Part shown: positions 1-64,000 of the stretch, piece by piece
Layout of the letters: each line of letters opens with the position of its first letter
Numbering within the stretch: the stretch's first letter is position 1
Notes under the pieces: model-generated
Told to the model about the DNA's origin: nothing
Seen by the model: the letters and a program-made list of their open reading frames with translations, nothing else
The model's database searches: none
NCBI GenBank assembly: GCA_021613535.1
Contig: CP075496.1
Span: forward strand, 7,936,001-8,000,000
Direction of reading: 5' to 3'
From: Adineta vaga
Taxonomy: Eukaryota > Animalia > Rotifera
DNA length: 64,000 nt
Made by a program: the position numbers and the translations under genes

Positions 1-7
1 AGCCACG

Positions 8-2494
8 ATGTACAATAAAAATTGGTCTTTAAATCAGAATACGTCGACATCTAATGGTTTGTATCATGTCCTTTCCATTTCTTAATTTGTTATTTATTTG
101 GTTTTTCTTAGTCGATTGGAGTGCTCTGGCAGACAGTTGGATGCAACAGAGGGAACAACAAGTACATTGGCAACAAGCACCACCACCACTACCTCCTCCA
201 CCTCCACCTCCTCAATTCTTACTTAATGCTCCACCAATTCCGCCTCCTGGTCCACCTCCAATTGGTATGTCATTTCCACCGTTACCACCATCGCAATTGG
301 GCATCCTTCCACACCATCATCAGCACCAGCTACAGGTTGGTTCAAATACCACTCAGGAAAGTTTCACGATGACAAATATCGAAAGTAAGTCTTCACTTTA
401 ACTCTTCAGCTATATGAAAAGAAGAGACATGAAGACCAATGATAAGCAATGATAACGAACATCTTTAGTTTCTATATTAATTTTATCATTATAATTGAGA
501 TTAAATTTCGTATTTAGATGTGCACTGGAGACCAACACCGCCGCCTGCATTTGTAATGCCAAATGCACCTCTTCAATGGAGACCCAATACAAATCAGAGC
601 CAACCAATTTTTCCTATACAAACAGTTCGTATAACAAAAAAGGTTTTTCTTTGTAGAAAAAGGGAAAGTTTAATTCTTTAGGAAATGGCACCCTCATTTG
701 GCGGTCGAAACTTTTGGCCTCCAGGCAATTCTGTTCAACAAGCTCCTCCACCTCCGGTACCACCACCACCGCTACCACCTGCACCACTACATTCATCTCC
801 GATGCCACCTCCATTCCCTACATCTTCATTTCAACATCCACCTGTTGATAAAAGAATGATGAATTCAAGTTTTAACACATCCATACCATCATTAATGGAT
901 CTTCCTACTTCTTATGCATCCAGTCCTGTACCTCCACCCGTACCTGTTCCTCCTGTATCTATGTTATCAAGTACGTATCAATGAGAAATGAACTTTCTGA
1001 ATTGCTGCTATTTGAATGTTGATACTTTCGTAGATGAATCCACTTCGAGAACAATGCCCGATATTCCCAATAAAAGTAATAAAAACGACAAGCGACGAAA
1101 AATTCCCGCTTGGCTTCGAGATGCATTGGGACAAATGGAAAAAGAGAAAGAGAGAAAGCTGCAAAATACAAGTAATCTTAATAATAATTCAAATCTTTCT
1201 ATAAATGATACATCGTCGGTAAGTGAACTTTTTTTGTGAAAGAGTTCTTTGGATTTATTTTTATGAAATTTTCTTGAAAAAAAAGAAATTTGATGATGAC
1301 GATGATGATGATCATGACGAAGAAGAGGATGATACCAATGAAAAAATAACTCGATTAGACAAGGAATTATCGGCTGTGTTCAATGACGATGACGATGAAG
1401 AAGATCAAGATGAAGACAATGAGGATGAAGATTCAAGTTCGGCATTGATCTCTTCTACACCGATTGTCACTCGTCGAAGTCGCTTTGTGGGTTATTGTGA
1501 TTGGACATTTGAAAAAATAGAACAATGTGTTTATTATCATCTTATTTTCTTCTAACATTTCAAAGGATGATGACAGAACGACTGATCAACAGCTAAACAT
1601 AAGTGCGATTGCAAAACGAATACATTCACCCTCGCCACCATCTTCATCGACGACAACAGCCACTTTGATCGAAGACGATCCAATCGATCAAGAAGAACAA
1701 CTCGTAAGCAATATATTTTCTTTTGAATTTCTCTCACGAATGTTTATTTTAATTTTACAGATGATCAAATTACGTCGTGCTTTAACAGAATTGTTACTTG
1801 AAGTAACAAATGAAGAATTAGCATTACTTGCTAAAGAAGTTTATTTCGATTGTAAAAGTAAATGAACGATTTATCTCTGTATATGCAGTAAGGAATATGT
1901 TTTTTTTAGCGGAATCTTCGACTCCAGTTATACGAAAAGCGTCTGGATTGACAAGTTTAATTCAAAGTATGGAAAAAAAATCATCGATCTGCTTCTTTTA
2001 TTTAGAAAGAAATTCTATTTCATTATAGGCTTTTCGGGAAGTGATTCAGATGATGAAGAAAAACATGTTCAATCAATAATAAATACAACTGTGATATCGA
2101 AAACACCTAATCTAACACCTGTTAAACAAAATACTGGTAAAGAGAGACCGAGAGTGGAAAAATGATTCGAATCAAGTATGTCTCATTTTGTTTAGTGACA
2201 AATAAATCAACAAAATCTCCGAATAAAATTATCGGTGATGATAAAGATACTAAATTAAATAAAAGTAAAACAAAGAAATCGACTCGTGAACGAAGTCGAT
2301 CAACATCTCATGATTCCAAAGATAAAAAACATCATCATAAAAAACATCGTCGTCATTCTTCTTCTTCATCTTCTTCTTCATTATCACCATCTTCGAATCC
2401 TTCTCAATCCTATTCACATAAAAAGAAAAAATCTTCCAATCATAATCATCATTCTGATCATAGAAAATACGATGAACGACGACGAAGACATTAA
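8..2494 (+). CDS. PNISR: Arginine/serine-rich splicing factor PNISR (SFRS18) homolog, multi-exon
   Basis: Spliced N-terminus MYNKNWSLNQ...VDWSALADSWMQQRE (cf. WPLNQ...IDWAALAQAWIAQRE), KRRKIPAWLRDALGQMEKEKERK, LTELLLEVTNEE, Pro-rich N-half and Arg/Ser/Lys-rich C-terminus; short GT-AG introns. Confidence 0.85.
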
Positions 2495-2628
2495 AAATTT
2501 TCTCTGTGTTTTCTCATCTTTTTTTTTTGTATGATATAATTCAACTTAAAAAAACTAATATTTCGAAAGATTACATCATTCTTTCCTGTTTCTCTCTATA
2601 TCTATTTAAAATCTGTATATTTCTTAAG

Positions 2629-3584
2629 ATGATAACTATATCAATATTATATCGTTGTTTATTAGCAATACTTCTATGTTTTTTGAATTTCACTCAATGG
2701 TTCCATCGATCTATCATTCAATTTATCAGTCGTAATCACTATATTATTAAAGTGAATATTGATGTTACTCGAAATGATCCATCTAATATCAATAATTCTC
2801 AAATGGAGAGCATTCAGTTTAATAAACCAACAGAAGTACTAGCTATCATTGTGAATGAACGTATACCAGATATTGATCTATGGAAATTTATTGTGAATTC
2901 TATCGTCTTTTTTCAAAAATTGAATATTCAACATTTGATTATTTATGATTATGAAGGTAATTACCCTTTTGGTCTAAGCAAAAAGTTATTTCAATTTTCT
3001 TCTAGGTTATATCAAAGCTCGAGAAGCATCTATTATGGCTTATGTTCATACATATGATAAAAAACGTATGTAATAGATTCTTTTCAACTCACTTGTTAAT
3101 CTGTTGATATCTTCAATCATTGTAGTTCAATCATCTCTTCCATTACCAACAATTCATTTCTTATCACTGATAGATTGTAGTCAAACATTAACAAAAGTAG
3201 CTCAAACTCTTTGTCAACAAGTAAAACAAGGTGAAATCGAATCGGATGCAATTAAAATCGAAACAGTTGATCGTTGTTATGCAAGTAAAGAAAATCCATC
3301 TTGAAATCTATTTCAATGACATTTTCATCTAAACAATAGAATTTTCGACTCTTCCGGAAATTAATCTAGCAATCATTATTGGACCTATAAAAAGTTCACT
3401 TGGTTTGCATCCATGGTTAACACGATTAACAGAATTTATGTGAGTCAATCAATTTATTTCTTATTATATTTTTAATATATGAAATTATAGAATGATTGAT
3501 TCCTATAAACAACTTCAAACGACGAATTCATTTTTGAATATCGTTCAACGTTATAATGAAATCGAACAAAGGCAAGGTCGTTAA
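2629..3584 (+). CDS. NUS1: Dehydrodolichyl diphosphate synthase complex subunit NUS1 (Nogo-B receptor), multi-exon
   Basis: Hydrophobic N-terminus; LAIIVNE..., IQHLIIYDYEGYIK, PEINLAIIIGPIKSSLGLHPWLTRLTEF; ends with C-terminal RxG motif IEQRQGR* (TAA 3582-3584). Confidence 0.85.
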
Positions 3585-3824
3585 TGGGTTATTTTTTCTT
3601 CGATAAATTAGAATAAGCGGCAAAAAAGAAACAGAAGACATTTAGATTTTCGAAGTGATTTATTTGAATTTTTCAAATGTTCTTTTTATTATTTATCAGA
3701 TTGACTATTAGTTACTGTTTCGTTATTGGTTTTTCTTTGTGATATTCATATGACTCATTTCGAGCATCTGTTTTTGTTATTTGGGATGAAACAAATAAAA
3801 GCAAAAAAAAAACTTTATTTATAG

Positions 3825-4476
3825 ATGAATATTGATTTAACACAGCCAGAAATCTTAACTATTGAGCAGTTACAAACACATTTGATCAAAGTAAATCGAT
3901 GTTCTGTTTTTTATAACTCAAAGATTATTGATCTTGTTTATATATATATATAGTTTATTGGATCTGATATAACTAATGATAAATACGAATTGATTCAACT
4001 GTTTTATAAATACATTGTACCATTACCACAACGAACATTCCGTACGAATCGTTTGGGAACGATACTGACGAATAATCAACAACAATTTGGAAGTAGAAAA
4101 CAACCGATATCATCAGATTCAAAGTAAAAATCACGTTTCTTTGGAAAAATATACTAGTCAAGAACGAACAATGAATCTTTTCTTTTAGAAATACAGAGAA
4201 AATATGCATAATAAAGAGACCATCAGCAGTAGCAGTCGATAGAGTGATTGATAAAAATTCAGGTGAAAAACATGAATCTGATCGTGGGATTTATACAATA
4301 ACGATGCAAAAGTCAGGGAATAAAAATACAGCTCCAATTAAACTAAAACGATCTCCACCAACTATCACAACTGTAAGTAAAACCTATCTTCTATTCAAAA
4401 TCGTTCTTTATTCTTCATTTAGAATGATGAACACGATGTCGCAAAACGAATTAAATTAGATGATACAAATACATGA
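3825..4476 (+). CDS. C2orf49: Ashwin (C2orf49; tRNA ligase complex subunit) homolog, 4 exons
   Basis: Spliced MNIDLTQPEILTIEQLQTHLIK/FIGSD...ELIQLFYKYIVPLPQRTFRTNRLG matches the Ashwin LHPELLS...LYVQHAIPLPQR..NRWG pattern; later KRP and PIKLKR motifs. The conserved N-terminal exons are missing from the ORF track. Confidence 0.75.
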
Positions 4477-6747
4477 TTATCATCGGTGCTCCTTTGATAT
4501 GTTGTTGTTGTTTTTTCAATATATTTATATGGTTGGATCTCTAACAAATCCATTGGAAAATAATAAAAAAAAACATCTACTAACATAATTTCATCCAAAT
4601 GATATTCTCTCATCCGGGCAATCGATGTGTACTGACGAATTGAAAAGAAATGTTCACATTCATATTGTGAACTTTTACAACTTTCTTCGGTACATTATTC
4701 TTTTGAAGCAAAATAAACTTCAATGTTCGGAGTACTTTATTCTTCACGTTTTTGAGATTCTTCAAAATTTCTATTTTTATTGTCATGAACAATAAAACTC
4801 AAAAAAAAAAGAAATGAACAACAAACATTCAGAATAATGATTTTAAAATCACTCGAATGAAAAATGAGTATCTGTATAGTGTATCATTTATGATCATTTC
4901 ATATTCAGTCATAAAACATTGTTATTATAATGAACAAAAGCATCAATTACGCGTCATACTGTCTGATCAAACGAGACATAATGTTTGTTCAATAGTTAAT
5001 TATAGTTTTCATATATTTCCACTGAAATTCATCTGATCAAAATGACAAATTTCCTCTAGTCAAATACCTTCTCTTCATTATCAATTCAATCAATTTTGTA
5101 CAGAAAAAAAAAGAATAGACCGATAGACAGACATATAGAAAAAAATTACTTTACGTTTCGAAATCGCTTGCACAACATCTATGCCTTAGAACATATAAAT
5201 TACATCTTATTGCTTTCTATTGATATAATACTTCTTCAAATAAATGCCATCGAATTGAATATCGATCAGAATTCAAAGGAAAAGAATATTAAAAGAAAAC
5301 GTTAATGACCATTTTTTCTCCATCTCTCCAAGTCGAACTTGATTATTTCATGTGCGAGAGAAAAAAAAAGAAACTAAAGACAAATTAGCATCGTTTACTA
5401 ATTTGCATTTATTTATATTAAATGATTACGTCAAAATAAAATCTTATAAGAAAAGATGAGATTATTCTTACATGATAAAAGTAAATTTCATATTATGATT
5501 TATAGTTCAATGAGTTTTTTTTCTCTCTTCTCTATCTGATCATTGATATTCATAGGTAGAAGAAAAATACTTCAACTATACAAATACTCACATGAACAAA
5601 TGCTTAATTAAAGTTTATTTCTCAAGGGAAATCAAAGAAATTCTCGTTTTTTATTAAAGTAACCACCTTCAATTCTTTCTATTTCAAGTAATTCTACACA
5701 TCTCTGACATAACTTTCATTTTAGACATACTTCATTGAGGTAAAAAGGACTAAACACATGTATAATCGCATGATCATCATGATACGCCCTTTGTTCGTCC
5801 TCCGCAATCGGTCATTCGTCTTTTTTTGTTTTCACACGCAAGGTCATCATGAACATGTCATATACCTTGCCATATTTCTTCTTTTTTTTTCGTTTATCAT
5901 CAACTCGTTAATCGACATATTTACGAAATATAGGTATTCATTCTATAGAAGAGACAACTGAGAAAGAGAGCAAGAAATAACAGGATTAATGATATACAAA
6001 TAAAAAAAATAATAATGAAAGGATGATGCATACATGCGAAGCCCTTTACAAGAGACATATGAAGAGAAAAAAAAACTGGTAAGAATATCAATCATCTAAA
6101 ATAATGTAAAAGGTAACTTATACAGCAATAGATTTCGTTTTTATAATGGTATGTTGTTAAGTAAAGAACAAATGAAAACTTTTCAAATAATATATAGACC
6201 CGAAAATGAAAAGGAGAGAGAGACAAAGAATAAAATGATATGATGTATGTGTGTGTGTTACGTCAACCAAAGAGAAAGACCGAAAATGTATAGATGTTCG
6301 AATTCTATAATTGTCCTCTGGTTGCGCCGGTTGTTGTAGACAGTGACATGTCGGTGAGCGACTGTATAATATGAGAGAGATAGACGAAGGAAAAAAGATC
6401 CGTTACGAGCCTAGAGACAAATGTCGAACGAGAAAGAAGAAAAAAATGAAAGAAAGAAAGAACAAATAAGTACATATATCGACAGTTGAACTACTTTCAA
6501 GTGTCATTAGTGAGCGAACGTCACCAATACTATACAGAACAATATATTCAATGATGTGATAGTATGTAGAACTTATATATACACATGTATTTGACTAAAC
6601 GTATATATATATATATATATGTATATGTAAAATCTTACAATTGAAAACTGAGTATCTTTATGAAATACTTTCAAAACATGATTATTGATTAATGAATTAC
6701 CTTTTTTTTTACTTTCTAGATCGAATTCTACTTATTCAATTCAGTTG

Positions 6748-7993
6748 ATGGCTTGTATTAATGGTTCATTACCTACATTATCTTCACCTATCTTTGTAAC
6801 TGATCTTCCATCATATGGTCTGATTGGTTTAATCATTATTGGTCTTGTCCTCTATTTTGCATATATTCTTACATTTATACGAAATTCACATACATCATCA
6901 TCATCGAATGTCTACATATATTTTACTCAATTTTCACTTTTTACATTATTACTTTCACCAATAACATTTCTTTTTCGACCATCAGCATCAATTAATGTTG
7001 TATGTCCATCTCAAACGTTATCATTACAAATCTTACCTTTTTGTCTCTTACTCGGTTTAAATGTACATTTTATCTATGAATGGTTATTAAAAATAACAAA
7101 TCCTATACGAAAATCGTTTTTAATTGCAATTAGTTCATTTCTTATCTTTTTTCTTGGTGTTTTAATTCAAACAGCGATACTTCTTGTTTGGTTCTACAAT
7201 AATAACAATAATAATCAACAAAATATTGATCAATGTACAAACGAATGTCCTCGACCGTTATTTCTCTGTTCATTATTATTTAATTTTTTTCTTCTTTTTC
7301 TCTATTCAGTTCAATCAAGTATACGGTATCATCTATCTAATCAACAATTAAATTACATTTATTTATTAACAAGTCTTTTTGCTCTATGTGTTACTATAAC
7401 TTGGATTGGTTTATATCTTTTTCTTCCTTTAAAATCCTTATATACATTCTATATGAATACAAATTCAATACTCGCTTATGGAACTTTATTTTTTGCATAT
7501 GCATTTATTGGACCATTTCTTTATGAACAACTGTTTTATCATAATCAGATGACAACAAGTCGAAAAACAAAAGAACATCAAAATCAAGTAAGTGTCTTGT
7601 TGTTGGTTTGTTTATTCCGAGGAGACTTTAGAGAAAAACTGGAAAATATCAAACGCTTTCATTCATTCATTCATTTTTTTCTGGTAGATTAATAGGATGA
7701 CATTTAAATGTTTGTCCTTGACAAAGGAACAGCAACGTGCATTCATGGCTGCATATATTAAACGTAATCTCACAGCTTCATGTGAGAATCTCACCAGCAA
7801 AAATCTTTCATCACCTCAACAATCTAATCCAACACGGCATTCAACATTAAGTGTAGAAAGTTTATGTCCAACATTGATTAGTACAATTTCATCAGAATCT
7901 CCACCAATGATCATTCATGATACATCCAATTGTGGGACATTAACAAGTGAATATTTTCTTTTACCAACATCATCAAATGAAACAAAATCATGA
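6748..7993 (+). CDS. Class C-like 7TM GPCR without a large extracellular domain (GPRC5/BOSS-like architecture), 2 coding exons
   Basis: Seven hydrophobic segments; class C-like features (P-x-x-x-x-x-V-C before TM3, IQxAILLVW in TM4, C-x3-C then FLCSLLFN in TM5, TM6 W); intron 7588-7687; Ser/Thr-rich tail. Confidence 0.6.
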
Positions 7994-8304
7994 AATTTCA
8001 ATAAATAGATCATTGACCGGTGGAGTTTAGAAAAATAAAATAATCCATGAAACCGTTTAACATACATATATATTTTCAAAAAATATTTGTATATATGCAT
8101 ACGTATAAAATAAAATTGTCTGTTGAATGGTAGTGAAGAACAAAAAACAATTGTTTTTGATTTCCGTTTATACTTTATTAAAATTGCTCTTTTTGGAATA
8201 GATGAACTTTTCAAAAACGACAATCTGATATAGTACTGACATGAAGCAATATATGAAAATTAAATATGAAGTATGAAAAAAGAATAGTAATTATTTTCCA
8301 TGAT

Positions 8305-9699
8305 CTAACGTCCTTGCCTAACTAAAGTAAGTAATTCCACTAGAAATAAAAACGGAAGTTTGTATCAAAAAAATAACTTTGACAACGATGATTTACCTGG
8401 TATAGGAAAAACAATGGTCGAATTTTTCTCAGCAGAGATTTGTGTTAATGTCTGTAAATAACGTAATTGCAATGCGATCGGTGATGTACCGATAACATCA
8501 GCTGCTTCTTTCAATTGTCTTGACGCTTTTTGTTCACCTTCAGCTGCGATAACTTTAGCACGCGCTTCACGACTTGCTTCAGCTTCAGCAGCCATCGAAC
8601 GTTGCATAGATTGAGGAAGTCGAACATCCGTACTAAATATAACATCGATGAATATTTCAATGACAATAGTAAGAAGAAGAAGAAGAAGAAAAAAAGAAAA
8701 AAGAATCAACCTACATTTCAACACGTTCAACTTTGATGCCCCATGGTGAACTTCCTTCATCTAACTGAGCTTCCATCAAATTAGCAATAGCTTCTCGATC
8801 ACTGAGAATATCTTGTAATGTTTTTGTTCCAAGCATATTTCGTAATGTTGTTTGTGCAAGTAATTGAGTAGCGGAATAGACATTATTGACTTTAGTAACG
8901 GATGTTACCTGTGAAAGAATTCGAAAGAAAAAACATGTTTTTACTTTTGCAGTTATGAACTAATAATTCATACTGGATCAACGATACGACTGTAAACAAC
9001 TGCATCGACCGAAACCGTTACTGAATCTCGTGTTAAAACCTAATATAAGATTTTTAAATTGAATATTTTAAAATATAGATAGCAATTACTTCTTGAGGGG
9101 GAACATTGAATGTTGTAGTTCGTAGGTCAACTTTAACCATAGTATCCACACAAGGTAAAATAAAAAATAAACCAGGGCCTTTAGCACCGCCTAAGAAAAA
9201 CTTCTTTTATTTCAATCTATTTTATACTAAACACGAACCTTGTAAAATACGTCCAAGTCGAAAGATAACAGCTCGTTGATATTCTTGAACGACCTAATAG
9301 AAATTTCATATTTAAGTTTTGTTTTCATGAAAGAAATCTCGAAAATACAAACATTGATGCAAAAAAATAATGTAATAGGAAATGTAAGAACAATCAGAAT
9401 GTAAGAAAAAATAATTATAATCCATCCACAGAGATCAAATCCACTTTCATTCGGTTTATCCAATTCATCATTCACTTGAAGAAAAACAAAAAATTTCATT
9501 TTCAATCAGATTAAAAATAAATTTATTATACTTGCGATATTTGTAGCTTGATTATTAGACGGCATTGTCATATTTGTTGGATGAACACGATCTTTAAATA
9601 ATGTAGATTAATTCTTTTTCTTTCTTTTTTTGTATTCTATTACTAACTTCCGTTATGCGATGCGTGAACTTCATCATTGAATGATGTTGTCGTTGCCAT
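8305..9699 (-). CDS. Stomatin / band 7 (SPFH) protein, copy 1
   Basis: [105 protein letters not shown]; ends [11 protein letters not shown]. Confidence 0.92.
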
Positions 9700-11148
9700 A
9701 TTAATGCTATGATGTCGTATGGAAAATGATTTTTTTTTCTTCGTCTTTTATATCAAATCAAACTGTTTGGTTTCTATGAAGTTTATTTCCCTGCTGACGT
9801 AAATGAATATAAAGTAATGATGACGATGATGATTATGTATACATCAAACGTTTCTTGACATTGGATCCGATTTGAAAAGAAAAAGACTTTATTTGTGTTT
9901 TTTCTAACTTATTCTTCTCTATATTGGACGTTAGAGACGAAGACAGCAGCGCAATTCTTCGTTTTTTTTTGCTACAAATCAATGTTCTTAGCTATATAAA
10001 CTTTTACCGATCGATCTATAATCATACAAGTTAGTAAATAGAAGGAGAGAGAGAGATAGAGAGGAAAAGTTGACCTCGTTCTAGTTTTTCTACTAACGTC
10101 AAAAATCAGTGAAAAGAAAACCGGTTCGAACTTTTTTTAAGGGTATAGATGAAAAATGAAACGTGAATTTATTATTAGTTATGTTTGTAAAAGGAACGAC
10201 AAATATTTTTACCTTATTAGTAATGTATTTGTTTGAAGAAAATGAAAGAAAAAAAACGATTTTTATGAGAAAAAAATTTGCGCATAAATCTGTAAGATTC
10301 AGATTGATGTTGCACATTTTCACACTTATTGAAACAATGTGTGAGTTATTAATCACGGGACACTTGTTTTTTTGATAGAATGCAAAAATCTATTTCAAAA
10401 CAAAATTCAATGAACGTATTCATCGAAATTATAATTAGTAATCGTGAATACAAGTATGTGTATCCTAACGACAGTCATAGATTGAAGACAGAGTCAATAA
10501 TTACTTTTTTCGTTGCAAAATAAGAAAAAGAAACTAAATTTTGAAAGTTTCGATTGAAAGACAGTTCCAATTAATACCAGTATCTGTCTATAATGCATGA
10601 TTACATTCTGTCAAGAATAATGCGAGAAATCTTTATTCAGTTGAATTAATTTGTAAAAAGACATCTTCTTAAACATGTCGCCTATTTCTTTCTCAGCACG
10701 CGAATAGTAAGTATGAAATTAATACGCATACTATGCAGCTATGAGCTATATCAGTCATTCTCATGCATATATTCATCGATATATAACGGTTTTAACAGAT
10801 CTCTTTTATGATATTAATCTAGTTTATTTTAATCAAGGCTGACTTCAGTACAACCATGTAACACTTTTGGATGCTTCTCAAAGTTATTGCATTTTCTCCG
10901 GTACAAGTATTATACTTATCATACTGTCAACATCTTCCTTGTTTACAAATCATTCATCAAAATATACTATTAACTCGCATCAATCAAAATGATTTTCAAT
11001 CAGCATAGAGTATATTTGTATTGTATATCAATCATTTTGGTAATATCAAACAAACAAGAAAAAAAGCCATATAGAGTAAATTTATAAAAAAAAAAAAGAC
11101 GACACATTTATATATGTAATATCCCTCTTTTGTAATACCAATAATTTT

Positions 11149-12565
11149 TTAAGAACGTTTCACAAGACTGAGTAATTCGACTAGAAATAGAACAGAAATT
11201 TAAATGAAAAGAATAATTTAAAAAAGAATAGCATACCAGGTATGGGAAAAACAATGGTCGAATTCTTTTCTGCAGAAATATGTGTTAAAGTTTGTAGATA
11301 ACGTAATTGTAAAGCAATTGGTGATTCCGCAATAACATCAGCTGCTTCTTTCAATTGTCTTGATGCCTTTTGTTCACCTTCAGCTGCGATAACTTTAGCA
11401 CGTGCTTCACGACTTGCTTCAGCTTCAGCGGCCATTGAACGTTGCATAGATTGAGGAAGTCGAACATCCTTACTAAAATGAAAAGTAAACTGTTGAAATT
11501 ATCGAAAATTATTTCGTAAGACTTACATTTCAACACGTTCTACTTTAACACCCCATGGGTCAGTTCCTTCATCCAGATGACTTTGCATACTATGGGCAAT
11601 CAATTCACGATCAGTAAGAATTTCTTGAAGTGATTTGGTACCAAGAATGTTTCGTAAAGTTGTTTGAGCAAGCAATTGTGTTGCATACTGTGTATCTTTA
11701 ACATTTGTGACACTAATGACCTGCAAACAAGAAAGAAATCGGCTAGTTTTAATCAGTAATAAATTTCTTTTATAGAATTTACCGGATTGAAAACACGACT
11801 GTAAACGACAGCGTCAACAGAGACCGTTACTGAATCACGTGTTAATACCTATAAATAACAGCGAAATGGATAAACTAAAAACTCATAGATGATAGAGCAG
11901 GTACTTCTTGAGGTGGAACATTGAATGTTGCTGTTCGCAAATCAACTTTAATGATTGTATCAACACATGGTAAGATGAAAAATAAACCAGGACCTTTTGC
12001 ACCACCTGAATAAATGAAATATATACATTAATTCTTTAGAAATATTTTATAATGACATATGCTTTTTTTTACAAATACTGCCTGAGGAAATTAACATCTC
12101 AATAAGAAAAAAATTTTCTCTATATACCCGGTAAAATACGACCAAGACGAAGAATAACAGCTCGTTCATATTCTTGAACAACCTATATGTACATAATATG
12201 GATATTAAACGTTAATGAATATTTATAATCAAACTTTGACGCAAAGACATAATGAGAAAGGAACTGTGATTGCAACCAAGATATATGAAAGAATAACCAA
12301 TACCCATCCACAAACACCGATACCTTCATTGGGTGATTGACGAGGATCATCGGTTCCTTTATAAAACATGGAGTAAAATTTAAACTATTTTAAAATTTGA
12401 TTTTTTACCTGAAATGGGCATAGTCATTTGACGCGCAGGAAGAGTTCGAGCTGAAAATATAGATCAGTTCTAGTTCGTTTTTACACGTGTAAAATATGAT
12501 TAGAAAAACATACTTTCTGCCGCGAATGGATGACTTTCATCTTTATAGGACGATGTAGTTGCCAT
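11149..12565 (-). CDS. Stomatin / band 7 (SPFH) protein, copy 2 (tandem paralog)
   Basis: Same motifs and near-identical intron positions as copy 1; [12 protein letters not shown]; ends [10 protein letters not shown]. Confidence 0.92.
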
Positions 12566-12787
12566 TTTCTCTGTATAATTATTTCGATTTATAGTCTAAA
12601 ATAACAATCTTAGAAAGTTTAACTGAGAAAAAAATTAACTAGTTCATGTCGATTCTTTATTTCTTGTGCAAATAAAAAACAAAAATCCACAGTTACAAAT
12701 GATTGCTATGCATGCGTACACGTCTGAATAAAAGAGAAAAGTAAGAGGAAAAAACAACATACGGGATATAAAAGTGTTACTCATATT

Positions 12788-12795
12788 TGACGTCA
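12788..12795. promoter_or_regulatory. Palindromic CRE-like site TGACGTCA upstream of stomatin copy 2
   Basis: Perfect CRE ~220 bp upstream of the ATG; stomatin copy 1 has TGACGTAA at 9795-9802. Confidence 0.35.
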
Positions 12796-13832
12796 TTGTA
12801 ATGAATAATTTGTATGTATGCAGTGTGTGTTAAAAAGAAAAACGCTTTGTGCGATCGTTTTCTTTTTCAGAAAAGCGAGATTTGGAAAAGTCATATGAAG
12901 AAAATATATGCATAGCAAATAGACAAAATGATAATAATATTATTGTATTTTGACCTCGAGCATGAAGAGTGAAAAGAAGTCAAGCTAAGGGAAACGTGAA
13001 GAAGCAAAGAGAAAGAAAAAAAAATTAGTCCATTCCACACAGAACATGTATACGATAAAGACATTTTCGATTAATTTGAAATACGATATGAATCTATGAC
13101 TCTAAAACTGTAGAGAATAGTCTTATACCTTTATTTGTTGCTCTGTATCATCATTACCATTTTTGTAGGTAACGACAGTACTATCGATGGACATCGATAT
13201 ATTTTTTTCTTTAAATACTAAAATAGACGACATTTTCTTTTATACTTACAAAAAATACATCTTTTGGTTGTAATACAACCTTCTTTTATTATATGTTATC
13301 TGATAAAGATGACGCATTGAAAAGAAGAAACGAAAAAAAAAAGATAATCGAACTGTCGTCATGACACATAAAATGTATAATGTTAAAGTACAGCTTCAAG
13401 TGATTCTATATTATCTTTGAGATAATGTGTCATATTTCAAAAAATAAAGAAAAGATTTTTGAGATAAATTGTTGAATATTACAACAATATTTTTTTATGC
13501 CATCGAGATTGAAACAATAAATCAAAATCAAAGTATTCATGGTTTAATATAATATTCTATAATCATAATCCATCTATCAAAATTCTTATTTATCGATGAG
13601 AATTATCTAATTATTTTTTATACTAAAATAATGTTCGGACATAGAATATCATTGATTCTAATAAATCAACTTTTCTCATTTTAATCTATTACAATGAATA
13701 ACAAAACACTTTGCCTGAGAAGTCATATCTATATCCTGTAATCTTCATTACTGTCATGTCTACACAAATTTTCTTTTGAACATGTCTCATCATCTCATTT
13801 TCTTTCATTTAACTATTCTCTTAACTTCATTG

Positions 13833-14222
13833 ATGTATCAACCGTATTGTTCTTGCTGTTACTCAACATTTGATCCAAATTATGAACATCAATATGAAAT
13901 TTGCGATTCAATGTCAACCGAAGAATCTTATGTTACATCTTCCGAACTTAAAAATAAACCAATTCGTCGATCAAAACATATACCACATCATCTACGACCA
14001 AAACATATCGTTGATAAACGTAATACACGTGAACGTCGACGTGTTCATGATGTTAATCAAGCATTTCTTGTACTCAAATCACTTTTACCATTTGATGCAC
14101 ACGATCATGTCAAAGAGCAACTTCAATCTACTCGAATATCAAAAGTTCGTACACTGCGAAAAGCTGTCGATTATATCAAAGCACTTCAAATGATACTAAA
14201 TGAAACAAATTCAAATCTATAG
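13833..14222 (+). CDS. Achaete-scute-like bHLH transcription factor, intronless
   Basis: KRNTRERRRVHDVNQAFLVLKSLLP...RISKVRTLRKAVDYIKALQ. Start uncertain (alternative ATG 13782). Confidence 0.85.
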   Translation: MYQPYCSCCYSTFDPNYEHQYEICDSMSTEESYVTSSELKNKPIRRSKHIPHHLRPKHIVDKRNTRERRRVHDVNQAFLVLKSLLPFDAHDHVKEQLQSTRISKVRTLRKAVDYIKALQMILNETNSNL

Positions 14223-14255
14223 ATAGGAATATATTGCATATCGTTTGCTTTTCTT

Positions 14256-14961
14256 TTATTGATCATCACTAGTTATTTTATTTAAATGATTCACAATATC
14301 TTCACGAAGACTTGGCCCTATAGCATCACAAAATTCTTTGAATGATATACGTTGATCACCATCTTTATCCGAATAAATGATTGTTTTATCAACAACTTGT
14401 TGTAATTGATCATCTAATAAATTATTTCCGACCATCATTTTTAAAACATGAAATAATTCAGCATTCGTTATATAACCATCTTTATCTAGAACGATAGTTT
14501 ACATTTCACTAATCAAAATGTTAATTTAGAACTATTTCTACTGAATTTTCTTACCAATATCATAGATATTAAAAGCAAATCGTAATTTATGTTGTGTATC
14601 ACCTTTCGAAGCGAAACTATTCATACCTAATATTAAAAGAGGAAATACATTTTTTTTCAGAGAACAAATAACTTCAATCCATGAACAAACCACGTATAAA
14701 TTCAGTGAAATCCACCTGTAAATAGATTCATATCAATATTTATGAGAATAAATTCTATTTAATTATCGAAAAAACCTCGCCATTGCCATCACTATCAAAT
14801 ATATCAATGACTCGTTCAACTAATGGATTCGATGTTAATTCAGGTATTTGCATAAATTCTTTCGCTGATAATGCTCCACTATTATCTTCATCAAGTTTAC
14901 CGAATTTTTGTAACATCTTTCGAATATCTGTTGAATCAATCTGACTAATATCTTGTCCCAT
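14256..14961 (-). CDS. Calcineurin B regulatory subunit-like EF-hand protein, 4 exons
   Basis: MG myristoylation start; [64 protein letters not shown]; four EF-hand loops; ~25-nt micro-exon at about 14692-14716. Confidence 0.9.
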
Positions 14962-15432
14962 CTTCTATTTACAAACACAAATACATACATTCAATTAGTG
15001 CGCCAATAATCATGTTTTATTCATTTACAAAAAGTCATAACCACGATTCATGACTAAAAAATCTGATGAAAAAGAAAGATGCTGACAGATATTTCATATG
15101 TTTATGTTTTTCTTCTATTCGGATCAAAACTTGCTTAAGAACGTTGAGAAAAAAAAGAAAAAATGGTTTTTATCTAGTTGTTTCTCTTTCTGCTGTTTTT
15201 AATATTTGCACATCAACGGTGCATACGTTTGTCTGAACCAATAGTCAGATTCACGTGGAGACATGACATTTTTTTTCTAAGGCTTTTTCTTTTCCTTTTT
15301 TTTATTTTTATTCTAAAGGTAGAAAGAAAGGAATAAGCATCGGAGCATTACTTTTTTTCTTTCTCACATTTAGCTCGGTTTTTTTTTAACAAATCATTTA
15401 CTTACGACGTTGAACAAGAATAACAGAATATT

Positions 15433-16950
15433 ATGAAGGTTGTTATTATTGGTGGAGGACCATGTGGATTGGGAGCTGCCTGGCGAGCTGAAGAGATCCG
15501 ACGTCAAGGTTAGAGCGTATATTTTTATGAATAAAAGAATTTAAAAAATCCTTTTCTTTCGCTTTTTCAAGGTAATACTAAGATTGATTGGACTTTAGTA
15601 GAAGTTTCATCAGATGCTGGTGGTTTAGCACGAACTGTTGTTGATGAACAAGGTTTCTTATGGGATATGGGTGGTCATGTTATATTTTCACATTATGCAT
15701 ATTTTACACGTTTACTTGATTATCTATTACCAAATCCTGGTGATTGGAATTCAAAAATTCGTGAAGCATGGGTATGGATGCGTGGAACATTTATTCCATA
15801 TCCATTACAACAAAATCTTCATCGTTTACCGAAACATGAAATCGTTGCTTGTATTGATGGTCTATTAGAAAATGAACGTCGTCGTTCATCCTTTACTAAA
15901 CCAGCAACGTTTGCTGATTGGATGGAACAATCTTTTGGCCGTGGTTTATGTGATACATTTATGCGTCCATATAATTTTAAAGTTTGGGCATATTCAGCAG
16001 ATAAAATGAATGTCGAATGGATGGGTGAACGTGTCGCAACAGTTAATCTTTCACGTGTTATAAATAATGTTATTCTACAACAAGATGAACTTGGTTGGGG
16101 ACCAAATAATACATTTCGTTTTCCGATGAAAGGTGGAACAGGTGCAATATGGCGTCGTTTAGCTGAAGTTTTACCACAAGAAAAATTTCAATTCAGTAAA
16201 AAAGTTGTCAAAATTGATGCCGTGCAAAAAGTGTTGACATATGAAGATGGTTCATCGGAATCTTACGATGCAATCGTCTCGACAATGCCTCTGAATTGTT
16301 TATGTCAAATTGTTGAAGGTACAACAAAAATTTCACGCTCTGAATTATTAGAAAAATCCAAACAATTTCGTTATTCATCAAGTCATATATTGGGTTTTGG
16401 TTTTGAAGGACAACCACCTGCACATTTATTAACTAAATGTTGGTTATATTTTCCTGAAGATGATTGTCCTTTTTATCGAGCAACTGTTTTTTCTAATTAT
16501 TCACCATATCATGTACCTAAACCAGGCGAACAATGGTCATTAATGTGTGAAGTTGCTGAATCATCGGAAAAACCGGTTGATCTTGCAAATATTATTGCGA
16601 TTGCTGAACAAGGTCTACGAAATACAAAATTAATCGATGATAATACGAAAATTCTTTCTCGTTTTCATATTCGATTAGAATATGGTTATCCAACACCATT
16701 CTTTGGTCGTGATCAACTTTGTGGTCCACTTTTTGATGAATTGGAATCGCATCAAATCTATTCACGTGGTCGATTTGGTTCATGGAAATATGAAGTATCG
16801 AATCAAGATCATTCAATGATGTTAGGCGTAGAAGTTATGGATCGCATTGTTTTTAATACCGAAGAGCTAACACACAAATATCCAGATATTGTTAATGCAA
16901 AACGTGACAATGTTGGCCGTGTACCTTTCATTCCAACTGAAGAAAAATGA
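15433..16950 (+). CDS. glf: UDP-galactopyranose mutase (eukaryotic GLF/UgmA type flavoenzyme), one intron at about 15509-15571
   Basis: VVIIGGGPCGLGAA FAD-binding motif, WDMGGHVIFSHY His-loop, WMGERVA, WGPNNTFRFP, CWLYFPEDDCPFYRATVFSNYSP, GYPTP, SRGRFGSWKYEVSNQDHS: the motif set of fungal, trypanosomatid and nematode UGMs. Confidence 0.9.
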
Positions 16951-17110
16951 TATTTAAAGGATAATTTAGGACATTTGTTATTATTCCACAATATATTAAT
17001 ACTTATCGAATACATTTATTTGCTCAGTATAATTTTATTTGAATGTTTTAAAAAAAGATTTTCATGTTTTAAAAAATCAATTTTCTCGCTAATCATTTGA
17101 TGAGTTAAAA

Positions 17111-18652
17111 TTAAATTTTTTGTAAAACTATTAGCATTGTTCCTAATTGAGCTTGTACAAGATTACGGATACGAATTGATGTATACGATAAATTCTGTTC
17201 AATATCATCTATCCATTGTTTAAGATGAGTTTCTAATTCAATTTGAGCATTTTCAAGTACTTGTCTATCTGCTGATGGTTGTTGCAGTTGAAGTGTAATC
17301 GCTCGATCTAACATACTCGTAATCAACATTTTATAAAATACTGAAATATACAATGCATCTACTCGACTAGCAACAGTAGCTGGTACAAGAGTCGAATTAT
17401 CATTGAGTACGGCTTGACGACGACTAGCAGCTGTAGTATTATAACTTTCTAATAACGAACGAGATGCACGATAGAATGATGAATCAATAGTCATAGCTGA
17501 TTTGATTTGTTCAAGTAAATGCATAAGAATAATATTACTTTGATTATCTTTATCAAGTCCTTGAAGAAGTACATCACGTCTTGTTACATTTGGAATAATT
17601 GTTTCGTTTGTTATACTAGCTGATTGAAAATATGGTAGTTCAGCCATGAGAAATACCGTTTTGTTGAAACCAATTTCATTAAGATAATCATAACTTGTCC
17701 CACCGCCTGACATCATTTTTGTTGGATCAATATGAGTATATTCTTCATAATAATCATATAATCTAGGTAAACTTAGTGGACTGTAGATAGCAGGGGCATA
17801 TTGAGTGACCCATGGTGCTTCAGCTTCTCCTTTTGCTAAGAATAAACCTAACGTGGATGGTAGATGTTCTAATTGAGGAAATATATCTGTTAAACATTGA
17901 CTTATATAATAATACATGCCACCAAAACCAGAATTATGTAAACCATAGACAAAATCTGGTTGAGTTAAACGAATTGCATGCATCAATGCCTGTGTTTCAT
18001 TTGAAGGTGTTGTCCAACTATAATTCTTATATGTAATTGGAAACGTCCATTCGACTTGTTCTTCTGCTCGTGGTCGATAAAAATATCGTGCATAATTTTG
18101 AATTGTAAATGGTCCATTAAACCATCCTTCATTGAGACGTGTACCATCAGGGTCAATGCATGGTATTAGATGCCATGTATATGTCTTAAGTAGTTCTGGA
18201 TAATTGAATAGATTATCAAGAAGAAAATCAATAAGAAGAGATCCAATTGGTTCATTAGGATGTGGACATGCATAGAGTAATAATGATTTACTTCCATTAC
18301 TTATAGTTAACATTGGAATTGCTTCACCATTTCGAGAATATCCAATGATTCGATATTGAACAAGATCGGTATGATTCAATGCAACGGAATGTGAATGATT
18401 AAGAAGTTTATTGACAGTAAAAAAATGTGAATAATCTGGAACACTATTCATTAAACTATCATAAATTGATGTAAATTCGATTGATTCTAAAGTAGTAATC
18501 TTTCATTTGATCTAAAAATACATTTCATATCTTACGTGTCATTATGGTACTTTGTATATATAATAGCATTCTAAAGAAAAATTGACAAACCGATTATAAA
18601 AACAAGAAGAATGATTTACTCAAACATACAAGAAACCTTTGTGTAACATCAT
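17111..18652 (-). CDS. Secreted M14 zinc carboxypeptidase, prokaryote-like, with two 5' mini-exons encoding a signal peptide
   Basis: HPNE (HxxE Zn ligands), IPCIDPDG..LNEGWF, LHNS third ligand, AELPY catalytic Glu; spliced N-terminus MMLHKGFL/MLLYIQSTIMTQ/SIEFTSIYDSLMNSVPDY. Confidence 0.8.
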
Positions 18653-18933
18653 AGGATTGAAATGAAAAGAGACGTTTGAATAATAACAACGCCAAAGAAA
18701 CACCTGATCAATTTAAATATCACTGAATAACTCAATAGTTTGATGCTTAATCCAAATTTTTATATTTATTTGACATTCTTATCTACCTATGATAGTCTTC
18801 TAAAATAGTATTTTCGTTTCTGCACACGACACATTCTTTTGATATATACGATAATGAATCATTCATACACATTATACTAGTTTGAAACAAGAATATAACA
18901 AATAACACCATTATTTCTACATTTAATTCACTT

Positions 18934-19932
18934 CTAAAGACTAGATTCATTATTCGTTTTGAAAACAAGACTATCCGATGTTTTATTTGAATCATTTTTT
19001 TGTCGATGATGATGGCGAAAACTTCTTAATTGTAGAGCTCGTTTCAATTGAGGAGAAACAACTAATAATGTGATACTGCATATGATCAAGCCAATTATAA
19101 TAATAAAACAGAGAAGTCGATAAGACAATGGATGCAAACGTTTTTGTATGGCCATTAATAACCAAAGTAAAACAGCAGCACCACTCGTATTTGAAAGAAC
19201 AATAACTAAAAGAAGCATTCGTTTAATCATTAAAAGATCTCGTTCCATTTGTTTCCATCGTTTTCTAGTTTGCCATGTATGTTTCATATACATAACAATT
19301 TTTAGATAAACTACAATAATACCGGATATAGGTATAGCTACAGATGTGATAGAAATATAGATTGACATCCATGTCTCACTAAAACGATTGAAACAATAAT
19401 TTTCTGTGGATAAATAAATAGCACGAAACCAAACGGGTATCGAAATTAGACTAATACATATCCAATGCATTATAACAAGTTGAAAATGAAATTTAAATGT
19501 ACGATAACGACTTTTATGTGGTGTCATTATTCGCCAGAAACGAAAAAGTGCTTGTAGAAAACAAGAACCATATATACCAGAGGCAAACATACTTACAAAA
19601 TAATTTAATAAACGACAATGCCATGATGGTAAATCTTCTTTCTTTTCAATATAATAAATATCACTATATAAAGTTCTACTAACCATAATTAGAGTAATAC
19701 ATGTTTCACCAATAATATGAATGTATGTATCAATAGAATAGAGAATACCAATTCGACGATTGATATTCTTTGAATTTGATCTTTGAAATTTATCACGAAA
19801 AATCAAACGAAATAAAACAATTGATATGAATAAAACATTAAGAAATGCTAAGATAATTGAAATACTTGTAAAAATAATTGCTGTCAATTTGAGATTTTCG
19901 CTTGATGAAATATTCAATGATAAATTATACAT
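18934..19932 (-). CDS. Intronless rhodopsin-like (class A) 7TM receptor, paralog 1
   Basis: Seven hydrophobic helices, Cys before TM3 and in ECL2 (ENYC), YGSCFLQALFRFWRI in place of the DRY motif, N-terminal sequons NLS and NIS. Confidence 0.8.
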   Translation of the reverse strand: MYNLSLNISSSENLKLTAIIFTSISIILAFLNVLFISIVLFRLIFRDKFQRSNSKNINRRIGILYSIDTYIHIIGETCITLIMVSRTLYSDIYYIEKKEDLPSWHCRLLNYFVSMFASGIYGSCFLQALFRFWRIMTPHKSRYRTFKFHFQLVIMHWICISLISIPVWFRAIYLSTENYCFNRFSETWMSIYISITSVAIPISGIIVVYLKIVMYMKHTWQTRKRWKQMERDLLMIKRMLLLVIVLSNTSGAAVLLWLLMAIQKRLHPLSYRLLCFIIIIGLIICSITLLVVSPQLKRALQLRSFRHHHRQKNDSNKTSDSLVFKTNNESSL

Positions 19933-21084
19933 TGATTAAGATTTTCAATCTGAAACAAAAGAATTTTGACAACAGATCTTTATTAATTATTTGTTTATTT
20001 TATCTTGAAATGAATATATTACGAAATAAAGTATTAAATACTTCTTTGAAGTGATAATACAATTCTGACTTCATGAATATGTATGTTATAAAAAATTCTA
20101 TGATGTTCTTACTTTATTTCAATGTACTAATAATGTTCCGTTACTTTTATCGTTTAATAATAAAGAAAAGTGTCCGTAGTACGAACAATTAGAATAAAGT
20201 ACTTACTTGCTTAATCACTTTTTCTGATAGAAATAAAAGTAAATGATATATTCATTTCTCGAGAAACGAAAGAGATTTTTCCTTTGTTAGAAACCTTCAC
20301 TAAGATTTTGTCAGTACATGTTCGCAAGAACTTAAATCATACGTTGTCACGAACTAATCTCTTTATAATTTTAGTATTGAAGGAATATCTAGAAGCATGT
20401 AGCATAAATTATTTAACTAATAATTCATATATCAGATTGACAAGAAAATTAATCTCACAAATACTATTATTATTATTTCTAGAAACATGCAATTAAGTTT
20501 ACTATCTATCATTGTTTCCCAGAAAAGGATTATTCCATCTAATTACATTCAAAGAAGATTAACACATATATAAATGAAGTTACAATGAAATTGTTTTTTT
20601 TTTATGAGAGGATGCTTTAGAAGAAAAGTAAAACATGGTAGATTATCGAGTAGTACGAAATATATTTATAGATATATGCAATACTTGAATTAAATTGATG
20701 GACTTGTTAATCATCTATTATCTCTTCAAGAACGAACGAAAACAGAAAGTCACGTTTCTTCAGCTGATTAATCGCACGTCAATCATCGCTTAGACATACT
20801 AGATTATTGTTTTGCTTCAGAATAAAACTACTTGACGCATGCAAATACAAGAAACACGATACATACTCAAAAGCAAGTTTCATAAATAATTCTTTCATAT
20901 TTCTAACTAATTCATTGGCCTACTTTTAAACAGTTTCTATTAAAAGTAAATATTTTCATAGTTTTCCTCTGTTTGTTGTATATAGAAAAGAATCGGATGT
21001 TAATGATGATATTCGAATTTTGTTGAGCAGGAAGAAAAAAAAACAAGAAAACAATATTTTCATTCAAGTCAGTTTGGAAATTCT

Positions 21085-22031
21085 TTAGAATGATGCCATT
21101 TCTTCATTATTGTTTGTAGGAATATTGTGCTTTGGTATTCGACACTTATTTTGATTTTTTTTATATTTGGATCGGATGGCTCGATTCAATTGGGGTGATC
21201 ATAGAATAAAGCAATACTACATAGAATCATGGATAATATGATTGTAAATCGAAGTAATCGATAAAAAAGTGAAAGAAAACGTTGATCAATCAATGTAACT
21301 ATCCAAAGTATAATGCCAGCACTACTCGTTTGAACAATAATGATTACTAAAAGAAAAATTCGTCGAACTAATAAAGCATCACGTTTAATAGATTTCAAAC
21401 GTTTTCGATTTTGCGAAAGATGTTTTATATAAAGAATAAGCTTCATATAAAGAATAAATAATCCAGTCACAGGTATAATAACTGTCATACATGCAATATA
21501 TATTGCTGGTAAGATTCTATCAAAAGGAATCAAACAAATATGATCAGATTCAATATAAACTGAATAATAAAAACTAGGTAATAATAGTAAAATAATTGTT
21601 ATCCAATGAAAAATGATTAATAGAATATGAAAATATAAATTCTGAAAAACTTTTCGCTTCGGTAACATTATTCTCCAGAAACGAAAGAGTGCTTGTAAAA
21701 AACATGAACCATAAATTCCAGATGCAAATAAAGGCATTAAATATGCTAAGAAATGACAATATTGTGGAACATGATTTTCCTTATATTTATTCTCATATAA
21801 ATCACGACGTAATGTTTGAATACACATTAGTAAAAGTGTGACTAATATTCCAATCAAATGTATATATGTATTAATAGAATGAAGAAGACCGACACGTCGA
21901 CCATTAGTTTTAGTTGAATATTTCGTAAATTTACCATAATTAAGAAAGAAAAGAATCAAAATGAAATTAAAAATAATACCTAGAATACTTAATATTACGG
22001 CAATAAGAATGAGACTAGTGCCAGATGACAT
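21085..22031 (-). pseudogene. Intronless class A 7TM receptor, paralog 2, with a 1-nt frameshift at the end of TM7 (pseudogene or assembly error)
   Basis: Shares RRVGLLHSINTYIH and FASGIYGSCFLQALFRFWRI with paralog 1. ORF stops at 21186, but another frame continues SPQLNRAI...TNNNEEMASF* (stop 21085-21087), matching paralog 1 SPQLKRAL...TNNESSL. Confidence 0.65.
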
Positions 22032-24904
22032 TGGTGTCTAATGAAAAATTCGAAAAGTTATTTAATTAAATCGATAAAAATGTTAAGTTTAACATCAATT
22101 GGAAATGTTTGGCATAAGAAAAACTATTTATACATGAAGATGTCTGGTTAGTATTAATATTTAATGATTAGTGGGAGAAAAAAATATGACAATAGCTCTC
22201 TATAGGAAGAACTTTTATTTTGATTCTAATTTTGTCAAGTTGGAATAAAGTGAAAATCGGATTATCATGGGTAGATTAATGAAAATTTACACGTTTCTTC
22301 TTATAGTTTTGTTTTCGAATGTAGATATTCAATATTTTCGTTATTGGTATTGCTACTGTTTCACTCTCAATCTATTAATATCAAAAGCTATTTGTACTGT
22401 TTGATTTTATATCTTAAACTTATTACACTAGTTTCAATTTATTGTAGATTTCATTAACGAGTTTTTCCTACCTTATAAACTTGATTGGACTATTGTTCTA
22501 ATGAGAATTTGAAGAATAATTAAATCAAGAACTCGTCAATATTTTAATGAACAAAATATAAACGACTATTAGAAAGAAAATTGCTTTTCTTCTCAAAATA
22601 CTATTTAGAAGTCAAAGATTTTCTTTTAACATTGATGGAGAAAAAAGAAAAATGTTTGCAACAAATGCACTAGTTTTTACGAGTTTTATAAAGAATTGAG
22701 AGGAAAAGATTGAATCAACTCAGAAATGCCGGATAAACTATGACAACTATACTTTCTACATGCTTTTTTATCATTCGAATGTTTCTCAATAGTTTCTGAC
22801 ATTTTCAGTAAAGGTGAAAAAAATGAACTAAGTAGAAAGATCAATGTTTTTCTAACCTCTGAATATTTGATTCAAATAAATCTACTATCTTACGGGTCAT
22901 AAAAGAATTCTTTATAAAACCTATGGCTATTTTTTATATTAAAATTCGAATATTGTTCTATTCATACTGTTTATCTTGTAAAATCTGCCATATTTTTGAA
23001 CAATGTTTAGGGGATAAGAGAGCACATGTGTTTATTGTAGACTCTACAGAACTTGAGAGTTAAACTGAGTTCTTTGATATTGTAAGAATCTAGATGTTTC
23101 AAAAACCTGTCATTGTGCCATGACATTTACGCACAATACTTATCATTAAAATAAAAAGTGAGTAGAAAAGTGAAAATACACACTTGTCTAATAGTTATTA
23201 CTCAAGTTTTAAACGTGTCATCCAGAATGTGTTGATTAATGTGAAATACTTGAGTATGTTGTTTATTCTTTGGATTGTGAAACAGGATCGTAGAGTTTAT
23301 GTAATCATCTGTGTATAATTGTATAAAATTAGAATAAAATGCTACATCACAAACATGAATCTTGGGAAACAATCTTTACCTGAATGAGCAACACAAAAGT
23401 GTCTTTTTCTAACCTATTTTCATACATAAATGCTGAAGATAGAATATGTAAAACGTCATTCAAATCTATTATTATATAAGAGTAGTTTCCATTTGATCCA
23501 TAACGTTACTTCAATCGATATTTCACATATGCATTCTATGATATGATTAGATGTTAATTCTTTCGATTATTCATATGTATATTTCAAAATCATTATTATT
23601 TATTATAAATAAATTTTCTACGACTAAATTAATCAAATAATTTCTATTAAAAATAGTGTTTTTTTTTAATATTTCCATATTTTTTTTCTAATATTTAAAG
23701 CATCTCGAATTTAATATACGCATTTAAGGTAAATGTCTATTTCATCGTAGATTGAGTACATTGTGAACAACTTTCTAGATACGAGAAAACAAATAGCACT
23801 TAGCTAAATACATTAACTATAGAATTTCTAAAAAATGTACTTTAACTGCAAAATCACACAATAAAAAGATCTTAGTTTACGGCAAGAATTCCCTTAGATC
23901 TATATGCTCCTTTTTTTTATTCAATTCTACTGGTAGTAGAAAAAATGGCATTTGTGCTAGATAAAAATAGATTCTATTCAGTGAAAAACGTTCGCAGACC
24001 TTTGCTTTTATTAGTAACACATGACAACTACATCTAACAGTAATGTATATTCGTAGATTATAATATTTGAATTGAACTTCATTTTCTTATCTTTATCATA
24101 CAGGTCGTACGATTAATCGTAGGTAAAGAAGATCAGAAAACAGAATTTGGCGACAGTATAGATCTTAACTTGCAGAAACTTGATGCTACTCAGGTCGATC
24201 AAAACGGTTACTGTATGGCTATGCACAGATTCAAAATGGACCGTATCGTTCGACTCGAATATAGAGGCAAAAATAAAAGAAAACTGTTGTCATGCAAACA
24301 AATAAAACCGATAAATACAAAAAATTATCTTATTCGAGGTCAGAAATAAATGATGAATTTGAAAATCCACTGACACGTTGTTTTAGATTCTTATTGAAAA
24401 CATCGAATCAATATTTCAAGATTCTCTTCAGCTTAAATGAAAGAAAAGGAATACAATAAGTACAAATAAGATTTAGGATGATTTTTTATACTGATATTGT
24501 TCTTGCTGGTGAAAAACTGTTTTTTGTTGATTTTCATTGATTATTATCAATAAAATCTCTTTATCAATAGTGAATTTAATGTTTGTTTTCATTTCTATTT
24601 GTTTTTCTTGCTATGGGAGTTGATGCATTGTCTCGAGCATACTAGTAGTATGATACTTTTTCGAATGTCCTGCGATTCGTACACTTTCTCGAATTGTAAA
24701 CAAAGTTAATCTAGCTGACTTTTTCAGACGTTATTTATGACGATAAAGAATAAAGATCCAGAAGAATATGTTATTTTAAATAATAGAAAATGAGAACGAT
24801 AATTTAGCTGTTCCATCAATAGGTTACAACAACATTAGTTGAATTTCGATAAACTATGCTTAATTTTCATCATCTAAAGACGATTTAGAGTTCTAAACAA
24901 TAAA

Positions 24905-25960
24905 TTATCCTTGTAATTTACCGATAAAATATTCAAAAGGATCAATTCCAAGTGCTCTTGCATATCTGCATAGAAATAGTTATAATAGAAAAGAATTAAA
25001 CTTGAATTGACTTACTCTTCACCATAATGAACAAATAACTAAGTAAATAAGAACTATATATAAGAATGTTCTATATTAATTTGTTCTTACTTCTTCACCT
25101 GCTTTAATATCACGGATTGTTCGATAATAAATTTCACCATTAAATTGAATGGCTGTGAGATTTTCTTGATTTTGTCTCAACGAACAATTAACATATCTAT
25201 AAAATTCTTATGCATTGATGAATAGCGAATTAAATACCTTTTTTTTAATACCTCAACCAGTTACTTCTATGTGGATTGCTTGCATCTATATAGTTATAAA
25301 TATTACCTTTAGCATCGTCGATAGCCCATGCCTATTGTAAACGAAACATATCAACTTTATTAATCAATCCTTTTTTTAATTATCTAACGTACATAACCAG
25401 ATTGATTTGCACGTTCTGCTGATCGATGACGATCACCAGTATATGGTCCGAGAAACGTATTTTTAGAAAAAAATTTTCTAGCAAATGCACCTAATCCAGC
25501 ACTTGAAATGATTGATTTGGCAATTTCAATTCCATTTGGTACGGTATCTTTTGCATGATCAGCCTGTTTTAGAAATGAACAGAAATTGATTCAGTAAGTA
25601 ATAAACTTACATATCGATTAGCTTCATACGTTTGACATCCTTGAGGACATAGACTAGTATTATACTTCTGACATGTATCACAATCTAATTTTATAGATAC
25701 TTATGAAAAAGTTAGAAGAAAGTGTACAAAAGTTTACAAAGATAATTGTCCGATAATACACGTTTTCTCGGTCGAATATGTCGTTCACCAAACTTAGATT
25801 CATACGATATGGGAGAAGAATTTATTATTTGCTTTTTTCTTTGATGTTTAGATTCTAATCATTACGAATACAAACACAGGTTGAAATCTCCATGAGATAA
25901 TCTTGATACAAAGAAAAGAAGATTACTTGATTTTTCTGATTTAATCATTTTCAAAACCAT
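24905..25960 (-). CDS. PRDM7/PRDM9-like PR-SET histone methyltransferase with zinc knuckle and no C2H2 array, about 8 exons (start exon tentative)
   Basis: Spliced by eye: ...HIRPRKRVLSDNYLYCDTCQKYNTSLCPQGC...AKDTVPNGIEIAKSIISSAGLGAFA...FLGPYTG...SGYAWAI...YIDASNPHRSNWLRYVNCSLRQNQENLTAIQFNGEIYYRTIRDIKAGEE-LFVHYGEEYARALGI. Not in the ORF track because the exons are short. Confidence 0.82.
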
Positions 25961-26593
25961 TATATATGTGAAATAATGATAGAAAAAAAACACAAAATTA
26001 ATCAGATACGTTCAATTGATTAAACATTTCATCAAGCGCCAATCAAATATATTGAAAATAAAGAAACCATCAATCATTTCTCAGGAGAAACGTCGGTGTT
26101 TATCGATGTACCTCTACTATCAAACTGCAGAAGTCATAACAACCTAATCTGAGTATAACGATACCATTTTTTGTTTAACAATTCTCTCATTATATTTAAA
26201 TACCAGAATTTCGAACTTGAACTCTCATTATGATATTGGAACGATCATGAACATACATTTATATAATTGTTACAAATCCAAATGTATTTATATAAATTTA
26301 TTATTTTTTCGATTGTCCTATTGAATTGAATGAAGCAAACAAGAAATATATCATCACACACATGAAAAAAGAAACCCGACATCGCATTTCTGCACACCCA
26401 GACATAAACAGAATTCACTAGTAGATCGAAAACAAACAAAATAACAAAAGAAAGAAAATATGAATTGTTACATAGAAAAAAAACCCGACCAACGAAATGA
26501 ATAGATACCTAACAAAAGATTTACAAGAAACAAAAAATAGCTTTATTTTTCAAGAATAAATAAAGATTTGCCAAGTCTCCTGTCGAAAAATAT

Positions 26594-29500
26594 TTAAATA
26601 CGTGTATTATCACTGCTCAAAACTAATCTTTTATTTATAACATCAAAACAGTCTGTTATTGTTTCCTGTATTAATTGATCGAATATATGTTCGGCGACAT
26701 CAAATTTAATTCGTATACAATCATTTTCATAATCAATCCAATCGATTTCTGTTCGACGCAATTCTTCATCAAGAACAATTTCAAATTGTTCATGTCCATG
26801 ACGTCGATCTAATGGCATACGCCATTTCGAATATGTTATTTGGCGAGGAGTTAAATTTAAGATTTCTAAAACTTTCTTTCGAATAAAACTTTCGGCTTCA
26901 TGACGAGTTTTAGGTGGATTGAATCGATAGAAACGTTTCGAAACTAATTTTGTCTTTTGCCATTCAGGATATTGTGGTAATCGAATATTTGGCGAATACA
27001 TTTCATTTAATAGTTCAACACACAGATCGAAGATCATTTGACAATAAGCATGACGACTTTGATAGATATTTTCATTTTCAGAATCGATATTTTCATTACC
27101 TGATTGATTAATGTTGTAATAGGATTCAGGTACTCTTCGATTAATATTTGATTTATCTGAAAAATCTGTATTCTGATTGTAGAGTATGGTAAGAGCTTCA
27201 TGACATAAATGAGTCACTTCTTCACGTGTATGTGGAACAACTGGCTTAATAGGTTCTTCAACAACTACTCTTGGCGAAGGACCCGTTGATAATTCATCAG
27301 CTAAAAGAACAATATATGTATTATTGATCTGAAAACATGTGATTGAATGCTTATCAAACAACAGTGAAATAATCAATTGAAGATTTGTCAATTTCTCAAA
27401 TCTATGTTTCGACATTATATTCGATGATATCAATTAATCGATTTAAGTGATTTTTTGGTTGTACTCATTAGTATCAATAGACTTTCACTTGAAGAACAAA
27501 AATATTAAATTCTCTTTTAGAAAGAAGATCTATAATATATCTGCAACCTCTTCGAATGGTATCTATACGATGAAAATTGGTTCTAAATTTGATTGGTTTG
27601 TCTATACTAATTTCTGAACTCTCTCTCTTTCTCTTCCTTCTAAAAGTTATGATTATTTTCATAGTAATATTCTGAATCCATAAAATAATCGAAGAAATGT
27701 CTTATGCGTACCGTTTCTATCTTCAAGCCGAGTAAGATCAATATTAAGATCCTCCTAAAAATAGACATTTGTTTTTAAAGTTTTCATCGAAAATCATGTT
27801 TTTCTATACTTGTTCATTATTTCCATTAGCAGCTGCATCGAGTTGTTCAAGAAATTCCTGTTGTATTGCTAATATTTGTATGACATTACTTAAAATAAAA
27901 CGATATAATAATTGTTTTTAAAGTAATAATTATATTTTCTTACTCATCATCATCATCTTGATGATTATCAATTTCTTTGTTATGTTCTTCATCAGAGATA
28001 TCTTCATCTGATACACCACCAGTTTCTTCTTTGATGGGAGAATCTTGACTTTTTCTATAAACAATTTCTTTTCCTTGGCTAATTGCTTCATCAATGAAAT
28101 TTTTAATCAATGTTTCAGTCAATTGATCTACTTGAGTAGGTGGTTTGATCTGTTGATGTTGTCCATCTTCTGATTCAATCTTTTGTAAACGTGACGATGA
28201 AGAAATTAGTTCATCATCTTGTCTTGGTGTTGTATTTGCAGATTTCTTCACAAGAACAAGTATTTCTGACTGTTCATCATCCGTAGATTTCGATGTTGAA
28301 CTGTGGTTTTCATCATGATGTGCATGTTGATCTTTAATATCTTCTTGAATGGATTCAATATCAATATCTTCAATTTTAATTTTCGTTGAAGTGTCAGTTT
28401 GAGAATGAATCGATTCTGAGAAATCTTCATCATAATCATTATTGTTTGATTGACTTCGTACAATGGTTGAAGGTGGAATTTGTTCTTTTATTGATGATGT
28501 AGATTTGCTATCGTCTTGTATTGGTGGAGAAGGAGACTTAATCGATTCAGATCTTGAAGATAAAGAAGATAGTGATTTCTTTATTGGAATTTGTTCAGAT
28601 ATTGATGTTGAAGGTGTTGTAACATATTCGTGTACGGATGAAGTCGTAGTTTGAATTTGTTCAAATGGCAATGGTGATTTCACACGTTTATCTATTGATG
28701 TAGAACTTGACTCCGAAACTGATGGCTGTGGCGAAGGAGATTTGACATGTTTATCTATTGATGTAGAATTTGACTCCGAAACTGATGGCTGTGGTGAAGG
28801 AGATTTCACATGTTCTTGTCTAGATTCAAGAATTGATGGTGGAGCTGGTGGTGAAGGAGACTTGGCATGCGAATGTATTGGTGGCGTAGTTGACTTGATT
28901 GGTTGAAATGTCGCTGGAGGCGGAGATGGTGATTCGATACGTTCATGTGCTGATGAATAACTTGGTGAACTTGTTTCAGATCGTGCTGATGGCGAAGGCG
29001 ATTTAATGCGATTTTGTGATGATAAAGAAATAGATTTTACAGCTTCGGATTTTAACGGTGGTATGGGTGATTTAATACGTTCTTGATTTGATAAAGATGA
29101 TGATTTACTTTTTTCCGAAGGTACTGGTGATGAAGATGAAGAAACTTGTGGTGATTGAGATTTAACAGGCTTTTTACTGGTTGTTGAAGACACCGATGAT
29201 GATGATGATGATGATGAAGAAGAAGATGGTACGAAATCTTCTCATCTTTAGCCGATAATGGAAGATTCGTATTTACATCTTCAAATAGTCTAAATAGAAA
29301 TCAATGGTAATATTTGTTTGTTATCATATATTTCAAATCCGTATTCTCATCGACAAACCATCTTGAATACAGATGATCATTTTTAGTGAGAAATACATGT
29401 AAAAAAGAGTATAGTCAAATTCATTTTGCTTTTTATTTCGCCATGTATATATCATCGTTCACGATGTCGAAGTAATCTTCAATAGTTTGAAAATTCCTAA

Positions 29501-32500
29501 GAATTGTTCATGTTTTATTTTCAAATTTGCTATCAATTTTTCTTATTTCAATACAGTAATCAGTTATTAATTCATTAGTATAGTTGAATTTAATAAAGCT
29601 ATCATAAGATATCTCTGAAAATGCGCCTTTTTAATGATTAATTATTTATGTCAATAGTCTTAAGTGCTAAGATGCAATGAACAGTATTTTTCTTAATATA
29701 GATACGACTATTTATGAGAAACAATGATTTCAAGGGCTTGAAAAAAAATTCTGACGAAGTCATTCATATTTATCGCAAAGTCATGTAAAAATAGAACCAA
29801 ATAAAGTATTCAAAGTCTTCAATTTACCATCTGATAGAAAATGATTTTTATTTAATGAAAACTTACTTGTCATGGTCGATACTGGATCGTCGACTATCGT
29901 TATCATATTTTGTTTCATTTGCTAAATCATTCGCATTTGATATCGATAAAGCATCATGTTGAGTATCTCGTTCATCACGTGGTGTTTCTAACGTTCCTAG
30001 GTCGATTTCTTTCTCTTCATCATCACGATGTTGAGTAATCTGTTTTTCTACAGATTTATTTTTTTCTTTTGACAAATTAACTGATGAGGAAGATGAAGAT
30101 GGAACAGGTACTGTTTGTTCTTGTTGAATTGGTTGTAAACGTAATGTTTGAATTTCATGATCATAAGACTAAAAGATATTCAAATTCAATTCATGAATGA
30201 TCTTGTTGTCGCAATGAAAATGTTTTACTTCGATTTGTTTTTTCAATTCATCTTCTTGTCGTCGAAGGATTTCCTTATTTTTACGTTGTTTTAATCGTTC
30301 AAGTTCGAGTTTTTTAGCTTTCAATTGCTCACGATATGCACGTACACGACATTCTAAATCACTAGCATCAGATGTAACAATATCTAAAATAAAAGAAGGT
30401 TTTTTTTTGTTCTGATAAATAAAATAAAATAATATACCTGATTGTTTCTTTTGAATTGAAATAGATGATGTATCACCGTCTTTTTTTAGTCTAACAAATA
30501 GATATAAGAAACAAAGAAAAACAAAATTTATAGGAAATTTACAATTCTGTATCTCTTCGATGAAGTGAATTTTCATCACTAATGCTTGAATTATCTTGTG
30601 AATGATTTGACGATTTCGATCGAACTTCTCTTTGGTTGAACGACCAGTTCCTGATGGACTTGCTGTAGTTCGATTTTCATCAAAGATTTCAAATGCTAAA
30701 CAAAGAAAACAAGCATTGTATAATCCTTTCAACTTGATGTTAAAAATAAAACATTTGTGACGCATTGTGGTCCTTTCCGGTTTAAGAACAAAGCTCAAAT
30801 CAATTATCAAATTAATAATATGTAGATAAGAACGGAAGAGTAGTATCCGTTTTATTCGTAATTAAAACCTCGTCTATCAATGTACTTCCCTATTAGATAC
30901 TCTGGAAATAATTTTAAAACGGATCATTAAAATGCTTTGTGTGTAGGGATGTAGTGAATCAAGTGTTTTTTTTTCGCTCGTATCGTATTCTATATATATA
31001 TCTATATATCTGGAGGGTTATCATTATTGACAAGTCTTTGAATTTTTTTTCTGTTCAATACAATAGATATTTGATGTATTGATCATATATTTCAATAGTT
31101 CTAGTCAAAAAGTCATTCCTGCGATTATAAATGACATTCTAACAGTTTGCTCAAAAGTATATCTATAAATATCTTGATGATTTTTTGGAGATCAATGAAT
31201 ACATGAAGCTACGAAGAACGAACTCGTTTTTTAATTATATCAAAGTTGTTCAAGTAGACAGTTTGTAATTATAAGCATTGTCAATTTTATTTTGACACAT
31301 TTACATATCATCTAATGGATTAATCTATTTGAAATTATCATCTCAAATGCCGCCGCTCAGTGAAAAGTGTGAAATAACACCTTATAGTGAAGATCACAAT
31401 AATCTGAGAACAGAAATGTCATGTCGAGAGAACAAAATGAAGGATATATGTTAATGAGAGTTTCTAATAGTGAAAATCTATTCATTCAAATTCTATCATT
31501 GAGCATTTGGATAATAAAATAATCTATTTCGTACCCAACATTCGATAATCAAAAAGTCGTCGATATACTAACGAGAGAGAAGACAGGATGAGATAGTTCT
31601 TTGGAAATACTATTACTGTGTTTTCAGATACTTTTTCTGATTCCATTGTTTTAGGTCTACTTCTTCAACCAAAGAATCCCTTTCTATGCTCGATTACTTT
31701 CATTTCGATAAATATCATGAATGTGCGATTAAAGTATTTAATTTCTGCTCAAGAATGAAACGGAAAGTAACATTGTGACTTTTATATGGTTATAAAATAT
31801 TAATTAATATTCTCTCAAAAGAGAATCAACTTACCTCTTTTAACAAGTTGACGAATTTTTTTTTCGATATCTTTGAGACGCTTTTCATATGCTTGTAATT
31901 CAATATCACTGTTAAATTTTTGTCGAACACGTTTTTCGCGCGCTGTTAAGATTCTAAAAGAAACAAGAAACGTTTTCATTTTTTTTATTAACAGTATCAT
32001 TTTTGTTATATGTCAATGATTAAACTATACTATTTATCAAAATTCTTCAGGGATTCCTCTATCATATTATCAGATGCACAGTTTCTTTCTCTGTTTCTCT
32101 TTCTCTGTTTCTCCTCTTTAGCAATCATTAGTTTTCCACCTACATATTTTCTCTTCTCTTCTCATTCTCCATTGCCACTTTTATATAAAGGGAAATTCTA
32201 AAATACTAAGCTCATTCAAACAACTCACTGAACAATACACAACTATGGTTCAATTTCAACGTCACAATACTGTCATACTTCTTATTTGTTACATGTCCTT
32301 ATGTTTGATAGTACATGGTGGTGTAATCCCTCATCATGCAAATTACTACGAGGAAGATATGTCGATTCCTATGGATTTCAATGGTCTATCATCTACCGAT
32401 TATGATAATAGTAATCATATGAATAGACGTAGCGATATTTTATTGCCATATCCAACTTCAAAGTTTTATGACGATGCATTTTTTCGGCAAATGGTTAATC

Positions 32501-35500
32501 ATCATAGAAATGACAAACGATCCAAATTGAACCTTCATACGAATCTTAATCTACCACGATACCTACGCTCTATTGATTGATTGTATACTTAAAAGAAATA
32601 CTTAAATAAAAGAAAAAAAAGAAGATTATACCATTCAATTACATTACGTTTTTATTTTACTAACTGGTTTAAAATTTGCTCATCAATATCACGCTTTTTC
32701 TTTCATATTATCTCTACTTTTGTTTCCATTCATGTTTACATGAAATAGAGTGATCAATTCAAATTGTATTCATCAAGCGAAATATAAAATAAAAATTATC
32801 TTATTCATGAAAATCTTTGTTCTTCTCTTAAGATCATCTCAAATTCAGAAATAAAATGAATCCTTCATTCTTTTGATTGATAAACAAATCATATAGGAAA
32901 ACTTCTGTATAAGAATAAATTATTCTTACGATTCTGATGATGATGTTGGAGGACTTGAAGTTTGTGTAGGTCGATGACGAGAATGTGTATTTATTGTTGG
33001 TTGTGATTGAGGTGATGGAGAACGACGTTTTCGATTTGTAGATGTTGTTGATGATGATGATGATGATGATGCTTGATGAATAGGAGATCTTTACATATCA
33101 GAATAATGGATAACTATGGGTGAGAGAAAAAAGACATACTTTCGTGTTTGCTGGTGTGTTGATGTATTAGCATGAAGATTCTATATTGTAAATAAAAAGT
33201 TAAAGAATAATGGAAAGAAAAAGAGTGAAATATTGTTTACTGTTTGAAGGCGTGCTACTGATTCTGTTGGTTCTTGATTTATTTGAGTTATATGTTGAGC
33301 AGTTGTTAGCGTTGAATGATGAAGTGGACGACCATTATCCGGAGACATCTGTGGTGGTAATGGAGGTGATAAGGAACGACGACGATCAGTTTGAGTTGGT
33401 ACGCGAGGTTCTGGTGATGGTATAGGCGTTGTTGATGATAAAGAATTTCGAATATGATTAATTGGTGTAAATAAATTGGATGTAACTGTATTTGGAATAT
33501 TATCATATTCATCAGAATACAATGGTACTGTTGATAGTTTCTTTATTGATTGTTGTTGTTGTTGTTGTTGATCAATTATTACCGGGCCTAAATCAAATGA
33601 AACCGTAGAGGTGTATGATGAAATGTATTTGTTTTTTTTAATCATGTAGAAAAGAAATCATGAGAAAATTCTAATCATACTTTCAGGATATCGTAGAAGA
33701 GTTGAATCGAGGGGAAAATGATGATTTGTTAAGCGAATATTGATATTGATTGATGTACTTTCACCATAGTGGTTCGGCTAGAAATAACATTTGATTTGAA
33801 ACAGTTAGTTAACATATAAGTTTATTTTACTCGTTGATTATATTCATCAGTAGAATGCTCATGTTTTTCATTCAACCACGGTAAAGATTTTCTTACTGAA
33901 TAGCCTCGATATGCTGCTTGGATTTTAGCAGCAGCTTGATCACGATAAACACGTCGTTCTAATAATACATCACTGGATATTTGTTGAGATGGATAATCAG
34001 TTAAACGATTTGAATTTGTACCGCGAGATAAACGTGATATAGTCGAAGATTTAATCGTTTCAGGATAATTGTTTGTTTCATAATATGATGTATGATAACG
34101 TATATTTCCATCATCTTGTCGAAGATATTCATATGAACTAGACGTGACATCGAATGGTTGGGTAGCATCTAAAAAAATATCAATAGATTTATTATAGTAT
34201 ATGTGAATAAAATAAAAAATTTGGTTGACGATTAAATGTAATTTTGTTATGAACTCACAAAAGAAAGAATTCTGTATTTTACTGATCGATTTCAGATGAA
34301 TATCATTAGTAGATTGCTTTTTCAATGGTTGAAAAGGTGAAAAAATTACTAATATTCTTTAGGATAGCAAAGATTAATAACTAATATAATTAGAAAGTAC
34401 TAATTTAGTTTTTTAATACATTTTCATTCGTCAGCTTTGACATGTACTCATAAACGTAAAAATCTTAGTGTGAACTTCCTTGTAAATTGATAGCTTTTCA
34501 GTCCCTTTGTCTTTTTTGTTACTCACCTGGTCGAAAATGTTTGAATCGATTTTCTACGATATCACAATCTCTTGTTAAATCAACAGCCCAACGAAGTAAA
34601 TTTTCATGTCGTGGTACATTATTACTGATTACACCTATATAAGTAGAAAAAAAAAGTTGAAAATTGAGCATTTGATCCTATTCATCGTTTACCATTCTGA
34701 ACAGGTGGTTCCGAACGAGATCGGAGAGATAATTGATCATTTCTATATCATAAATATTTAGAAATTTTCTGTTTTTTTTATAAAGTATTGATAACATACG
34801 ATTTTACTCGTTGAACTTCAATTACTGAATCATTCGAAGAAGATAATGTTGACGACGAAGACGTTGATGACGATGAAGATGAACGTTCCAGATAAGATTG
34901 ATGATCTAATGCACTGTTTGTGTAATAATCTGTGGATGGTCCAAGAACGCGAAGTAATCGTTGACGTGTTTGTTCAGTTAATTCTTTTGGAGTAAAAGAT
35001 GTAAATGCTGATGATCGTTTAGGTACCGATGATGGTAGATGTTGATGAGAAGTTTCTCTCAATTGTTCATTTAATTTTTTTAATTTATCTCTTCGACTTC
35101 GTTCCTGGTCATCTTTGTAACGTTTTTCATTGGAATAAAGTTCTTCATGTTGACGTTTTTGTTGAATATATTCTTGAAGTTTCTTCTTATCATCATCGGA
35201 CTTAGCTACAAAAAATCAAGACTTCAGATATAAGATTAAAAACGTAAAGAAATAGATTTACGTTTAGATGGTGCTGGTTTCAAAGGTGTTTTTTCTATAG
35301 TAATAATAGATGGTTTCGAAGCACCTAAAAACAAAGAATATGTATTCTTTGTTGACTTAAACAGTGCGAAAAATTCTTATGAGATCAAATACAAACTTGT
35401 ATCTCGTTTTGATTTGACAATTATTTCTGTTCGTAAATTATTGCTATTGTTATGAACAAATACTTCTTCGCTAATATCTGTTTTTGTTCGTTTACTAATC

Positions 35501-37213
35501 ATTTCATTCGCTGTTTTTTTCTTTGATTGTTTTTCTTGTTGAGCAATAGATGAAGATTTCTTAACTACAACTGGATCTGTTCGCCAAGAATCAGGTGTAA
35601 ATAAATCTAAAGATTATTTTTCGAAATTATTTTCAACGAAAGAGATGAAAACTGATCTTACTCGTTTTAATTCCTGAGTTTGATGAAACATGAGCAGATT
35701 CGACGCGACGAACATGTTTCGATCGTTGATTATCATTTGATGTTAAGAAATGACTTGAAGGAAAATCTGGATCTAATTCAAATGAGTACATATACAAAAA
35801 GTTAACAGTATTTATAAAAGCTTACATTTTGTTGTCATACTATTCGAAGCACTTGCACTTCTCTGTTGAGTTGATCGACCATTTGACAATGAATAACTCT
35901 CTTCTATAGATATAGAAAAACAGATTTATATGAAAAAAACGAATTCGATTGTATTTACTTGGTATAATTCGAGTTGCTTTACGTGTTGTTGTTGTTGTTG
36001 TTGCTGATTGATGATATGATGACCGTTCAAAATCATTCGTACGTACGAGATCATTTTCTCGATGTAAAGTTCTTGCATTCGTAGATGGTTGAAGAACTGC
36101 ATCGAGTTCCGATGGAAATGATTGAGATTGTGAAAGATGTGACGAATATGCAAGTGATGGTTGTGGTTTAGGAGGAGAAAAGCGTTGTTGACGATGAGGA
36201 GAATAATGAAGATTTTGCAGACTAGCTGAAGTAGAATATCCATTTTGAGAACGATAGGATTCAAACATATGACCAGCATCAGATTGGGAATGAAATATTT
36301 GTTCAGCGCGACGTTCTAAAAGAGAAAAATAGATGATTTAGCATAATCGCATCCTTTTGTTTATTTAGTTACAAGTACGACTTATTTGACTCACATGTAT
36401 TATATAAAGAATAAAATTTCATTATTGAAGAGAAATTCAAGAAGTACATCTAGTCGACCTTGATATATGTACTTAGAAATGAAGTATTTATTTAAAATCG
36501 GATTACAAAGGTAATGTAAATGATATTTATGAAATTGGATTGATATATCCTTATATCTCTATCAACGATAGCTAAGATAAATATCAAGACAATTATGAAT
36601 CGTGGGACTAATCTCATGTTTTATGAGATATTTCTTCGAACAATGTGAATGAACACATAGAGTTCCATAGATTTTTCTGATATCAATCAAATCTTATGGT
36701 TAAAATTTATAATCTTTCGTACAATTCACACTTAAATCTTTCAACCGGATAAAGTATCATAGAACTGTAAGATGTCATAAATCTTTAACTTCCACTAATC
36801 ATCTTATCCAAAGGAAAATTTTTATATCGCTTAAAATGTATTATTTTTTCGATGTTACCTGCTGCAATTTTCTGTTTACTAATTTTTCTTCGAATTGTTA
36901 ATAAAGCTTCGGAATCCAATAACTGATGTTTACCATTCACTGTTCTTTCGTCATTCAACATTGATCGATTTCCTGCATGTATTGTTGATATTTCATTATG
37001 AAGTAAATATGATGATGATGATAAATTCGACAGATCATTATTATTATTATTGTTATTACTCTCATGATGATTATTTAAATGAACATGTGGATAATAATCT
37101 CGTGTTTCTTTTAAACGTTGTTCAGTTTGTCGAAGTAATTTTTTTGCATCATAATAAGTTTTCCAACTTGGTTCAATATGTGCATGAGCATTTGAAGATG
37201 ACATTGGTAACAT
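26594..37213 (-). CDS. CEP350: Centrosome-associated protein 350 homolog, many exons, apparent 1-nt frameshift at about 29243
   Basis: SDLECRVRAYREQLKAKK...LRRQEDELKKQIEVYDHEI coiled coil; C-terminal DUF4378-like VLDEELRRTEIDWIDYENDCIRIKFDVAEHIFDQLIQETI; IQ-like AAAKIQAAYRGYSVRK; Ser/Pro-rich linkers. Confidence 0.75.
28686..28813. repeat. Near-perfect 63-bp tandem duplication inside the CEP350 KSP-rich exon
   Basis: Encodes HVKSPSPQPSVSES(N/S)STSIDK twice; embedded in degenerate KSP/ESP repeats. Confidence 0.85.
32245..32580 (+). CDS. Putative neuropeptide/prohormone precursor nested antisense in a CEP350 intron
   Basis: Intronless 111-aa ORF with signal peptide (VILLICYMSLCLIVHG), dibasic sites RR and KR, TATATAAA at about 32182 and AATAAA at about 32605. 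Confidence 0.65.
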   Translation: MVQFQRHNTVILLICYMSLCLIVHGGVIPHHANYYEEDMSIPMDFNGLSSTDYDNSNHMNRRSDILLPYPTSKFYDDAFFRQMVNHHRNDKRSKLNLHTNLNLPRYLRSID

Positions 37214-38191
37214 ATTTCTACGTAGAAGACAAAATAAAACCAAGGTCAGGAGATTTATTTACAATGTATTCTTATGATCTGAAGTAATTCAAATCGAAAA
37301 AGAACCTTAAAAAAACAATTATTCGTCGACAATTTTTCATTCTTTTGTCCTACAGACGTTCTTTGTTCGTTCAAGCCAATCATTCATCGATAATATACCA
37401 TCAAGCCTGTCGATACTAAGCAATAAACTCCAATCATTTGGAAAATTATTTAGAATAAACATTGATTTTTCATAATCAGATTACATCAGATCATCGAGGA
37501 AATAAAGTTCTATCGCGATTATTATAAAGATTCAAAACGATGATTAGATGGCGCTAGTCAGATACCAAAAAAAAACATTCAGGCATGTTTTAACATTTGT
37601 TTCTTTTTATTGTTAAGATAAACATAATCTACATAAGAAATTGTGTTGATTTCACGCGACAAGTTCTTAAAACGTTCTTTTCCTCATGTACTTGTCTGAT
37701 GAGATAAGATTTTTTCGTTGAAGTGACATGAAACATGTTGAAGATGAAAGTAACAACAATTTTCTTGCGTTTTACATAAAAGCAATTCGACGATAAATAA
37801 AACTCTTGTCTAAAATTGGCTTCTTTTATGCTAGACAAGGGAGTGTCTTACATCTTAACAAAAAATACAGAAGAATTCATTGTTGTTGTTCCAATCTGAC
37901 AGTATGTGAGCGATACGTGTAAAATAAACACCAGAGCAATTGAATTTGTCGGTATTGAAATGTTTGTATTTACTCGCTGTAGGGATTCTGAATGTTTCTT
38001 TAATATCGTTCTAATTTTAATGAATCATTCTGAAGAGAGAACGTATTCAAAAGTTAAATCACAAGGCTGGTGATCATTTCGTTGAATTTTAATAATAGAA
38101 AACGAGGAAAATCATTTACAGACATCAATAAACATTTTATTCATGAGATGAAATGTTACGATTTATCTCATATTTATATTCTTTATAATTC

Positions 38192-38196
38192 GCCGG

Positions 38197-38253
<57 letters not shown>

Positions 38254-38264
38254 GGGTCACGGCA
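38192..38264 (+). tRNA. tRNA-Phe(GAA)
   Basis: GCCGGGATAGCTCAGTTGGGAGAGCGTCAGACTGAAGATCTGAAGGTCCCTGGTTCGATCCCGGGTCACGGCA; A and B boxes, anticodon GAA, downstream T-runs as Pol III terminator. Confidence 0.95.
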
Positions 38265-38819
38265 CTTTTCTTTTTCTTTCTTTGCAAAACTCAGTATGAC
38301 TCACTCTTACCAATCCCTTCTTCTTCTTCTTTTTTATTTTTGAAACCTTCCACTATTACATATTGATTTTCAAACATCAAATTTTATATCCAGAGATTAG
38401 AATGATCCTGTTATTGAATGTGCGTCGTCACTAAATAATCTTGTTTTTTTTCAAAAATAACTAACTATATTCATTCTTTCAATTCAAAGTACCACTTAAA
38501 TCCTTTTTTTCTCTCTCTATACACACTGTGAGAACACCTGTATATAGTTATTGTAAATTCAATAGAGCACGTAGAACTGGATTTTATTCCCTGTGGATAT
38601 TATTTACTCAGAAGAAAGAAGAAAAAAAGAGAGATTTGATTAGCAAAAGTATTTTACATTTTCCACTTATTGCTTCGATTCTTTAGTCTTCTTATTGATG
38701 ACATATACGCAAAAGTGAATACAGAAAAAAGACAAATAGAGAGAATAATTCGGTGAAACAAATGAAAAAATGGTGTTTACAATGAATTTTTCGCAACACG
38801 ATCGATACATTCGCTACCA

Positions 38820-39525
38820 ATGACAGGTTCGTATTCGTATTTTTCACATTGCTTATGAAAATAAACTCATTCAAGTATCGGTTTTGGTACCAAGTTTTCT
38901 TGAACAACACTAATGAAAAACATCTGTCTCATCGAGAGATATCGACAAACTGAATACATGTACAGATGGATTAAAAAAAAATGAAATGAAATGACATCAT
39001 AACTTTATCAAATTAGTTTGAGTTTTCACTAAAATATATTTATTATTCCGATTTGTCTAGGTCGATTGAGTTGTGATCTGTGTGTAGAAGGGCATGGTAT
39101 CTGCATAAAGAATAATACAGAATGTCAATGTTTTGCTGGATATGGTGGACCATCATGTTTAGGTATTGACTTAAAACTTGTTTAGTCAAATCTATTAACT
39201 TTATAATGGTTTTCTTGTTTGATTAGATCGAATTATAATCGCTTCTTCTGATGGTGGCAGTTCTTCGACAGTAAATATTGGTGCTATTGTCGCCGGTATC
39301 CTTGCAGGTGTCTTGGTAACACTTGTTATCGGTCTAGTATTGTTTTGTCTTCGGAAAAGAAAGAGAGATAAAAGAAAAGCAGCAACAACATTTTCATTAT
39401 CAACACCGACAGACCCTAAACCTATGCCTGTATCTACTTTATACAATTTCCCTATATCACAATACGATTCTTCGATTTCCTCAACATCGACAATGGCTTA
39501 TCATTTATACGAAGAATTACCGTAA
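38820..39525 (+). CDS. Small single-pass membrane protein with one EGF-like domain (5' end uncertain)
   Basis: Exon 39061-39162 reads CDLCVEGHGICIKNNTECQCFAGYGGPSC; next exon gives TM IGAIVAGILAGVLVTLVIGLVLFCL, basic stop-transfer RKRKR and C-terminal YHLYEELP. Confidence 0.6.
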
Positions 39526-39957
39526 AATATCGATAGATCAATAATCAGACTTGTCTATAACATTCGACAATAAATATGTCATATATATATATATATATGA
39601 AGAATTTATATTAAATAAAATATATTATTATGTTAAGTTTCAGTTGTAGGAAATTTATATGATCAGAACTTCGTTTTCTAATTCAGCATTAAGTTCTCAA
39701 TAACATTCGAATTCAACGATCAAAAATGTTCTATGAAACTGTTTCTTTTAGAATTCATGTTTCATTTGAACTTTTATAGATTTATCTCTAATCTGATCAA
39801 ATTAATCACGAGAAATCGATGCATTCAATTATTTATTATTATCTCGAAAAACCACACAAAAGAAAAAGAACCAAAATGATAATAATATAAATACACAATT
39901 ACAAAATGTTTCTTTCTATCTTCTTCGTATTGGCAAAAAATTTTCTAAGACAAATAG

Positions 39958-39978
39958 ACACACACACACACACACACA
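39958..39978. repeat. (CA)n microsatellite
   Basis: About 10 CA units just downstream of the NIPBL stop codon. Confidence 0.8.
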
Positions 39979-40055
39979 TCAATGTTCTACATGATATTCG
40001 ATACAAAAAGAGTATTGGTATTGATTGTTTATCTATACATATTTGTTCATTATTG

Positions 40056-43000
40056 CTAAAAGTCTTCATTAGCACTGTCATCATCCGAATCGATCATAAC
40101 TTTACGTCGTCTACTTGTTCTACTGCTTTTCTTTTTCCCTTTTGGTGTTGCTACGGATGCTGGCAATAATTCATTGATTGATTGAATTGTATCTTCAATA
40201 TCCGCATCAAATGCAAGTAAATAACGTTTAAAATCTGCAAATTCTTTTATAATTTGTCTACGTTTTTCAAAATTATCAGACGTATGTATTGGTTTAATTG
40301 CATCCAGAATAGCTTTGGGTTCAAATTTTACATTCATCTTTCGTGTTACTATTGGTCGATCAGTTACTTTACTTGATTCTGTATGGTCATACTCAATAAT
40401 TTTGGCATCATTTAAATAATAAATATCTTTTAAATAAGATTTTAATAATAACAATAACATTGTTGATCTTGTTAAAGATAAACATTGATTTAATTCAGTG
40501 AGGATTGTTTCAGGAACATCATATAATTTCTTCTCAATCTTACTCATATCGATACCTTCATCATCATCAGCATAATCGAAGTGTTGCTTTAATAGATCAC
40601 GAAATTGTTGTAATTGTGTTGAACCACTAACACTTATAGCAAGATCGATTTGTTCAACGATAAATAGTGGTTCATCTTGAACTTGATAAGGAAAATAAGC
40701 AAGATTGTCTGCAACGAATAATTGTTCTTCGAGTGTTAATGATGATGTATTCGTATCATTATCAAATAGCTTCAATAGTTGAGTTATTAATGCACGACGA
40801 TAAACACGAGAAGAACGAATCAATGAATAAAGAAAATGATTCACAGAACAGAATGGTAATTGATTATTATTCGTTGAACTAATTGGAACTTTTGTCATGC
40901 CTATTTAACAGATAAAGAATTAGTAAGTTTTTCTTCGCAACTTTCGAAATCTAGATATTTACCTCGAATAATATCTGCTTGTGGATCGACTGGTTGCTGA
41001 TTATTATTCTTTGGTATTAAAAGTAATTTTTGTAATTGATAACTCATTTTGAAGCCATGCATAACTTTCGTTTGGATAATTCCAGGATTTGTTTTATCTA
41101 AATCTTGTAAATTTTGTTCAGCACTTTGTTGAATATTTGTATCACGATCCGTAGTCATTGCAATAAGAAAAGGTATGAATTGAACAGGATGTACAAGACC
41201 TTGTTCTAATATACATGTGACTACTTTTCGAACACATTGACGAATGATTTCATCTTCACTTAAATATGTATCTAAGATAACACGTAAATAACATTGAGCT
41301 ATCGAACTAGCCATTTCCGAATGAACATCTGTTGTATCTTTGAGATTAGCACCAGTAATTCCATGAGTCTCGGTATTATGTTCATTTTCCTTGGAAGCTG
41401 TTGTTGTCGGTGTTGTTGTTGTTGTTGTTGCTGGTGTAGTTGTAGGTATGTGAAGATAATCAACATCTTGTTCAGCCATTCGACGAATACAATCACGAAA
41501 ATATTCTTCTAAATTAATTAAAACTTGACAACGTAATTGTGCTGCAGATGGACGACGATCAAGTAGATATGAATGATAAAGTTGACGAACTGTATCTTTG
41601 ACTAGATATTGACCGTAACGTTGAAGAAAATAACCGAGACCAACCAAAGATTTAAGTTTAACGACAGATTCAGGTCGTTGAATGAAAAATATAAATAATT
41701 GAAAAAGATCTTCAACTGAAAACTAAAACAAGAACAGAATTAATTATCTAAGGATCATCAACTCTATCGTTATATTTATAAACGAATTCTTTACCTGAAG
41801 ATCATCGTATTCACTTTTTTCTACATCAAAATATTTACATAAGACACCTAATATATAAATAGATCTTGCTAGTTGTGCACTTGATTTCACTTCTTCCTTT
41901 GGTTTTTCCATGATTTGTTCTTGACATTGAATTACAAATGCTAAAAGATTTACAAAAAAAAACAAAATTCAATTTTACTTCTTATTGTTTTTTTCTCTCG
42001 TTGAACTTACAATGATATCTCATGAAAACCTCTTTGACAAGTGGAAAATTTTTCGAAAGACGAATTGCAGCAGCTAAACAAGCAATACTTGAATGAATAA
42101 CTAATTGACCACTGACAAGTAATAATTTAGTTAAACTTCCTTCTAATGAATAGATAATACTTGATGAAGCTGATCTTACTAATGGAATAGTAAATTCCAA
42201 AGTTTTAGCTACATATTGAACAATAGCATTATCATTATAAGATGTACATTTAATATTTAAATATTCAACGATAGTTGATACATGTGGTAAAACATTTTCT
42301 GGCTTTGATTTGCCAAGTGCATACAATGCAATGAATATTGCTACCATTTTATTTGATGAAATCTTTTCGAAAAAAAGAAAAAGAAAAAGAAAGAATATAG
42401 TTTGGAATATGACAATATATTAAAAAGACTAACCTGATCATTGGCTGATTCAATTTTTAATATACATTCTATCAATTCATCAATTATATCTTGTATTGCT
42501 CTTAAAACATCTTTTCGTTGTTCAAGAAATTTTCGTTTCTCTTCACTCGATTGCTTTTCATTTGTATGAAGAAATTCTTTGACTAGACTTTCTAACCATG
42601 TATGATTTTGTTTTTGTGCATCGATTAAAACATCAATTATAATTTGAACACGTTGTCGAAGATCATATTGATTACGTGTTGGTGTAAACCAAATTTGTTG
42701 AAAGGTTTCAAGTACAACTTTACGAATTGATTCTTCATCGTGTATACGTCGTAATAGGCGAGAACAAATATCCGGTATACGAACAAAATTTGGTTGAGAT
42801 AAACAAACATCACGAAAGATTTTGACGACACGTTTACGAACACTAACACCTAAAAGACAATTCATTTATAGTTGATATTTCAAATAGAATTCTTCGTTTA
42901 CCTGTATCGATACTTCTTTCACAAAGTATATCATAATATTGTAAAATTAATTGTTGTTTTTGTACAATATATCTTCCAATAAGATCAATAGCTGCTTCTC

Positions 43001-46000
43001 GAACACTCACACTTTTATCTGTTAATCCAACTTGTACACATGATTTTATATCATTTCTTCCTAAGATTGTTGGATCAGCTTCGACAACTGTACATAAACA
43101 TTTCATAGCTTTACTTCGAATATTTGTTCCTGCTTCAGATTGAAATACTGCAGCTAATTGTTTTAAATAGACATCAAATGTCTTTAAAAATGGTCGATTC
43201 AATGTTAAATAACGCATTAATAAACAAATATCATCATAATCAATATCTGATATATATCGTTGTTGTTTACGAATAATAATTGGTAATGTAATCATTTTAA
43301 GTATCGTGATTTTTTCCGTTTTTTTTAATTCAATTTCATCGGTTATCGATATGGTTGGATCCATTTTCTTTCGATTCATTGATTCATCCATTTCATCATC
43401 AACTAATTCAGCATGTACTGTCGTAGGTTTTGTTCGTCGTGTTACTGTTTGCGTTAAACGTTCAATTGTTAGATTTACATCACGAAGCCATTGACCAATA
43501 TGAAACATTTTTGAAAACTAATAAAGAACAAATAAAAGAAATGATAATTTCGATTATTTTTTATGCAAACTTACATGACATGTTGGTTCACTTTGACTAA
43601 ATTCATTCAAATAAATAATTAAACTACGATGATAACGTAATGGATCAGTTCTATAGATTTCTAAAACATCTTCATCTGTATCAACAATTGTTAAAGTCTA
43701 ATCAATATAAAATCTATAGATAAAAATCTTTAAAGAAAAAATCTTTCCTACTTTATTCATGACTCGATCAAGTCGTTCTTGATTTTCACGAGAATTTAAA
43801 ACATCTAATTCAATCGTATCTTTTCTTAATTGTGCAGCAACAGATCCTAAATAATCTAATGATTGTAAACGTATTTGTATTGGTACTGATGTATTCGAAA
43901 AATTCTTCATTAAAATTCGTGATAATAATGTGAGAAGAATTTCCGATGCTGGCCATTCTGGTCGATTAGCCGTAGTAAGTAAATCAGCTAAGAAATTTTC
44001 GAAAATAATTCGATAATCATCTTCACCATGTTTGGTTCCACATGAACGAAAGAATAATGTTAAGAATTTAAATGCTATATTCTGTGCAGTTGAATATGTA
44101 TTTGATAGATGTAATTCATTTACTGTATCAGTAATATTAGCATTGATTGTTGACACAGGTGAATGAATTAAATGCATAATTAATGCAGTAAACATTTGAA
44201 TTGATTCACCGGATTGTAAACGATAACATCGAAGACTTTTTTTACTTGTTGGCAAACGTACAATTGACAGAAGAATATCGTCAAGAATTGAATCACGATG
44301 ATATTCATAACGAGAAAATAATTCCGGAAGAATATTTAATGAATGTGCTTGCAAATCAAAAATATTTTCAACGTAAATACAACTAACTGTAAATGAAGAG
44401 ATCTAAAGAGAAGAGAAGAAAACAGAATATTCTATTTGTTAATATGAAACAAGAACTTACGGCAAGAACAATTGTATCAGTAAATTTTCCTAATGGCATT
44501 AAATCTACAATGCCTTGAAATAATGATACAATCTTATTGTAAAGTAATTGCACTTGTTTACATTTTGCTCCCGTTACTTTTGATCGTTTTTGTTTCGTAA
44601 CATGAGGATCTATTAAACAAAATTTCCAATCAATATTCTATTCATTGGAATCTTATTTTTTACCTTTGGCTTGATTATCACTTCGATACAACGGATCATA
44701 TTCGGGAAAGATTATTTTTGATAATTGTGATTTGATAAATAATGCAGTATATTCAATAACATTTTCAACAAGAATTTCTTTTGACATATTAGGAGTTGTC
44801 ATAATATTTAAAGCAATTTCACATGCATTTGCACACATATTTAATCGTTCAAATACTAGATCTCGCCATACACGTTCTTCTTGTTCTGTTTCTTTTATTT
44901 CATCACTAAGATCATGTTTCAATATTGGACTTAATTCAATACCTTGTTTAATACGTAATGATAAAATTTCTAATAAACGTTTTAATTTTGTTGCATCAAC
45001 TCGTGAAAGGTACGTTGAAAGTTTCAATTTTTCAGATAAAGTTGCCATTTCATCTAATGTATTATCAGATAATAATAAATCAAGATAATGATCATCCGGT
45101 GTTTCTTCAACTTCATCATGATGACGTTCGTAATCGTCATTAAATGTATTCAATAATTTCATAAAACGTTTATAAGAAGTATTCTCATGTGGATTAGCAT
45201 CAATATCTAATGCTTTATGTGCTAAACGATCACGAGTCTTTTTTTGAAATGCACTCATAGCATCATTAGCAATATTTGGATTGAATGTTTTTTCACCTAT
45301 ACGACGTATACGTTTTCTTAATGGTTGATCTTCATCATCATAATCTCGATCATCATCTTCTGTTGATTGTTTTCGTTGACGTTTTTTCTTCGGAGATGGA
45401 TTTAACGAAGTTGTACTACTGTTATTAGAACGACGTGGGCGACTTTCACGGTCTGCATTCTCTCGAGATAATTTTCGAACTAAATCTGGTGTTAATTCTG
45501 GTGGAAATAGATCTAAATTAAATAATTGAAAAACATGAGAATAATGCGATGATGTTAGTTGAAGATATTCAATATTCTTACCTGGATCATCAAATTGTAT
45601 TTTATGAATGATAATACGAGGCTTTTCAAAGATTTCTTCGTCTTCTCCTGTTCCTTCTGTGTCAGCTGAAATTACAATGAAATATATATTATCAATGAAA
45701 TATCTTTTTTATTGACGTACTTGATTTTCTCGGCCTATCTTCACCAGAATCATTAGCAACCGTTAACAACAAATTTTTGCCTGTAAATGCATATAAGGAT
45801 TTCTTTTCAGTCTAAAATATTAAAGAAAACAGCTTTATTCGATACCATTATTTTCATCCGTGTATTATTACGCGATATATAATTTAATAACTAACCTTTG
45901 TGTCGTTGGTTGAGTTATGTGGTGATGTATTTGCTGATAACTGTGAAGAATCATGAGATAGAAGAGGTGATGTTTGACATTCAGAAGATTGATCTTTTTC

Positions 46001-46515
46001 AGATGGTGATGGTAAAAATCCCCAAACACCTATCGATAGAAGTTTTTAAAAATGATCTGAATTATCATCAATAAAAAAATGTTTAAATCTTACCTAATGG
46101 ACTAACTTGTTCTTGTTCTTCAATATCGTGATTGCCATTGGGTGAATTTTTATAGTGAATATAATTATTTGTAGATGATCTAAATTCAAAAGAAATAAGA
46201 AGAATTTAGTGACTTAAATTATGATGATCCTAACAAATAGTTCAAGTCTATATTTACATACATTGTTGTATTCGCTACAATTGAAAGTTTATTGGCAAGT
46301 TGTTGTGCTAATGGGCCATCACGACGATTGAGTGATGTAGATGAATTTTCATTTGTATTACTATCGTCATTACATTCCATATTTGAATTATTTACTGATG
46401 ATTTATGTACAACTATTTTGAAATGAAAAAAAACAACAACAAGATAAATGTTTTTATTTCTTTATTTATTGCAGAACTACGAACAGTCATTCACAGACCC
46501 AGTTGTTGGATCCAT
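40056..46515 (-). CDS. NIPBL: Cohesin loader Nipped-B-like / Scc2, multi-exon
   Basis: IIFPEYDPLYR, FENFLADLLTTANRPEWPASEILL, IRSKAMKCLCTVVEADPTIL, VSVREAAIDLIGRY, DTGVSVRKRVVKIFRDVC, QGLVHPVQFIPFLIAMTTD, ADNLAYFPYQVQDEPLFI. Confidence 0.95.
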
Positions 46516-47587
46516 CTACTATTTTCTGTTCCTTCGAAAGAAGAATGCGAACAAAGGAAACACTTTTGAACGAATCAGATGATTGAACACAAACAAATGG
46601 ACATGTGCGTGTATGCTAAGGAAAAGAGTGAACGAATCAATTGCTATATTCCGATTATACTCTCGTCCTTTTTGTATATATGTATATGACCAATAGAAAA
46701 CACTGCGTACACAAGGAATATAAAAAATCAAATCTAATGAACTGCCCTCTTCCGAAATCAAGTATCTAAAGATACGAGACATTTTATCGATTTATTTGTA
46801 ATTACAATTACAAAAGTGATAATAATGAGTTTTTTTTCTTCAGTTCAGTTTTGTAAACAATCAACTCGATGTTCGTATTAAAGATAAAAGATTTAAAGAA
46901 AAACTTTTACGAACTTATTCACCTTGTATCTTGATTTGAAGTACTATAACATTGCTTGTTAAAAGGACGAAGATAAAATATGCAAAAGTACCTTTTATTA
47001 TTTTTCAATTTCTTCAAGCATACTCAATTTATATGCGAAGTTGTTGATCGAATTGCTTCTATGTTCTTGATTATATATTTTAAAACTCAATTGTCAGTAC
47101 ATAGTTCAAGACTGAATTCGTCTTTGTCAACAACATTTATTGGTAATATTAACTCTCATCGAGAAAGTACAGGAAAGCAATGATCATTTTCTTGAATTGT
47201 CACTTATGAATTTTGGCTTTTCATTTTCTAATAGTATTTTTATAAAAGTTAATAATGAATGAAACATTATGATTATACTGTAAGCGTTCGAATGAAATCA
47301 AATACAAAGAAAGTTGAGTTATCAGGCTTCGAATTTTTATCAAACAAGGCTTCTCTGAATATAAATTCGATTGAAATAAACGATAATCATTTTCATATCT
47401 TGAATTTTCTCTACAAACAATTGTACAACAAAATATGAAACACATATTGTCACGCAACATTCGGTTTATTTACAACTTGTATCAACAATATTTTGTTACC
47501 ATTTAGATAATTCATTAATGAATTGATTTCATGTTCGACGAGCGAGTTGATAGATCACTACAGCTGCGGATCGTTCTGTTTCTGGTA

Positions 47588-48900
47588 TTATCGGGCTGCC
47601 GGTAGCTCGAAATCCAAAGTAACCTTGTGTACGGGGCGTAACCTGAAATAAAAAGATCAAGTAAATAAATAACTTCATTGATTATTATTCATTTTATGAG
47701 TTAGATTAGTTTTCTCAAACAAATATTTTATTCATACCTCATGATCACTAATTAGATGATAAAAAATAGAAGACAGATATGAATCTTTGTAATCAATTAG
47801 AAGACAACAAAGAAGAATGAATACCTTTTCTGTTGTCGTCCATCGATAAAATAAACTTTTGATTGATTATGTATTGATAATTTCTTACGATTGTCATAGG
47901 AAGGTTCGATAGAATTAATACTATTTAAATATTGAAATGATGTAGAATTTATCGCTGGTAAAGCTAGTGGTTGTTGTAGACCAGGACGATTTGTTCGCAG
48001 ATGTTGATTATTTCGAAGTGAAATCGTTGGTAGATGTGGATGACTCGATGCATGATTGTTATCAATATGATCGGGCAGATCATCGACTGATTTTGAAATT
48101 CCACGTGATTGTACTGACAGATTAGTTGTTGAGAATTCAGTTCGATCTCGAGCTGTATTACTACCTGTTGCTCCACTACTTGCATCATAGACTGAAATTT
48201 GATCATCTTCAAGATATTGTATTCGTTCTAATGATGAAGTTGATAAGGATATAGGATGAGGCATTGAACGAGAACTTAATAGATAACCTTTTTGTTTACG
48301 ATAATCTTCAATATAGGATCGTTTCGATGGATGAAATTTAAATTTTGTATGATGATCATTCAATGTGGAATAATATTTCGGTGAAAACAAGTACGAATTT
48401 TTAGTATTACGAAAGTTTTTTGACGTTTGAAGTAAATCATTTCCTTCCGAACGAATATAATTTATTGATATATCTGGCCACGGACCGATACGATCAATAG
48501 TAGCTTGAAGAGTTTGTGGATTATCTGATAGAGAACCATGACGTTTAGCGGTTGCATGATTTAATGCCGTTGGAACGAGAGAATGAATGGGCTGTGATCC
48601 GTGATGAATACGTGGTGGTTGTAAAGTTTGTAGACCGAGAAGTGACGGTCGTTGATTACTACAACGTAATAAGTCGCGTTTCAACAATTTTTCAGTTTTC
48701 AATACTGCACTAGGTTTTAAACATGAGGTCTGCGCATGTGATTGAGTCGTTTCTGTATCTACATTAACCGTATTATTCGATAAAGGAATACGATCATAGT
48801 CATGTGGAGTAGATGTACGTTTCGTTTGAGTTTGAGTTGGAAATGAACGTTGTTGAGAATGCTTATTAGATAGCGATCGTTTCGCTATTTTAGGCTTCAT
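47588..48900 (-). CDS. Uncharacterised low-complexity (Ser/Thr/Asn-rich) protein, 2 exons
   Basis: Long ORF (about 360 codons) with donor at about 47823 splicing to a last exon LRPVHKVTLDFELPAAR*; no recognised domain. Confidence 0.6.
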
Positions 48901-49541
48901 TTCATAAACACGTACAGTCAAAAACAAGTCTCTTATCGAAAACTTCTAGCCTTTTAACTGTTAGAGAATAAATGAGCGAGGGAGAGAAAGAGGTACGGCT
49001 GCTACTGTTGTTTACATTAGCAATACCTTTGCTCGTTTTGCTACTGCTGTCGTTGTTCTTATTGAATCAGTCAAAACGAAACAAACGGGAGAAAGGAGAG
49101 TGCGAGAGAATAAAGCCGATTATATAAAACAATTTTTCTCGAACACGCAACCAAATCTTTCTGACTATATACTCAGTTGTTAAACGTAGTAGAAAAAAAA
49201 GTTGACATATTTTTTTCTTTTTTGAACTAATTTACTAGTTTTTGTAAAATCTAGACCCGTAAAAATAATTAATCTCTTTCCTTGCAATTGCAATATTTAT
49301 TTTGAAATTCCGAGAAAAGTTGTTCAATGATCATCATTGTGTGACATCTGTTATTTTTTACAAAGTAATACAAGGAGGTTGTTGCTCACACTTTTGAAAA
49401 TGAAATGATTGTAAATGGCGATCGATGTTTTTATTTTACTATTTTAATATGAAAAAAATAATTTAATTCAGTTAATACAGCATATATATTCAGTGATAAT
49501 TTGGTTCTGATATCAGTTAATTAAATATTGTAGATTGAACA

Positions 49542-51717
49542 ATGCCGAAAAAGGGCAAAGGAAAAAAAGGTGGAAAGGGAAAGAAAGGTAAAGGGTGAGT
49601 ATAAAATTTATTTCTGAAAGAAGAATTTACTAAAAATTTTTATTCTTTGAAGAAAAAAGAAGAAAAATGATTCGCCTATCAAAATGGCTGCACGTAATGC
49701 ATTGTTATGGAAAGTTCGACTTAATGTAGCAGATTCATCACAGAAACAATATCGGTTTGAAACGATAATTTTCGATTTATTGATTGATTGATTATCCATT
49801 TATTTATTTTTCTATTATAATAGAGAATTCGTTGGAAATTTGAATACTGAAAATGAAACATTACGTGATCAAATGCGACAAACAGAAAAAGATACACTTG
49901 ATGTAATATCATTTTTAAAAAAACAAGATATTGAGAAAGATGTTGAGGTAAAATTCTTCTTATTACTCCGATCATCTTGATTAACTTTCTTTATAAATCA
50001 ATAGATTGAACGACTTCAACAAGAAATCAAAGATCTTCAAGTTGATAATGTCAAAGAAACAGATGAATTAGTATGTATAGAACTATATAGTCATATTTTT
50101 TTTCTAAACTATTCATTGTGTTCTTTTTTCTTCGCAGACGAATGATTTCAAACAACAAAAACGTTATTTAGATGAAAAGTTAGCTCGAAAAGAAAGTGAA
50201 TTGGATATTGTTCGGCATGAACTTAATCAAATAAAAGACTTTCGAAAACGAAAAGATCAAATGCAAAAAGAACTCGATGAAGTATCTATACACTGATCAA
50301 TTATTGATTGACTTTTCTCTAAGAATTAATTTTCGTTTAGATTAAACAAGCGATGATCTATAACGAACGTGAACAGAAAGAATCATTAGAAAGACAAGAA
50401 CGAAAATTTTCCGAAGAAAAACAACGTTTACATCAAGAATGTAATAAGAAAATCGAAGAAATTGCTGAACATGCACAAGATGAAGCGATCAAGTATGAAA
50501 AATAAAGAATGTATCTATTATGATTGATTTTCTGATCGTTTTGTAGAACTTTAGATGAAAATGGTCGAAGTGTTTTCAAAGAAAATGTTGGTCTTATTAA
50601 ATCTTTACATATTTACAAACAAGAATTAGCAGATTTACAACAAATGAGAGAACAACTAATTAAACAAGCAAGTATTGTGACTGATGATAAAGATATCAAT
50701 GATACATTAATGAAAGAAAAAGTTGAACAAGTACAAAAACGAAATAAAAAAATAAAAGAAGTAAGAAAGATAGATAGATGAATGAATGATGACATTATTT
50801 CTCTTTTATTTTTAGTTAAAAGAAAAAATTCAATCTTTAGAAATCTCATTGACTCAATTTATTGAAGAATTCAATGTAGAACGACGACAACTTTTAGAAC
50901 AATCACAGATTGAACAAGAATCATCTCAAAATGAAATCATTAAATTACAACGTGCATTAGAATTAAAAGGAAAAGAAATGAATAAAGTCAAGAAATTAGG
51001 TAAAACAATTCTTCAACAACGATCAGAATTAGAGAATATGTTTTTGAATGCCTTACAACATGTTAAACGACAGATTGTCTATGAACGTTTACAATATCCA
51101 AAAATTGAGTTAAGTCCAAGTGAAAATCGAATAGTAACTGTCTATCAAGGACAAGAAGATTCAACACGAATGGCAACATTAAGCGAGTTTAATACAAATG
51201 GTGCTCCGCATGGATTGGATGAAGAAACAAAATGGTAGGTTTTGATTGATAGATAGATAAAATATCAATTGTCAATGATGATCATCATTTTTTAGGGTAA
51301 ATCAGACTGCTGAATTGTCTTCTACTGATTTAACATGGGAACAAAAAGAACAAGTACTTCGAGAATTATTTATTCGAATGAATGCAAAAAAAACTCACAT
51401 GATGTTAGACACAAGAAGTAATACGTAAGATAATTTCACATTTTTATCTAATCCAATATTTCTAAACTCATTTTTCTCATAGTGAACATTCAATTCATGA
51501 TGATAATACAGGTGATAGTACGACAAATGTCTTCGTCACTCAAACCGATAGTATAATTCCTAATGAAAGTGCATCAAATTCAAGAAGTAATATCAGTACT
51601 TCAGCTGTACCAAAACTACCACAAATCTGTCACCAACAATCACATAAATGTTCGAGCTTTACGTTTATTTCTAAGATATTTATTTTGTATATCGTGTTTT
51701 TTTCTAAAGTAGTCTGA
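49542..51717 (+). CDS. BBOF1: Basal body orientation factor 1 (CCDC176) homolog, multi-exon
   Basis: MPKKGKGKKGGKGKK start, NALLWKVRL, EKDTLDVISFLKKQD, long coiled coil, ILQQRSELENMFLNAL, DLTWEQKEQVLRELFIRMN. Confidence 0.85.
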
Positions 51718-52146
51718 AAAACTACATGCATGTATTTTATTGAAAAGCAAAAGAAAGTTATACAAATAAGAACGAAAGAGATAATGAACAATGATTTTCA
51801 AGACTTCTTTTTTATTCATATCAATACGTTTTCAAACAGAAGATTATTATAAAAATTGACCAATGCTCGTTCTTTCTGTTTTTTCTCTCTCTTCTCTCAT
51901 TTGTTTTTCATATGAAACAATAATAATAATAATAGTATAGATGCTGAATCTGATTAGTAGATAAACGTGTTAACATTGAATAAAAAAAGAAAAGAAAAAA
52001 CAACTCTCCAAAAGGAGCTGATAAGTTTTAAAACAAATATCATTCGCCTGATTTCTGAATGAAATATAAAAAGAAGCAAAAAAACGAACCCAGGAAAAGA
52101 TATGTGATAAACTTTATGTGTATATGTTCTTTTCATTTGAAATCAA

Positions 52147-53879
<1,733 letters not shown>

Positions 53880-54099
53880 TTATCTTTAAAGAGAAAAATA
53901 TTGTAATGAAATTATTGATTTATGATATCAATTCAGTCTTATACTATTCTCGATCATGTAAACGTGATGTAACTATAAAAAATACGAAGTTTGAGTCATG
54001 AGTTATGCATTTTTTTTGTTCTCGTACCATCTGTTACTACCTTAGATATTCTAAAATTATAATTAATATCATACGATCAAAAATGAAGTGAATATAAAC

Positions 54100-54107
54100 T
54101 GACGTCA
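54100..54107. promoter_or_regulatory. Palindromic CRE TGACGTCA (plus AP-1-like TGAGTCA at 53992-53998) upstream of TDO
   Basis: Perfect motifs within about 220 bp of the TDO ATG. Confidence 0.35.
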
Positions 54108-54737
54108 TTTTAACAAACGAAAAAGAAAAAGACCTTGAAAGTATACGAAAAAAGAAGCAGAAGAATGGTATCATATGTATATATTCTTAAGTGTGTAGTA
54201 AATATATACAGAGCAGAAAAATGTGTTTCGCAGGCCTTAGAGCTATAGACTATTCGAAATATTTATTTTTTCTTTTCTCTTACATTCGTTTCGACAGTCG
54301 TATAGGACTATTTCATTGGAATTGCTTCAATATTTATTTTGTTCTCCTACTGAATAAAAATTAGACTTATACAAAGAATACATGCAGCTGTGACTGTTCT
54401 GATTTTCATCATGGGGACATTCTTTGATTTTATGAAAAACGAAATAGAAGTGATTAAAAACATATATTTACGTATTTTAAGAATGTATATCGACATGATT
54501 GAATGAGAAATTTCTTATTTTCTACTTTGCTTAGCTATGTTTAGTCGACACACCCACTTTTCTTCATCCTTTTAATTGAAGGGAAAAAAACAATCCATTC
54601 TCGAGACTGAGTATCTAGTAAAAATGATTCAATACATTAATCGTATCCGAAGAAAAACAGATAAATTAGATGATTTTAAGTTTACCTTTGCATATAGGAA
54701 AGAAAGAATAGATTGATAATCAAAAATGTGATATCGA

Positions 54738-54760
54738 TATATATATATATATATATATAT
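54738..54760. repeat. (TA)n microsatellite
   Basis: About 11 TA units; similar runs at about 6602-6620, 39581-39598 and 60388-60406. Confidence 0.8.
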
Positions 54761-55203
54761 GTCAATCATCTATGTAAGGTGACAATTCAATGAAGCATAA
54801 CAAAGTATCTTCACAGAATAATCAATGATTGTCAAAAAAATAATCTTGATCACAAATGAGTATAGATATTTTAAGAATTTCATATATTTATATATCATAA
54901 ACAACGATGAGTGTATATAGTTTGGAATTGCCATAAAGATATTTGAAAAAAAAAACAAAAAAAAAACTGTATTGAGTTAAGATCGTTCGAATTACAATCG
55001 GAAAGAAGAATGAATCGATCGTCTGTACTTGCAACATTCTCCTAATGAAAATAAAATAAAAGGAAAGAGTGAACTATTTAAAATACGCACAAACAACATC
55101 ACCATCGAAAAAAAAGAAGAAGAGAAAACGAATAAATAAGCAAACTAGAATTGCCTTTTTTTTCAATTGTAAAGTGAAAAAGAAGAAAACAGAATTGAAT
55201 AAT

Positions 55204-56788
55204 CTATTTTGTGTCGATTGATTCCCAACCAGCATCATCATCATCGGCCCATTTTTCATCATCGAAATTAATTAAATTTGGCGCTGCTGCGGGCGCAGGT
55301 GTTGCTTTTACTTTCGGTTCTGATTTAGTTTTCGATGATGTCGATGAATTGGAATTGTTAGACTTTTTGGAAGATGATGGTCGAGTTGTCGAAGTCGGTG
55401 ATTTAGAAGTTGGTTCATCATTTAGCCATGATTCAAAACTAAGATCACGTTCACGTTTAGAAACATCATCGTTCGATTTCGATTGTTGTTGATGTTGATG
55501 TTGAGAAACTGGTAAACTATTGAATGTATTTTGATAACCAGAATCACGACTATATGTTGACGAATCGGATTGCTGTTGATATGAAGATGATGACCAATCA
55601 TTCTAGAAACAAAATACATAGAATTTTCAATAAGAAATCAAAACTTTCGGAATGTCAGTTTCTCAAAGAAATATATAAAAATATACATACTGTATCAGAA
55701 TAACCATGCGTATTATGCAATCGTTGATCTTCTCGATCTGCTGAATGATAATTTCCTGACCATAATGATTGCATATCGGACCATGTTTTCGTACCCATTT
55801 TGCCCATTGATGATGCAATATTCGTAACTCCTGATTGCACATTTGTCAATAATGAACCATCTTTAGCTTGCTCAGATACTTTCGATGTTAATTCAGTTGC
55901 TTTATCAGCTGCTGTTTTCGATATTTTAAAAACTGAATCTTTAGCTACACCAGCCCATTTAGCAGCATTGAGACCCATATTTGAAATTGATGACGTTAAG
56001 AGATCTGGATTTGATGATTGTTGTTCAGACGATGTGTCATAATTAGTATTTCCAAAGCCCCAATATTTTGGATTACCACTACCAAGACCTGATGGATATT
56101 CTTGTTCATTTGAACCACTGTTTTGATAACCACCACCACCACTGCTGCCACTACTATAATCTTGACTACGTTGTTCAGATGATCTATATTGTGAACGTTC
56201 AGTTGGAGTTGGCTAATATATATTTAAATGATAAGAATCTTGTTTTATTTCAAAGAATGCACTTACTTTTGATGGTTTTTCATTAAGACTTGCTGATGAA
56301 GACGATACATATGGAGAACTATGACTTTGGGCAGGTGAAGAATTTATAGACCACGTTTTACCTTGTGCTTCAGTAGATATCTTATCTCGATAAAGAGCAG
56401 CAGCGCGAGAATTATAGCGTTGTTGTAAACCCATTGTACTTGCATTATAATCTGGTTGACTAGCAAAAAATTCCTTAGCTCGACGATTACCACCAGCTTT
56501 CATTTTTTCCAGTTCAAGTTCTTTCCATTTATCCATCGTTACTGAACGAACAAATGAAAGATGAACACCAAGACCACGATGTTTACCGGAACATTCCAGA
56601 CAGATAAAAATACCTGAAATATAAATAAATCAGATTAAGTCAATAAATAAAATACATATGTGTGTGTGTATCTTACCGTAGGAAACTGAAACCCATTGTG
56701 GATTTAATGCTCCGCATTCAAAGCAAACATTATTGTCATCTTTTAATTTGAGATCTTTTAAAACGGATCGAGTACGCGGACTGGCCAT
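55204..56788 (-). CDS. ARFGAP1: ADP-ribosylation factor GTPase-activating protein 1
   Basis: MASPRTRSV...[59 protein letters not shown]; ALPS-like region; C-terminal diW acidic motif WADDDDAGWESI. Confidence 0.95.
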
Positions 56789-56970
56789 TTGTTTCTCTCG
56801 ATCGAAATCTAGAAGAGTTATAAATATTTAACAAAAATTCAGAATTAAACAATAGAAAGATAAAAAAAATCAATAATCGAAAACTAAAACAATAAATAAA
56901 AAGATATAAGAATAAAACATTTCTAGATTAATTCATTGTTTGAAATGGGATAAAAATCTGAATTAATTTT

Positions 56971-59114
56971 TTAGTTTCTATTACTACTATCATCTCGTAA
57001 CCGTTTTGACGACTTTCTATCACGATGCGAGTAATCACCGGGTGATGACCTTCGATCATGATCGAATACTTGTGATTGTTTGTTGGATAGATTAGACGAT
57101 TCATCGTCATTCCGATGATGATGATGTTCTCTGAAAGAATTAAACATCACGGATATGGGAATAATAAATAAATAAATATTTACTTTCGTGAATATCGTTC
57201 ACGCATATGTTCGTTATCTTGATGACGTTTATGAGATGATGATGAACGGTGATTTGATGAGTAATGATGATCTCTTTTGAATAAAGAATACAAATGTTTC
57301 TACCAAAATCAAAATCTTAAGTATACTTATGTCGTTTCTTATATCGATCATCTCGAGTTGATTGTTCATTATCACTATTAGCTGTAGAAACAATACCATT
57401 TGCTTCAATAGGCCCTTTTTGCTCTGGTGTTGAACTACGTGATGAACGGTTTTCTAATGTTAGATCTTGACTCTGTGATGGGAATGAGTCAGATGGATAA
57501 CTGACTATTGGAATCATACCATTACTAATTAAATACAAAGAGCGATCGACACTTAAGCTAAAGAGAATACAAACTTATTCCACGTTTGTTGAGGATGATG
57601 TGGCAGAAAATGTGGAGGTATTGAAAATCTAAATTCAATATTTTGACGCTTCTTTTTGAAAAGAATACTCTTTAAATTACCTACTACCATGCATTCTTAC
57701 AAGACGAGCGTGAGGGTAGAATTGTGGAACATGGTGTGTACTGGTTTGATGACCAAATGGAGGTCGAAATGGCATGCCATGTACAGGTATCATCGATGGT
57801 CGATGTGTACTGAAGATTGGAATGTGATGAGTACTATTTGTAACTGGTGATGTCGATAAAAGATCATCTGTTGTTTGTTCATTGAATCTTGATTGATAAC
57901 AATTAATCGAACGTTTACTTCTAGAAGTATTTCGAGAAAACTTACGGAACAGATTTGTTTATCAGTGGTGATTGATCAAAATTATTTGATGCATCGAATG
58001 TGGGTCGTCGAGATGTTAGGTCATTTGTACCTAACATAAAATCAAGATGATCAGTAAAACTGAATTGTGTTTTATCTTACCGATAACATCAATTGTTCCA
58101 TTCGATTTTCGTATATTCATTGGATGAGTTGTTGTAGAATGACTGGGAAACATGTGAGGCATTACTGGAGTCTAACAAAGATTCCAGATAGAAAAACAAA
58201 TAGTTATTAAGATGAAATATTCTATATGTACAGAATTTAGACGTGGCAAATTGTTTTCGAAACGAAGACGACGTTGTCGATCTCTGTATTGTGTCCAGGT
58301 TTCTTCAGTAAATCCATAGTTAAAATAATCGGCAATATCAGTACCTAAAATTATTGCAAAAGCAAACGATAAATATTCATTTGTTACAAATCAATAGTGT
58401 ATATGGAGACTCTAAAGTAAATAAATCTAACCAAGTTCGTATCAGAGAACAGTCAAAACAACAACGAATATTATCTGTTTATGCAATATCTATTCGATAC
58501 CAAACAAAATGTATAATCAGTACGAAGTGATAGGATACAAGCTTTAGAAAAAATTTTAGTCAATTATCTAACCTGGTTTTTTCCATGGTTTTTCTTCATC
58601 AGTACAATTAGTGAGTATATCATATTCAAATGTTGGTTGTCCATTAATAGTACCTTGTGCATTAATGTCTACACTTCGTGTTACTGACACTTTTGATGAC
58701 ATAATTGTGGTTTCTAATTACTTATAAATATGAAAAAGATTTGTCTAATAGCGTTTATTTACCTGACAGTGCACCTCGATTTGTTGGTCGAACTATTGGA
58801 AATATCGATGTTTTTAGTTCAAGCTGTCCAATAAACACTTCCACATTATCATCATCAGAATCTGAATTATCATTGAATTGGTTCTTAATTAGCGATGTCA
58901 CTCTTGGAATACTTGGAACTTCATCCTACAAAATGAATATAAAACATTATACTTGATTCTACTCTATTCAAATATCAATTTGTACATACTTCTTCATCAA
59001 TGTCAGGCACCATCATCTCATCAATCGAAGGTACAACTGGGTTATCCCTAAAAAAAATTCATTTTTATAACACAAAAATAAATAATAGTAATACTATTAC
59101 AAATTTTCATCCAT
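56971..59114 (-). CDS. FIP1L1: Pre-mRNA 3'-end processing factor FIP1 homolog, multi-exon
   Basis: DSDDDNVEVFIG, VDINAQGTINGQPTFEYD, EKPWKKPG/TDIADYFNYGFTEETWTQYRDRQRRLR (Fip1 motif), Pro-rich middle and Arg/His/Ser-rich tail. Confidence 0.9.
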
Positions 59115-59482
59115 TTGAGATTTATTATCTATAAAGAAACGAATTAATCATTGGTATAGAACGAGCAGAATCTTCATAGATTTTGTTTTTATTTAACAAT
59201 ATTTCTTCATCTTATTATATCTCCTCATGTGAGTATATTAACTAATCAGTTATTACTGTAGATGTAAATCTAAAAAAAATATCAAGTAAAAAAAGGTTTT
59301 TTTATCATCAAACATGTGTGTGTTGACGTTAGACAGGAAAATGAGAACCAATTGATAATAAGTGAAATATAATTAAATATTCATGAGGACATCTATCGTT
59401 CGATTGTTTCATTGACGTGACATAGAGTCCAATACATTCATCTCAATTGATCGATCATTTGCATGGTGTTCATTTATTGAAA

Positions 59483-61195
59483 ATGTCCTCGAATTATATG
59501 CTATTTCGATGTGTTTTTTCAATAATAAATATATGCTTTTTTGTAAGTTAGAATTTTGTTTTTACTTAAATATACTAACAATAATTATTTCCGTTAGGCA
59601 TTGGGTTTCGCAGTTGTTGTATATAGTTGGTTATTACATATCAAATCTACTGATTATGGTTCTTTAATAACTAGACCATGGTTTACAGCGCCTGTCATAT
59701 TAATTATCTCAGGTTTGATACGCTTTTTTTCTTAATATGTTCAATACGTTTTTATTTTTGCTTTATAGCGAAATTTTCAATGCTATTAGGTATTCTTGGA
59801 TGTTTTGGTGCATGGTGTGAAAAGCGAGCTCTACTATTTGTGGTAATAATCAAAGAAAATGTCTTTTCTCTCAATATTCACATTATATTTTAGTATATTA
59901 TTACAATGGTACTCGTCTTTATTGGATTATTATTTGGTGTTGTCTTTGTTATTGCTATGAATGAACGAGTAAGTCACAATTATTTTCATTAATGAATATT
60001 TTCTGTATGTTTTACTCTTTGATATAGATTGCTGAGTCTGCTCATAGCAGATTATTGGTCAATATTGGTCAACATCCAGATAAAGATAATGATTTTTACA
60101 AGAAAATGGATTCTATTCAACAACGAGTAAGATTTTAGAAAATAGACGATAGAATTTTTTTTTGCTAAATTATTCTTTAGCTTCATTGTTGTGGTATTGA
60201 TAGTTATCGTGATTGGTCTCAGGGTGATGTATGGTCGGATCAATCTCAAGTTCCAACTTCATGTTGTATTGAAGAAAAAGTGGATTGTGGAAAATTAACG
60301 AATTTTAATGAAACGAATGGATTGATTTATACAGATGTATGTTTAATAATAGCAGTTTTCTTTTTGTTTCAAAAGACAAAGTATGCATATATATATATAT
60401 ATATATAGGGTTGTTTCAATATGATTCAAAAAGAAATTAATCGAAATTTAATGATTGTTGGTATTCTTGCGTTTGTACTTGTTTTTGTTGAAGTAAGTTT
60501 GTTTGTTTGTTTTTGTTTCGATTGATTAGCAAGAGAAAACGAGAAAAGTTTTGAAACAAAAATTGTAATGCTTACTGACTATCATTAAACTAATTAGATA
60601 GGTAGAATATGATTCATCGAAATGAATAGTAATCCACATTGATTGACAGATCAACTTTTAATGAGAAGTATGGATTGTATATATGTAGACATCGAAATAT
60701 GTTCAACCAATAGAAAAATAAATTCATGTCTAGATGAATCGATCAATCAACTATGATTTAGTCGTTTTGGTATCAGATATATTAAATAAGATAAATATCG
60801 TCTTCGATCGATAATAATGATAGTTTATGTTCTATCAGTGTTCGATCAGTAGAACATTTAACTTATGGACAGACCATTGAAGAATTCTTTTCAACCATTT
60901 TATTTCGGTGTTTATGATCGTTCGAAATTTATATTTTGCCCTCAAGCAAGAAATCTATAAACAAAAAAACTCATGTTTTTTATAAGAAATTTTTTGTTTT
61001 TCAAAACAATATCTTCGAATAGTTTCAGTTAAATACGATAATTTAGAATAGATTTTATGTGCAGATAGTTTCTGAGTCAATGTACAATTTCAGATGAATG
61101 AAAAATATGTCTTTTTATTTACTTTTAAGGGTTTTTGTATCGTTGTTGCTCTTGGTTTGCTTTGCTATCTTCGTCAACGCGATAGTTATATTTAA
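59483..61195 (+). CDS. Tetraspanin, multi-exon
   Basis: Four TM segments, GILGCFGAWCEKR, large loop LHCCGIDSYRDW...VPTSCC...IYTDGC; ends RQRDSYI*. Confidence 0.9.
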
Positions 61196-61557
61196 ACGAA
61201 CTGAAACTTTGTAATTAAGCGAACTATACTCATGTTTTGTTCAGATACATTTTGTGTTTTTTTTTCTTTTCTGTTCACAATTTCATCATCATTTCGACCA
61301 TGAAATTTATGCAATATTCGTCATTTCTTTTTGTTCTGAAATTTGTTGATTGGTAGTTTTTCTTCCTATGTTTGAGAGTGTCCATTAAACAGTGTGTAGT
61401 GTCTGTTTTCTTCTTTTCTCTTTTGTATTTTACATTTTTATGACCTTTTGAAATGACTTTGTATACTTCAATTATGAATAAATTTTTGCACATTTAGCAA
61501 GTAAAATTATTTACGAATGTTCTCATACAGTTTGTAGATGATTGAAATTAATTTTCT

Positions 61558-64000
61558 ATGGAAATCAAATCTTTTATTCTCCTGATTCTTCTAAGTCATT
61601 TAGTATTGTTTTACTCAATATTTGATGTTTATTTTACATCACCAATTAATCATGGAATGTCTTTACATCGATCAACTCGATCGCCACGTGCAAAACGTCT
61701 CGTACTTTTTGTTGGAGATGGTTTACGATCGGATAAATTTTTTCAACCATTAAATAATACACCTTATTTAAATTCAATTATTGAAAAAAGAACGAGTCTT
61801 AGCGGCATTTCACATACACGTGTACCGACAGAATCTCGGCCGGGTCATGTAGCAATCATATCTGGATTTTATGAAGATGTATCAGCAGTTTCACGTGGAT
61901 GGAAAGAAAATCCAGGTAAGTTATTTTATAGACAGCGTTTCTCTGCTGACTGAAGATATAACCTCTATCAGATTAAGTACAATCATATGTTATTTATCTT
62001 CAATGTTTGAGGTCATCTTTTGTGCATCATTTGCATCGATATAGACTAAACAGATAAATGTCTCAGGCTATATCTTATATTGCATTACTATACTCTCAAT
62101 GTAATTAGTCTTTCTTTACTATTTAAGTTTATTTCATACTACGCCGACCGTGTAAATTCACGAAATTGAATACGATCAATCGAAATAAGTGTTCTTTATT
62201 TTTTCAGTTGAATTCGATTCTGTATTTAATCGAAGTAGTTATACCTTTGGTTTCGGTAGTCCTGATATTGTTCCAATGTTCAAACGTGGTCAGTCTTATG
62301 AACATTTCTATGTTGAATGTTATGATTCAAATGATGAAGAATTCGGTAATGATCGTGCTCATGAATTAGATCTATGGGTTGAAAGACAATTTCGTAAATT
62401 TTTATTAAATAATACATTAGAAAAACAATTACAAAACGAACAAATTATTTTCTTTTTTCATCTGCTTGGAATTGATACAAATGGTCATTCACATAAGCCA
62501 TGGTCAGATGTTTATATGAAAAATATTCAAATTGTCGATGGAATTATTCAACGATTAGAAAATTTAATTGAAAATTATTATAAACATGATCAAAAAACAA
62601 CCTATCTCTTTACATCCGATCATGGTAAATCAATTATTTTCATTATCAAAGTATTCGAATTATTTCATTTAGGTATGACTGATTGGGGTTCACATGGTGC
62701 TGGTGATGATACTGAAACTTTAACTCCCATACTAATCTGGGGTTCAGGTATTCATTCATCACGTCATACCAATGTTCATATTGAACAAGCTGATTTATGT
62801 CCATTGATGTCTTATTTTCTTGGATTAGATTATGCAATTAATTCAGTTGGTCGTTTACCAATTGATTATCTTTTACCTATCGATGAAGATCTTCTTCAAG
62901 CATATTTACAAAATGCTCGACAATTACTTGAACAAGTAAATAAACAACATGATATCTTAAAAAAACGTTTGTTATTTTTTAAACCATTTGATTTAAATGA
63001 AGAAGATTTTTTTCATCGAATGCAAAGTGGTAAAGGTTATATGAATTTACATGCAGTGAAAGATGATATTAAAAGTAAAATTAAATCTTTTCTTTATAAA
63101 TAACAAAAGTTTTCTTTCTCATTAGATTTTATGCATCGTGTTGCTCAAGCAAGTCATTATTATCATACTTATCGACGATTTTTATTAAGTATTTTAATTC
63201 TAGCCGGTTTTTTAACAACATTATGCACAATTTTATATCAATTAAATCCTACAAAACCAAATAAATCATCTTTTGCATTGTTATGTAAAATAATTCCAAT
63301 CATAATTTTCATTCTATTACTAATCGAACAATCACCTTGGACATATTTACTATATCCATTCTTGGTTTGTGTACATACATGTTTATCAGCTGATTTTGTA
63401 ATTGAATGGTTACGACAAAATGCTATTGAACATATAAAATCACGATCATTTTGGTTAAAAATATTTATGATCGGTTTGTTTTTACAAACATATATTCTAC
63501 CATTTTTTCATCGATGGATGATGGCAATCGGTATTTTCTTGTTATTAATTGAAGCTATTCAACGTTGGCAAGGGTAAATATTTTATATTAATTTGAATCG
63601 ACAATTTGTTTTTTTTTGTTTTTAGATCAATTCTTCACGATCGTTATCGACGTGGATATGGTATTTTACTTATATTTATTCTCATTTTTCCATTTCTTCC
63701 AACTGTTGGTACAATCAAAATAACTCTATCATGGTGTACTATAATCTCTGGTATTCTAACTTGTCTCTTTCATTATTTCTATTTCAAAAATGAATCATAT
63801 TCATCATTTATTTATTATATTCAACGTATTTGTTTATTATTATCTATTATTGATAATTATCTTGTTCATAGTTTATCAATTCGTTCATCATTTCTTCATC
63901 TACTTAGTTGGATTATACTTTTCATTTCATGTTTTCTTCCATTTTTATCTTCAACTAAACATCGCTTGAATCGATTGATTGTTATCTATACGTCGGTCAT
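61558..64000 (+). CDS. PIGN: GPI ethanolamine phosphate transferase 1 (PIGN/MCD4), truncated by window end
   Basis: [79 protein letters not shown]. Confidence 0.95.

Follow-up and report, generated by a model that had tools for sequence, protein, structure and literature searches.

A eukaryote-type UDP-galactopyranose mutase in the bdelloid rotifer Adineta vaga, probably acquired from a protist-like donor in the distant past

The genome of the bdelloid rotifer Adineta vaga harbors a gene that is predicted to encode a complete, apparently functional UDP-galactopyranose mutase (UGM) of the eukaryotic type, and this gene most probably came from a protist-like donor in ancient times, prior to the divergence of the bdelloid families, and was then domesticated and duplicated. 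The gene lies at 15433-16950 on the forward strand of the window analyzed here, a stretch of 64,000 nucleotides with a GC content of ~30%, which spans positions 7,936,001-8,000,000 of the chromosome-scale contig C4 in the 100.8 Mb, six-contig A. vaga assembly. To our knowledge, UDP-galactofuranose, the product of UGM, is the only donor for the incorporation of galactofuranose (Galf) into glycans, and Galf itself is a sugar that vertebrates do not have and that has been studied among animals only in nematodes. In the latter, UGM is essential and a drug target. An intact and expressed UGM across bdelloid genera predicts the occurrence of Galf in the surface, egg or cuticle glycans of rotifers, a subject on which our literature search found no paper, be it on galactofuranose or on UGM in bdelloids; the sole find for UGM in combination with rotifers concerns a bacterial-type Glf in Ciona. 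Foreign genes are commonplace in bdelloids and are mostly bacterial and fungal in origin. As one more of many foreign metabolic genes, and as a member of a well-understood family, the rotifer UGM is plausible rather than startling, yet it would add an apparent protist-to-animal transfer to this repertoire.

The gene consists of two exons that together specify a product of 484 residues (Table 1). As the exons were searched separately, most of what follows refers to the second one, whose translation makes up 95% of the protein. The first exon contributes the GxGxxG Rossmann motif (GGGPCG, read IIGGGPCGLGAA), which aligns with the same motif in all relatives, and yields weak Pfam matches to FAD/NAD Rossmann families; in a tblastx comparison, positions 15433-15510 are 100% identical to the orthologous locus of Rotaria sordida, where they form the start of the gene. 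A preliminary description of the window, made from the letters alone, had reported a single 5' intron followed by an uninterrupted exon of ~1.4 kb, and this architecture was recovered, with an intron of 63 nt and a second exon of 1,379 nt. Its accompanying remark that core genes nearby are split into many short exons holds for the upstream calcineurin B gene, the sole one checked, in so far as this gene has several exons. The protein starts with the Rossmann strand, which leaves no space for a signal peptide, and is thus expected to reside in the cytosol, as other eukaryotic UGMs do.

Table 1. Features of the UGM gene in the window (copy 1) and position of its paralogue on contig C3 (copy 2)
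Feature	Position	Strand	Description
UGM exon 1	15433..15508	+	ATG at 15433; 25 codons MKVVIIGGGPCGLGAAWRAEEIRRQ + first base of split Gly codon
UGM intron	15509..15571	+	63 nt, GT..AG, phase 1, spliceosomal
UGM exon 2	15572..16950	+	1,379 nt; in frame from 15574; 458 codons + TGA stop at 16948-16950
UGM probable 3' UTR	16951..17018	+	Contig of run X1, probably a transcript, stops at 17018; limit approximate, RNA ends not being definable from contigs
UGM copy 2	C3:597,410-598,906		Paralogue, 63-64% identical to copy 1

The identity of the encoded protein emerges from comparison with enzymes of known structure. Exon 2 matches the UGM structure of Aspergillus fumigatus with an E-value of 3.5e-138 and that of Trypanosoma cruzi with 9e-135, the latter over residues 5-444 of 458 against residues 35-471, and both enzymes score ~460 bits against the rotifer protein. 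Pfam reports PF01593 (Amino_oxidase) alone for this exon, and NCBIfam sub-threshold models labeled 'hypothetical' alone. The short bacterial Glf family (Pfam GLF / IPR004379) was not matched by the window protein in the structure search at a cut-off of E 0.001, while the Deinococcus Glf chain 3HDQ was matched weakly by two related UGMs, namely the representative P0152 (E 5e-6) and the A. fumigatus enzyme (E 4e-4); the prokaryotic and eukaryotic types share 14-18% identity (PMC3624792). The rotifer protein belongs to the same family and the same three-domain length class as A. fumigatus UgmA/Glf (PDB 3UKA, 3UTE) and T. cruzi UGM (PDB 4DSG), and copy 1, as we call the gene of the window, has in common with them the GxGxxG motif, the G-G-H loop and the side chains that contact the substrate. 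It differs from the fungal enzyme, to which it is 48% identical, in lacking the insertion that divides the A. fumigatus PDB alignment into two stretches, in being encoded by an animal, and in its subclade, which is shared with protists and is sister to a bacterial clade.

Because the A. fumigatus enzyme is itself among the representatives in our sequence set (as P0122), the residue numbering of the literature could be calibrated exactly (offset 22, with 21/21 residues in agreement). The histidine loop of eukaryotic UGMs, G61-G62-H63 in A. fumigatus, both glycines of which are specific to eukaryotes (PMC3624792), is present as G-G-H at exon-2 residues 33-35 of copy 1. For the remaining active site, we used the ligand contacts in Table 3 of PMC3624792, which cover uracil, diphosphate, galactose and FAD, and aligned copy 1 with P0122. 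By this comparison, copy 1 retains all side chains through which the A. fumigatus enzyme touches its ligands, comprising Y104, Q107, F158, N163, W167, R182, N207, Y317, R327, Y419, Y453 and N457 for the substrate and R447 and S461 for FAD. The only differences from the contact list are F106L, G456S and, in exon 1, T18C; the leucine and the serine are shared by the majority of the aligned relatives, be they protist, bacterial or bdelloid, and the cysteine recurs in the rows of R. sordida and of P0011, a sequence to which we return below. The G-G-H loop and these 14 retained contact residues bear out the initial reading of the gene as a complete UGM with intact FAD, His-loop and substrate-binding motifs.

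With reduced FAD, the rotifer enzyme would interconvert UDP-galactopyranose and UDP-galactofuranose in the cytosol, the reduced cofactor being predicted to act as a nucleophile on C1 of galactose (PMC3624792). A role in the cytosolic supply of UDP-Galf would follow from membership in the family, from which the mutase activity is predicted, and the rotifer may use this UDP-Galf for its glycans. Could the protein instead be merely UGM-like, either inactive or specific for a different nucleotide sugar, in an animal that makes no Galf? Catalysis is predicted from sequence, the Pfam and NCBIfam labels are generic amine-oxidase or 'hypothetical' ones, and the paralogue, copy 2, has G-A-H in place of G-G-H, all of which would be compatible with such a role. 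We nevertheless consider it very improbable, as copy 1 keeps the complete set of side chains listed as contacting substrate and cofactor, and as short branches together with conservation across bdelloid genera imply that it is under purifying selection.

That the gene is part of the host chromosome is evident from several observations. UGM is found in contigs of public A. vaga runs from at least nine studies, and of four runs whose contigs were aligned to the gene, two (X1 and X14) have contigs from which precisely the 63-nt GT..AG intron is missing. This spliced form is absent from the genome and is therefore best explained by transcripts, with the RNA origin of the two runs, which are not recorded as RNA, being our guess; copy 1 is thus best regarded as transcribed and spliced. 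Its coding sequence has a GC3 of 15%, similar to that of the adjacent genes. Moreover, the region from 12.1 to 16.95 kb of the window is collinear with a locus of R. sordida (L018), with the genes for a Band_7 protein, an HLH protein, calcineurin B and UGM in the same order; the first exon of calcineurin B, which lies on the opposite strand, is 92% identical between the two species, and the position of the UGM intron is the same in R. sordida copy 1. This collinearity between Adineta and Rotaria dates the presence of UGM at its site to before the split of Adinetidae and Philodinidae. The nearest relatives outside the rotifers are microbial, as would be expected had the gene come from a microbe co-sequenced with the rotifer or from an artefact of assembly. 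Such an origin is effectively refuted by the spliceosomal intron and its removal in the assembled run contigs, by the host-like GC3, by the recurrence of the gene in so many studies, and by the matching arrangement of flanking host genes in another, independently assembled bdelloid genus; contamination is excluded. The assignment of the gene to a non-nematode animal in the preliminary description was correct, the host being a bdelloid rotifer.

Where did this gene come from? The best 120 matches to copy 1, all of at least 532 bits, are led by bdelloid sequences, with identities of 87% in R. sordida, 84% in R. magnacalcarata and 73% in Didymodactylos, while the matches in A. ricciae (66%) and in A. 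vaga itself (63%) represent the paralogue, copy 2, and not copy 1. They are followed by sequences at 58-68% identity, including P0011 at the upper end, then by protists at 54-57% (MMETSP, EukProt and Vitrella entries), and then by bacteria of the Gemmatimonadota and Rhodothermales at 52-55%. Among these 120 matches, no animal other than bdelloids is named, and neither monogononts nor acanthocephalans appear. P0011 is encoded on a 150-kb contig with a GC content of 66-68% and long uninterrupted open reading frames, including genes for a Sec23/24-family protein and a katanin-like AAA ATPase. The Sec23-like protein matches A. vaga in fragments only, at 27-55% identity, and searches with the katanin-like neighbor resolve to Eukaryota; another relative, P0025, resides on a eukaryotic contig with 61% GC. 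To judge from their sequence, both contigs are protist and not rotifer. An exhaustive search yielded 150 representatives in total, one of which (P0129) has the T. cruzi enzyme as its nearest match among solved structures, with 602 bits, and was labeled kinetoplastid-like. No nematode UGM was recognized among these 150. Four representatives had been entertained as nematode candidates and proved uninformative in this respect: P0241 sits on a protelomerase-bearing, virus-like contig, P0168 and P0205 derive from a short transcript-like contig and a fragmented NCBI assembly, respectively, and P0179 belongs to a contig that carries a GlcNAc-transferase and an oxygenase.

In a maximum-likelihood tree of 90 rows under LG+G4 with SH-aLRT support, the bdelloid sequences form a clade (87), within which the copy-1 (99) and the copy-2 sequences (100) each group together and to which Didymodactylos also belongs, with the protist group of P0011 (93) as its sister. 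Together, they are placed within further protist-type clades, to which a bacterial clade is then joined; the echinoderm and coral sequences are found farther out, followed by the fungi and the kinetoplastid-like P0129. A tree of 48 rows under LG+C20+F+G4 (PMSF) with ultrafast bootstraps contains a 14-row clade (99/96) in which copy 1 (99/97), copy 2 (100/100), Didymodactylos and the P0011 group form a polytomy, and which is nested in clades of 20 (100/96) and 26 rows (100/97) with MMETSP, EukProt and Vitrella sequences, the UGMs of echinoderms and coral again forming a separate clade (100/100). Monophyly of the bdelloid sequences with those of echinoderms and coral, the grouping that the preliminary description had named as speaking against horizontal transfer, was rejected in an AU test run once the tree had been seen (delta lnL 162.6, p 3e-7). 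The horizontal acquisition proposed there is accordingly favored by the nesting among protists and by this rejection of a single animal clade, with echinoderms and coral as the animals sampled. A bacterial donor was rejected because the bacterial clade branches as sister to protists and bdelloids combined and is not the nearest neighbor of the bdelloid genes; the source is likely to have been a eukaryotic protist.

The alternative, that UGM was present in the animal or holozoan ancestor, was lost widely, and was retained patchily by vertical descent, would attribute the grouping with protists to hidden paralogy or rate effects. UGM homologues do occur in several distant animal groups, namely sea stars, a sea cucumber and a coral, as well as in nematodes (PMC5244609), and the gene is old within bdelloids. 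However, copy 1 is 68% identical to a protist gene from a GC-rich contig, compared to 48% for the fungal and 42% for the sea-star UGM, and the clade that includes an alveolate (Vitrella), as well as its bacterial sister clade, are both closer to it than are other animals. Together with the outcome of the AU test and with the 120 best matches, in which bdelloids are the only animals named, this makes vertical retention unlikely. It keeps some probability, since animals hold more than one UGM lineage, since bdelloids were the only gnathiferans, and echinoderms and coral the only other animals, represented in the trees, and since the contigs of the nearest protist-type neighbors could be holozoan.

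For the transfer that we favor, the structural features of the genes suggest the following scenario, in which both direction and timing are reconstructed. The ancestor of the sampled bdelloids, that is of Adineta, Rotaria and probably Didymodactylos, would have taken up a UGM gene from a protist-type eukaryote. In this gene, a single short intron would then have arisen close to the 5' end, codon usage would have shifted to the AT-rich one of the new host, and a duplication would have yielded two paralogues, copy 1 in the window and copy 2 on contig C3. Copy 1 would subsequently have been inherited vertically, adjoining the calcineurin B gene in a fixed gene order.

The relationship between the two paralogues bears on the number of acquisitions. 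Copy 2 and an epimerase reading frame before it are identical to a single NCBI protein, I4U23_010922 of A. vaga. The two copies have an intron in common, which occupies the same position and phase at a Gly codon after (R/V)RQ, as seen in copy 1 of A. vaga and of R. sordida and in copy 2 of A. ricciae; A. vaga copy 2 has it as an in-frame intron. Alignment at the protein level shows no insertion at this site in the protist relatives. Such a pattern favors a single acquisition, followed by intron gain and then by duplication. Two or more separate uptakes from related protists, one for each copy and perhaps another for the gene of Didymodactylos, would accord with the polytomy in the mixture-model tree, with an identity of just 63-64% between the copies, and with a telomere-type repeat, (CCCACA)2, that adjoins copy 2. 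In bdelloids, repeats of this kind mark the capture of foreign DNA. In view of the shared intron position and phase, of the protist relatives, which align without an insertion at that point, and of the bdelloid clade in the LG+G4 tree, separate uptakes nonetheless appear improbable to us, with bdelloid monophyly relative to the P0011 group being moderately supported under LG+G4 (SH-aLRT 87) and giving way to a polytomy under the mixture model.

The telomere-type repeat is located between copy 2 and an intronless gene for the epimerase GalE (TIGR01179, E 1e-116), which lies 161 nt upstream of copy 2. Searches with this GalE first return ~10 unlabeled sequences at 69-79% identity, and the two contigs of these sequences that were examined are both AT-rich; the best named matches are Mucilaginibacter (Bacteroidota) enzymes at 61-64%. 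Canonical multi-exon GalE genes are found elsewhere in the A. vaga genome. Adjacency of GalE and UGM was seen neither in the A. ricciae contig nor in the two other AT-rich GalE contigs. A conserved, operon-like GalE-UGM pair was therefore rejected, as the adjacency is not kept in other bdelloid-like contigs and as the affinity of GalE is a different, Bacteroidota-like one. Copy 2 has its intron at the same site as copy 1, to which it is 64% identical, but it is copy 1 that is conserved in synteny. On the opposite strand, ~1.5 kb upstream at the same locus (C3 ~593-599 kb), there is a gene for a GT77-like transferase (PF03407; C3:593290-594705) with a type-II anchor, one of five PF03407 loci in the A. 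vaga genome.

Animals encode UGMs of more than this one kind. The preliminary description had held that the enzyme is characterized in animals mainly from nematodes; this picture proved too narrow, as many homologues are present in echinoderms (sea stars and a sea cucumber) and in a coral. They were found with a profile of distant representatives, which returned sequences from Patiria, Acanthaster, Asterias, Holothuria and Desmophyllum, often in multiple copies and most of them fused at their C terminus to a DUF3431 domain (PF11913). These proteins have the eukaryote-type domains and the same conserved residues as the rotifer UGM, but the latter is unfused and only 42% identical to them, and they form a separate, strongly supported clade. 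Nematode GLF-1, represented by C. elegans glf-1 and the UGM of Brugia malayi, is likewise a eukaryote-type UGM in an animal, and is needed for surface coat, viability and embryogenesis according to a passage in PMC5244609 that cites Novelli 2009. Nematode proteins are named neither among the best 120 matches of the rotifer protein (at least 532 bits) nor among the matches of the echinoderm-type profile, and the nematode enzyme is therefore, by these match lists, apparently not a close relative of the rotifer UGM. A further precedent for a UDP-Galf-forming enzyme in animals is provided by Ciona, which gained a bacterial-type Glf (IPR004379) by horizontal transfer (PMC13390645). The Ciona genes are of the short prokaryotic type, single-exon and recent, whereas the rotifer UGM is of the long eukaryotic type, old and intron-bearing, and has its nearest relatives among protists.

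The fusion of UGM to DUF3431 may turn out to be the more useful by-product of this analysis, as it provides a testable candidate for an animal Galf transferase. Among the papers listed by our literature search, no functional study of DUF3431 was found. When the domain of the echinoderm fusions was modeled with AlphaFold (pLDDT 85.6), structural matches were obtained solely to GT-A-type glycosyltransferases or nucleotidyltransferases, with Foldseek E-values of 3e-3 or weaker and VIA-align Z-scores of up to 8.6. Among Galf transferases, GlfT2 is matched with Z 6.9 and AfGfsA with Z 6.6, values in a range where a common fold alone can be claimed. We take this predicted GT-A-like fold as a lead and not as a finding. 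That bdelloids build Galf glycans with a protist-derived UGM, and that DUF3431 is the missing animal galactofuranosyltransferase, is a tentative proposal and rather doubtful as it stands; if true, Galf glycans would be widespread yet overlooked among invertebrates. For A. vaga, the GT77-like and the DUF3431 genes are the only leads to a Galf transferase or transporter, the latter occupying at least 10 loci in the genome, some of them with N-terminal (type-II membrane) anchors.

Which enzyme could transfer galactofuranose (Galf) in animals? Many homologues of the UDP-galactopyranose mutase (UGM) from sea stars, a sea cucumber and a coral (P0271-P0366) carry at their C-terminus a fused DUF3431 domain (PF11913), for which no functional study appeared among the papers that our literature search listed. 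Its AlphaFold model (pLDDT 85.6) resembles GT-A glycosyltransferases, with Z up to 8.6. By the gene-fusion argument, and given this GT-A-like model, we consider DUF3431 a candidate animal Galf transferase. In A. vaga at least 10 loci score above Pfam's cut-off for the domain, several of them with a long uninterrupted ORF and a hydrophobic N-terminal anchor; a DUF3431 locus was found in none of 14 control genomes.

Features discussed here and their locations
Feature	Location	Strand	Remark
DUF3431 example	P0271 residues 549-745		
A. vaga DUF3431 loci	L011-L016 in G000, e.g. C1:3858414-3859007, C3:13730005-13730655		
GT77-like type-II transferase, intronless GalE, UGM copy 2	G000 C3:593290-598906 (L003 5291-6706; L002 170-2856)		neighbouring genes
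Peptidase_M14 ORF, 446 aa, intronless	window 17111-18451	-	Peptidase_M14 match, E 3e-8

UGM copy 2, the A. vaga paralogue on contig C3, lies beside a GT77-like gene and a GalE gene that is intronless and Bacteroidota-like, with a (CCCACA)2 repeat located between GalE and the mutase; this adjacency was not found in A. ricciae or on other AT-rich GalE contigs. The NCBI model I4U23_010922 (P0026; 777 aa) presents GalE and UGM copy 2 as a single protein. In the DNA at L002 170-2856, they are distinct ORFs separated by a stop codon and 161 nt, and the donor site of the model differs from that implied by the conserved intron position. From the nucleotide sequence, the annotated fusion looks like an artefact.

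The neighbourhood of copy 1, the UGM in the window, holds a Peptidase_M14 ORF in tail-to-tail orientation, 160 nt past the UGM stop. As this ORF was not found in the 4.7 kb after UGM on the syntenic Rotaria sordida contig, it is a later arrival, a lineage-specific newcomer adjoining an older foreign gene.

Among the matches listed and in the tree, the "eukaryotic" UGM type encloses a large bacterial clade comprising Gemmatimonadota, Rhodothermales and Acidimicrobiaceae. The UGMs of this clade share 52-55% identity with the rotifer protein among the matches listed; the enzymes by which the type is defined are less similar to it (fungal 48%, kinetoplastid-like 46%).

Some homologues occur in other settings. 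P0241, a distant one, occupies 2027-3475 of a small JGI metagenome contig (L007), which it shares with a protelomerase of the ResT/TelK type and a gene for endonuclease I, a combination that suggests a phage or virus with a linear genome and a UGM-like gene. On one strand of L010 (820-3802), homologue P0179 has downstream of it a GlcNAc-transferase (PF11397) and an oxygenase of the 2OG-Fe(II) type, an arrangement reminiscent of hydroxyproline-glycosylation pathways. The representative P0121 (1,551 aa) has two UGM-like stretches scoring 743 bits combined and is possibly a UGM in tandem or fused form.
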